In this document: piece after piece, positions 1 to 64,000 of the stretch | Numbering within the stretch: the first letter of the stretch is position 1 | Layout of the letters: every line of letters starts with the position of its first letter | Assembly (NCBI RefSeq): GCF_006345805.1 | Contig: NC_043015.1 | Location: forward strand, 28,892,001 to 28,956,000 | Reading direction: 5' to 3' | Source: Octopus sinensis | Taxonomy: Eukaryota | Length of the DNA stretch: 64,000 nucleotides | The notes under the pieces: generated by a model | Databases searched by the model: none | Told to the model about the DNA's origin: nothing | Seen by the model: the letters and a program-made list of their open reading frames with translations, nothing else | Translations under genes and position numbers: made by a program

Positions 1-59
1 CACATTTGCATTATGTTATATATACAATAATAATAAAGGATGTTACCATATACAGTTTT

Positions 60-193
60 ACAAACCAAGGATGTTATATAGACCTCCTTGACTCAAGTTA
101 GAGAAGGGGTGCGTATTATACACAAAGTTTGGGTTTTTCAGAGGTACAGCCCCCTAAAAATCCCCTGCGTATTATACTCGAGGATTTACGGTA
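60..193. mobile_element. Probable pogo/Tigger-type (Tc1-mariner) MITE, right end
   Basis: Ends in TATACTCGAGGATTTACGG followed by TA (reverse complement CCGTAAATCCTCGAGTATA resembles Tigger-type TIRs). Left TIR not identified. Confidence 0.4.
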
Positions 194-719
194 ATAATAG
201 AGGAGTGAAATTGAATCAGTGTATGTGTGTGTTATTAATATTGGGGTAGTGTCTCTCTCAAGACACAGCATAAATTAATAAATTTAATCAATAAGAATAT
301 GTAAATACTATCATTACCAAAAAGTAAATATGAATTGAGGAAGAACATTCTGTAATTATCTTTTATTTACCTCACTCATTGGACTGCAGCCATACCAGAG
401 CATCACCTTGAAGGTTTTAGTCAAACAAGTCAAAAGGGCCAGCTTTGTCACATTCTGCATCAAGCTGAATCTCCTTGAGAATCACGTTAAGGGTACAACA
501 TGTGTCTGTGGAGTACTCAGCCACTTGCATGTTAATTTCATGAGCAGGCTGTTCCGTTGATCGGTTCATCTGGAACTTTGGTCATTGTAGCTGACACAGC
601 GCCAGTTAGTATATACATTTCTGTTGAATGAACAAAAGTATTTTAACTTTTTAGCATTCAGATTACTTTGTTAAATTCTACAATGCTTATTTATTCACAG
701 GACATAGAGGCATTTATTC

Positions 720-872
720 ACTCTCGGAGTGGTTGGCGTTAGGAAGGGCATCCAGCTGTAGAAACTCTGCCAAATCAAGATTGGAGCCTGGTGCAGCCAT
801 CTGGTTTGCCAGCCCTCAGTCAAAATCGTCCAACCCATGCTAGCATGGAAAGCGGACGTTAAACGATGATGA
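720..872 (+). mobile_element. R3 family fragment (RTE-like bipartite non-autonomous retroelement)
   Basis: GGTTGGCGTTAGGAAGGGCATCCAGCTGTAGAAAC ... AGCATGGAAAGCGGACGTTAAACGATGATGAT; many copies in window. Plus is defined as the orientation ending in the (GAT)n tail. Confidence 0.7.
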
Positions 873-1689
873 TTGTTCTAAAGTAATCTTGCATCATCTC
901 ACATGTAGCTTTGAGATTTTGAAGATGTGATTGTATATTTTTAGAATCTGGCTGGTTTTGAACATAAAATCAAGTAAAATATTTGGGCTTGATATGACCT
1001 GTTTAGCTGCTAATGGGTCAAATGGAAGTGTTTATAGTGTTATATTTCTGCATACACCTTTTCATTCTTCCACATTGGTATCTTATCACTTGTTGACTTT
1101 ACAGCCTACAGGAAAGTTCAAAGGTCACTTCTGAATTTGTTTGTCTTTAGGAGTCATGAACTTTCCCAATGTATTTTAAAAGGACAGTTTTGTTTATGCA
1201 TCCTAATACTTTTTTAAAAAATGTATATTATACACAAGATTTTTTTCCTGAGATTTTACAGCTCAAATTTGTAGTGCTTATTTATACACAAATGTAGGTT
1301 ATGGGACAGGGTGTTCTCAAACTTATATTTGCTTATATTTGCTTCATTTAACTTGTTTACATTGGACAGCTCTCACAAAATGTTGTTAAATTAAGCTTTC
1401 TTACAGACATAGGAGTAGTTCAGAGGGAGAAGGAGACGAGTTTTTGCTTTGATTTTTTGATAAAATATAGACCAAGATAATAAATCTCTGAACGAGGTAT
1501 AAACAGTAGCTGCATGACAATGTGAAGTATATTTGTCACTTAAATGTGGCTAACCCCTAAGGGTGGCATCCACCTTTAGTGGTTAAGCCACATTTTAGTG
1601 GCAAATATACTTCACATAAACCAAGATATTTTTCTAACAATACTGGTTTATTAATCTTGTTTTTAACGAGTTATTTATATTTCTTGCAG

Positions 1690-1756
1690 GTCATTGAAAA
1701 ATCAGCTCATTTGTTGTATCAATCAGATGAAATGCATGCCATTAGGAAACTTGGAG
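1690..1756 (+). CDS. Probable 5' coding exon of the MGA-like gene (VIEKSAHLLYQSDEMHAIRKLG)
   Basis: ttcttgcag acceptor, G|gtaaac donor, open phase 0 to 1, phase-compatible with 5694-5944. No homology evidence ties it to MGA; in-frame ATG at 1732. Confidence 0.55.
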
Positions 1757-1787
1757 GTAAACATTTGTGCTTTTTCTTCTCTTTCAT

Positions 1788-2173
1788 TTAACCCTTTCGT
1801 TACCGTATTTATTTTGAGATGCTCTGTGTTTCTTTGAATTACTTTAAATCATCATCGTTTAACGTCCGTTTTCCGTGCTAGCACGGGTTGGACGGTTTGA
1901 CCGGGGATCTGGGAAGCCAGGAGGCTGCACCAGGCTCCAGTCTGATCTGGCAGTGTTTCTACAGCTGGATGCCCTTCCTAACGCCAACCACTCCGCGAGT
2001 GTTAAATATAACAAAGAATTTAGTAAAATAACTTAGTTATCATTGAGCTAGTGTTAGGAACATAAATTGTGCCTAAGGTTTGGTGGAAGATTTTAATTCA
2101 AAACTTATGAAAACAAGACATTTGTACTCAGAGCCAGAGCCGGTTTCAGCCGGGTTGGTAATGAAAGGGTTAA
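1788..2173 (+). mobile_element. piggyBac MITE family A interrupted by an R3 fragment (about 1849-2001)
   Basis: TTAA target sites, TIR CCCTTTCGTTAC / GTAATGAAAGGG; internal sequence matches the 8468-8695 copy once the insert is removed. Confidence 0.85.
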
Positions 2174-2456
2174 ATATAAAAAAGATCCTTAATAGCTTAT
2201 TAGTAACGTGTACCTTTTTTTTTTACTGTGGTTTGTATTCTACACAAAGAAACTGTTTTGTTTTGCTGCATTCAGAATCTGTATTTATTTTCTAAGCTAA
2301 CCATTGTGAAATACTTAAGGATCTCTTTGGTGACCATATTAAAGCACTTATCTTTTCTGTATCTTTGTAAGTTGGGATAAAATATGACGTTTGGTAGGAC
2401 TAAATAGTTTGGCAAAAGCTTTCAGTTTTAAAAGAAATAAAGGAATGGAGTTCTCT

Positions 2457-2876
2457 CTCTTTACTCTTTACTCTTTTACTTGTTTCAGTCATTTGACTGC
2501 GGCCATGCTGGAGCACCACCTTTAGTCGAGCAAATCGACCCCGGGACTTATTCTTTGTAAGCCCAGTACTTATTCTATCGGTCTCTTATGCCGAACCGCT
2601 AAGTGACGGGGACGTAAACACACCAGCATCGGTTGTCAAGCAATGCTAGTGGGGAGGGGGACAAACACAGACACACAAACGCACGCATACATATATATAT
2701 ATATATATACATATATACGACAGGCTTCTTTCAGTTTCCGTCTACCAAATCCACTCACAAGGCATTGGTCGGCCCGGGGCTATAGCAGAAGACACTTGCC
2801 CAAGATGCCACACAGTGGGATTGAACCCGGAACCATGTGGTTGGTAAACAAGCTACTTACCACACAGCCACTCCTG
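2457..2876 (-). mobile_element. S1 tRNA-derived CORE-like SINE
   Basis: Head with A-box TGGCTGTGTGG, B-box GGTTCA(A/G)TCCC and CORE-like CTTGGGCAAGT; internal (TA)n(TG)n; (GAGTAAA)n tail. Confidence 0.85.
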
Positions 2877-3059
2877 TGATGTTTATTATGTTTTGTCATG
2901 GGTATTGGCAAGGATATAGAGGCATAGATATATAAAATTTCATTGGTTTATTACGAATCGTTTGTTGTTATCAAATATTTTAGGCATTTGAAGCACATAA
3001 AATAGACTTGTCCTGATGGATATGTTTAGAAATAGCTTTTCTGGGGGATTGTTTTCTGT

Positions 3060-3275
3060 TTAACCCTTTAGTGCTCAGATTATTCTATCAAATATAATGC
3101 TTATTGATTCCCATTGATTTGAGTTAATCATGCATTATCTCATATCTTCAAGATTTTGATGGTGTAATTACCTAATGTAGAATAACATTGTGGGGTAGGT
3201 GTGAGGGTCAGTTTGAACGTAAGGCAGATTAAATATTTTGGCCGGATATGGCCGGTTTAAATACTAAAGGGTTAA
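3060..3275 (+). mobile_element. piggyBac MITE family B
   Basis: TTAACCCTTTAGT ... ACTAAAGGGTTAA, TTAA duplication, about 215 bp; near-identical copies at 17221 and 25789. Confidence 0.85.
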
Positions 3276-3395
3276 AAAATAGTTTCGTTGACAAATACGA
3301 ACTTTTATAAAATACAAGTTTAAATGATGGTCTTCTTTAGATTTTAATTTAAAAAGTATTTGGAATTTTTATACTCAATAAAATTTGGGTTATAG

Positions 3396-3800
3396 TTTAC
3401 TCTTTACTCTTTTAGTTGTTTCAGTCATTTGACTGCGGCCATGCTGGAGCACCGCCTTTAGTCGAGTAAATCGACCCCGGGACTTATTCTTTGTAAGCCC
3501 AGTAGTTATTCTATCGGTCTCTTTTGCCGAACCGCTAAGTGACGGGGACGTAAACACACCAGCATCGGTTGTCAAGCAATGCTAGGGGAACAAACACACA
3601 AACACACACACACACACATATATATATACATATATACGACAGGCTTCTTTCAGTTGCCGTCTACCAAATCCACTCACAAGGAATTGGTCGGCCCGGGGCT
3701 ATAGCAGAAGACACTTGCCCAAGATGCCACGCAGTGGGACTGAACCTGCAACCATGTGGTTGGTTAGCAAGCTACTTACCACACAGCCACTCCTGCGCCT
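3396..3800 (-). mobile_element. S1 SINE
   Basis: Full-length match to other S1 copies. Confidence 0.85.
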
Positions 3801-4257
3801 ACAGTTTGTGGATTAACAAAACTTGAATGTAATTCATTAAATCTATTGTACCTTCTAGTATTTAAAAATATCTAAGTATATTTTCATATAGTCCCACAGT
3901 ATTTTCTGTTTCTTGTTTACTATTGAGCTAGTAATTGTCTGTTTTAGCCTGCTTTCTATGGCTTAATGTCAGAACATTTTACAGAGTGTAACAGGGGTGC
4001 TTTTTACATGGCACCAGCACCAAAATTATTGTTGATAATTAGATACATGTACACACATTTGAAAATATAAATTTTGTTATGTTTTTATATATCACCATAC
4101 AGTAACGAGGACTTGCATTCACAATTTGCTTTATTAACCCTTTAGTATTTGATCTGGCCGTATCCAACTCAAATATTCTGCACATTTTAAGTTCAAACTG
4201 GCTGTATCTAACCTCTCACACTTACCCTAAAATGTCATTCTAAAAACAAACAATCAT

Positions 4258-4678
4258 AGGTGCAGGAGTGGCTGTGTGGTAAGTAGCTTGCTAACCAACC
4301 ACATGGTTCCGGGTTCAGTCCCACTGCGTGGTACCTTGGGCAAGTGTCTTCTGCTATAGCCGCGGGCCGACCAATGCCTTGTGAGTGGATTTGGTAGACG
4401 GAAACTGAAAGAAGCCTGTCGTATATATGTATATATATGTATATGTATGTGTGTGTGTGTGTGTGTGTGTATGTGTTTGTGTGTCTGTGTTTGTCTCCCT
4501 AGCATTGCTTGACAACCGATGCTGGTGTGTTTACGTCCCCGCCACCTAGCGGTTCGGCAAAAGAGACCGATAGAATAATTACTGGGCTTACAAAGAATAA
4601 GTCCCGGGGTTGATTTGCTTGACTAAAGGCAGTGCTCCAGCATGGCCACAGTCAAATGACTGAAACAAGTAAAAGAGC
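4258..4678 (+). mobile_element. S1 SINE inserted into a minus-strand family B MITE (about 4134-4760)
   Basis: S1 head and tail present; the flanks are the two halves of a degenerate family B MITE. Confidence 0.8.
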
Positions 4679-5054
4679 AATCACATAATCAAAGTCCTGA
4701 AACTGAGATAATGCATAATTAATAAAAAAATGTCATTTGACAGGATAAAGATTAGCCTTTAGGTGTAAATGGAGCTTGTTTTTGTTGTAGAAAACATGCC
4801 AAATGAGATTGGGGTCTGGTGCAGCCCTTCAACTTAGCAGCCGTGGTCAAACCATCCAGTCCATGCCAGCATGGACAACGGACATTAAATGATGTTGATG
4901 ATACTCTATCAAATTTAATGCCTATTTCTTTACATTGTTTTGAATTATGCATTATCTTGTAGCTTTCGGATTTTGGTGGTGTGATTGTTTATTTTTGCAA
5001 TGACATTGTAGGGTAGATGTGATGGGCCAGTTTGAACGTAGAGCAAGGTAGAAT

Positions 5055-5448
5055 AGTGATACCAGTGCTGGTGGCACGTAAGCGAACCATCCGATCATGG
5101 CCGTTGCCAGTGCCGCCCCGACTGGCCTCCGTGCCAGCGGCACGTAAAAAGCACCACCCGATCGTGGCCGTTGCCAGCCTCGTCTGGCCCCCGTGCCGGT
5201 GGCACGTTAAAAGCACCATCCGACCGTGGCCGTTTGCCAGCCCCGTCTGGCACCTGTGCCGGTGGCACGTAAAAAGCACCCACTACACTCACGGAGTGGT
5301 TGGCGTTAGGAAGGGCATCCAGCTGTAGAAACACTGCCAGATCAGACTGGGCCTGGTGCAGCTTTCTGGCTTCCCAGACCCCAGTTGAACCGTCCAACCC
5401 ATGCTAGCATGGAAAGCAGCACTAAATGATGATGATGATGATGATGAT
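5055..5448 (+). mobile_element. R3 element with tandem 5' modules and (GAT)n tail
   Basis: Four repeats of GGTGGCACGTAA..A(A/G)C(G/A)(A)CC, then GGTTGGCGTTAGGAAGGGCATCC, then (GAT)n tail. Confidence 0.75.
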
Positions 5449-5693
5449 TGCGGGATTAAATGCTAAACGGTTAATGCCTATCCTGATTATTTGCTCAAGG
5501 AATACCCCTGACTCTCTCTCTTTTTCACATGCACACAGATATGAACAAATGATAAACAACTGCATAGGCAATACACATACATACACATATATACACACAT
5601 GAAGAAGAGTGTTTCTAAAATGAAATTGTTTTTGATTGATATAAAGTAAAGATTTAGCTGTGAGATGTTTGATGGAGCTTGTTTTCGTTGTAG

Positions 5694-5944
5694 AATTTGA
5701 GCTGAATGAACCTTCAATACGGAAAAGGACAAGAAGTCAGGTAGAATATTTCAAAGACCAACAAACAAAGAACCAACGTCCCAACAATAGTCTGCCACTG
5801 ACTACTTTTACTCAAAGTATGGCCCAGGCAGCCACATCAGCTCTCCATGACAACTTCATCAGAAAGAATGGTTCTGCTGCCACATTGGCTGCTTTCTCTG
5901 ATGGCAAACACGACACAGATATGTTCACACAGGTGGACTCTGTG
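5694..5944 (+). CDS. Probable coding exon of the MGA-like gene (EFELNEPSIRKRTRSQ...DMFTQVDSV)
   Basis: ttttcgttgtag acceptor, GTG|gtatgt donor, 251 nt open, phase 1 to 0; compatible with 1756 upstream and 22681 downstream. Confidence 0.65.
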
Positions 5945-6940
5945 GTATGTAGAGTCCATTTAGGATTTTTTTTTCTCTCCTCTTAATCTATAATAATAAT
6001 AATGATAATAATAATAATAATGATTTCTTTATTTTTAATAATGAATGACAATAATAATAATAATTATAATAATCCAAAGTTCATTGATAACTTTTTTGTA
6101 AAGAATCTTTAGAATTTGGTACAAATACTAAGATTTGTAGAAAATGGTTTTCTCTTGTGAATTAGGAACAAATATCTTCTTGCTATATGCTCTGTTATTA
6201 TTTCAATTATAATTATTATTATTATTATTATTTCGAAATATATCATCTAATACTACAATCCTTATTTAATTAATTAATTAATTAATTTTTTTTTTTATCT
6301 TGGTTAATACTATCCCCATTGGTCACCAAATTATGTGTGTGCTGTTTACGGAATGCTGCTTCTATTAAGTGACTTACACGTGTTCTAGTACTTAGCTGCC
6401 AAAAATCTGACGCTAGCCAAATGCTTCTCACTTAGCCAGCAACTGAACTGCTTTAACAGAAGCTTTTTTAAAAATTTATTTAGCAGCTAGTTATGTTTAT
6501 GTGTGATATTTTCCACCTTTTTTTTTTTGTATCCCTTTTATTATTTTTTCTTCATATTTCAATCCTTTTCTATATTCTATATATTTTAATTCCATGATTA
6601 TATTTGTAAGAAATAATTCACTTATATTATAAATTCTTCATCATCGACTTTATTACTTGTGTTCAGAATGAAAATGCTAATATGCATAAAAGATACTTCG
6701 AAGAGCAATTCTTTTTCTAATACTACTTTCGAATGTGCGCTAAAGGAAATTTAGCTGCTGTTGTAGTAAGTACACCAAGTGTTGTTCTGGCTGTACTCTG
6801 TATGTGAACATATCTTAATTGGGAGAATATTAGGGGGCAAGGGTAAAAAAAAACTTGAAAGCTGAGAAACTAAACATTATTTATAATATAGTAACAAGAT
6901 GCTTCTCTCAGTAACATTGCACCTCTTGGTGGAAGGGGGT

Positions 6941-7308
6941 TAAGTTAAGCCAAGTTAATTTTTTTGCTCAAAAAGCAAAAAGCAAGGCCATGTAGGGGGA
7001 CATGGAGTTATGTACAGAGAGGGTGTTCATGCAAAGAGTTCAGGCCATTTCTGGTCCAGAGAGACTTTGAACCGAGCGGTTGTCGGCATCTTAACTATCT
7101 CGCCCGGCAGCTTATTCCACGGATCCGCAACCCAGACGGAGAAAGCCCCTCTCCTTCGATTGAGATGAAATCGTCGCAGATAGAGCTTTTCGGAGTGACC
7201 CCCGCAGTCGATGCTCTGGAGCAGGAGTGAAGAACAGCTCTTTCGAGAGGTTACACTTTCTGCTTATGATGCTGTGAGCAAGAATGAGATCACCACGACG
7301 GTGGCGGC
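6941..7308 (-). mobile_element. CR1/L2-clade LINE 3' fragment
   Basis: Minus strand translates RRHRRGDLILAH...RGHSEKLYLRRFHLNRRRGAFSVWVADPWNKLPGEIVKMPTTARFKVSLDQKW, the typical CR1 ORF2 C-terminus (RGH..KL, WN.LP, FK..LD), followed by a short-repeat tail. Confidence 0.85.
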
Positions 7309-7517
7309 GTTTTTCTAGAGAATAAAGGTCGAGCGTCTTCAGCCTTAGTCACTCTTTGTTCTAATCAAAGGAAAAGTAAAAGGTAACCAATCAAAAACTT
7401 TATGCTGGATCTATGGGTTCAGTAGATCAATAGTCTTGAGTTTGATTGCTTAACTTAGAGAGCCATAAGCCACAATAATTAATCATAAATGAGTCTTTAG
7501 TTTTTATATCGACAACA

Positions 7518-7760
7518 TTAACCCTTTAGCATTCAGATTACTCTGTCAAATGTAATCCTTAAAAATGTTTTAGCCCGAAGGCTGCGGCCATGCTGGGGCA
7601 CCACCACTGTAATGATTATTTATTCACATTGTTTTGAATTAATCATGTATTATTATCTTGTAACTTGGAAATTTTGATGATGTGACTTTATTTTTTAAAG
7701 TGCCATTGTAGGGTAGGTGTGAGGGGCCTGATGTGGCCCGTTTAAATATTAAAGGGTCAA
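7518..7760 (+). mobile_element. piggyBac MITE family B (diverged)
   Basis: TTAACCCTTTAGC start, AAAGGGTCAA end. Confidence 0.7.
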
Positions 7761-7987
7761 GTAGCTGGGAAATTACTGTAACCACTGGACTGGGTGTCAG
7801 CCCCCTTACAAGCAGCATTCCTTTAGCTAAGTAAATCAGAGCTCATAAAATTAACTGCCAATAAGATGCCTGTGGTGAATATGGGCCTCATCTTGAGTTA
7901 GTCCGGTAATAACCATTTCACCACCTTATTTAAGCCAGTTAGCAAAATAAATCAAGTATTTTATAACTATACTAACAGTGGCGTATA

Positions 7988-8385
7988 GGCGTAGGAGTGG
8001 CTGTGTGGTAAGTAGCTTGCTTACCAACCACATGGTTCCGGGTTCAGTCCCACTGCGTAGTGGCACCTTGGGAAAGTGTCTTCTCCTATAGCCTCGGGCC
8101 GACCAAAGCCTTGTGAGTGGATTTGGTAGACAGAAACTGAAAGAAGCCCGTCGTATATATGTATATATATGTGTGTTTGTGTGTTGTGTTTGCCCCCCCC
8201 CCCATCGCTTGACAACCGGTGCTGGTGTGTTTATGTCCCCGTAACTTAGCGGTTCGGCAAAAGAGACTGATAGAATAAGTACTAGCCTTAGAAAAAAGAA
8301 TAAGTCCTGGGGTCGATTTCCTTGACTAAAGGCGGTGCTCCAGCATGGCCGCAGTCAAATGACTGAAACAAGTAAATAAATAAAT
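7988..8385 (+). mobile_element. S1 SINE
   Basis: Full-length match to other S1 copies. Confidence 0.85.
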
Positions 8386-8467
8386 GAATAAATGAGTGGT
8401 TGTAAGGGTTAAGCCAATATGAACGGAATCATAAATTTAGCAAGTATAGTCAAAATCAGTACTCCCT

Positions 8468-8695
8468 TTAACCCTTTCGTTACTGTATTTCTTTTGAGAT
8501 GCTCTATGTTTCTTTCAATTACTTTAAATATAACAAAGAATTTAGTAAAATAACTTAGTTATCATTCAGCTAGTGTTAGGAATACAAATTGTGACTAAGG
8601 TTTGGTGGAAGATTTCAATTCGAAATTTATGGAAACAAGACATTTGTACTCAGAGCCAGAGCCAGTTTCAACCGGGTTGGTAACGAAAGGGTTAA
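8468..8695 (+). mobile_element. piggyBac MITE family A
   Basis: TTAA-CCCTTTCGTTAC ... GTAACGAAAGGG-TTAA. Confidence 0.9.
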
Positions 8696-8849
8696 GTGTA
8701 GTTTTCTGGTTCTAAGCATTGCCACTTGGGTCAGTTTTTGTCATTGTGATCATTTTGTCTGTGTTAGCCGTTTGGTCGTAAAGTTTAGGACATGAAACAA
8801 AGGATTTCAGTTGTCAATTTTGTTGGGAAGATTTGACTGCTATTTTTGT

Positions 8850-9078
8850 TCAACCCTTTCGTTACTGTATTTATTTTGAGATGCTCTGTGTTTCTTTTCA
8901 ATTACTTTAAGTATAACAAAGAATTTAGTAAAATGACTTAGTTATTATTCAGCTAGTGTTAGGAACATAAATTGTGACTAAGGTTTGGTGGAAGATTTTT
9001 ATTCAAAACTTATGAAAATAAGACATTTATACCCAGAGCCAGAGCCCGTTTCAGCCGGGTTGGTAACGAAAGGGTTAA
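8850..9078 (+). mobile_element. piggyBac MITE family A
   Basis: Second copy about 155 bp after the previous one; left TTAA mutated to TCAA. Confidence 0.85.
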
Positions 9079-9388
9079 TGAAGCTCTTGTGGAATATCCA
9101 ACCTCCAAATAATTTCCATTGTATTTTCAAGTTTTTTTGAAAGATTTTTTTTTGAAGTTGTAACGATTTGAAAATTTTAATCATTTATGACAAAATATGA
9201 TTCTGTTTAAAAATGAAGGTTTGAAATTTTAGTGTTAATATTGATGTTATATTGTCAGAGAAAAAACAAGTATTTAATAGTGTGGTTAAGCTTACTTCAC
9301 TACAAAGCTGTTTGTTATTTTTACCTACTGTGTTGTTCTATCTGCAGGAGTGAAAAACTGTATAAAATATATATACTTTTTCTTTCTG

Positions 9389-9800
9389 GGGCGGCGAGCT
9401 GGCAGAAACGTTAGCACGCCGGGCGAAATGCATAGCCGTGTTTCGTTTGCTGTTACGTTCTGAGTTCAAATTCCGCCGAGTTCGACTTTGCCTTTCATCC
9501 TTTCGGGGTCGATAAATTAAGTACCATTTACGAACTGGGGTCGATGTAATCGACTTAATCCGTTTGTCTGTCCTTGTTGGTCCCCTCTGTGTTTAGCCCC
9601 TTGTGCGCAATGAAGATATAGGTATTTCCTTTGCCGTTATGTTCTGAGTTCAAATTCTGCCAAGGTCGACTTTGCCTTTCATCCTTTCGGGGTCGATAAA
9701 TTAAGTACCAGTTTCGCACTGGGATCGATGTAATCGACCTAATCCATTTGTCTGTTCTTGTTGGTCCTCTCTGTGTTTAGCCCCTTGTGGATAGTAAAGA
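9389..9800 (+). mobile_element. S2 SINE, full copy plus tandem partial copy
   Basis: GGCGGCGAGCTGGCAGAAACGTTAGC head, GAGTTCAAATTCC B-box-like motif, GGGGTCGATAAATTAAGTACCA central block; body repeated from about 9625. Confidence 0.8.
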
Positions 9801-11240
9801 TATATATATATATATACTTTTTCTTTCTGGTTTCTTTTGTAGTTTGCTTTCTTTCCATTCTTCATCTCTTCTTGGTATACTGTTTACTTTTGTTATAAAC
9901 TTATATCTAGAACTTTCTGAATAATGTCCTTTCCATTTAATTAAAAGCTGAAGATCTTTTTGTTCTTTTGTCTTAGCAATTTTTATATACTGTAGTCTCA
10001 AATATTTCCTGTTCCTAGGAAAACAAAAAAGTGCATTAAAATAGCTTACAGCTTTTTTCTATATTATGCACTGTTTTCTCCAATCATTGTATATCATACA
10101 CATTTCTAGTTTGCTTCATTTATTATTTCTGTCATCCTTTTGTGACTTGACTTAAATACCTTCCCATCCATTCCGTTCATGTCTTCTCACCACTTCTGTT
10201 GTGACTTTTGCATATAGAAGCTGATGTCACCTTCATCTCTGTTTATTCCTCTTAAAAAGAAAAAAAAAAAACAGAACAACACTTAGAGAGCAGCATAATT
10301 GTTATTTTAACTTTGAAGCGTTCATAAATTTCCGAAAAGTGTTTTTGATGGTTCTTCGTCCTTTTTTAAAAGTAATGAAATGCAAAGATTCATGCTAAAT
10401 GTTCCAAGCTTGGGTTAAACTGACATGTAAAGAGTCAAATTTGACTTGTTTTGTTTCAATATCTTTCCTTAGGTGGCATCGTTAACTATGGCAACCTGAT
10501 TTCCTTCAACTGGTAACTTAGGAGCTAACCCCACTACCTTTGCTAAACGGAAACGAAAAACTTAGGCCTGTAAGTCAAGTCACACTTCTGTAGGTAGTCA
10601 GCAAACATGATTTTCAAAGCATTAAAGAGATGTTTCTTCACTGCCAAAGGAGAAATAGTTTGTTTATAGCTAGTTGCTTAGCTTCTATCTGTGTGCTGAC
10701 AATATCATTCTTATTTTGTCACTTAAATTTAACACACTTCCATTAACTTGTTTCAAATGCTATAGAATTTACACGTTTATATGCAAGCTACTAGAGTATC
10801 CACACACCACATATTTGTTTATGTTTAGACTAAACTGAATACTGTTGAATGTTTATTGTACTTTTTTGTAAATATTTCATCAACTTGGCACATAACTTAT
10901 TTGTAGATGCATCTCAAGTTTTCTTTGTGCATTTCTTTCGAAATATTACGATACCTTAGTTCATTTGATTCTTGAGAAAAAAAAAATAATAATGAATGTG
11001 AACTTAGAGAGAGCTTAGGGCATTCAGTGGACTGATTGACCGATATTCTTGCATGTTTCTTCTTCGTTTGTATGAGTTACGTCCTGCACTGTCTCAAGTA
11101 AATATTTGTGAAATTTAAGTGATATCCTATATCAACAGAAGGTACTGACAATAACCTTTTTTCAGTAGGTAAAATATTAAGTCATTTTTTGCTTTATATG
11201 AGGAGACTGTTTGGGCCCCCACTTTTTTTCTTTTATAAAT

Positions 11241-11465
11241 TTAACCCTTTTGTTACTGTATTTATTTTTAGATGCTCTCTGTTTCTTTCAATTACTTTAA
11301 ATATAAAGAATTTAGTAAAATAACTTAGTCATCATTCAGCTAGTGTTAGGAGCATAAATTGTGACTAAGGTTTGGTGGAAGATTTTCATTCAAAACTTAT
11401 GAAAACAAGACATTTGTATTCAGAACCAGAGCCGGTTTCAGCTGGGTTGGTAACGAAAGGGTTAA
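11241..11465 (+). mobile_element. piggyBac MITE family A
   Basis: TTAA flanks and family A TIRs. Confidence 0.85.
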
Positions 11466-12915
11466 AAAAGACACCTGGATCATATAATCTGTAGGGTAAC
11501 TTTTTTTGTTGCATCTGATTTTTACCGTTTTTTTTATGTGGTTTAGTGAGAGGGCAGGCAGTCCTATGATGCTTTTCAGAGCCTCAAACTCTGGTGGGGG
11601 CACGGGGGGGGGGTGCACTCATTCTCAGATCAGATATCTGGTCTGAATGTTTGCTATTGAGTGGATTCTACCAAAGGTACCCAAGGGCCAGGTGGTGGGG
11701 TTTAACTGTGTTGTATATTAAATCTGCCATTCCAAAAGCAGAAATAGGCCCTCTAATAGGCTTCCATACAGTTTCCACTTAGCAGATTTCACGAGGCTTT
11801 ATTGAACCCAAAACTATGTCTGAAAACATGTAAGCCTATGCAGTTGTGGGCATCTTCATTAAACAACCAAGCCTGCACTGTTATCCTTGTCAGTTATTTT
11901 TTTAAACAGGTCTATAGAATAGATATTGTTTATCAAATACTTCTGAAAATCTTGAAGATTCAAGTTTTCATAGAAACAGATACAGATTTATTTGTGTTAT
12001 TTTGGATAAAATCTTAGCATCTGACCATTCCCTGTTGTTATGGAGCATAAAGTAATAATAATAATAATAATATTGAACTACTTTTTTTTTTTTTTGTCCA
12101 TCTTCATATTCTGAGTTCAATTCTGCCAAGGTCAACTTTGCCATTTATGCTCTTGGGGGTTAATGAAAAAAAAACAAAACAAAAGCACCGGTGAAGCCCT
12201 TGGGTCAATGTATTGAACTCTTACCTCCTTTCCCAAAATTGCTGGCCTTGTGCCAAAATTTGATACCAATATCGAACAGCTTTGTGACGAAGTAAACTTA
12301 ATTACCATAATATGTAGTATTAAAACCTAGGACCTACCTTATGTGGTCCCAATTTAAAAAAAACAAAACACTACAAAAAAAAGCAAAAGAATATGGTTTT
12401 TCTACCGTTACATTCCCAGACTTGTCTTTATGTTTGCATGAGTTGTTGGTTCCAAATCTGGATCAACACAATTTTTCTGTCAACATATAACTGTCTTATT
12501 CCTTATATACATACCCTATAATAATAATAATAATAGTTGTCCCATGGATTAACAAACTCCTTAAAAGTTTTCCCCTCTCACAGTTCTAATCCAGCATGGG
12601 ATGGATCCACAAAAGCCAGACTTGTTTAATGGTGGCAGGATTACTGGTAGCAACTGAAATTTGTGAAGTAAAAGTGGCAGGTATTTTATTTTTTCTACAG
12701 GAGCTTGTAAAATTCATGTAACTTGTCTAAAGGAAAATCAACACACTAGCTGTAACAGTTTTTGGACCTATTTCAAGTCACTTTAGACTACTTCAAAAAT
12801 TTCACTTGATTATTTTTAGTTAGATATTCTGGATTTTCATGGCAATGTTTCCACAGGTTGATACTTTCAAATCTAAAAAGGCATAAGACATAGAGGAATA
12901 CATTTTTAAGGGTTA

Positions 12916-13286
12916 TCTCTATATATATAAATGGCAAAATGTCTGTGTGTGTGTGTGTGTCCTTTATACAAATCCACAATTTTTCAGTTAGAGGGCTCGC
13001 AATTTCTATGGTCATTCAAAACCGTCCAAGGGTGGTTGTGCACATCTTTACATTTCCCCAGTCACCCCGCAAAGCCATTAAAAAAATCAATAGAAGTGAC
13101 TTTTTTGTGAATTTTCTATCCAAATCCCAATCAAAATGCCCGAAACTTGATACGCCAATTGAATGCCAGCTAGCTGTATGTGATTGGTCGGAGAATTGGA
13201 CAGTACTCGCATGTATGTGAGCATGCACGCAGCTGTATATGCATGCACTAACACTATGACCCGGCGTTGCCAGGTCATAGTGCTAG
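12916..13286 (+). mobile_element. Non-autonomous Helitron-like element
   Basis: Inserted between A and T; 5' TC(TCTATATATA), 3' hairpin ACTATGACCCGGCGTTGCCAGGTCATAGT then CTAG|T; second copy at 31417. Confidence 0.75.
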
Positions 13287-14206
13287 TGTACAATAAATTG
13301 AGTATACTTCTAAAATACACAAAATATTCTAAGTCTTTTTATACAATTCCTAATAATGTTTAATTATAGAAATATAATAGGGGATTTTTTTAAAGCATTG
13401 AATGACTCTGAGGGTCCGGTAGAAGGAACTAGGTATCAAAGAAGTCTGCCAGCATTGCCAGGTCATAGTGCTAGTCAGTATATAAATGTACTATCTTTGA
13501 GAAGAATAGGTTTAATCTTTCTTTTGAAGCATAAGGTTATGTCTTGATATTACTTTGTGGTAATCCTGGTTCATATTTTTTGACAAGAACTTGTCATTTG
13601 AAATACTTCTAATAACCTATAGATAATATTCCCTTAAAGTACTTTACTACATCAGATTTATCTCTATATTACACAATAAGATGGTTGGTTGTGCTGTATG
13701 GAATTTTTTAGTCAGTGTTTGCTAACATTTGTGTTGTGGAAAACTGTTTCATTATTTAGGCTTTCATAACTGTTCATCTATTAATATTAAAGTCTTTCCA
13801 TTTCATATATATATGTATATAATATATATAATATATATATATATATAATGTCTACAGACAAGACTATTAACATACATTAATTCAATACTCTAAGATACTA
13901 TGAGAGAATGTAGCTCGTTGGCAAGCAGTGTAAGTACAATATAATTGATGAATATTTTGTTAGCTTGCCCTATTGATTCTTAAAATGCATAATCAACAGT
14001 CTACTGAGTAATATTCCAATATCCATATTACTTTCAAACAGCTTTCTAGAAAAGTACTGATAATAACAGTTCTACATGACTATTCCACGTTTTCTGCTTT
14101 AGCTATATAGACGTAGTATACTTCTCATTGTTGTAAGCAAAATATACTTTTCATTATTACCACTATATACTTTTCATCATTAACAGTATACTTTCATTAT
14201 AAACAT

Positions 14207-14633
14207 AGGCGCAGGAGTGGCTGTGTGGTAAGTAGCTTGCTTACCAACCACACGGTTCCGGGTTCAGTCCCACTGCGTGGCACCTTGAGCAAGTGTCTTC
14301 TACTATAGCCTCGGGCCGACCAAAGCCTTTTGAGTGGATTTGGTAGACGGAAACTGAAAGAAGCCCGTCGTGTGTATATATATATATATATATATAGATG
14401 ATTGTGCGTGTGTGTCTGTGTTTGTCCCCCTAGCATTGCTTGACAACCGATGCTGGTGTGTTTACGTCCCCGTTACTTAGCAGTTCGGCAAAAGAGACCG
14501 ATAGAATAAGTACTGGGCTTACAAAACAGAGAATAAGTCCTGGGGTCAAGTTGCTCGACTAAAGGCGGTGCTCCAGCATGGCCGCAGTCAAATGACTGAA
14601 ACTAGTAAAAGCGAGTAAAAGAGAGTAAAGAGT
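14207..14633 (+). mobile_element. S1 SINE
   Basis: Full-length match to other S1 copies. Confidence 0.85.
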
Positions 14634-15539
14634 ATAGTATTTTATTGTTTAAAGAAATATATTTTATACAATGAGGTTCAGAAGTACTTTACAAAATCCA
14701 TCAGACATAACTGGTTCACATCACTCACTCGCATGGTTATTCTATTAGATTTATGACCACTTGCATCTTGTTCACCCATTAACTGACAGATCTGCACTAT
14801 TTTATTTTTGTAGTGATTAAACTTTCTGTATCTCTCTAGTGCATCATGTTAACATGTTAGACTTTTTGCATACTGTCTCAGATGGACATTGCCTTTCATT
14901 CTGTGTCAAAATTTGCACCAATTTTTCCATTGATTATTCGTGTTTTCTCTCATCTCATAACAATTTGTAATGATGTGCCTTCCTTGTACAGCATGTAACA
15001 ATTTGTGTTTTTATATTCGCATGATGTGTGACAGGGTCTACTCTGTCACTTGTAGCAACAGTCACTTGTTTATATTTGTTTATATATGTGTGTGTGTGTT
15101 CTGCAGTATGTGACATCTGGTGTCATTCATGTACAGTTATGTTTTTTGTCCTTTACTGTGTGGCAATCTTTCTTATATGATATGTATTAACTTTGCATTT
15201 TCTGTTATCTAATTCCCAAGCAAATGTTGTGGAATCAACTCACTCAGAGAATATTCGTCTCTCTTTTTACTTAATATCAAAATAGAAGGGAAAAAAAGAA
15301 AGAAAAAAAATGAAGACACTTCACATGATATTAAAACTAGTTTTGTTCTTACCCAATATGTGCACTATTTAAAAAAAAAATTCAATCTCTTTATGAATGG
15401 GTCTTATAATGTATATTTATGCTGCTATTTTTTTTTATGCTAGTTTGTTTTTGTAAAGAAGATTAAGGTCTAAGAAAACTTAAGGTTATTAATAATGTTT
15501 ATTAAAGAAAATTAACTATTAGATGAAATTAGTTTCTGT

Positions 15540-15745
15540 TATCATCATCATCATCATCATCATCATCATTTAATGTCAGCTTTCCATGCTAGCATGGGTT
15601 GGACAGTTTGACAGAGGTCTGGCAAACCAGATGGCTGCATCAGGCTCCAATCTTGATCTGGCAGAGTTTCTACAGCTTGATGCCCTTCCTAATGCCAATC
15701 ACTCCAAGAGTGTAGTGGGTGCTTTTACATTCCACCGGCACGATC
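15540..15745 (-). mobile_element. R3 fragment
   Basis: (CAT)n followed by the family body. Confidence 0.7.
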
Positions 15746-16239
15746 TCTAATTTATCTATTGGCTATGAAGTAAAAAATAAAATAAAGATTAAAAGAAGAA
15801 AAAAATGTGTTTGAAAAGCTTTCAGGTGTGTTGGTTCCAAAACGTTTGCCTGTGGATGTCTGCATTTAAAATAGTGAGTTGATAACATTATTAGTAACAT
15901 TATTGTTCTTATCCATTCTTAGATAGAAGATAGAACTTAATACTGTCATTATTTGCTGTGTTTCAAACACCAATTGCTTATATGTATATATGTGTGTATG
16001 TCCCACTGTGTAGTGCCTTGGGTAAGTGTCTTCTGAAGCCTCGTGAATAGATTTGGTATACGGAAACTGAAAGAAGTGCATCGTGTGTGAGTGTTTACAT
16101 TTGTGCTTCTTCAAAAGATCGCTGGGCTGCATGCAGTGATGGTGCCATATCTCATGTCAGCTTATCTTTCACTGGCTTTGTACTTTGAAAGCCAGTGGAA
16201 TAATGAGCATGCCTTTTCAGGTTTTCATCGACATTTGAA

Positions 16240-16525
16240 CAGTCAGGTAGCTTTTTATTGACTGTAACTGTTCGCCTTTTGTTCATCTGCCAGTTGACAC
16301 AAATTCTACTGCAACATGCTGTATCACCAATTTTTCTTTTAAAATTATGTGGTACAATCTTCTACAGATGCCTATTTCTTTGGAAATTTCACAAACAACC
16401 GGGTGATGATTTTCCTGAAGTCACACGGCACCTTTTTGCTATGTGATTGTTGTTTGTTTCCATGGAATGTCGTCTGGATTTGTGATTGTTTTCAGTGGAT
16501 TTCTTAATATGAAATACTGGTACCA
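16240..16525 (-). pseudogene. Decayed mariner transposase fragment (HTH region)
   Basis: With frameshifts the minus strand gives STENNHKSRRHS..NNHIAK / HPVVCEISKEIGICRRLYHIILKEKLVIQHVAVEFV / DEQK, resembling mariner SVEDD.RSGRPS...RLTVREIAEEVGIS.GSCH.IL.EKL.M..VAAKFVP..LTDEQK. Confidence 0.6.
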
Positions 16526-17220
16526 CTTATGACATTACATTTGGATATATATATATATATAAATAATTTCTCTACTGGAAAAATGCAGTCTCTATAGAGA
16601 GACATGGATTTACTGATGTGAAGATAGACTGTGGTTAGTAAATCAAACTAACTGGAGTTTTTTTTTACACACTCATGGAGGTTAGCTGGCATTAATAACC
16701 AGTACATGTAACTACAGTCCCCACTTGGATTCTATATCCCTACCACCCATAATTTGGAAACACACACACACACATGTATGTATGTATATAGAGGCCTCAT
16801 TATAAGCTTGTTGCAACATTAGAAAAGTCTCCATTAATGCTTTTCTCAATCTGAGACTATTTCATACAAACCCAATGCTCTTACAGATCCTTTTAAAAAG
16901 TTCAGTTTCTTTATAGACACTCCTTATATTGTATTCTTATGCTGCAATTTTTTTAATATATTAAATATGAACATTCGTTTTTTTCGTGAAGAATATTAGA
17001 ATCTAAGAAACCGTTTGTTAGTATCATCTTGTGACCTTGCATCTCAGTACTTCTAGTATCTCACTTTTAGATTTTATTGAGAATTTGTGTATGGCTAATA
17101 GATTATTCTATTAAATGCGTCAATTTTGAAGTTTAAATTCTTCTAGGAGGAATCAGATTTTGAATGTAACATGAGACAAAATACAAAAATTTCTGTATAA
17201 ACAGGGCTTTTGTTCTGCCT

Positions 17221-17441
17221 TTAACCCTTTAGTGTTCAGATTATTCAATTAAACATAATGCCTATTGATTCCCATTGATTTGAATTAATCATGCATTATC
17301 TCATATCTTCAAGATCTTGATGGTGTAATTACCTAATGTAGAATAACATTGTAGGGTAGGTGTGAGGATCTGGTCAGTTTGAACATAAAACAGATTAGCT
17401 ATTTTGGCCGGATATGGCCGGTTTAAATACTAAAGGGCTAA
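17221..17441 (+). mobile_element. piggyBac MITE family B
   Basis: TTAACCCTTTAGT start; near-identical to the 3060 copy. Confidence 0.85.
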
Positions 17442-18090
17442 AGTTATTTCTGTTGTTGGATTGATTGAGTGTTTGATTGATGAATTAGAGAATTGGTGAT
17501 TGATCACTGAGAGAAAGAGTATGAACTGAGCTTCAATTCTTTGGTTGTATGTCTCTAGTATTAAAGTTTGGAAATATATGAAGTAAAAGTTTGTTTTAAA
17601 AAAAGTTGCATATTTATTCAGTGTGGTATTTAAAGAGAGGAATTTCTTTTTCAAAAACCAAAACTAGTTTAGCGTTACAAAATTTAGGAATTTTAAGTTG
17701 AAAGCTCATCCAAAACTGTTTACTAAGTAACTTACAGAGTTTGTACTCAACAAAAATGCTTATTGGCATGTTAACCACTATAATGTAACCGAATAGGAGG
17801 TCATTAGAGCTGGAGCTGAGGAATGCAGTTGTTGAAGTAACTGAAGCTGAAGAAAATGTTAGTTGTTGGTGCCACCTATTTTTTTTAAATGTCAACATTG
17901 GAACCGGGGAAACTGGTAATAAGTTTCTTTACTTAGGGTACTACATTACAAATCAATTAGGGAAGGGAAAGCAGATTGTTTGACATGACATTCATACCTT
18001 TGTGAAAGACATTAGCCATTTCAGTTTTACAATTGCAAGGCTGCATTTAAGAATTGAAATCTGGCTGCACATCAGGAGCTTACCTCTTAT

Positions 18091-18708
18091 TTAACCCTTT
18101 TGATACCAACCCGGCCAAAACCGCCTCTGGCTCTGTAGTACAAATGTCTTGTTTTCATAAGTCATCATCATCATTTAACATCTGCTTTCTATGCTGGCAT
18201 GGGTTGGATGGTTCAACTGGGGTCTGGGAAGCCAAGAGGCTGCCCCAGGCTCCAGTCTGATCTGGCAGTGTTTCTACAGCTGGATGCCCTTCCTAACGCC
18301 AACCACTCCGAAAGTGTAGTGGGTGCTTTTTACGTGCCACCGGCACAGTGGCCAGATGAGGCTGGCAAACGGCCACATATGGATGGTGCTTTTTACATGC
18401 CACCGGCACGGGGACCAGTCGAAGCTGCCAATGGCCACAGTCGGATGGTGCCTTTTATGTGCCACCGGCACGGAGGCCAGTCGGCCGGCACTGGCTATGG
18501 CCACGTTTGGATGGTTCTCTTACGTGCCACCGGCACTGGTATCACAGCTAATTGAATTAAAATCTTCCACCAAACCTTAGTCACAATTTATGTTCCCAAC
18601 ACTAGCTCAATGGTAACTAAGTTATTTTACTAAATTCTTTGTTATATTTAAAATAAATTGAATGAAACACAGAGCATCTCAAAATAAATACGGTAACGAA
18701 AGGGTTAA
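18091..18708 (-). mobile_element. piggyBac MITE family A interrupted by R3 (about 18160-18545); a family B MITE abuts at 18705-18912
   Basis: TTAA at both ends, family A body in reverse; the following family B copy starts at the same TTAA. Confidence 0.8.
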
Positions 18709-18967
18709 CACAGCCATGCCAGGCCCAAATATTCTACCTGCTTTATGTTCAAACCGGGTAGATCTGGCCTCTCGTACCTACCATACAATGTCATTCTGAA
18801 AAATAAACAATTACATCATCAAATCTCAAAGCTACAAGATAGTGCATGATTAATTTAAAACAATGTGAATAAATAATTACATTTGATAAAGTGATCTGAT
18901 TGTAAAAGGGTTACAGCATTTACAAGTGGCAAAGAAAACTGTTGTTTGACCTTTCATATCTCTTCAT

Positions 18968-19388
18968 CATCATCATCGTTTAACGTCTGCTTTCCATGCT
19001 AGCATGGGTTGGACGATTTTGACTGAGGGCTGGCGAACCAGACGGCTGCACCAGGCTCCAATCTTGATCTGGAAGAGTTTCTACAGCTGGATACCCATTC
19101 TAACGCCAACCACTCCGAGAGTGTAGTGGGTGCTTTTTACGTGCCACTGGCACGGGAGCCAGTCAGGCGGTACTAGCAATGATCTCACTCGAATCTTTTT
19201 ACACATGCCACCAGCACAGGTGCCAGTAAGGCGACGTTGGTAACGATCACGCTCGAATGGTTCCCTTTTACGTGCCACTGGCACAGAAGCCAGTTGGCTG
19301 CTCTGGCAACGATCACGCTCGGATGGTGCTCTCGGCACCCTACTAGCACAGGCACAAGTGCCAGTAAGGCGACGCTGGTAACGATCTC
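18968..19388 (-). mobile_element. R3 element
   Basis: (CAT)n, family body and tandem modules. Confidence 0.75.
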
Positions 19389-19561
19389 CGTGTTTACAAT
19401 TTGGTAGCAGTAAATTAAATATCTTAATTGTTCCAGTAACTCATGACGATTATTTTAACCCAAGGTTGTTAACGTCTACTGGGGCAGCTGAAGTGATAAA
19501 TAGTCTTTTGCTTTGGGTTTCAATATTTTTTCCTCTGTTGGTTGTATTAACAAACGTTTAG

Positions 19562-19965
19562 TCGCAGGAGTGGCTGTGTGGTAAGTAGCTTGCCTACCAA
19601 CCACATGGTTCTGGGTTCAGTCCCACTGCGTGGCATCTTGGGCAAGTGTCTTCTGCTATAGCCTCGGGCCGACCAATGCCTTGTGAGTGGATTTTGTAGA
19701 CGGAAACTGAAAAAAGCCTGTCGTATATATGTATATGTATGTATGTATGTATATGTTTGTGTGTCTGTGTTTGTCCCCCTAGCATTGCTTGACAACCGAT
19801 GCTGGTGTGTTTACGTCCCCGTCACATAGCGGTTCAGCAAAAGAGACCGATAGAATAAGTACTGGACTTACAACGAATAAGTCCCGGGGTCGATTTGCTC
19901 GACTAAAGGCGGTGCTCCAGCATGGCCACAGTCAAATGACTGAAAAGAGTAAAAGAGTAAAAAGA
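19562..19965 (+). mobile_element. S1 SINE
   Basis: Full-length match to other S1 copies. Confidence 0.85.
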
Positions 19966-20267
19966 GAGTTTATTCCTGAATTGTGTAACTTGTTCTGTTT
20001 GGAGGTTTATCTTCCTTTCTATAATATAACAGATTGCGTTCTTTGAATTTGAAGTTCTGAATATATCGTAACGGGCAATTCACATTCTCTGATATTGTGG
20101 CTGTTGATCCCATTGGTGTTCCATAGTTATTTGTTTTTGTTATGGGATTAATTACCTCTCATTTGTTTGTAGCTTAGAAAATAAATACCACTGAAGTATT
20201 GGGCCCCAGTAAATTGACGATACTTCTTGCCTAGGAATTTGTGCTCTGTGCCCCCAACTTGGAAATC

Positions 20268-20720
20268 ATCATCATCATCGTTTAAGCATGGGTTGGACGG
20301 TTCGACCGGGGTCTGGGAAGCCAGGAGGCTGTACCAGGCTCCAGTCTGATCTGGCAGTGTTACTACAGCTGGATGCCCTTCCTAACGCCAACCACTCCAT
20401 GAGTGTAGTGGGTGCTTTTTACGTGCCACTGGCTCAGGTGCCAGGGGAGGCTGGAAATAGCCACGATTGGTTGGTGCTTTTTATGTGCCACTGACAGGGA
20501 AGCCAGTCAAGGCGGTGCTGGCATCAGCCACATATGGATGGTGCTTTTTAGGTTCCACCAGCACAGGTGCCAGGGTAGGCTGGCAATGGCCACGATTGGT
20601 TGGTGCTTTTTACGTGCCACCGGCACGGAAGCCAGTCAAGGCGGCGCTGGCATCGGCCACATATGGATGGTGCTTTTTAGGTGCCAGGGTAGGCTGGCAA
20701 CGGCCACTAACGGTTGGTGA
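20268..20720 (-). mobile_element. R3 element
   Basis: Family body and tandem GGTGCTTTT modules. Confidence 0.75.
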
Positions 20721-20754
20721 TAATTGCTGTTATTATTATTATTGTTAAGACAGG

Positions 20755-21411
20755 GAGCTGGCAGGATTGTTAGCACGCCGGGCGACATGCTTTGCAGTAT
20801 TTTTGTCTGTCTTCACTTTCTGGGTTCAAATCCCACCAGGGTCGACTTTACTTTTCATCCTTTTGGGGTTGATAAAATAAGTACCAGTCAAGTACTGGGG
20901 TCGATGTAATCAACTCTCCCCTTCCCTGAAATTCCAGGCCTTGTGCCTATTGTAGAAAGGGTTATTATTATTGTTATTAATTAGTAAGTTAAGGTGGTAA
21001 ACTGGCAGATTCATTAGTACAACAAACAGAACGCTTAACAGTATTCCACCCATATTTACAATCTGAGTTCAAAGTGTGCTGGAGTTGACTTTGTCTTTCG
21101 TCCTTTTGGGGGGGTCGATGAAATAAGTACCAGTTACACACTGGGGTCAATGTAATTGACTGGCTGCCTCCTCCAAAATTTCAGGCCTTGTGCCTATATT
21201 AGAAAGGACTGTGGAAAATTCGAGTTTATTTTCAAATATTCTAATTCTAAAAAGTGTCTCGGGCATGTTCTGAGTTCAAATTTTGCCAAGTTCGACTTTG
21301 CCTTTCATCTTTACGGGGTTGATAAATTAAGTACCAGTGAAAAACTGGGGTCAGTGTAATCAACTAATCCCCTCCCCCCAAACTTCAGGCCTTTTGTCTA
21401 TAATAGAAAGG

Positions 21412-21415
<4 letters not shown>
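20755..21415 (+). mobile_element. Three tandem diverged S2-type SINE copies
   Basis: Three repeats of GAGTTCAAA..GTCGACTTT..GGGGT(T/C)GAT..AAGTACCAG..CTGGGGTC with (TTA)n tails. Confidence 0.7.
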
Positions 21416-21456
<41 letters not shown>

Positions 21457-21779
21457 TCCATTTGACTTGGCTCTAGTTAATTCTGTAAGAGTGGTCAACA
21501 ACTTGTCAAGGGTCTCACTCCACAAAATTTAAGACCCAAATATCAATTTCAAAATCCTCACGGTCTCCTATAAACCAATTTTCTGAGCACCTTAATAAAG
21601 CGGGTTTTCTTAGCTTCACTGTCTCCAGGAACAAAGTAACTTTCTGAGCCTCGCTATCCCCTATTATTATTATTATTATTATTATTATGACGATGATGAT
21701 AAACGTGAAAACATTGGAGTGGTAGAAATAGAAGACCAAATTGTCTTTCAGAACTTAAGCGTGTTCTTTTGCTTTGATT

Positions 21780-21915
21780 TCATCGACGACCGCTCAGTTC
21801 AAAGTCTCCTTTGACCACAAGTGGCCTGAACTCTTTACATGAACACCACCCTGTACATAACTCCATGTCCCCCTACATGGCCTTGCTTTTTGAGCCAAAA
21901 AATTAACTAACTAAC
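21780..21915 (+). mobile_element. Short CR1 3' fragment
   Basis: Matches the last about 130 bp of the 6941-7308 and 28265-28615 CR1 pieces. Confidence 0.75.
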
Positions 21916-22134
21916 TAAATAACTACTAGTCTTGTACTGAGGTTGTTTCAATTGGCTACCCTCCTTTTCTATGAGGTTATTACAACCGATGTGCTTTTGT
22001 AATGATTAATATTACCTGTGCCATTATGAGGCACACTATATAATGAATTATCAATTTTCGTTTATATGGAATGTAATACTACTCCTATAACAGTCTCGTT
22101 GAAAGGAGCTTATGTTCACCTCATCCATTTAAAC

Positions 22135-22538
22135 CAGTGCTTTTCAAACATTTTGCTGGAGCGGAACCCCAAGGAAACATTCCACTGGCTCGAGGAACCC
22201 CTGTGCAATAATTTAATAGTCTTATGCACACATATCTGCACAGGAGACTTAAAAATTACTCCCGATTTTAGCAGTTTTGTAATTTCTTGCGGAACCCTAA
22301 GGTTCTGTGGAACCCTGGTTGAAAACCACTGCTCTATATATATATATATATATATATATCAGTGCTTTTCAAACTTTTTGCTGGAGTGGAACCCCAAGGA
22401 AACATTCCACTGGCTCGAGGAACCCCTGTGCAATAATTTAATAGTCTTATGCACACATATCTGCACAGGAGACTTAATAATTACTCCCGATTTTAGCAGT
22501 TTTGTAACTTCTTGCGGAACCCTGGTTGAAAACCACTG
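22135..22538. mobile_element. Dimer of hAT-type MITEs flanked by one 8-bp TSD (ATTTAAAC)
   Basis: Two copies of CAGTGCTTTTCAAAC ... GGTTGAAAACCACTG separated by CTC(TA)n; ATTTAAAC at 22127-22134 and 22539-22546. Confidence 0.8.
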
Positions 22539-22680
22539 ATTTAAACAAGGTTCATCTTAAGGTGCCCCCGCCCCCCTCCAAATTTCACTTTGTAATTATC
22601 TATCTTTGAAACTGAGAAAATGTTTTGTATGTGCTGTTTCTTAAAGCGACATTATTTTTTTGCATCTATTCCTTGTTTAG

Positions 22681-22882
22681 ATGGATGAGAAAAGGAGATT
22701 GGAGGAGGCTTCACAGTTGATACCCCTGGGAGGCTGCAAAGGTTACAAAGAAAAACACCCCAGTCAAGCACCTGCAGTCCGTCTCTGCAACACTTCCGAG
22801 GAAGAACTAGATAAGGAAACTGTCCGCATTCTCCTGGCTCGTCAAAAGCTGAAAGCAAAAAATGAGAAATGTAATAAACCAG
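22681..22882 (+). CDS. MGA: MGA-like exon (MDEKRRLEE...LLARQKLKAKNEKCNKP)
   Basis: ttccttgtttag acceptor, CCAG|gtttgt donor, phase 0 to 1. SEEELDKETVRILLARQKLKAK resembles, from memory, the segment before the vertebrate MGA Cys domain. The exon begins with ATG. Confidence 0.85.
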
Positions 22883-22910
22883 GTTTGTAATCAGATATGG
22901 ACTTTGATAA

Positions 22911-23121
22911 TCTCTTTTACTTGTCTCAGTCATTTGACTGCGACTGTGCTGGAGCATCGCCTTTAATCGAGCAACTCGACCCCGGGACTTATTCTTTTGT
23001 AAGCCCAGTACTTATTCTATCGGTCTTCTTTTGCCGCTAAGTGACGGGGACATAAACACACCAGCATCGGTTGTCAGGCAATGCTAGGGGGACAAACACA
23101 GACACACAAACACACACACGC

Positions 23122-23156
<35 letters not shown>

Positions 23157-23358
23157 ATATATACATACACACACACACACACACACACATATATACGACG
23201 GGCTTCTTTCAGTTTCCGTCTACCAAATCCACTCACAAGGCTTCGGTCGGCCCGAGGCTATAGTAGAAGACACTTGCCCAAGGTGCCACACAGTGGGACT
23301 GAACCCGGAACCATGTGGTTGGTAAACAAGCTACTTACCACACAGCCACTCCTGCACC
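22911..23358 (-). mobile_element. S1 SINE
   Basis: Full-length copy starting about 30 nt after the exon donor. Confidence 0.85.
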
Positions 23359-23651
23359 TGTGTGTAAAAATTTGTCTCCAATGGGAATTTATTGAGCTGT
23401 TCCTTACACTAAACACTGTCAGTAATCTGGCCTTGTAGGCGTACTCTGTTCTTTAACCCTAACCAAAGACAAGCCATGTTGCCTATCAGAGGCTGGTCTC
23501 ACTGGTGAGTCAAGAAAGACTCTCTCTCTCTCATGTTCACTCTGCATATCCCATGCGTTATACTTAATCTATTTCACTTCAGCTGCTATATTGTAATTCT
23601 TGAGTATCATGGTATTCCTATCGTTCATATAACTAAATGCATCAAACTCAT

Positions 23652-24739
23652 TTAACCCTTTCGTTACTATATTTCTGACCAAATTACACCCCTTATGTGT
23701 TTCAATTAATTTCTAACATAATCATAAATTTAGTCTGGTTTCATTAAACAACTATAACTTTTTTATTTATTGATATATTAATCTGATTTTTGGAAGATAA
23801 TTTAATGAAATATTCTCAACCAATTCTATACTATAATTTTTGTCACAAAGTGACTCTAATTGCAGGTAGATACAGGTAAATTCCACAAAATATAAAATTA
23901 TTAAAATTTTGTTCAAACATCGCTATAGAAAATGGGTTATTAGCTAATATTCAATTGGGTATACAACAAAATTTTACGATAGAATTTGTTATTCTGGGTA
24001 ACTTTCTGATACCCATAATAATATTTATGGCAAAATAGTCTTAATTTCATTTAAGGTTGTGGGAGACCACAAACTATCGTTTCTTTCGCTTTGTTTACGT
24101 TTAGCGTAACGGTTCGTTTCTGCCGTAATGATTTCAAATAGGCTCATTCGAAAAAGTAAAAAGAAATAGTCTAAGGCTTTACCCTTCTGGGAAAGTCTGT
24201 GGCTTGGTCCAGTTTCTTCAGAAAAATCACCGAAAGAAACAGTTTTTAAATTTTCACTCCATTCAGGTGCCAATTCATTTTATCGCTGTCGGAGATCTCA
24301 GATTCACTGTTTTCACTTTCGGAAAATGAAACATCAGATTCATTATCAAATACCACATGCTTTTTTTTTCAGTCATAGAGTTAGATTTATCAAGGTCTTC
24401 AGTAGAAAATCCTTTGAATTCTGACTCGCTGCTTGATATAATGAAATTCGTATCCATTTTTTGTCAGAATTACAAATTTTGAAAACACAATAGGAACAAA
24501 TTTCGGAAAAAAATCTCCCAAAATTCACGGAATTAAAATTACACTTCGATTATTGTACAAAACTGTAGTTGAACTGTTTACGAAGTATAATACGTGTTTT
24601 CACGAATGTACTGAAGAGATTTGCTCTGATATTCTCATTTAAATATGAATAGGTAAATTCGGGCGGCTTTGGGCGGTTTGGTCTCATAAACCAAAATTTT
24701 TTGGGGCGGCTTTGGGCAGTTTGGTAACGAAAGGGTTAA
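23652..24739 (-). mobile_element. piggyBac deletion derivative with a transposase N-terminal relic
   Basis: TTAA TSD, CCCTTTCGTTAC TIRs shared with MITE family A, subterminal GGGCGGCTTTGGGC repeats. Minus-strand frames 24457-24025 give an acidic N-terminus and ALDYFFLLF..LFEIITAETNRYA...WSPTTLNEIK, typical of piggyBac (PGBD) transposases. Confidence 0.85.
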
Positions 24740-25081
24740 AGAAATTGGTATAGATATTTTGATATTCATGTATGTTTTACTTCAGCAATTAATAAACAAC
24801 TATTCACCCCCCCCCCTCTTTTTAGCTTATTATTTGGTAGTTTGTTAAATAATATGCTTAACTTAACAAAAAGAAAGAAAGAAAGAAACAGTAGAGAACC
24901 CAACAGTATCCATTTTAAGACCTGATTCCTGACCTAAAAATATAGAATAGAGATGATTGTTGGCAAAAAGTAATTTTCAAATATGAAATTTTGTATCTTA
25001 GTTGGGGGGTCATTTTGACAAAAAGAAACAAATACACCTGGATTCTATTTGATTTCTTTTTATCCTCATTTGTCAGTTATG

Positions 25082-25440
25082 AGGTGGCAAGCTGGCAGAA
25101 TCGTTAGCATGTCAGTCAAAATGCTTAGTTGCATTTTGTCAATCTCTATATTCCGAGTTCAAATTCCACTGAGGTTGACTTTGCCTTTCATCCTTTTGGG
25201 GTTGATGAAAAAGAAGTACCAGTGAAGCACTGGGGTCAATGTGATTGACTAGCACCCTTCCCCCAAAATTTCGGGCCTTATGGCACTGGTAGAATCATTA
25301 GCACATTGGGAAAAAAAATCCTTAGTGGTATTTCTTTCAGTTCTTTACATTCTGAGTTCAAATCCTACCAAGGTCAACTCTGGCTTTTATCCTTTCAGTG
25401 TCCCTAAAATTGCTGGCCTTGTGCCAGAAGTTCTAGGAAT
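25082..25440 (+). mobile_element. Two diverged S2-type SINE copies
   Basis: GGTGGCAAGCTGGCAGAATCGTTAGC head and central GGGGTTGAT..AAGTACCAG block. Confidence 0.7.
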
Positions 25441-25788
25441 TATTATTGGTGAATAAACTAATTAACCAATTAATTGTTTGATCCTCATCAGTAACATGAC
25501 CTAATTACTCCAGGTCCTGTCTTATCTCCAACATAAATGGCAGTGAAAGAACTGTAACAAATGGGGCTGATTTGATTAATCAAGTCTACTGGTTGACGAG
25601 TTGACTAATAATAAAAACAAGTGAAATATAACCAGTGTGTGTACTTGTGTGTTTATTGACAAAAATGGATTCTCCAAACAGCTGTTTCAACACAGGATTT
25701 TACAACACATCAAGAATTTTGCGAAATGAATATAAAACCAAAACCAAAAATATTAAATCTTGGATCTTGGATTTTTAAAAACCTTAAC

Positions 25789-26672
25789 ATAACCCTTTAG
25801 TGTTCAGATTATTCTATGAAACATAATGCTTATTGATTCCCATTGATTTGAATTAATCATGCATTATCTCATGTCTTCAAGATCTTGATGGTGTAATTAC
25901 TTAATGTAGAATAACATTGTAGGGTAGGTGTGAGAGCCTGGATCTGGTCAGTTTGAACATAAAACAGATTAAATATTTTGGCCGAATATGGCCGGTTTAA
26001 ATACTAAAGGGTTAAACATTCAGATTATTTTATCAAATGTAATGCTTATTTCTACACATTGTCTTGAATTAATAATCACACATTATCTTGTAGCTTTGGG
26101 ATATTGACAATGTGATTGCTTATCTTTAGAAGTTTGATGTAGGATAGGTGTGAGAGGCTGGATCTGGCTGGTTTGAATGTATAACAGGTAGAATATTTGA
26201 GCTTAGATATGGCCAGTTTAATCCTTAAGCATTCAGATTACTCTGTCTAATGTAATGCTTGTTTATTCACATTGTTTTGAATTAATCATGCATTATTGTA
26301 TAGCTTTTGAGATTTTAATATGATTGTTTATTTTTAGAATGACATTGTAGGGTAGGTGTGAGATGCTGGATCTGACCAGTTTGAACATAAAAGAGAGGCA
26401 GAACATTTTGGCTGAATATATGGCCGGTTTAAATACAAAAGAGTTAACCCTTTCATTACTGTATTTATTTTGGGATGTTATGTATTTCTCTCAATTATTT
26501 TAGATATAACGAAGAATTTTGTAAAATAATTTAGTCATCATTAAGCTGGTGTTAGGAACAGTTATTATGACTAAGGTTTGGTGGAAGATTTTAATTCACA
26601 ACTTATGAAAACAAGACATTTGTACTACAGAGCCAGAGCCCGTTTTGGCCGGGTTGGTATCAAAAGGGTTAA
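25789..26672 (+). mobile_element. Array of four piggyBac MITEs (three family B, one family A)
   Basis: Units at about 25789-26015, 26016-26221, 26218-26447 and 26444-26672; adjacent units abut at or share TTAA. Confidence 0.8.
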
Positions 26673-26804
26673 AGAGAAAGGGAAGATAAAAATCAGACTT
26701 TTCTTTTCATTTTTTGATTTGTAAATTTAGACAACTTTAGTTGATCTTGTCTGGTATTTTTCTTTTCCTTTCTATTATTATTTTTTTTTTATTTCCATGC
26801 CTAG

Positions 26805-27364
26805 GTTGCCGGTATGGCTGTATCTGTCACTTGTGTTGGATTTCAGAGAATAATGAAGAATTAACTAAGCCTTGTGCAATTTCTACTAAGGCCTGTGATA
26901 AAGAATATTGCCGTTTAGGTTGCATCTGTGATAACAATGAAAATACAAAGTTGAAAGTAGACTGTGCGAAACCTTGTTGTGAGTTGACGACCTGTTGCTG
27001 TGATTCCCCCACTAAGAACTTGCCAACCGAGTCCAAGAAATCAAGCCCCCCTAAAAATTTAGATTGCAACAAGAATGAAACTGCTAAGAGTCCGTTGACG
27101 TCACCTGCATCTAACGAGTGTGTCGATGAGAATTCTTGCTCTTCTGTGCAAGACAAAGACAAGCTAACTTCTGCTGACAATACACCGTCGAACAAAGAGG
27201 ATACCAGTTCCAACAAAAGCAAACTTCCCAAGAAGGACAAATATGCTTCGCTCCCCAGACGGCAAATGACTCATCGAACAGCCAAGAATTTAGATGCTAT
27301 CAGCAGAAAAGCGATGATGTTTTATGAAACGAGTGAAATGTATCATTTGAAAAAAAAGAGGAAT
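26805..27364 (+). CDS. MGA: MGA-like exon encoding the Cys-rich MGA conserved (DUF4801-type) domain
   Basis: atttccatgcctag acceptor, AAT|gttagt donor, phase 1 to 0; GCRYGCICHLC...CDKEYCRLGCIC matches the CRLGCVC signature of MGA proteins. Confidence 0.9.
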
Positions 27365-28264
27365 GTTAGTATCTTCCTGAATTTCTTTCCATCTATTCTT
27401 CCGATTTCCTCTGTTGGAATTTGAAACACTTAAAGGGGTTATTGTTAAGTTTACTAGGGTTGAGCTAAACAATTCATTTGTAACTATTTCACTTTGTATC
27501 ACCATGTCTTTCACACCATTCCTTTTAGAAATCTGAAAAATTTGTGTCACCGTCTTTATCATCATTGTTTTAACATCCACTCATCCATGCTTGTATGGGT
27601 AGGACAACTACCAAACCGTATCCTATAACAGTTATCAATGTGCTAATTAATGTTAACTAATTAGCCTTTTAGTTTGGGTCATTCACCCCTTAGAGTTTGC
27701 TGTTTTAAGCTTTAGAACTTTAAAAACATGATTGCTAATTGAAAAATGCTATATTGAGTGCCAATACATTTGGTCTCTTTTTGACATATTTATATCGTAT
27801 GACATCATTATAATAGATCAACATCATTCATAATTTAGCTTTCAAATCAGAGGGGTTTGAGCCCTGTGGTCTTCAAAAATGACTTAATGTTACTTTGCTA
27901 AGGAAATCTTGGCACTTTTATAAAGAATACATGGCTTCCATTCCTCCTCTGTCTTTCAGGAGGACACATTTAAGCTCTTGAATAGTGCATCCTATGTCTT
28001 TTCGCATTCTCTACCCTGTTTACCATGACATGGTTTCCACAGAAAAATATCACCTCCTAGCACCTCTTTGATAGGCACTAACCAATAAATCTCAGTCTCT
28101 GTGATACATGAGATGTCTTTGGTATGGCTTTTTGATAGTCATGTGTTTATGGTAAATATAAATAAAACGAAATTATATTGAAGACTGTCTCATCACATAC
28201 ATTGAATGTATAAACATTGATTTTAAGAGAATATTTACCCTTCACATTAATTAATTACATACTA

Positions 28265-28615
28265 TCGCCGTGGTGATCTCATTCTCGCTCACAACATCAT
28301 AAGCGGAAAGAGTAACCTCTCGAAAGAGCTGTTTTTCACTCCTGCTCCAGAGCATCGGCTGCGGGGTCACTCCGAAAAGCTCTATCTGCAACGATTTCAT
28401 CTCAATCGAAGGAGAGGGGCTTTCTCCGTCCAGGTTGCGGATCCGTGGAATAAGCTGCCGGACGAGATAGTGAAGATGCCGACAACCGCTCGGTTCAAAG
28501 TCTCTCTTGACCAGAAATGGCCTGAACTCGTTGCATGAACACCCTCCCTGTACATAACTCCATGTCCCCCTACATGGCCTTGCTCTTTGCTTTTTGAGCC
28601 AAAAAATTAACTTAT
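28265..28615 (+). mobile_element. CR1/L2-clade LINE 3' fragment
   Basis: Same family as 6941-7308, opposite orientation. Confidence 0.85.
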
Positions 28616-29242
28616 TTAATGACCAGAGGTAGAGAATGAAGGCAATGGGAGTTACTTTTGCCATTCACAAATTATATTTGCTGTGTTAAGTGAAATGGCA
28701 ATGACAACATCAAACCAAGATCATGCAATCAATTTGTGAGGAAATCACCACGTTTGTTTAGTGAATGAAGCATTATTAGATATCTTGAATAAAACGAGTG
28801 TTAATATACTGGATAAAGCATCAGATATGGTATTGGATATATTGGATATGATATGAAATATAGTATTGCTAAATATGTTGCATAGAGAATCTTAGAAATA
28901 TATTGGATATCTCAGCTCTAAATAATATATAAGATAAAGTATTATATCATCAGAAACATTTAGAATTCTCATTCAACTTTAAATCTGCTGAACTTAGAAG
29001 TCTTTTATCATTGGTATTTATCTTGGCACTTTACATTTTTGAATCTATCTACAACGTACACTGTACATTATCTTTCTCTAGTCTTCACTGACATGTTATC
29101 TTCTTTTTTAAATGCATGAAATAATTGTCAATTGGTATACATGAATTTGTATGCTAGCATGGTATTTTGAGAGTTAGGAGTTATATTCATTAGGCATTAG
29201 GACTGTTTTATACACACGTACATATATATATATATATACATA

Positions 29243-29411
29243 AAGCACCCACTACACTCACGGAGTGGTTGGCGTTAGGAAGGGCATCCAGCCGTAGAAA
29301 CACTGCCAGATTTGACTGGGCCTGATGAAGCCTTCTGGCTTCACAGACCCCAGTAGAACCGTCCAACCCATGCTAGCATGGAAAACGGACGCTAAACGAC
29401 GATGATGATGA

Positions 29412-29415
<4 letters not shown>
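29243..29415 (+). mobile_element. R3 fragment between (TA)n tracts
   Basis: Family body and (GAT)n tail. Confidence 0.7.
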
Positions 29416-29455
<40 letters not shown>

Positions 29456-29879
29456 ACACAAAGCAGTGTTGAATAAAATATATGCTCGTACAATGATATT
29501 TATTTACCTCGTTTGTGTACATTCAAAAGTGGGAAGAAACCTCGTGTCCCATAAATAGTTGCCGGACAAATTTCTCCTCTTAGAAAACTGTGTGTACATA
29601 CATCGAGGTTGTCTATGGGGAGAAATTCCTTTTAAGACTAGAGACTATTTTCTCGGTGAAAGGTCTTCCCACATTAGAATGTACATGAATGTATAAAATA
29701 TCACTGTATTTGTGCACACGCACACTTTATTTGTGGCTTAAGGCTATCATTGTTTTTATGGTAAGGAAGCCCTTAACAATTATCATACCTATGGTGGGAC
29801 GACCTGCTGTGTTTGAGGAGAACTATTGAGTCAAGTACATCAACATCAAAATAAAAATTAAATGGAAATTGTAGTTGTG

Positions 29880-30205
29880 ATACCTGTGTCAGTGGCGCGT
29901 AAAAAGCACCATCCGAACATATCTGATGCCAGCACCGCCTTGGCTGGCTTCTGTGTTGATGGCACATAAATAGCACCATCTGATCGTGGCCGTTGCCAGC
30001 CTCCTTTGGCCCCTGTGCCAGTGGCACATAGAAAGCACCCACTACACTCACGGAGTGTTTGGCGTTAGGAAGGGCATCCAGCTGTAGAAACAATGCCAGA
30101 TAAGACTGGAGCCTGGTGCAGCTTCCTGGCTTCTCAGACCCCGATTGAACTGTCCAACCCATGCTAGCATGGAAAACGGACATTACACAATGATAATGAT
30201 AATGA
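29880..30205 (+). mobile_element. R3 element
   Basis: Tandem modules and family body. Confidence 0.7.
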
Positions 30206-30905
30206 TGATCACATTGAACATCAGTGTTTGTCTTCATTTTTTATTAACACACCAAGACTTGATAATTGTTAAGGGCTTTCATAACATGAAACCAATGGTA
30301 GCCTTAATCAACAAATCTTTATCCACCAATGCTGTGTTGAGCACTCATTCTTATTGTTCAGTATATATATATGTATATAGTGTGTTTGTGTGTATGTATA
30401 TAAAGCACAGTAATCTCAATCATGTAGCCTCTTCTGCTCAAATCTTTTAAGCACTTGTTCTTAACTACGATGTAATAGCTTGTGATGATTCAACTTTGAG
30501 TAAAATAAAAGTGGCAACCGTAATTTGTGTTGCATTACAAACATGTTTTTACTTTTCTTGTGAATAACAGTTTACACTTTTAAACGGCAGTAATATTAAT
30601 TTGTCCACTGGTTTACTCTTAAGAGATCCAATAAGTCAGCAACTAGCTGTGCTCATGCACATTATCGTACTAAAGTTGGAAGTGGCTGATGAGACTTCCA
30701 AAAGGTTGGAACAGCTAGCGTGCCAACAATATCTTACAGGGATTGTTATAATTGTAGCTTACTGTGCTTTATGTATATGTGTGCTTGCTAATGTGTTGAT
30801 TGACAAATAGTTTATGCAATTTTCAGAAAGTCCTTAAAGTTCTTTTCCCCTCATCTCAAACTTCTTTTTTCTTTTCTTTTTTTTTCTTTTGGTTTCTGAA
30901 ACCAG

Positions 30906-30983
30906 CAATCTTCATTGCGCTCACATGTTGCTGGATCCAGGAGAAAGTTTTCTTGTAGGAGCACAAAGTCAGTGCGAGGCAAG
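30906..30983 (+). CDS. MGA: MGA-like exon (QSSLRSHVAGSRRKFSCRSTKSVRGK)
   Basis: Long pyrimidine tract plus ccag acceptor, AAG|gtaatg donor, 78 nt open, phase 0 to 0. Confidence 0.75.
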
Positions 30984-31416
30984 GTAATGGAACGGTTAAT
31001 TTACATAGATACAATAGCTGTGTTTACTGAGGGGTAACAACACAAACGTTTTTTCTTTTTTGCCATCTCCCTATCATATAAAGAAAACTTAGTTTAAAAT
31101 ACTGTTATAGCAAATCACAGAGTTTACAACATACATCACATCCAATGTTTAAGCAGTTTTGTATACCAGAACAACATAATAATCTTCAAAACAACAAGAA
31201 CAATTTTACAAACACTTTCATGTGCCCCATTTTTAATCACTAATATAACGATGTAATTTAATTTAGAAATAATCATAAGCCCATAATAACATCTTGTTCT
31301 CAAAATGAATTTCAACAGCCTGAGTTAAAGCAGTTTTGTTTCTCTAAGCTGGTGGTTCTCAGTCAGTGTTCATATGGCCTTTCGGGGCCCATATAAGATT
31401 TTGTTGTTAAAATTTA

Positions 31417-31777
31417 TCTCTATATATATAGACGGCAAAATGTCTGTCTGTGTGTGTGTGTCCTTTATACAAATCCACAATTTTTCAGTTAGAGGGCTCG
31501 CACTTTCTATGGTCATTCAAAACCGTCCAAGGATGGTCGTGCACATCTTTACATTTCCCCAGTCACCCTGCAAAGCCATTAAAAAATCAATGGAAGTGAC
31601 TTTTTTTGGTGAATTTTCTATCCAAAACCCAATCAAAATGCCCAAAACTTGATACGCCAATTGAATGCCAGCTAGCTGTATGTGATTGGTCGGAGATTTG
31701 GACAGTACTCGCGTGTATGTGCGCACGCAGCTGTATATGCATGCACTAGCACTATGACCTGGTGGTGCTGGCATTAG
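31417..31777 (+). mobile_element. Second non-autonomous Helitron-like copy, 3' end rearranged
   Basis: High identity to 12916-13260; right arm of the terminal hairpin and CTAG are missing. Confidence 0.7.
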
Positions 31778-33157
31778 CCATGTTCGGATGGTACTACAAT
31801 GTTTCAAATACTACAATGTTTCAATCAGTTTTGATCTCTTGGTCATTACTAGGTGCCTTATTTCTGGATGTGTACAAAGTGAATTGGTGAAGTCATTCAA
31901 GTGTCCAATAGAATTCCTGGCTCTACTTTCTTTTCCTAACCCTGACACTCTAAGTTCAACTCTCACCGAGGTCAGGCTTGCCTTTCGTCTTTTTTTGAGG
32001 ATTAAAAAAAAAAAAAAAGTACCTGTTTAGGGCAAGGGATTGGCAGAACTTCAAGAATGTTGGATGGGACTCCTTGGGGTACCTGTCCTGGCTCTTGACA
32101 TTCTGTGTTCAGATCCCACTATGACCTGTTTTGGTGGTAGACTCAATCCATCACCTGGTAAAGAACATGCACTAGGCTCAGTGGATTAGGATGCTTAAAT
32201 CCAGCTTAAGACTATGTATATATGACCCAGTAAGACACCTGGTGATGATTGAAAAGCAAACCAGTTGAAATGTAGCGTAGATATAAATATCGTAATAAGA
32301 TTTTTGGGTGAGAGTTTTATGAAATCCACATAGATTAATTTACTGTAGGTCGATACAAATGAAACAATTCATATATCTGCTTGTGTGTGTGTGTGTGTGT
32401 GTTTGTGCGTTTCTGTATAATTTTAAGAGTTTGCATATATGTGTGAATATGAATGTGTATAATTTGCATATATGTGCAAATATGGATATTATAATATTTG
32501 GATGCCAGTTTTACAAACAAAATGAAGAATACTGAATATGTCAAGTAAAGATTATTATCACCAACACCAACATTTTCCATTTCTTGAAATTTTTGTGTCA
32601 AAGAGTCTTTAAAAAAATTCTTTAACATCCAGCTGGGTTCATTGTTTATAGGAGAAGCATTTTGTGTGTATGTATGTATATGAACTAGTCAGAGTTTAGC
32701 TTGCATCCTGATATACAGTATGTATATGAATCCCACTTAGTGCCTTGAGAAAGGTAATAGAGGACAAAATCAAACTTCTGTGGTGTAATCCACCCTTGAA
32801 TCATTGTATGACAAGAAGGCTCTCAGTGCAGAGTAAAGGTTGCTTGCTTTTATTTGTATCACTTAACGTATGTTTGTATGTACATATTACTACTCTGCTG
32901 TTTGGGGTAGGGGTATGGTTCTCCCCAGCTATATATTTTTTATTCAGCGTGTATGAACAGGGGTTGTAGTTCTCTTTATATATATCTGTTCAGAGTGTAT
33001 GATTGTGGGTGAATGTCCCCTGTTTCTATATCTTTATTCAGGGAATATATGCTTGCTTGTAAACAAGGAATAACAAATGATATCATTAATTTCATGAAGC
33101 ATTATTTTTCATCGTTTGACAATTCTATATTGGTAACTTTTCCACTTCTTGCTTCAG

Positions 33158-33207
33158 GCTTCTGGCAGTGAGAAGGAGAATTCCAAATCTTCAACACCAT
33201 TTAAACG
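33158..33207 (+). CDS. MGA: MGA-like exon (ASGSEKENSKSSTPFK)
   Basis: ttcttgcttcag acceptor, CG|gtatac donor, phase 0 to 2; supplies the phase needed by 34913. Confidence 0.65.
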
Positions 33208-34912
33208 GTATACCAATTATTTATCCTCCCAACTGCAAATACTTGTCACTTGTTCTGATAACCTTTCTACAGTAACGAAGCTACTGACGATGTTGTACCG
33301 CAACGTCAGTTAATTAGCTCATTCAATATATTTCAATCGTGGGTTTTTGTTGCAACTGTGTCTTGAGTTGCTTCAGAATTCACATTGGCTTTTTTTTTTT
33401 GATATGGCATCAATTAATTTCTGTTGTTGAAGGGTTTCTGAAATTGATTTGGTTTCTAATCTACCCTTAACGAGAGAAACACGACGACACTTAGCGTTAG
33501 AGAAAGTCTCTTCTGGTGTTAGATGGTGAGGCAAAGCCTTTTACATACAGACTTAAAAACATTGAAAGTTTCTGTATATAAGACATTCCTGTTTTTATAA
33601 GATGGCCAGCTTGCTGATTTTGAAACAACATAGATCGTTCAGAAGGCTTTCATCCATGGCCAGGTTCTTTTGTAGATATCCTTTTCAAAAACGTACCTAT
33701 TTTAAAAATAAATGCTAAAAAGTTTGTTGAAGTAGATTTAACTGCTTCATTTATCAGATCAAGTGACTACATAGACTCTTGTTAACTTGAACCTCTTATC
33801 CTTAGAAGCTCACAAAGAAATTTGTTTTCTGAACCAGTTTTGTTTTCAAATACCTAAACTTGAATCTAATGTCTTATTTTGATGGGTATTGTGATAAAAA
33901 AGAGCAAAGCAAGACCGTCTTTGCTTACTTTAATTATTTCAGTAGATCACAGACATTGCCGAAATGCCTTCCATTCTGCAGAGAATAAATCTACAGCCTG
34001 AGATGGCTGGAAGCAATATTTGTCAAATGGTGTTGTCACTATTCTATGTTGCTCTTCATAAAAAATAAATTTAGTTGACTATTATCAGAAATGACTAAAT
34101 TTTCCTTTCCACTGACTTTTATGCTTTGAGGGTAGGGGGACAAGTGTAGTGACTCGATACCCAGGTTTTTTTAGTTTTTTTTTTGGCCACTGTCCCCCCC
34201 TTCCCCGCCGTCCAACATACAACTGGTACACTATCCCAGTTGGATGTACAGTGAACTCTTCTGACAAGACTTCAACTCATCACCATCATCATCATTGACC
34301 ATATCATTGTGACCATCACCATCACCATTTCATTTATTGTTTGTTTTTCCATGCTTACATGGCTTAGATAAGGTTTGCCTGGTCACAACTGCCATCGTAG
34401 CAACCATTCCGAGCCATGGTGACATTTTGTGAGTGAGCCAGTGCTTGTGTAACTGACAACCTTCTACAAACACCAACCACAGAATGTGAAGACTTCACAC
34501 CGTAAACTAGTAAGTTCAGTATTATAATACCACTCAGCTACCTTTTTTTTTTTTCCTCATTTTAAACTTTATTTTCTGTTAACGATGTGTGTTGGTTTGT
34601 TTTTGTTTTTTTCTCTAAGGTTTAGTGTCAGCTAAGAACAATGGTGAGTGTGTGATGGGATGTGAGCTGTGCTCTTCATAGCTTCTAGACAGTTCTCTAA
34701 GTGTCAGTGCCTGATGGAATGTAAGACCGTCACTGTTGTGGTTATTTTGTGATGAGATATAAAGCACTATGTCACAGATACCTACTGTACTGGTCTGCAG
34801 TGGTCAATATAGAATGGTATGGCTACTTTATTGTTGGTTATTTCTTAAAAAATCTGTTGCACTCTAAACATACCTATATATATATTTCCTATTTGTTTGT
34901 TTCTGTTCTTAG

Positions 34913-35132
34913 AACATATTCTCTTCGAGGAAGCAGCAACAGACATCTGAGTACTGAAAATAGTGAGAAATCAAGTGAGCACTCTGGCCACACATCAGAT
35001 CCTTATGCATACCCTGGCCAGAGTATAGAAAACTGTGTTGTTGAAATTGACCAAGTTAATGGTAACAAGCACTGCAAGCAGTTTGGTGTTGTGACAAGGA
35101 AAATGGTACCCAAGGAAGACACAGAAAACTAT
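34913..35132 (+). CDS. MGA: MGA-like exon (TYSLRGSS...EDTENY)
   Basis: ttctgttcttag acceptor, TAT|gtacgt donor, phase 2 to 0. Confidence 0.8.
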
Positions 35133-35558
35133 GTACGTCCTCTGTTCACGTTTTGTTTCACATCTCTAAGTTCAGTAAAATAACAGCCAACTAAAATGCC
35201 TCAGTGTGGTTGCTTGACAATCACCAAAAAGGCATTCTTTGTGATGGCAAGAAAGAACAAGATTTCCAAGAAAAAAAAATCAGTTGATTTTTCCCTCAAG
35301 TCACGTATTAACATTTTCTCATGTATACAGAACCTCCCATAGGCAGCCAGTCTTAAACTCCCATTTTTAGTCTGAAGGACTATATTAACCCTTCAGCATT
35401 TAAACTAAATTTAAGCTAATACAGTGTTTATATGGTAATAAGAAATGCTTCTAATCAGGTTGATATTCTGCCCAATTTTCTTAGAGAATTAACTAAATTC
35501 AAATCATTGACAACCACCAGAATTTTATGTATTAAAAAATTCTTTTTTATGGTTTTAG

Positions 35559-35867
35559 AATGTTGGGAATAAAGAATTACAGCAAAATGCTAAGGAAACA
35601 AGCATAGCCAAAAGATTGCGTATGGCCAGTAGAAAGCCCGTTTATCACAAAAGTTGGTCTCTAAGATCGAAACAAGTAAAACTGCTGGACACACGTAGCC
35701 AGTCAATGAGACAGAGTGACCGAGAAATGAAGGAAGGAGCCTACGTTACTCAGTCTGGCTGGCTGCTGAGGTCAAAGGAGAGATTGGCAAAGGCAGTGAA
35801 GAAAGAACCAGTACAAGAAATACCTGTTAGAAGGTGCCATACTCGATTGTCCGAAGCAGGAAATGAG
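35559..35867 (+). CDS. MGA: MGA-like exon (NVGNKELQQ...SEAGNE)
   Basis: ggttttag acceptor, GAG|gtaatt donor, 103 open codons. Confidence 0.85.
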
Positions 35868-36454
35868 GTAATTTAATTTTATATATATGTGTCACATCTT
35901 ACACATTTTAATTAAGTAGTAGTAGCTTATCTATTTTGTAGTTATATATCAATATGTTCATTATTTTGTACTTTTGCTTTCTCCATGCTGGCGTGAACCA
36001 GGTGAGAGTACCTAAGTCAGTATGGCCTGTGCTCTTTTCTTCTTTTTCTCTTTCTTTCACTGGTTTTTGTGTAGGCATCTAGCCTAGTGGTTAAGGTGTT
36101 GCGTTCTTGATCGCCTGAATTGTGGCTGAGTTCCTGGACTGGGCAGCGTTGTTGTGTCCTTGTGTCCTTGAGCAAAACACTTGATGTTGCTCTAGTGCTG
36201 TGTGGGAACCGGCATGCTAAAGAATAGACCCAGTGTTTCTTTTGTGTGTCATGAAAGGTGACTAAAAGAGGTTGCGGTAAGATTTGCGCTCTGACCTCAT
36301 AACACCCTTACCAGCAACAGCCTACCCTACCCAAAAGAGACCCATGGGTTTGGAAGGTTGTCACCTAAGTGGTGCAAAGGTGTCACCTGCTGGGAGTAGT
36401 AGGTAATTACCAACAAATGCTGGATGCAGTGACATGCTGTTACAACACATACCT

Positions 36455-36680
36455 ATTTCTTTACTGCCCACAAGAGGTTAAACACGGAGAGGACAAACAA
36501 GGAAAGACAAACGGATTAAGTCGATTACATCGACCCTAGTGCGTAACTGGTACTTAATCTATCGACCCTGAAAGGATGAAAGGCAAAGTTGACCTCGGTG
36601 GAATTTGAACTCAGAATGTAACGGCAGACGAAATACGGCTACGCATTTCGCCTGGCGTGCTAACGTCTCTGCCAGCTCGC
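36455..36680 (-). mobile_element. S2 SINE
   Basis: Reverse complement of the 9389 copy. Confidence 0.8.
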
Positions 36681-37059
36681 TGCCTTCAACACATACCACC
36701 ATACTTCTACTGCTACTAATGGTCTCCACATGTCACAAAACTAGGACATTATTTTATCATCGTTTTAACATCTGCTCTCCATGCTGGCATGGGTTGGATG
36801 GTTTGACAGGGAGCTGTCCAGGCTCCAACTATCTGTTGTGGCATGGTTTCTAAGGTTGGGTACCCTTCCTAATACCAACCACTTGAGTCTGCTGGGTGCT
36901 TTTTAAGTGACACTGGCACCTGTAAAGGACAAGCCTGTATGCGAGGAAGACAGAGGTTTTACTTAGCTGTGCATGTCTTATCAAGTATAGCAAATTGCCA
37001 TGAGACACATAAACAATGTCACTGTTTGTACTCTCAGTGGTTGATAGTGTGAAGACGTG

Positions 37060-37428
37060 GAGGCGCAATGGCCCAGTGGTTAGGGCAGCGGACTTGCGGT
37101 TTCGTTTCCCAGACCGGGCGTTGTGAGTGTTTATTGAGCGAAAACACCTAAAGCTCCACGAAGCTCTGGCAGGGATGGTGGTGATCCCTGCTGTACTCTT
37201 TCACCACAACTTTCTCTCACTCTTACTTCCTGTTTCTGATGTACCTGTATTTCAAAAGGCCGGCCTTGTCACTCTCTGTGTCACGCTGAATATCCCCGAG
37301 AACTACGTTAAGGGTACACGTGTTTGTGGAGTGCTCAGCCACTTACACGTTAATTTCACGAGCAGGCTGTTCCGTTGATTCGGATCAACCGGAACCCTCG
37401 TCGTCATAACCGACGGAGTGCTTCCATA
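37060..37428 (+). mobile_element. R4 tRNA-derived SINE (3' part also at about 430-605, 41560-41700 and 63865-64000)
   Basis: GGAGGCGCAATGGCCCAGTGGTTAGG A-box head; 3' block GTTAAGGGTACACGTG..CTCAGCCACT..GAGCAGGCTGTTCCGTTGAT recurs at the listed loci. Confidence 0.7.
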
Positions 37429-39140
37429 AGTGTGAAGACACTTGGAAACATAGAAACACACGTACACATACAAGTACCCACAATAGGCAGGAGGCATTTT
37501 GGTACAGGTGTTTTGGTGCCACTGATTTGACACTGACGTATTTGACATCAAAAGCTTTATTTCCAGGACATTTTGACACTGTAAAAGATTTTCATCTTCA
37601 GTTCTGTTTTCTCTCTCTGTTATCAGCTGACCATTGTTGCACACATCTTGACATCTTAAATAAAGAAATAACATTGTTCAATTTAGTCCTGGTTACACAG
37701 TATTAAAAAAAACTATATAGTCATGGCAAAAGATCTTTTAGTCCTCAGCTTGTTCAATCTGGGGTTGATGGTAGATACAGAAAGTTAGGGCATTGAAATT
37801 ATGACAGTACTGACGTGCGTATTTTTATATAGGAAAGGGACTGATAGCATAAAGGTCAGACACCTTAGAGATCAGGAGTGTCTGTAGTAGATTAAATCTT
37901 CAAAGAGGAATAATGTTACATCATCAATAACGATATATGATGTGTGTGTGTGTGTAATAATATATCACAGTAGCAAATGTAGCTCTATGACTATAAGCAA
38001 TGTAACAAGAGTTGGTTATCTTATTATAACCATTCACGCAATAACAATTCAATACTCCAATGTAGAATCAATAACGAGGCTAACGTCCTCACAGTTCGAC
38101 CTGAACTGTCTACTGTCTCATCTATTTAGAAGACTCTTCCAGTCCATTGACAGTCACGTGCGGGGATGTCAGCTCACTCCACAACAAATAGTTTGATTGG
38201 TAAATAGTTTAGTGTTGATACATTCAGTATTTTGCAATATTTTAGTAGATATTTAATGAAGTGATCACATTTGGTGAAGATCTCTGATCTGACATTGTTT
38301 GCGGATTTCTAAAACTTTATTAAGTATGAATCTTTTTTTTGTTACATGTAGCCCACATTTTGTATTATTTCTTTATGGAATGTATATTTTGGGGATCTCC
38401 CACTTGATTTTGAATGTGGATACTATGTTCTTGAAAGCACCAGATATAATTTGATAGTTGTGTTGCATTCTTATTATATATGAAGGAAAATGTATGATTG
38501 AAGAATCAAAGTGTTTATTCTTGATGTTTAGGTTTGATTTAGTTTGGTTGAGGTGTCTTCTTCATCATCATCATCCAGTGTTCCATGATTGTTTAACAGA
38601 ACATGTATTTGTATTTTGGCATGTGCATTTATCATTGGTTTATATATTTAGTTTATGTTGGTGGAACAGCTGTTACCCACTTTAATGTTATTACTAGTAA
38701 ATAGATATCTGTATTGCTGGTTGATAGGGAAGTGCTTATTTTATTTAGGCTAGGAAATTTCTAGCAATGTTAGACTTGACATTTAAGGAGACAGAAAGTG
38801 TGAACCAGATAATATCGTAATAATTTTTTACCATTGCATGGCAGGAGGTTAGCAACATATGTTATCTTACCTGAGTCCACTTTGTATTGTTGTAGCTGAG
38901 GGCTACATTATCATAGATATCTTATGATATTATTAATCAGGTTTTGGTAAATAACGGGTGGATGGTTGAAATCTATATTAGCATGCTTTTTCATTGGGTA
39001 TGCGATATGGTTTGTATTCTATATATGGTTATGTATATGAAACAATATATTTTTACACTAATAGATGTCATTTGATATGTTTCACTCAACCATGTTGTGA
39101 GAACTCTGATCAATGAGTTTGTGCAAATACCTATTATCTG

Positions 39141-39186
<46 letters not shown>

Positions 39187-39567
39187 CAGTGTCATGTTAA
39201 AAGTACTCAACACTCAATAAAAAGTTGGTGTTTGGAAGGGCATCCAGCCGTAGAAACCAGACAGGTCAGACTGGAAGCTGGTGCAGTTCCCTGGCTTGCT
39301 AGCTTTTGGTCAAACTCTCTGATCCATGCCAGCATGGGAAACAAACATTAAAGGAGGTTGATGATGGTGGTGATGGTGATATGTATGTATATGATGCAGG
39401 CATGGCTGCGTGGCTCAAGAAGTTTGCTTTTGCAGCCACATAGTTATGAGTTCAATCTTGCTGCTTGGCATCTTTGTCTTCTTGTGTAGTTGGTCAATGT
39501 CTTGCGAGTGGAAACAGTGGTAAATGGTAACTCCGTGTGTGTGTGTATGACTGGTTGGTTGCGATTC

Positions 39568-39985
39568 ATCATCATCATCATCGTTTAACGTCCGCTTTCC
39601 TTGCTAGTATGGGTTGGACGATTTGACTGAGGGCTGGCGAACCAGATGGCTGCACCAGGCTCCAATCTTGATCTGACACAGTTTCTACAGCTGGATGCCC
39701 TTCCTAAAAGCCAACCACTCCGAGAGTGTAGTGGGTGCTTTTACGTGCCACCAGCATGGGAGCCAGTCAGGCAGCACTGGCAATGACCTTGCTTGAATCT
39801 TTTTACACGTGCCACTGGCACAGGTGCCAGTAAGGTGATGCTGGTAACGATCACACTCGAATGGTGCCTTTTATGTGTCACCGGCACGGAGGCCGGTTAG
39901 CCGCTCTGGCAACGATCACACTCGTATGGTGCTCTTTGCACCCTACTAGCACGGATGCCAGTCATCGAATTTGATTTTGATTTCT
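39568..39985 (-). mobile_element. R3 element, long copy
   Basis: (CAT)n, body, modules and the 5' extension also seen at 60500. Confidence 0.75.
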
Positions 39986-40304
39986 TTGTGTGAAACCGCT
40001 TAAACAAAGTAGTGACATTACGTTGACATTCCCTGTCATCACGGTGTAGCTTTTCGCTTTTGCGGACAAGTAGGATTAAAAAAAAAAACTCAAAGACAGG
40101 TAAGGGCTAGTAGCAAGAAGGGTATCTAGCTGTAAAGTAATAATACCTATGGTAGCATGGAAGAAGGCATTAAACATATGAGTTAATGAATGGATGACAT
40201 CTAAAGGTGCTTGAAGAATACCTTCATTGAAATATGCAGTTAGAAATGAATCTCAAATTATTCTAGTTTTAAGTTTTGTTTTTTAAATTTTATATATTTT
40301 GTAG

Positions 40305-41183
40305 AAAATAAAATCTGAATACAAGAGACCTATGAAAATTAGGTCCAGAAAAGCAAGTTCAGGTGTAACCTGCACTGATAAAGCAGTCAAGATGAGGATG
40401 AAGACAGAAATAAGGGAGACCCCACAAACATATCACAAAATCTTACCCACACTTTACAACAATAACCAATCATTAAACCATGTGACGTCAAATGATAAGT
40501 CCCAATCATCATCTCCAAACACATTCCAAAACTCTGGAATAGTAAATAATTCTGATTTGGTTTCTGCAGTTTCAGAATATGATGAAAACGCTGTCGTTCC
40601 TAATTCTTCTAGCAATGTCTCCAACCATCAGGTTCAGTTGGTTTCCATCCCCTTTCCAACAAAACATACAAACCAAAACCCCGCAGACATTTCTGAATGG
40701 AATTCCGATGTAGTTGCACTTCCTTTGTCAATTCCAAGCAACACCTGTTCAGTGTCCGATAACTGTGCTATGGAGAATTCCACTTGCAATTTACCAAACT
40801 CTTTGAGAAGCAACATTGTTGTTACGGCTGTTGATCAAAATAACACGGATGTGAATGACATGGCATCAACTAATTCACAGCTCCTTCCTCGGAATTTGTT
40901 AGCTGCTGAAAGCAAACAGGGGTTGGTTTTAATACCCTACGACACCTCACTTTCTAGCAGCGAAACTATAGTTGCTGACCCATCTACTGACAGTCCCGAT
41001 GACAAACAATGTGTAACTAGAACAGGTATAAAAGAAGATAGCCATTTGGCTGATGCTGCGATGATAGCATCTAGCCAACAACATGAGAACTTGGATTATA
41101 AATTTTCAACAGAATTACATCAGCTGAAAATAGAAAAAGTTGATCCAAATTCAGAATCACAGTCACTGATAAAATACAAACAT
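40305..41183 (+). CDS. MGA: MGA-like large low-complexity exon (KIKSEYKRPMKIRSRK...LIKYKH)
   Basis: ttttgtag acceptor, CAT|gtgagt donor, 293 open codons, phase 0 to 0. Confidence 0.85.
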
Positions 41184-42140
41184 GTGAGTGGATATATTTT
41201 AATTTCATTTATGCATAAATTAACCCGAATTTGTTGGAACAAATGCTATGTATATATACTCTGCATGGTTATCTTTATTTAGCATGATATAGTTTGTTGC
41301 TGACATCATGTGAGTTGAAGTATGACAACTTTTGATAAGAACTCACTAATGCATGATAAAATTTTGCTATCATTCTTTGGGGAGTTCTTGTGAAAATGAG
41401 TCAGCAATTTGGCTTTGATTGTTAGCTGTAATTATTTCAATTAAGTCTTGAATGCTTGTTGTAAAATCACGAATGCAACAATGTCTAGTCCCCATTGCCA
41501 AAATACTCAGTCGTTATAGCCTGTATTGTAAAATAACACTCTATTAAGTTTAAGTGGGAGTCTGTTGGTTATGATGACAAGGATTCAAGTCGCTCTGATC
41601 AATGGAACAGCCAGCTTGTAAAATTAATGTGCAAGTAGGTGAGCAACCCTTAATGCGGTTAAGGAGATTCAGTGTGACAAGGCTGGTCCCTTGAGATACA
41701 GATACTGCCCAATTTTTCCAGCTGAGTGGACTGGAGCAACATGAAATAAAGTTTCTTGCTCAAGGATACAATGCACGACCTGGTATTGAACTCACAACCT
41801 TGCCATCATGAGCTGAATTCCCTAACCACTAAATTTTGCGCTTTCACACTGTTATAGAAAGTTGGACACTGTACATAGAATCAATTTGTTATTGACAATT
41901 AAATCTGTGATTCAGTTCCAGTTATTGGTTTGATCTTCTTCCATTCCCCAGACATCTCATTCTTCAGGTTTATATCAGCAATTATCATTTATGGTTGAAA
42001 TTTCTGCCTATTAACCCTTTCGTTACCAATCCACCTGTTGACACCCGAAATAACCTATTCTTATTCAAATGAGAATTTCAGCATAAATCTTATTAGCTCA
42101 ATCATAAAAAAACATGATTTCACTCTGTAAACAATTGAGT

Positions 42141-42293
42141 TCTATCTATCTATCTATCCGCTCAGTTGAAGTCGACTCTCGGTTACTCGATGGATCAGTG
42201 TCCTCCAGTCAATTCTATCCTGGGCTGCTTCTTTCAGATTGGCTATGTCCATGTCCGTTCCGGTATCCCTCTTGATGGTGTCAAGCCAGTGGG
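42141..42293 (-). mobile_element. RTE LINE 3' fragment with (GATA)n tail
   Basis: Minus strand gives WLDTIKRDTG...EAAQDRIDWRTLIHRV..S*, the RTE C-terminal AQDR..WR motif. A lone piggyBac TIR lies at 42011. Confidence 0.75.
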
Positions 42294-42899
42294 TTCTGAA
42301 ATGTTTCGCTTTGAAAGAAAACTGGTCACCAGTTTCATTTTGTCAAGTGGCGAGATTGAATTCAAAGGATTTTTGAAGAAGACAGAAAAATCTAGCAAAA
42401 TATACAGCAGACTTAAAAAAATCCTGCATGTGATTATGAATTGGATATTTCTATTTCCGAAAATGAAACAATTCTGAAAACAGTAAAAAAGAACAAATTT
42501 GTACCTGCATGTAGTAAGAATTTAAAAGCTACTTTCTTAGTGACTTTTCCCTTTGAATCGATTACTGCAGAAATGAATTGGTATACAGGACATTAACAAA
42601 AAAGGGGAAATTTACCTTTGGTTTGCTTTTTTTATACCTCTAAGATGTGTGACGAATTTTCATTAATTTGTATTGTGCATCATTATTGTATGTGCTTCTG
42701 TATATTTATGTATGCATGTGTGTTAGTTTGTGTATTTCGTTTTCTAGTTTCTTCCAAGTTGAATTCCAGTGTTTATGGTGTATCTGTCTATTTATGCATG
42801 ATGTTCAAATGATAATCCAATAATTTGCACAATTCTTTTATATTAAAATTTTGTTGTACAATTATGCAATAGATTTGGTTACTTACACACACACACACA

Positions 42900-43260
42900 T
42901 AAAATACAAAATGGAACAAGAACGCAAAACATCTGGACAACTAGGTGATACAAAAGGGGACAACAAAACATCCAGATAAACGATAAAGAAAACAAGGATG
43001 GGTCATTCGAAGCCCTCTATCCTCAGTCAAGCACCAGATTATATTCGCATTTTTGGCTGGTTATTCTTGAGATTGCTCCAATCTGGCCAGCCTCAAGGAA
43101 AAAACTGAGCTAAGAGCATTAGATTCCTTGGAAGAAAGCAGCGAATGTATACAAAAACAAGGGCAATGTTACACAAATATAAATACAATAAAATAATAAC
43201 AGGACATAACAACAGGTGTCTTTCGACTAAGGACAAATTGAATTAAGCTGGCGCGTGTGG
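42900..43260 (-). repeat. Unclassified repeat, homologous to 44300-44790 (possible Penelope-like terminal repeat)
   Basis: About 160 bp alignable block CATTCGAAGCCCTC...CTTGAGATTGCTCC...GGAAGAAAGC..CGAATGTATACAA shared by the two loci. Confidence 0.45.
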
Positions 43261-43275
43261 TAATGTGTGTGTATG

Positions 43276-43313
<38 letters not shown>

Positions 43314-43581
43314 TACACATTCTACCTATTAGTTTAATTATTCTAAGTAAAATAGTTAAAAAGAAAGTAGCTGCCTCTCCATTTATTAAATGTACGCTTT
43401 GCAATGGAGAAGCTATTCAGCAGTTCATAGAAATCTTGATTTGACAAAAAATACTTATTTTTCATTCAGGAATTTGTATCGCTTTGTACCTTTCTTATTT
43501 GTGACTTGTAAAACTCCTTTATCTCCATACCTTGTAAATTTACAATGTTTTTTTTTCTTTTTCCTTTTTAATAATCTTCAG

Positions 43582-43719
43582 ATGGACAATCTAAGTTACA
43601 AGACTGATTCAGGAATCGGTTCAGCTACATCAGTGCCAAATGACGTCTATTTGGATGTTGATTGTTATGAAGACATAATTGTCGATGATGAAGGATACCA
43701 CAATGCTTGCAACTCTAGT
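43582..43719 (+). CDS. MGA: MGA-like acidic exon (MDNLSYKTDSGIG...DVDCYEDIIVDDEG...NSS)
   Basis: ataatcttcag acceptor, AGT|gtaagt donor, 46 codons; an acidic E/D-x-I-x-V-D-type motif upstream of the bHLH is typical of Myc-network proteins. Confidence 0.8.
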
Positions 43720-44195
43720 GTAAGTCTCTCGAATAATAATCTTCCATGTAACATTTCTCAAATTTCATTAATATGTTTTGTTTGCTTTAGCTTATTAACT
43801 GCCACATGTACCACTGCTGGTTCATCTCAGACTTCGCACAACCACCCATATTTTCTGCAGCCAGATGCTCTTCCTGTCACACACACTCCCTACTGGTGGT
43901 ACATTTTCATAACCTGAGAAAATGCTTTATTCTGTATCTTTGACATGGATTTGTAGGATATCTAAATAACATGAAATGATAAATTTTTAGCATGAAATTC
44001 TAAAAGTTTAATTATGAAAAGCTCAGTTTTTATAGGTTCAGGAATGCCAGTATGGTAAGAAGCTTGCTTCCCAACCACATGGCTCTGGGTTCAGTCCCAC
44101 TGCATGGCACCTTCGGCAAGCGTCTTCTACTATAGCCTTGGGCTGACCAAAACTTTGGGAGTGGATTTGGTAGACGGAAACTGGAAGAAGCCCAT

Positions 44196-44263
<68 letters not shown>

Positions 44264-44299
44264 TCAAGTACTCACCCCGAATTTCTATATATATATATA

Positions 44300-44790
44300 G
44301 GTAAACAGTAAAAATAATTACAGACATGGACAAGAACATGAAACACCACAGAGACGACACAGAACCACAGGACGGGACATTCGAAGCCCTCAGTCATCAG
44401 TGAAGAACCAGATCATCTTAGCAATTTCGGCTGATTAATCTTGAGATTGCTCCGATATGGCAGCCCGCCATGGGAAATCTAAGCCAAGCGCATTAGATCC
44501 CATGGAAGAAAGCTTCGAATGTATACAACACGAGGACGGAAAACGAACGAAGTACACGAACAAAAATACAGAATACGTGACACCAATAAGAATACAAAAA
44601 CGTAAAACAATAACGGTAAAAATAAAAAACAGAACAAAACCAGGACGTAGGACAAGGTCTTTCGACAGGACGAGTTGAGTTTGGGGCTGGCTTATGAAGT
44701 TGTGCCTAATGGCCGCAGGGAGACGAACAAATACGTGTTGCTCGGCGACTGCTGGAACGAAAAGAGCGCTCAACAGTGGCTAGCGGTCAC
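44300..44790 (-). repeat. Unclassified repeat, second copy, nested in the (TA)n of an S1 SINE (head about 44040-44200)
   Basis: Homology with 42900-43260; S1 sequence resumes at about 44830. Confidence 0.45.
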
Positions 44791-45089
44791 GTGAGAACAA
44801 AAGACAGGAGAAAGGGACAGATGAAAAGAGAGAGAAGGTGGACATATATTTGTGTGTGTCTCTGTTTGTACCCCGCCATTGCTTGACAACTGATCTTATT
44901 TGGAAATGAGACAATTGGTGACAAGAAAGGCAACAAAATAAAGAATGTATGTCTTAACAGCTCCATCCAACCCATGCGAATATGGAAAAAAATGAATGTT
45001 AAAATGATAATTATGATTATTTGTTATTTAATAATTAACGATAAGGATTACCATTAATAATTATGTAACTGTTCTCTTTAATTTTTCAG

Positions 45090-45157
45090 TCCGCAAAAGA
45101 CAAGAGAAACAGCAAAAGGTTCAGGAATGATATCCAGCGTTCACGTCATATGTCTAG
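45090..45157 (+). CDS. MGA: MGA-like exon, start of bHLH basic region (SAKDKRNSKRFRNDIQRSRHMS)
   Basis: atttttcag acceptor, AG|gttggt donor, phase 0 to 2. Confidence 0.85.
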
Positions 45158-45375
45158 GTTGGTGATATTCCTCTTTTATGAAGCACTGTTTTTTATTTTG
45201 TTGAAACCGAATTATTGCAACAACTAAATACCAATAATACATAAAGGTTGTCAGATTTTTACAACATTAACTCGCACTAGACTTGGTTCATAGACATATG
45301 GTAAAAACATTGATGTACTTATAAATATAGGCAAATATATCTATGTAATTACTGGTATATGTATTTGTGTATGTA

Positions 45376-45549
45376 GGTGCAGGCATGGCTGTGTGGCATG
45401 AAGCTTGCTTTCCAACCACATGGTGGTAGGTTCAGTCCTTCTGTGTGACATCTTGGGCAAGTGTCTTCTATTACAGCCTTGGGATGACCAAAGCCTTGTG
45501 AGTGGATTTGGTAGCTGGAAACTGAAAGAAGCCTGTCATATATATATAT

Positions 45550-45584
<35 letters not shown>

Positions 45585-45785
45585 TTATTTATGCGTATGT
45601 GTCTTTGTGTTTGTAAACCCCACCTCCTACCATCACTTGGCAACCGGTGTTGGTGTGTTTATGTCCTCGTAACTTAGCAGGGACATAAAAAGAATAAGTC
45701 CTGGGATCAGTTTCTTCGACTAAAAAGCCCTTAATAGGCAGTGCTCCAGCATGGTCACAGTCAGATGACTGAAACAAATAAAAGA
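45376..45785 (+). mobile_element. S1 SINE (diverged)
   Basis: Family head, microsatellite and tail. Confidence 0.8.
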
Positions 45786-46154
45786 ATGCATGGATGTGCA
45801 TGTGTGTATATGCACATCTATGCATATTTATACATGGTTGTTCACAATTGTGTAGCTATCATGTCCTTTCTGTGGTCATAATCTATTATACAGTTATTTT
45901 CCCAATCCCCCGTTCTCCTATGCTGGATCAAGATGTTATAAAAATAAAAGGGAATTGAGATGTTCAAACTGGCCAGATTCAGCCTCTCACACCAACCCTA
46001 TATAATAGCATTCTAAAAATGAACAATCACGTCATCAAAATCTCGAAGTGACAAGGTAATGCATGACTAATTCAAAGCAATGTGAATCAATAAGCATTAC
46101 ATTTGATAGAATGCTAAACGGTTAAACCAACCATATCTAGCCTAAATATTCTAC

Positions 46155-46385
46155 TTACTCTTTACTCTTTTTTACTCTTTTACCTGTTTCAGTCATTTGA
46201 CTGTGGCCATGCTGGAGCACCGCCTTTAGTCGAGCAACTCGACCCTGGGACTTATTCTTTTTGTAAGCCCAGAACTTATTCTATCAGTCTCTTTAGCCGA
46301 ACCACTAAGTAACGGCGACGTAAACACACCAGCATCGGTTGTCAAGCAATGCCAGGGGACAAACACAGACACACAAACACACACA

Positions 46386-46425
<40 letters not shown>

Positions 46426-46610
46426 CATACATATATATACATATATATGACGGGCTTCTTTCAGTTTCTGTCTACCAAATCCACTCACAAGGCTTTGGTC
46501 GGCCCGAGGCTATAGTAGAAGACACTTGCCCAAGGTGCCACGCAGTGGGACTGAACCCGGGACCATGTGGTTGGTAAACAAGCTTCTTACCACACAGCCA
46601 CTCCTGCGCC
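46155..46610 (-). mobile_element. S1 SINE
   Basis: Full-length copy. Confidence 0.85.
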
Positions 46611-46667
46611 TATACTTGTTTATGTTCAAATCAGTCCGCTCTGGCCTTAAACACACCTTCCCTACAA

Positions 46668-47330
46668 TCATCTTCATCATCATCATCATCGTTTAACGTC
46701 CGCTTTCCATGCTAGCATGGGTTGGACGATTTTGACTGAGGGCTGGGGAACCAGATGGCTGCACCGGGCTCCAATCTTGATCTGGCAGAGTTTCTACTGC
46801 TGGATGCCCTTCCTAACGCCAACCACTCTGAGAGTGTAGTGGGTGCTTTTTACATGCCACCGGCACAGGGGCCAGTCAGGTGGTACGGGCAATGACCTTG
46901 CTCGAATCTTCTTACAGGTGCCAGTAAGGCGACGCTGGCAGAAGCGTTAGCACGTCGGGCGAAATGCTTAGTGGTATTTCGGCTGCCGTTACGTTGTGAG
47001 TTCAAATTCCGCCGAGGTCGACTTTGCCTTTCATCCTTTCGGGGTCAATAAATTAAGTACCAGCTATGTACTGGGGTCGATGTAATCGACTTAATACCTA
47101 TGTCTGTCCTTGTTTGTCCCCTCTGTGTTTAGCCCCTTGTGGGTAATAAAGAAATAGGTACCGGCAACGACCTCGCTCAAATCTCTTTACACATGCCACC
47201 AGCACAGGTGCCAGTAAGGCGACGCTGGTAACGATCACGCTCAAATGGTGCCTTTTCTGTGCCACCGGCATGGAAGCCAGTTAGCCGCTCTGGCAATGAT
47301 CACGCTTGGATGGTGCTCTTGGCTCACAAT
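46668..47330 (-). mobile_element. R3 element with nested S2 SINE (46936-47160, plus strand)
   Basis: R3 body resumes after the S2 tail. Confidence 0.75.
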
Positions 47331-47487
47331 GTCTGTCTAAAAGTAGACAATTGTGTCGTTGAATCTTTGAAGCTACAAGATAATGTATGATTAATTTAGA
47401 ATAATGTGAATAAAGAAGAATTATATTTGACAGAGAAAAACATGAATGGTAAAAGGTTAAAGAAATATTTTTTGTCATTTTCTTCAG

Positions 47488-47605
47488 GGAACGGGAACGT
47501 CGTCTTCAAATACTGAGCAAAATGACCATGTTACAGTTGGTAGTGTATGAGAATGATCCAGAGAATAGGAATAAGATTCTTCCAAAGCAAGTTATTTTGG
47601 ATACA
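47488..47605 (+). CDS. MGA: MGA-like bHLH exon (RERERRLQILSKMTMLQLVVYENDPENRNKILPKQVILDT)
   Basis: tcttcag acceptor, ACA|gtaagt donor, phase 2 to 0; spliced basic region HMSRERERR has the H5-E9-R13 pattern of CACGTG-binding bHLHs. Confidence 0.9.
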
Positions 47606-48996
47606 GTAAGTATGTTTGCAACTTGGGTTTGCTTAATCTTTAGCACGCTGTAGGTGCATCATGTCACCATATGAGTTTTCTCCCCTGTAGTAACAGAGCA
47701 GTGGCGGGAAATACAATTCTAGAGAAAATGCACTCTGCTGAAGGTTAAACTGCATCCCGCTTCCCACCGAAATAATTGTACCCAGCAAGAGTACCCAGTC
47801 ATCATCATCATTGTTTAACATCCATCTTCCATACTGGCATGGGTTGGACAGTTTGACCTGCATCAGACTGTTTTGGCAGGGTTTTCAGGGCTGGATGCCC
47901 TTCCTAACATCAACCACCCAGCAAAGTGGACAGAGTGCTTTTTATGTGGCACCAGCACAGGTGAGGTCAGTTTTGGCAAGGTTTTTACAGCTGGATGCCA
48001 TTCCAAATGCCAACCACTTTACTGTGTGGACTGGATGTATGGAAATAAAGAAAATATATATATAGAAATGGATCTTGGTTATAGTTTCTGACTATAAGTG
48101 CTAAGATATTCAAAAAGTTATACAAGGCGAATTGAATAAGCGTGTAAGTAGTTGAGTATTCTATGGACATATATACCTTTTAATGTAATTCTTGGGGGAA
48201 TAATTAAGTATACTGTAACTAGGCCATACCTTTGAATTCCAAGTACAGTCCATCCAATGAGCTTCTACACAGTTATCACCTATGCAATTTCACTTATTAG
48301 GTATGGGTCAAACCAAGTTCAAAGAAAATGACAATTGCTCATCATGCTATGAAATGGGATTGAACCTGTGACCTTGTGACTGAATTGATCTTAATTGTTT
48401 GACCAACTGTGCCTACAGGTTTCATTTTATGAATTCATGCAAATAGTGTTGACCTTATTTGGTCTTGTTAAACTAAATCAATCAAAATGGCCTGTGTTTA
48501 TCTCCTTCGTTATTGGAGATATTTGAACAATTTTTCTTTCTTGTTACTGTATATCTCCCCGTATAATCCTCGTGCAATGTCCTCTTATCAGAGAGATCTC
48601 AAATGTTCTCAGATTTCACTTTGTTACCACCAAGTCAGGTTACTTTTCGTCAGCAGTTATCATCTCATTTGCTTTACATTTCCATGTCAATGTAGCCAGC
48701 CATGTGTAACCGTACATGGACAAAGACATGTTTGTGACTGGCATGATTTTTTTTTCTCAGTATCTGAGTTTATTTTGGTTTTATAAAACACGAATAGACA
48801 GTAATAATGAGTTATGAATAGATCGTTAAGTTTTAACATTAATTTTCTCACATTACATATGGTACAGTGAGTCACCTAAATGCCTAGATTTTAAAGATTT
48901 CTGTGAAGGATTGATATTATCAACAAAAATAGGAATAAATTAATAATACCACGTGTTCAATAAATGGAAACTGATTTAGCTTTTTTATTTTGACAG

Positions 48997-49108
48997 GCAA
49001 TAGAACTCGTCCATACCTTAAAGATTGGTGAAGATAGTTTAGTATCACTGATAAGTTGTTTGTATACAAAAAATAACTTTCTCTGGGAGAAGTTATCAAA
49101 AGTTAAAG
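48997..49108 (+). CDS. MGA: MGA-like helix 2 and leucine zipper exon (AIELVHTLKIGEDSLVSLISCLYTKNNFLWEKLSKVK)
   Basis: ttttgacag acceptor, G|gtaatt donor; four leucines at heptad spacing. Confidence 0.9.
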
Positions 49109-49671
49109 GTAATTATTTTCCCCTCACTTTTGAATTCATTTAAAATCTTTTTAATCAAGTGTTGAAGCATATCTATAAATTTTGGCAGTCATATATCTGT
49201 GTGTGTGTATGCCCTGTTTGTGTAGTTACAAAGTGTTTTTGAAATTTGTATATATTTCTAATTGTTGAGGCAGGAGCAAATTATATCATTGATGGGGATT
49301 TCTTATGAAATTTTCTCAGTGAAATCTGATAGATGCAAACTGTGTGTAAGCCTATTCCTGTTCTTTGGTGGGGGACTTAATCTGCAATGCAGTTTAACAG
49401 CACCACACATCACCTTGGGTGCCTTTAGTGGATTCTCCTTTTCACCAGTCTTTGAGACTCTGAAAATAAGCTGTTCGTACTGTCTTTCCTACTAAGACTA
49501 CACCTTTCTGAAAGGGAGAAAAAATGGTTTATAATTCTTTGATGCTTCTTGTTTGATTTTTCTGGGTTCAAGTTTGGTAAGTGTATTCAGAAAAATGGAA
49601 ATGATTAAAAAGACTAAAAAGCATTAGATTAATTTAAATATTAAACTAAGTTTTATTGCCTATTTTGGTGT

Positions 49672-49899
49672 TTAACCCTTTAGTGTTCAAATTAATATGT
49701 CAGAAGTAATCCTTATTCATTTACATTTAAAAAAATTAACCTGGTATTATCTTATAGCTTCAAGATTTGAAAGATGTAATTGTTTATTTTTAGAATGACA
49801 TTGCAGGGTAGGTGTGAGATACTGGTTCTGGCCAGTTTGAGCATAATATGAGTAGAATATTTGGGCCAGATACAGCCGGTTTAAACACTAAAGAGTTAA
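49672..49899 (+). mobile_element. piggyBac MITE family B
   Basis: TTAA flanks, family B TIRs. Confidence 0.75.
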
Positions 49900-50422
49900 A
49901 CATCAATTCATATTAGAGTTGATAAAATAATTTCCTATTGTATACTGAGTCAATCTTCCATGTATCTTCCTCTGCACTGATCTTTGTGGCTATGAAAAAA
50001 ACCAATTACTTGAATTCATCATCAGCAACCCCTGGACATTACTCAGTTTCCACAGCATACAAGTGACCCAGATCACAACGCTCCACACCTGAACAGGACA
50101 CCGGTCAATTGCAGGGTTATTTGTTTAGAACAGTGGACTGGAACAATTTGAAGTGAAGTGTTTTGCTCAAGAATGTAATGCACTGCCCTGTCCAGGAATT
50201 GAAACCATGATCTTGTAATCATGACTGCAACGTCCTAACCAGCTAGGCCATGCATCTTCACCTATTTGGTTTCCAGCAATTACTCTCTGAAGAGTTTTCA
50301 GAGTTTCTTAGATTTGAAGGATGAAGATATTAAAGATAAATGTTGATTTTAAATATTCCCTCCTTATTAATGTTTTTTTTTTTTCAAACTTTATTGGAGT
50401 GTGTTGTTCTTTTTTTAAACAG

Positions 50423-50901
50423 GAGAATTATATGAAATCGGTTACGTCGAATCGGAGATCAATAAAATTCTTGATGACGCTGGCTTACCATTTGACATGT
50501 ACAAACCTCCAGTGATATCCACGGCACAGACGTATGAAGACATGGGATCTCCTCTCAAGTTCGTTCCATCAAATCATCCCTCAACTTTCGAATGTCAGAT
50601 AATCTCTGACGAAGACTGCGACGTCGATGTGGTCTCCGAGACCACAACAGTTCCTCAGAACCAAATCCTGATGGCACAGTGTCGCCAACCTACACCAAAC
50701 TGCAATGAACCTATTAGCAATGACGATGATGTCATTATACTCTCACCAGAATGGGACGCAGAACAGAAAATACCAGAATTCGACACTAATTCCTCCACAC
50801 TTATGATTGATAGTGTTTTCAGCCTGGCTCCAGAAAACTACGAGAACTTCAGTACGTCATATAACATCCCTGATGATACACAAATCATCCAACCGGATTA
50901 A
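50423..50901 (+). CDS. MGA: MGA-like terminal exon (GELYEIGYVESEINKILDDAGLPFDMYKPP...QIIQPD*)
   Basis: ttttttaaacag acceptor, phase 1, open to TAA at 50899-50901; the 14 exons total 3531 nt, a multiple of 3. Confidence 0.85.
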
Positions 50902-52012
50902 ATTTTCTATGCATTGGCCCCACTGTTGAGTGACGTTTTTTTTCCAAGTTTTACATTTAGTGTGTGAACAAGGAATAACAGAGAACAGCTTGCATATGTA
51001 TAACGTACGCAAGCACCTACCAAAAAGTAGAATATTAACTGACCGAATACAAAATTCATGCCACTGCATTCTGTGAGTCTTAAGAAGTCATAATATTGTA
51101 ACAATTTGACGTCTCTCCTTGATTATATATATGTGTATATATGTATATATATGATGTTAAAAAGGGCAGGAGAGACGGAAGATTTACGGAAGTTCAATTA
51201 TAAAAACAGCAGGTTACAACCACTTTCATCAACTCGTAACTCGCATTCATCCAAGTCATTAAACATTAAACTAATTGTGTTAATTGTAAATTTAAAAGTA
51301 AAAAGAAAAAAAAAAAACTAAAACAAGTAAAAACAGAATGCAAACAATTTTATTTAAATTTTTTTTGATTTAAGAGGTTATTTTTCGTAGTTCTGTATTT
51401 TTTTTTTTTTTTTGTAATTAAATATTTTTTAAATGTGGATCTGGCAGCAATATTAATGAATGGATAAACTGTTAATTACTCGTTAAAGACCCCGCCCCCA
51501 TTATCATTGTTTAATAACTCCTCAAAAAAAAATGCTGTTAATAATCTGAACTTTTTACTCATCAAAACTCTTTGTTGCTATAAAGAACTGCTCTATTGTT
51601 ATACACAACACCTCAAGGATTGCTCACTCATTGCTTCAAGGACTGTTCTTCATCACACACCATTGCCACAAGGACTACACTTCATGACAGGGAATGTCTC
51701 CATCATATACACCATTGCTACAAAGACCTCCTTGTTACCTACCATATACACACCATTCCATACAAAGGACTCCATTATCCATCATAAACACACCATTGCT
51801 GTAAAAACTCTCAGATCATCATCATCAAGGACTCTACTTCATCTTCTCCAATATATCATCATCCACACCATTTCTATAAGTATTGTTCTTTACCAAACCC
51901 CTCATGCTACTCTCGCAAGGAGTTCTTTACTCATGAAACATTTAATTACTGTTTAGTAAACTAAACAGTTTCACTGTATGGTGATCGTTACATAACTTTA
52001 GTTAAAAATGTT

Positions 52013-52018
52013 AATAAA
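52013..52018 (+). promoter_or_regulatory. Candidate polyadenylation signal of the MGA-like gene
   Basis: First canonical AATAAA found after the stop codon (ATTAAA variants occur earlier). Confidence 0.4.
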
Positions 52019-53261
52019 AGTTTGCAGTTTCAGTCTGGAAACTTCAACAACATACATACAGCAGTAGTATATACTGTAATTTATTAGCAGGAAACGTTTG
52101 TTAAATTATAAAAAAGAACAAAACAAAATATTTCTCTTAGCTGTTGTCTTTTATTATTTCAGTAAGTTCTTGGAATTTTCAAATAAGGGGCTTGTAAAAA
52201 AAAAACAAAAAATAAAAATCCATGCCCTGCAGTTATTTTCAATGGATCTGGGTTAATCTTTGGACAATAATGCTGGATTGTGGTTGATGTTGTAGTGAAA
52301 CCACACACAGCCCCCCTTGTAATATCAGAATACACCATCAGTAGAGTTTTAGGTTCAGTTTCTGTCCTTACATCTTGTGTTCCAGCGGCTAAAATATACC
52401 TCCTCCCCCTCCCCTTGCTACTGTTACAACTACCACCACCACCACCACAACCATCACCACTTCTTTGCATTCCTCTTTCTCTGTTCCCCCCCTTTTGGCA
52501 TGTAATCACTTGTTCAGCTTTTCAACAGAAGTCCTTCTCTCTCTCTGTCCCTGTCTCTCAAACACCAGTAATTTCTGGTTGTAAATGCTAGGGTAGATAT
52601 ACAAGGCTCTGATATTATAATTCTCTGGCATCAAGCATAACGAACTATTATTATTCATGCAAGAATTGCTTTTGGTTTAAAATGCCTACTTAGGATTCCT
52701 TTTACTTTTTATAACTTGAATTCTCTCATCTAACAAAATCCTTTTTTGTTTTTTTTTTCAATCCCAGGAAAAATAAATATGGCAGCTATCTTTTTGTTTC
52801 CAGCTTCAATTTGAAAAACTGAAAACAAATTTTAAAAAAATCAAGGCTTTAATGTTATTCATCTACATTTTAGAAAATTGGAAATAATCTTCAAATTAAT
52901 AATATATCATACTCCATCGATTTATTTTCTTAGATTTGATAATTCTCTTCTTCGTACTCTATAAATATAACGAAAGGGAATGGAGAGATGAACGCTGGAG
53001 AGTATTGGACAAAAATACTTCACCATTTTAGAATATTATCTCTCGAGTCTGTTCTGGTTGGAGTATCTTGAATATGTCCAGATCAGTAAAATATCAGTAA
53101 TATATTGAGTTCAAATTCAGTCAAGTATATTAATGAAAGGAAATGAATATTGGTAACAGTGATTAACACCATGAAGCAGAGTTAAGCTCTCTCTATGAAG
53201 TGAAGAACTGTTAAATGAATAAGCAGTGGAAATTAAAAGTAAATACACCTCACAAAAAAAC

Positions 53262-53339
53262 AAATAAGAATGGTGAAATAACATGTAGCAGAACCATTAT
53301 ATAATGGTTCTGCTACATGTTATTTCACCATTCTTATTT
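53262..53339. repeat. Perfect 78-bp palindrome
   Basis: 39-bp arms, no loop, no mismatch, followed by (TA)n. Confidence 0.95.
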
Positions 53340-53447
53340 ATATATATAAGTTCAGCAAAATTTAGATTCAAATGAATATGGTACTTAAGTTAGATGTACC
53401 AGGATTTTGTATGGTGTTATTCATATAAATCCATGGGGTGATTATAA

Positions 53448-53580
53448 TCAAAATAAGCAACAAGAATAACTTCGGTAATTTGGTACGATCGTTCCGCGCT
53501 ACATCATTTTATTTAATAAAATGATGTAGCGGAAACGATCGTACCAAGTTACCGAAGTTATTCTTGTTGCTTATTTTTGA
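53448..53580. repeat. Near-perfect palindrome of about 133 bp with a hammerhead-like remnant
   Basis: Arms of about 66 bp with a few mismatches; right arm reads ATGA-TGTAGCG-GAAAC-GATC-GTA; followed by (TA)n. Confidence 0.9.
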
Positions 53581-54017
53581 TATATATATATACATACATA
53601 CATAGTGTTTTAAAAATTTTTTACAAATTTATCTTAGACGATGCTGAGTAATATTAAAACTGATGCTATAAATAATGGTAGTAATTAATATTTATAGTTC
53701 TTTTAATTGTAAACAAAGCAATTAGTAAAAAAATTAAAATTTTTTTTTTTCAGGTAGTTTTTGTGAATTGTGGTTTTGATGAAAACGAAGAAAGACTTAC
53801 AAATTAACATTTCTTTTTGTGTAAATAACCTGAGGTGTAATTAACATTGAAATAAGATCTACAATGCATGTTGATTAATCTTACATTTCCGTTTATGCAC
53901 CACATGCCAACTTCTAATGGTCATAAATTATTTTGAATCATTTGTCTTCGAATATTGATTTGAAATTATGAAAATAGTTGGTCCTAAAAAAGAAACACAC
54001 ACACACAAAAGTACAGC

Positions 54018-54320
54018 AAACTCCTGTCCCCTCACACCATCAAGCAAAGTCCTGTCCCCCCAAACCCCCCAAAATACATCAAACTCCTGTCCCCCCCAAA
54101 CCCCCCAAAATACATCAAACTCCTGTCCCCTCCCCCATACCCCCCAAAATACATCAAACTCCTGTCCCCCCACCCCCCAAAATACATCAAACTCCTGTCC
54201 CCCCACACTCCCAAAAATACATCAAACTCCTGTCCCCCCAAACCCCCCAAAATACATCAAACTCCTGTCCCCCCCCACACACCCAAAAATACATCAAACT
54301 CCTGTCCCCACAAAATACAT
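54018..54320. repeat. C-rich minisatellite, about 9 units of 28-39 bp
   Basis: Unit AAACTCCTGTCCCCCCAAACCCCCCAAAATACATC at 54018, 54046, 54081, 54117, 54156, 54189, 54224, 54259 and 54296. Confidence 0.95.
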
Positions 54321-54783
54321 AATCACAGTAGGATCTTATTTGCGCTCTCTCCTTACGAATTCAAGGCTTAGTATGTTTAAGAAGGCAACATTAATTAATG
54401 TAATTTGACATGAATGATCAAAATATTTTATGACGATTTCGTGTATTTAGGAATATCCAGAATTCATCCCCATTTCTCTGTGTGTAACAAGCGTAACTAT
54501 TGAGAAGTCTTTGGTCCGCAGAGTTTAGTGACATTCACCTGTTCCTCCCAAACTATCGTAGCATTTATGTTGTAGGAAGTTGTGTAATTTTCTAACAGCT
54601 TTTATAACTAATCTTGTTTCAGGTGCCATTTAGCAAATTATCAACATTGATTATTCATGACAATGTCAACCATTCTTACGTTATTGCAGCTGCCTTAAGT
54701 CCTAAAACCTCATGCTCTTGTAAGTAATTAATTTCTCCTTGTAAATAAGTCCGTGTGTTGTCAGCTCTTTACTTGTATGAGCT

Positions 54784-54924
54784 TAAATAGACTAAATGTG
54801 AGAATCTTGATGGGATTTCTGTAAGGGCCTCTTTAAAAAAAAAAAAAATTTAAATAGACCAAATGTGAGAATCTTGATGGGATTTCTGTAAGGGCCTCTT
54901 TTTAAAAAAAAAAAAAAAAAAATT
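54784..54924. repeat. Tandem duplication of about 67 bp ending in poly(A)
   Basis: TAAATAGAC(T/C)AAATGTGAGAATCTTGATGGGATTTCTGTAAGGGCCTCTTT(A)n occurs twice. Confidence 0.9.
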
Positions 54925-55942
54925 AACATGCCAAAACTCTTCTCCCATTAGGACATGTTGTACAGAATTCTTCATATTACATATTTCATTTCATTAGTTT
55001 CCGTTTGTAAAGATGTTTTGGTTTATCACAAATTTCAATGAGAAACAACAAACTGAAAGTCAAAAAAATTAAATTTATTATTTTTGTACCATGAACCCTG
55101 TACATCATCCAGTTTACTCTTGGCAGGAGTTTAACCCCTGATGCTCCCTTTTCCTGTTAACTTTGATTAATTTTTACTTTAGCTTAAGGGCAACAAATTT
55201 CTAAATGGAGGGGCCTCTTTTGGCAAACTGAAAGGTAATGCTTATTTTTTCTACATTATTTTGAACGGCCTGTGTCAAAATCTTGTAACTTCAAGATTTT
55301 GACAATGTAATTGTTCGTTTTTAAAATGACATTGTAGGATAGGTGTAAGAGGCTGGATCAGGCCAGTTTGAGCATAAAATAGGTAGAATGGTTTGGCCAA
55401 ATATGACTAGCTTAGATACTAAAAAAAATCAAAACAAACAGATTGTTTTATATTTCTACGTAGGTTAGAATTCCATGAATGAGTGCTGTAGAGTAGAAGT
55501 TCCTTCTGATGACTGAAATCTATTTTTTATCCCGAGTCCTCATACCGATTCATTCCATTAGTAATTAGTACGGTCCTTATGACGAGCTTAAATGTTAAAC
55601 AACAGTCTCATCTTCCTCATTCGTTTCAGCTTGGACGTGCGTCTGTCCCGACTTTGCATATAATAACGGAGTAGGGGGCTGGGAGCACCCAAGCACATCT
55701 TGCTAAAAAAAAAAATCATTCTAATTCAGATTTTAAATTTCTTGAAAACCCCCTCAAATACAGCAGTTGTTGGATTGTTGGACAAAAATGCCTTGTGGTA
55801 ATTATTATGTTATTATGGTTCTTTATGTGCTGAGGTTCACTTTGCTGTTCATTCTTCTGGGGTCAATGGTGTTAATTAAATTGACCACCTCCATCTCCGA
55901 AATTTCGGGCCTTGTGTTTATGGAAGAAATATGCGTGTGTAT

Positions 55943-55977
<35 letters not shown>

Positions 55978-55978
<1 letters not shown>

Positions 55979-56293
55979 CACTTTGACCGACCAGTCCGTC
56001 AGGCGTCCATTTGACACCACTGGTCACAGCACGCTGTCCACTCCTCTCTGGATCGCGCCTTTCTCATCCACGTGATCCCAATCGCCCTCCTGAAATCGTA
56101 ACTCCACCGTCGTGGAGGTCTTCCGGGTGTTATATGGTAGTGAAACATGGGCTACCACAAAGAGAGAAGAGCAAAGACTGGTAACGGCTCAAAGAGCCAT
56201 GGAAAGGTCAATGCTTGGTATCTCGTTGAGAGAGCACATAAGTAGCGAGATCATCAGAAAGAAGTCCGGCGTGAGAGATGTCATCGCAGCAAG
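55978..56293. mobile_element. 5'-inverted RTE LINE fragment
   Basis: 56127-56293 plus strand: VLYGSETW...AQRAMERSMLGISLREHI..EIIRKKSGVRDVI. 56126-55978 minus strand: GRPPRRWSY...GITWMRKARSREEW..*. Both are RTE RT C-terminal motifs; flanked by (TA)n. Confidence 0.8.
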
Positions 56294-56305
56294 TATATAT
56301 ATATA

Positions 56306-56665
56306 TAGCTTGCTAACCAGCCACATGGTTCAGTCCCACTGCGTGGCATCTTGGGCAAGTGTCTTCTGCTATAGCCCCAGGCCGACCAATGCCTTGTGAG
56401 TGGATTTGGTAGACGGAAACTGAAAGAAGCCTGTCGTATATATGTATGTGCGTGTATGTTTGTGTTTGTGTTTGTCCCCCTAGCATTGCTTGACAACCGA
56501 TGCTGGTGTGTTTATGTCTCCGTCACTTAGCGGTTTGGCAAAATAGACCGATAGAATAAGTACTGGGCTTACAAAGAATAAGTCCCGGGGTCGAGTTGCT
56601 CGATTAAAGGCGGTGCTCCAGCATGGCCGCAGTCAAATGACTGAAACAAGGAAAAGGGTAAAGAG
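56306..56665 (+). mobile_element. S1 SINE, 5' truncated
   Basis: Family body and tail. Confidence 0.8.
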
Positions 56666-57174
56666 TATATATATGTATATAGATATAAATTGTTCTTAGT
56701 TGTGTTTTGTTTGTTATCCATTATAGAAATGTTTAACCTAATGTACATAGATTTAATGTATATATATATTTTAAAAATAAAACCACCCCCAAAAAATAAC
56801 TGGGGGAGGTGGGGGTCTGTTTGATACACCCCTTTGCATTTTCAATTTAAAGATATCTATATTATCAGGCTGTAAATGTGTTGAATAAGGATGGCAGCAT
56901 TCTTAAAACTGTTTTGATTCGGTTTATTCTATGAATAAATCTCGGAAATTCTTATTTTAGAACAGCCGAAAATATTGAGGTGAACGGGGGGTGTATATTG
57001 CCTGATCTCTATAATGAATAGGGGTGACAACTTTGGTAAATATTGTTTTCAAGTCTTCAATACCCAACAGCCCTCTTATTAGACACCCACACCAAAAAAT
57101 GAAATAAAATGTAAAAATTCTATGTAAGTCGATTGTCTGGCTTTTCATTCAATATGCACCTGTCTCTTTATTTT

Positions 57175-57622
57175 TTTCTTTGCAGTTATCTTTTACCCGT
57201 TTCAGTCATTTTACTGCGGCCATGCTGGAGCACCGCCTTTAGTCGAGCAAATCGACTCCAGGACTTATTCTTTTGTAAGCCTAGTACTTTATTCTATTGG
57301 TTTTCTTTTGCCGAACCACTAAGTTATGGGGATGTAAACATACAAGCAATGTTGGGGGGGACCAAACACAGACTCACAAACATATACACACACATACATT
57401 ATATATATATACATGCACACATATATACACACACACACACATATACATACACATATATATATACATATATACAACAGGCTTATTTCAGTTTGTCTACCAA
57501 ATCCACTCACAAGGCCTGAGGCTATAGTAGAAGACACTTGCCCAAGGTGCCACGCAGTGGGACAGAACCCAGAACCATGTGGTTGATAAGCAAGCTACTT
57601 ACCACACAGCCACTCCTGCGCC
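57175..57622 (-). mobile_element. S1 SINE
   Basis: Family body with small deletions. Confidence 0.8.
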
Positions 57623-57871
57623 TATCTGGAAGATTTTTTTTTTTGTGGTATTCTTCTGGTCTCTTGCTGAACTGCTAAGTTGTAGGGCAACACACACACA
57701 CAACAGCCTTCCACACAGTTTCTAATCTACCGAATTCACTCACGAGGGCATTGATTGATCTCGTGCTTAATAGTAGAAGATACTTGCCCCATGGTGCTGT
57801 GCAGTGGGACTGAACTCAAAACTACATGGTTACAAAGCAAGCTTCTTAACCACGCAGTCATACCTGCACCT

Positions 57872-58045
57872 CATCATCGTTTAACGTCCGCTTTCCATGC
57901 TAGCATGGGTTGGACAGTTCGACCGGGGATCTGGGAAGCCAGGAGGCTGCACCAGGCTCTAGTTTGATCTGGCAATGTTTCTACAGCTGGATGCCCTTCC
58001 TAACGCCAACCACTCCGTGAGTGTAGTGGGTGCTTTTTACGTGCC
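57872..58045 (-). mobile_element. R3 fragment
   Basis: Family body. Confidence 0.7.
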
Positions 58046-58880
58046 TGGGATGCCATTCATCAAAGGCCGACACAAGGTTGACTTAGAACTAAACACCAAT
58101 AATAATAATAGCATTATCAAAAATAGTGGAATAAAAAATGTCAGTGAAATAAAATTTTTTTTTAAATGAAAACTAAGTCCAGAATTTGTTGTTTTCCACA
58201 AAAGTTGAAAATGTAGACATTTAAAAAAAATTTTAAATGACAATCTCAGCTGAGGTATTTTTAGCATCCAATTAAATAAGGAATATAATATTCAACAAAC
58301 AAAATAGTAATTTGTACACAAATTTTTATTTTTCTCAATTTTTATGTCATAAGAACTTAAAAAAACCTAAATTAAAATTCTATTTTGAGGCCACTACTAG
58401 AATAACAAGTTTTACTCGTATAGCAATGACAAGATTTCCTATTTTAATCCTTTAATCCCGCTGCCGAGTGATGTAATAGGTTTTATTATGCAAGTAGTTC
58501 CCCAAAAAACTGAAATGAGGGTAACAAGAACAAAACTGATGGAGATAATCCCCAAAATTGAATTTAGGATTAGGAAAAAAATTATCCCCAATAATTACTT
58601 CTATGAAATGATATTTGCAATTGTTCCAAAAAGTCAAAGGTACATATATACATACATGTAGATATATATATATATAGAGAGGGGGCTATTTATGTGGATC
58701 AACAAATTAGATATATATCTGTCTCTCTGCGTAACTGCTTCTATATCAGCTCAACTGGATCCCTCTCTTTATAGCCATTCTTTACCGTGTGGAATTGCTC
58801 CCCTGTAAAGACATTGGAGTTGAAGTTTCAATCATTTGAGCACTACTAAGTCTCTTCTATATTGAGAAGCTCTGGATCTC

Positions 58881-58933
<53 letters not shown>

Positions 58934-59591
58934 TGCATACATATAGATTATATATACACGTATACGTACATATATGCATACATATCTATATAAACATGTA
59001 TATACATGCAATATATATATATATACACACACACACATATCTATATATACACATATAAATACATATATATATACACACACACAAATTATTCGGTTGCGAT
59101 AATAAAACTCCAAGCTTAGGATGTCGGGATGGAAATATGCTCCAGCATCTGGTAGGTTATTAAGACAATCAAAAAATGTATTTATATGTATATATATATA
59201 TATATATACACACACATATACAAGTACACATATATATACATGTATAGTTGAAGATAGACGTGGAAATAGCACAGTTGTAAGTCTAAGACATTTTCAATTT
59301 AAGATGGAATTTAATTAAAAAAAACTATATAAAATGAAAATTATACAAAGAGTTAAATTCTCTCTTAAATTGAAATGTCTTGGATTTATTTCTGTACTGT
59401 TTCCACCTCCATCTTATATATATACATACATACATACATATAGATACCTACGTGTATGTGTCTGTATGTATATATATATATACACATATAAACATATTTG
59501 GAAATGGATGACTGGCCTTCAATCAAATATAAATTATATATGCATACATATATATATATACACACATATATATATATATATGTATATATAC

Positions 59592-59597
59592 TTTATT
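59592..59597 (-). promoter_or_regulatory. Candidate ECM29 polyadenylation signal inside the palindrome arm
   Basis: First minus-strand AATAAA downstream of the ECM29 stop at 60320 (ATTAAA variants lie near 60084 and 59933). Confidence 0.45.
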
Positions 59598-59668
59598 TTA
59601 AGCAGCAGAAAATTCAACAAAATCTGTTACTCTGAGTTTCTCGTTGCCGTTCATGAGACAGTTTTTGC

Positions 59669-59713
59669 AAACTGTCTGATGAACGGCAACGAGAAACTCA
59701 GAGTAACAGATTT
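59669..59713 (+). ncRNA. Minimal type-I hammerhead ribozyme motif (Penelope-like element type)
   Basis: Stem I CTGT(59672-75)/ACAG(59706-09), core CTGATGA(59676-82), short stem II CG-GCAA-CG, GAAA(59693-96), stem III ACT/AGT with a 3-nt loop, cleavage triplet GUA(59703-05). The 10.1-11.1 pair is A.A rather than Watson-Crick. Confidence 0.65.
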
Positions 59714-60319
59714 TGTTGAATTTTCTGCTGCTTAAAATAAAGCATATTACTCTACCACTGGTATTTGAGTACTCTTTTTTCCACCTTGTTTCACATTTAT
59801 GTGTTTACTCCGGTCTATATGTATATATATATATACATACATACACACACATACATGAATATACATACATGCATATGTGTGTGTATATATATGTATACAT
59901 ACATACATACATTCTCCACATCTGTTAATATTTTAATAGCTATAAAAGAATAAGAGATTCGTCTAGTGGATATGAAATATTATAAATAGTTATCGTATGA
60001 TAATTACTCTGTTCCTTTGAAGTTGAAAAAAAAAATCTTAATCGAATATCTAAACTAGGCAAGAAGTTCTGTACAATAAGACCTTTAATGACATGGGCTT
60101 AACGATAAAAGTAAGAACCACAGAATATGATTGCTATGATTCGTTAACCCATCTAAGTAAACGATGAAAAATTGGAACACATAAATATTACATATATATA
60201 TATATACATTTATATATGCAGTATAAAATGTAAAATAATGTTCCACAGATTTATGTGATGGTATTGTCTGTGTATAAAAGACAGCTAGCTGGGTGTGTAT
60301 ATGTAGCTACCTAAAGTGA

Positions 60320-60468
60320 TCAGGAGATCTCCATGCTGGGTTTTAGCAACGAGGCCACATCGACTGCCTTCTGGTGCATCTCACTCTTATCATTCTCCAT
60401 GAATGGGGTCAGGCTGTTCATTAACTCTTCAGATAATTTCTCTGTCAACAATGCTCTGTTATCCAAGT
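60320..60468 (-). CDS. ECPAS: ECM29/ECPAS terminal exon (DLDNRALLTEKLSEELMNSLTPFMENDKSEMHQKAVDVASLLKPSMEIS*)
   Basis: tttctttttctcttag acceptor, phase 1, TGA stop; resembles the recalled ECM29 C-terminus (LL.ESL..ME.D...E.Q.KA..L). Confidence 0.85.
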
Positions 60469-60499
60469 CTAAGAGAAAAAGAAACAAACATGATAAATA

Positions 60500-61035
60500 T
60501 AAGGCGAATTCGAAATTGAACTTCATCCGACGACTGGCACCCATGCCAACCGCCCTTCGTTGGACACTAAACTCTGCTTGCGAAGACCTGTTGGGGCAAG
60601 TGAAATTGAACCAAATTCGATGACTCCCACCTGTGCCAGTGGAGCACTAACAGCTCCATCCAAGCGGGATCACTGCCAGAGCAGCTGTCTGGCTTCTGTG
60701 GCGGTGGGCACATAAAAAGCACCATTTGAGCATGATCATTACCAGCATTGCTTTACTGGCACTTCTGCTGGTGGCACGTGACTGACTCCTGTGCTGGTGG
60801 CATGTAAAAAACACCATTTCGAGCGTAACCGTTGCTAGTACCACCTGACTGGCCTTCGTGCCGGTGACACGTAAAAGCACCCACTACACTCTCGGAGTGG
60901 TTGACATTAGGAAGGGTATCCAGCTGTAGAAACTCTGCCAGATCAAGATTGGAGCCTGGCGCAGCCATCTGGTTCTCTAGTCCTCAGTCAAATCGTCCAA
61001 CCCATGATAGCATGGAAAGCGGCCATTAAAGGAGG
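60500..61035 (+). mobile_element. R3 element, longest copy with 5' extension
   Basis: 5' extension ACACTAAACTCTGCTTGCGAAGACCTGTTGGGGCAAGTGAAAT, tandem modules, body and tail. Confidence 0.75.
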
Positions 61036-61601
61036 AGGCAGGGAAGAAGGAAGAAATCTGTCCAAGTGCAGCATATTACTTTAGCTTTTCATTGGTGAAA
61101 GGTTACAAAATACAAGTATTATGACTGGTTGGAGATACATAGTATGTGAGATACAGAGTGGCTGCACTCATTCAATGGACAAGAGTATTGCAGTTTCAAA
61201 TTTTTGTTCAGATTCTAAACAGCTTTGATGTAGACCGACATTACATGCTCTCTATATAAGTAGGAGGAAGAACTGGGTATCATATTAATGCAGGGGAGGG
61301 TTAACCGTAACTAGGATGACATGTGGTGGAAAGACAAAGAGGTTGAAGGTACCTGAGTAGTGGAGGTATGAAACCAGCTAGCTTTGAGGAACCAATGTTG
61401 CTATAAGAGTAACAAAAATGAGAGAGAGAAGAAACAATATGTTTGTCAGTAACTGAATGCAAATCAGCTCTGTGGCTCCTCCGGATGTGGTTCTATGTTC
61501 CACTGTTACAGGCCTTCAGATCATTCCAGAATAACTTAGATCATGGCTAGGTTATTTCCAACGAATTAATGCAACTCAAAAAATTAATGCAATGTTCTCA
61601 C

Positions 61602-61673
61602 CGTGTAACTTGCGGACAACTTGTGTTATCACAACCATTGCTTCTGATCTTATCACAGAATATTTCATATTAC
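61602..61673 (-). CDS. ECPAS: ECM29/ECPAS exon (GNMKYSVIRSEAMVVITQVVRKLH)
   Basis: ttctgttttgtag acceptor, G|gtgaga donor, phase 1 to 1; similar to recalled [22 protein letters not shown]. Confidence 0.85.
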
Positions 61674-62195
61674 CTACAAAACAGAAATTCAAACATTTAA
61701 TGAGAGAAACACAGATTTGAAATTAGGAAAGAGGTTATTGGAGCAGGTTTGCTTTCTAAACATGCAGTTTGGGATCCAGTCTCACTGCATGGGATCTTGA
61801 GCAATTATCTTCTAGTATAGTCCCAAACCTTGTGAGTGGATCAGGTTGACAGAAACTGAATGAAGCTCATCAGTGTGTGTGTGTTCCCTTGTCTTGACAT
61901 CACTGTCTATTGACTGGACACAGGCTGGAAAGCAGAGCATTTTCCAATCGAAGTCGGATGTAGAGTTTGTTGGACAGAGTGTGAGACGACTCATCGTAAA
62001 GTCAATACCACCATGACCGATATCCAAACTACAGTGGAGAAGGCTAGCCACTGGATTTGGTTAAAAAGAGACAATGAGCGATGGCTAGAAGGGTTAATAT
62101 AATAATGAAGATATGCAGCTAAAGTGGCTGGCATTGAATGAGAAAACAAAAGAAAAAAAATTAACAGTAACAAATGAAAGGTGTTTAAAACTCAC

Positions 62196-62293
62196 CTAAA
62201 CATGGTATCACAGACGAGAGTATTTGGTTGATAATCTTACTAACCATTGCAACATTATTGCTCACTGCATTCTGGTCTTTCCAGATTAATAGC
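62196..62293 (-). CDS. ECPAS: ECM29/ECPAS exon (RLLIWKDQNAVSNNVAMVSKIINQILSSVIPCL)
   Basis: ttttttcataatag acceptor, G|gtgagt donor, phase 2 to 1. Confidence 0.85.
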
Positions 62294-62335
62294 CTATTAT
62301 GAAAAAACAAAAAAAAACACAATTAACAAACAATA

Positions 62336-62710
62336 GGCGCAGGAGTGGCTGTGTGGTAAGTAGCTTGCTAACCAACCACATGGCATCTTGGGCAAGTGTC
62401 TTCTATTATAGCCTCGGGCTGACCAATGCCTTGTGAGTGGATTTGGTAGAAGGAAACTGAAAGAAGCCTGTCATATATATGTATATATATATATATATGT
62501 GTGTGTGTGTTTTGTCCCCCTAGCATTGCTTGACAACCGATGCTGGTGTGTTTACGTCCCCGTCACTTAGCGGTTCAGCAAAAAAGAGACCGATAGAATA
62601 AGTACTGGGCTTACAAAGAATAAGTCCCGGGGTCGATTCGCTCGACTAAAGGCGGTGCTCCAGCATGGCCGCAGTCAAATGACTGAAACAAGTAAAAGAG
62701 CAAAGAGAGT
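62336..62710 (+). mobile_element. S1 SINE with internal deletion in the head
   Basis: Family match. Confidence 0.85.
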
Positions 62711-63124
62711 ACAAACTTGAATCAGAAGCATGGAAGTGTTTGGTTAGCTTCAAGTGTAAACCACTGAATAAGAAATGTTCATTTTATGAGGAAAACAATA
62801 AAAATCAAACAGACTTTTCTCCCATAACCACACAGTTAAACAACTAAACCCAAAGATCCGTAGCTCACACCAAATATACCCACATTGTGCTCTCTAACAG
62901 ACAGTGATTTATTATTATTTGGTATACAGTGTGACTATCTGGCTATGTATTATTTTCCTTCGGTCCCTATTCTGTTTCTGCATGCTGGCAGACTCACCTC
63001 AGAAGTGAAGAAGCTATATGCAAAGTACACTAATGGCTATTTTCTGCAGTGACCTTAAGTTGTGTTCATCTCAGCACAGCGTTTGGAGTTAATGACGTTA
63101 TCAATATCAATGGAAATTGTAGTT

Positions 63125-63375
63125 GTGATACCAGTGCTGGTGGCACGTAAAAGAACCATCCGATCGTGGCCGTTGCCAGCCTTGCCTGGCACGTAAAAAG
63201 CACCCACTACACTCATGGAGTGGTTGGTGTTAGGAAGGGCATCCAGCTGTAGAAACGCTGTCAGATCAGACTGGGCCTGGTGCAGCCTCCTGGCTTCCCA
63301 GACCCTGGTTGAACCATCCAACCTGTGCTAGCATGGAGAACGGACGTTAAACGATGAAAATGATGATGATGAATA
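63125..63375 (+). mobile_element. R3 element
   Basis: Family body and (GAT)n tail. Confidence 0.7.
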
Positions 63376-63594
63376 CTGGCCATTTTGCGTGTAATGTTTT
63401 TCTTACAGTCAATCTCTTCGTATCAAGAGGCCACAGTGCCAAGTACAATGGATATGTACAAAAACAGACACACTCTCAGACAAACATACATACATACAAA
63501 ATACACACAACACACACAGAGACAAACAAAGGTATCTACAAAAACACACACACAGACACACCTACTCACCACATCAATGTATTAGACTACTCAC

Positions 63595-63700
63595 CTGTCC
63601 AGATATTTCTGTATGGACTTCATTATTGAAATCTGTATCTTCCACACACCTCTCATCAATGACTGACACAGCTGCTCACAAAACAACTCTTGATAGGTGG
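63595..63700 (-). CDS. ECPAS: ECM29/ECPAS exon (TYQELFCEQLCQSLMRGVWKIQISIMKSIQKYLDR)
   Basis: tttttcttatcag acceptor, AG|gtgagt donor, phase 1 to 2; similar to recalled [32 protein letters not shown]. The gene continues beyond the window. Confidence 0.85.
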
Positions 63701-64000
63701 CTGATAAGAAAAAGAAAAAAAAGAGAACATTAATAGTTTCGTGGTTTGTCCTGAAGGCAAGGATAATAAATGTTGGGATAGATACAGTGTTTACACTAAG
63801 AGAGAAAATGTGTGTCTGTCAATCCACACATATTGTACGCATTTCCCACTTTGTAGTGGCACTCTGTTTAGCTATGATGATGTGGGTTCCAGTTGATCCA
63901 ATCAACGGAACAGCCTGCTCGCGAAATTAACGTGCAAGTGGCTGAGCACTCCACAGACACGTGTACCCTTAATGTAGTTCTCAAGGAAATTCAATGTGAC

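Follow-up and report, generated by a model that had tools for sequence, protein, structure and literature searches.

Whether a transposon-borne ribozyme has been taken over, and then silenced, as part of the 3' end of a host gene is the question raised by a long palindrome located downstream of the ECM29 stop codon in Octopus sinensis. In the window (the whole 64,000-nt stretch of DNA analysed here), both arms of this palindrome carry a hammerhead ribozyme motif, and the only mismatch between them falls on a catalytic-core base of the copy on the ECM29 mRNA strand. The original prediction explained this by exaptation: a Penelope-type repeat had become the ECM29 3' end, its sense hammerhead had been disabled, and its antisense hammerhead had been kept against read-through from a convergent gene. 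The analysis leads to a different answer. In all likelihood, the palindrome results from a recent and lineage-specific insertion in which a Hydra-clade Penelope-like element (PLE) entered a (TA)n microsatellite, and its single core mutation looks like ordinary neutral decay, not adaptation of ECM29. This answer draws on direct observations of family membership, insertion structure, target site, absence of the element from Octopus vulgaris and privacy of the mutation.

By walking outward from the centre of the palindrome (pairing rule i+j=119333), positions 59591-59664 were paired with 59669-59742, which reproduced to the base the previously described arms of 74 bp, loop of 4 nt and single stem mismatch, 59655(G)/59678(G). 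A repeat search of the window scored the arms as 79 nt (97%), because four TA-type bases outside the element also pair. The palindrome RNA is predicted to form a single hairpin of -129.8 kcal/mol (z = -28 versus shuffles), with either transcript reaching about -130 kcal/mol. All miRNA and snoRNA hairpin matches to the palindrome region in Rfam were below threshold, the best being MIR9555 with 53.3 bits against a threshold of 119, and a microRNA precursor was ruled out on the grounds that these generic hairpin matches fall short of the gathering thresholds. A TATA box that would place the 5' end of an RNA at the palindrome junction was dropped as a candidate, the spacing of 13-18 nt being too short. 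The palindrome is beyond chance, yet it is not unique, as it belongs to a repeat family of thousands of copies. That the palindrome itself is an assembly artefact was rejected, since the same architecture recurs at hundreds of loci with varied junctions and unique flanks. The coordinates of the relevant features are given in Table 1.

Table 1. Features of the palindromic insertion and of the flanking genes, in window coordinates.
Feature	Position	Strand	Remarks
Last coding exon of convergent gene	50419-50901	+	Stop 50899-50901; 8.7 kb from palindrome
(TA)n-rich microsatellite, left half of insertion target	59527-59590		TRF period 2, 32.5 copies; unbroken in O. vulgaris
Left arm, inverted 5'-truncated PLE 3' end	59591-59664	-	Closes with AATAAAG adjoining (TA)n
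First canonical AATAAA on ECM29 strand	59592-59597	-	+723 nt from stop; PLE-supplied, within stem
Left-arm hammerhead	59661-59624	-	Core CTCATGA, G5-to-C at 59655
Junction/loop TTGC	59665-59668		Family consensus is the perfect palindrome TTTTTGCAAAAA; window copy two A's short
Right arm, direct 5'-truncated PLE 3' end	59669-59742	+	AATAAA at 59736-59741
Right-arm intact hammerhead	59672-59709	+	CTGT-CTGATGA-ACGGCAACGA-GAAAC-TCAGA-GTA-ACAG; cleavage after 59705
Tail, first 71 nt of next PLE unit's 5' end	59743-59813	+	CATATTACTC...ACTCCGG; possibly to 59817 (TCTA)
TA/TG/TACA microsatellite, right half of insertion target	59814-59912		Collinear with O. vulgaris
ATTAAA	59932-59937	-	+383 nt from ECM29 stop; followed by GU-rich microsatellite; present in O. 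vulgaris
ATTAAA	60084-60089	-	+231 nt from ECM29 stop; present in O. vulgaris
Last coding exon of ECM29	60320-60466	-	49 codons plus stop 60322-60320

With regard to the ribozyme, a 34-nt hammerhead motif occurs twice in the window, at 59676-59709 on the plus strand without mismatch and at 59657-59624 on the minus strand with one mismatch, where shuffled sequences are expected to contain none; no second same-strand hammerhead was found in the 64 kb. This search confirmed both the complete type-I hammerhead of the plus strand and the G5-to-C change in its minus-strand mirror copy. The plus strand holds the full catalytic core (C3-U4-G5-A6-N7-G8-A9 ... G12-A13-A14 ... A15.1/U16.1-H17), the minus-strand core fails at G5, and the family consensus has a full core on both arms. 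Searches with Rfam hammerhead models returned no family at E<=1 in the window, nor at E<=10 in the motif within its native context. Minimal PLE hammerheads were originally found by RNAmotif descriptors instead of Rfam models (PMC4209133).

Comparative evidence for the hammerhead fold comes from two metagenomic relatives of the element, in which the motif lies next to the ORF and comprises a CUGAYGA/GAAA/UH core, a palindromic helix III plus loop (ACUCNGAGU), a tetraloop-capped helix II of 2-3 bp whose closing pair is mismatched, and a helix I that differs in sequence from that of the octopus. Across these three sequences, 6 of the 10 pairs of helix I have changed in a compensatory manner, with 83% of cells paired compared to 25-56% in slid controls, and the 2 bp of helix III are invariant and its loop palindromic, as is seen in PLE hammerheads. 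The closing pair of helix II is A.A in the octopus and U.U in the relatives; with so short a helix II and such a closing pair, even the consensus motif is no more than a putative ribozyme. The octopus motif also resembles the hammerheads of PLE pseudo-LTRs (Cervera and de la Pena 2014, PMC4209133) in its type I topology and CUGAUGA...GAAA...UH core, its short helix III, whose loop is palindromic (ACUCAGAGU), its predicted double-hammerhead dimer, its location in a terminal repeat in sense to the ORF and its copy number per genome, which runs into the thousands. It differs from them in having a helix II of only 2 bp with a GCAA loop, whereas the published helices have 6-8 bp and a G10.1-C11.1 pair, in its long helix I (10 bp with one mismatch) and in not being scored by any Rfam hammerhead model.

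At the genome level, the palindrome is one member of an abundant repeat family. A 162-bp palindrome query matched at least 40 further places in the 2.72-Gb O. sinensis genome with 93-98% identity, and the 38-nt hammerhead motif, searched for with a tolerance of 2 mismatches, yielded 2064+2104 matches (approximately 4,170) as opposed to 0 for the reversed control. At least 531 mini-palindromes are present, with junctions of 6-30 nt and varied junction sequences. On one contig (C1), inverted hammerhead pairs are always arranged minus then plus, that is, head-to-head, with spacings of 48-61 nt, 124-269 nt or 1.3-3.3 kb, and direct pairs 3,345 nt apart also occur. In this family, inverted arms consistently terminate no more than approximately 12 nt upstream of the hammerhead, and the centre is often a self-complementary GC or CTAG.

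The window copy is a 223-bp mini-insertion (59591-59813) within a (TA)n microsatellite, and it is composed of two 74-nt PLE 3' ends, the first inverted and the second direct, followed by 71 nt from the 5' end of the next unit. The same order of (TA)n, palindrome, 71-72-nt tail and (TA)n is seen in 22 of 22 aligned siblings, from which a 225-bp consensus unit was derived, consisting of a 164-bp perfect palindrome centred on TTTTTGCAAAAA and the tail CATATTACTCTACC...GTTTACTCCGG, with (TA)n on either side. The parent element is represented by a direct pair (L024), in which a partial upstream copy precedes a full unit of 3,344 bp. The right arm of the window palindrome is identical to the 3' end of this unit, where it lies in sense to the RT/EN ORF; the hammerhead there is at the 3' end, in sense to the ORF and approximately 30 nt before AATAAAG. 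The tail sequence likewise follows AATAAAG in the tandem copy (L024 819-888) and in all 22 siblings. Another locus (L025) ends in the same way as L024, but its inverted arms are approximately 950 bp long.

The ORF of L024 encodes 454 aa, is degraded at its N-terminus and contains LYRDDG as well as a GIY-YIG-like VVY...YTG...R...H block. Among its 1,089 homologues, the full-length ones have approximately 711 aa and carry (P0002 and P0013 included) RMRWK/R, DKT, a CNCxxxxxC (CxCX5C) linker and a GIY-YIG-like C-terminus without CCHH. The endonuclease was assessed at the motif level, its VVY...YxG...R...H...E...N pattern being invariant in 19 sequences, and YRDDG together with other invariant RT motifs marks the protein as a reverse transcriptase. 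An AlphaFold 2 model of the closest full-length homologue (pLDDT 84) gave 175 Foldseek matches in the PDB at E<=1e-3, led by DRT9, TERT (telomerase), retron and group II intron RTs, and its residues 581-680 form a beta-beta-alpha-alpha-beta-alpha unit. No usable Pfam match was obtained for the PLE ORFs and the full-length homologues, and a PDB sequence/profile search with the PLE protein alignment produced no match. Since Pfam and Rfam models recognise neither the ORF nor the hammerhead, the family was assigned from sequence motifs, the fold search, covariation and descriptors in the literature.

The Hydra clade has been defined by RWK, DKT, CxCX5C and GIY-YIG without CCHH, and its members carry canonical hammerheads and insert almost universally into (TA)n (PMC8557442, Craig et al. 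2021); PLEs in general form inverted 5'-truncated copies and have a short tail at one insertion end (PMC8557442). The octopus family agrees with the clade in being a short single-ORF element that encodes an RT with a C-terminal GIY-YIG together with RWK, DKT and CxCX5C but without CCHH. It also shares with the clade a canonical hammerhead located near the 3' end, insertion into (TA)n, 5'-truncation of copies that are arranged in tandem or inverted, and a tail at one end. Differences are that its unit measures 3.3 kb as compared with the "<3 kb" quoted for the clade, that its tail has 71-72 nt instead of 30-40 nt, and that the octopus copy examined (L024) has a degraded N-terminal ORF. By the criteria of RT, motifs, hammerhead, (TA)n target and copy arrangement, the element is a Hydra-clade PLE, and the Penelope-type inverted repeat bearing hammerheads that had been proposed for this site is supported by the family copies, the full unit and the protein motifs.

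Metazoan non-LTR retrozymes (Cervera and de la Pena 2020, PMC7229834; Li et al. 2026, preprint 10.64898/2026.07.22.740005) are likewise short, non-autonomous and PLE-derived, and they contain a pLTR hammerhead. Their units are repeated directly in tandem, and the hammerheads, all of one polarity, cut out a circular RNA (PMC7229834; 10.64898/2026.07.22.740005). A retrozyme identity was ruled out, as the copies in the window are inverted and lack a second same-strand hammerhead within 64 kb; the head-to-head arrangement leaves one hammerhead and its complement per transcript, so that no monomer can be excised.

The window element is instead a miniature form of the usual PLE insertion product. 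In it, an inverted 5'-truncated copy abuts a direct 5'-truncated copy, with a short tail contributed by the next tandem unit. The 5' edge of the hammerhead at the 3' terminus of the element is the point at which both truncated copies start, and what results is a 74-bp palindrome with one hammerhead per strand. In the proposed mechanism, the GIY-YIG/RT protein would insert the element by target-primed reverse transcription, and a template switch or snap-back would yield the inverted arm.

The position of the insertion relative to ECM29 had been described correctly. The last ECM29 exon matches, at 100% identity, the C-terminal residues 1783-1831 of an O. vulgaris protein annotated as "adapter and scaffold ECM29-like" (P0122), and exons matching ECM29_N (PF13001) lie on the same minus strand 52-82 kb farther along (C19:29008060-29037995); this combination establishes the ECM29 assignment and its strand, and Pfam and PDB searches with short ECM29 exon translations were uninformative. 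The insertion lies approximately 510-730 nt downstream of the stop codon. The minus-strand cleavage position, 3' of 59628, is 692 nt past the stop, close to the distance of about 690 nt reported previously, and 30 nt before the AATAAA, whose location inside the stem is equally confirmed. Both ATTAAA signals lie upstream of the element in the mRNA sense.

The orthologous locus was examined in O. vulgaris, whose ECM29 gene (OX597832.1) was taken with 10 kb of downstream flank. No copy of the hammerhead motif was found in the 105 kb of this locus. The sequence following the O. vulgaris stop codon is collinear with the window (98.3% identity over the first 411 nt and 96% beyond), and at the orthologous site the 223-bp element is absent and the microsatellite continuous. 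The insertion is thus either younger than the divergence of the two genomes or polymorphic, and ECM29 of a close relative works without the element. Loss in O. vulgaris in place of gain in O. sinensis is formally possible, but unparsimonious for a retroelement. With the terminal exon identical, the flanks 96-98% identical and the element missing from one of the two species, the claim that it was exapted as the ECM29 3' end is largely refuted by the empty orthologous site, and the conservation that characterizes a gene-serving 3'UTR ribozyme is lacking.

A neutral origin may nevertheless have been followed by a function. According to this alternative, the ribozyme is idle, and the element now provides a distal poly(A) signal and a 74-bp dsRNA stem in a species-specific long ECM29 3'UTR. 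The AATAAA at 59597-59592 on the mRNA strand and the stability of the hairpin (-129.8 kcal/mol) would fit such a role, and long perfect duplexes are substrates of ADAR and Dicer. However, both proximal ATTAAA signals have been conserved, and conservation of the flank is highest over its first 411 nt, which fits a short UTR ending before the element, and the Rfam miRNA matches remain far below threshold (53 versus 119 bits). As judged from these sequence features, ECM29 mRNA could end at the conserved ATTAAA signals, before the element, with the GU-rich microsatellite after the +383 ATTAAA as a plausible poly(A) downstream element, and a present function of this kind is considered unlikely. A known parallel is provided by inverted pairs of retroelements in 3'UTRs, such as inverted Alu pairs, which form ADAR-edited dsRNA. 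The octopus palindrome is similarly a transposon-derived, long and perfect duplex, possibly within an extended 3'UTR, but it arose from a single insertion event and not from two.

To return to the PLE insertion and its neutral decay, the remaining issue is the G5-to-C change. Comparison with the family consensus showed that the change is private to the window copy instead of family-wide, CTGATGA being present on both arms in 22 of the 22 closest copies. Relative to the consensus, the window copy has one substitution and a central A-run that is 2 nt shorter, and its siblings show 0-3 differences. Core changes are common in the family: one sibling (L017) has a G12-to-A change, and when eleven core positions were left free, the pattern matched 2,388 copies, with a changed core in 11 of the first 100 listed. 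Likewise, among the first 100 mini-palindrome matches listed (approximately 57 loci), a count anchored on one intact CTGATGA box, 7 have exactly one mutated box (approximately 12%), including two G5-to-A changes. The probability that one random substitution in 225 bp would strike the sense-strand core is approximately 5%. Because one-arm core mutation is common in the family, there is no evidence for selection at 59655; the caveat already attached to the original prediction, namely that a single mutation could be due to chance, agrees with a background core-change rate of about 10-12%. The claim of selective inactivation of the sense ribozyme accordingly fails, given a private mutation, a common background of core changes and an empty site in O. 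vulgaris.

The G5-to-C change appears to be a neutral substitution, or possibly an assembly error. In the latter case, the G/G mismatch, the 2-nt shortening of the central A-run or both would be assembly or polishing errors, and the two arms would truly match the consensus. A single-base change together with a homopolymer-length change at a hairpin tip is typical of long-read errors, and the siblings otherwise differ from the consensus by so little; however, comparable private substitutions occur in other copies, and approximately 10% of copies genome-wide have core changes, which makes an error quite unlikely.

Neutral decay also accords with what can be predicted of ribozyme activity. For the monomer, the hammerhead fold is predicted at -4.0 kcal/mol compared with -9.6 kcal/mol for an alternative minimum-energy structure, and in a two-copy cofold the double hammerhead is itself the predicted minimum-energy structure (-21.4 kcal/mol). 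According to published work, the PLE hammerheads of metazoans function in tandem transcripts as dimers, and do so weakly (PMC4209133). Each palindrome transcript contains one sense hammerhead, always in the 3' arm, plus its complement, and the hammerhead therefore emerges once its perfect complement has already been transcribed. Owing to this 3'-arm position in a perfect hairpin and to the dimer-dependent class of the motif, neither the intact nor the mutated hammerhead would be expected to cleave in the palindrome, and if neither copy cleaves, the selective pressure invoked for the mutation is removed.

The role proposed for the antisense ribozyme is similarly weakened by the position of the convergent gene. 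A convergent plus-strand gene is indeed present, but its identification as MGA could not be confirmed, as the name derives solely from a sub-threshold MGA_dom match to the exon at 26741-27424. Its last exon is 90% identical to residues 2626-2784, the C-terminus, of a 2,784-aa O. bimaculoides protein annotated as uncharacterized (LOC106878180), and Pfam at 1e-3 found nothing in that protein. With the stop codon 8.7 kb away and a dimer-type hammerhead located in the 3' arm of a hairpin, cutting of convergent read-through RNA by the antisense ribozyme is not supported.

Hammerheads that do belong to mRNA 3'UTRs are exemplified by the discontinuous hammerhead of rodent Clec2, whose core lies between the stop codon and the poly(A) signal, is conserved among species and cleaves. 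The octopus core shares this placement with respect to stop codon and poly(A) signal, but it is missing from the sister taxon, carries a mutation on the sense strand and is held within a hairpin. Although the only canonical AATAAA after the ECM29 stop sits in the stem and the single stem mismatch affects the G5 position in the mRNA-strand ribozyme, exaptation with a disabled sense and a retained antisense hammerhead is highly improbable in view of an element absent in O. vulgaris, a mutation private to one of thousands of copies, one-arm core mutations in approximately 12% of palindromes and core changes of any kind in approximately 11% of copies, conserved ATTAAA signals upstream, dimer-type hammerheads both locked in a -130 kcal/mol hairpin and a distant convergent stop.

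For the recent PLE insertion favoured here, several implications follow. A single one-arm core mutation in a transposon palindrome is the expected state of approximately 1 copy in 8, and the failure of the adaptive ribozyme-inactivation claim is worth recording. Next to a conserved gene, the locus also distinguishes O. sinensis from O. vulgaris by a clear-cut presence or absence of the insertion. There is, in addition, a slim chance, suggested by sequence features, that the palindrome serves as a distal ECM29 poly(A) site, in which case the last 150 nt of a long isoform would form a 74-bp duplex to be ADAR-edited or diced, and hundreds more such palindromes could seed dsRNA hairpins in cephalopod transcripts; if true, the octopus lineage would have a new post-transcriptional handle on a proteasome-scaffold gene. 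At the level of the family, the inverted-arm ends cluster tightly a short way upstream of the hammerhead, which may be informative about the way PLEs make their characteristic inverted repeats, and these data document a very young and abundant Hydra-clade PLE family in the octopus, with approximately 4,000 hammerhead motifs and copies diverged by <1%.

Across the genome of Octopus sinensis, head-to-head hammerhead pairs whose CTGT boxes lie just 6-30 nt apart number at least 531 (examples in the table). On contig C1, the gap is 23 nt or less in 11 of the 15 short-range pairs, with the following spacing class extending from 124 nt up. The junctions of these mini-palindromes are diverse in sequence and, in many cases, self-complementary (e.g., GC, CTAG, and CTAGAATCTAG). 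This pattern suggests that the template RNA has a discrete 5' end located a short way upstream of the hammerhead, or that mini-palindromes are amplified as non-autonomous units. In addition, at two places in the genome (see table), mini-palindromes of the same type occur in groups of two or three, approximately 1.0-1.25 kb apart and in a shared orientation, suggesting that an element-bearing segment was tandemly duplicated locally or that one microsatellite region was hit repeatedly.

Other repeats are also present in the window. An interspersed repeat, probably a SINE-like element, gives rise to spurious ORFs containing ...GTEPGTMWLVSKLLTTQPLL..., and one copy resides in the last ECM29 intron. 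Copies of a second interspersed family, with ORF artefacts reading ...FLQLDALPNxNHSxSVVGAFY..., are found in the ECM29 intron region immediately upstream of the last exon. A proline-rich tandem repeat, probably a minisatellite, is located between the stop of the convergent gene and the palindrome.

Coordinates of hammerhead pairs, mini-palindrome clusters and window repeats
Feature	Location	Details
Short-junction hammerhead pair	C1:71052594-71052631	
Short-junction hammerhead pair	C1:37702996-37703040	
Short-junction hammerhead pair	C2:42800628-42800661	
Clustered mini-palindromes	C23:14669773-14671181	loci L009/L010
Clustered mini-palindromes	C2:79514752-79516989	
Interspersed repeat, ~225-400 bp	window 4252-4680, 7984-8208, 14201-14611, 19554-19960, 44028-44252, 45369-45593, 56267-56661, 62304-62528	8 copies, identity 60-91%
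Second interspersed family	window 18197-18368, 20286-20457, 29242-29420, 60650-60985, 63055-63375	
Proline-rich tandem repeat	window 53959-54408	...PPKIHQTPVPP...; three plus-strand frames open

Standard domain annotation is effectively blind to Hydra-clade Penelope-like element (PLE) proteins. For five such proteins (P0002, P0007, P0013, P0023, and P0001), the Pfam annotations stored in the search database are PF26215 (HTH_animal) and PF28514 (DUF8422); a local Pfam scan returned no significant family, with RVT and GIY-YIG also absent.

The ENA metagenome contig L030 carries a PLE with 57% protein identity. Its positions 465-600 resemble the octopus element past the hammerhead, including an AATAAA approximately 30 nt downstream of the hammerhead and a similar next-unit start (...ACTCTAC...GTATTGAGTACTTTTTTC...). 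Because this likeness reaches beyond the hammerhead, the non-coding terminus appears to be conserved within this PLE lineage.
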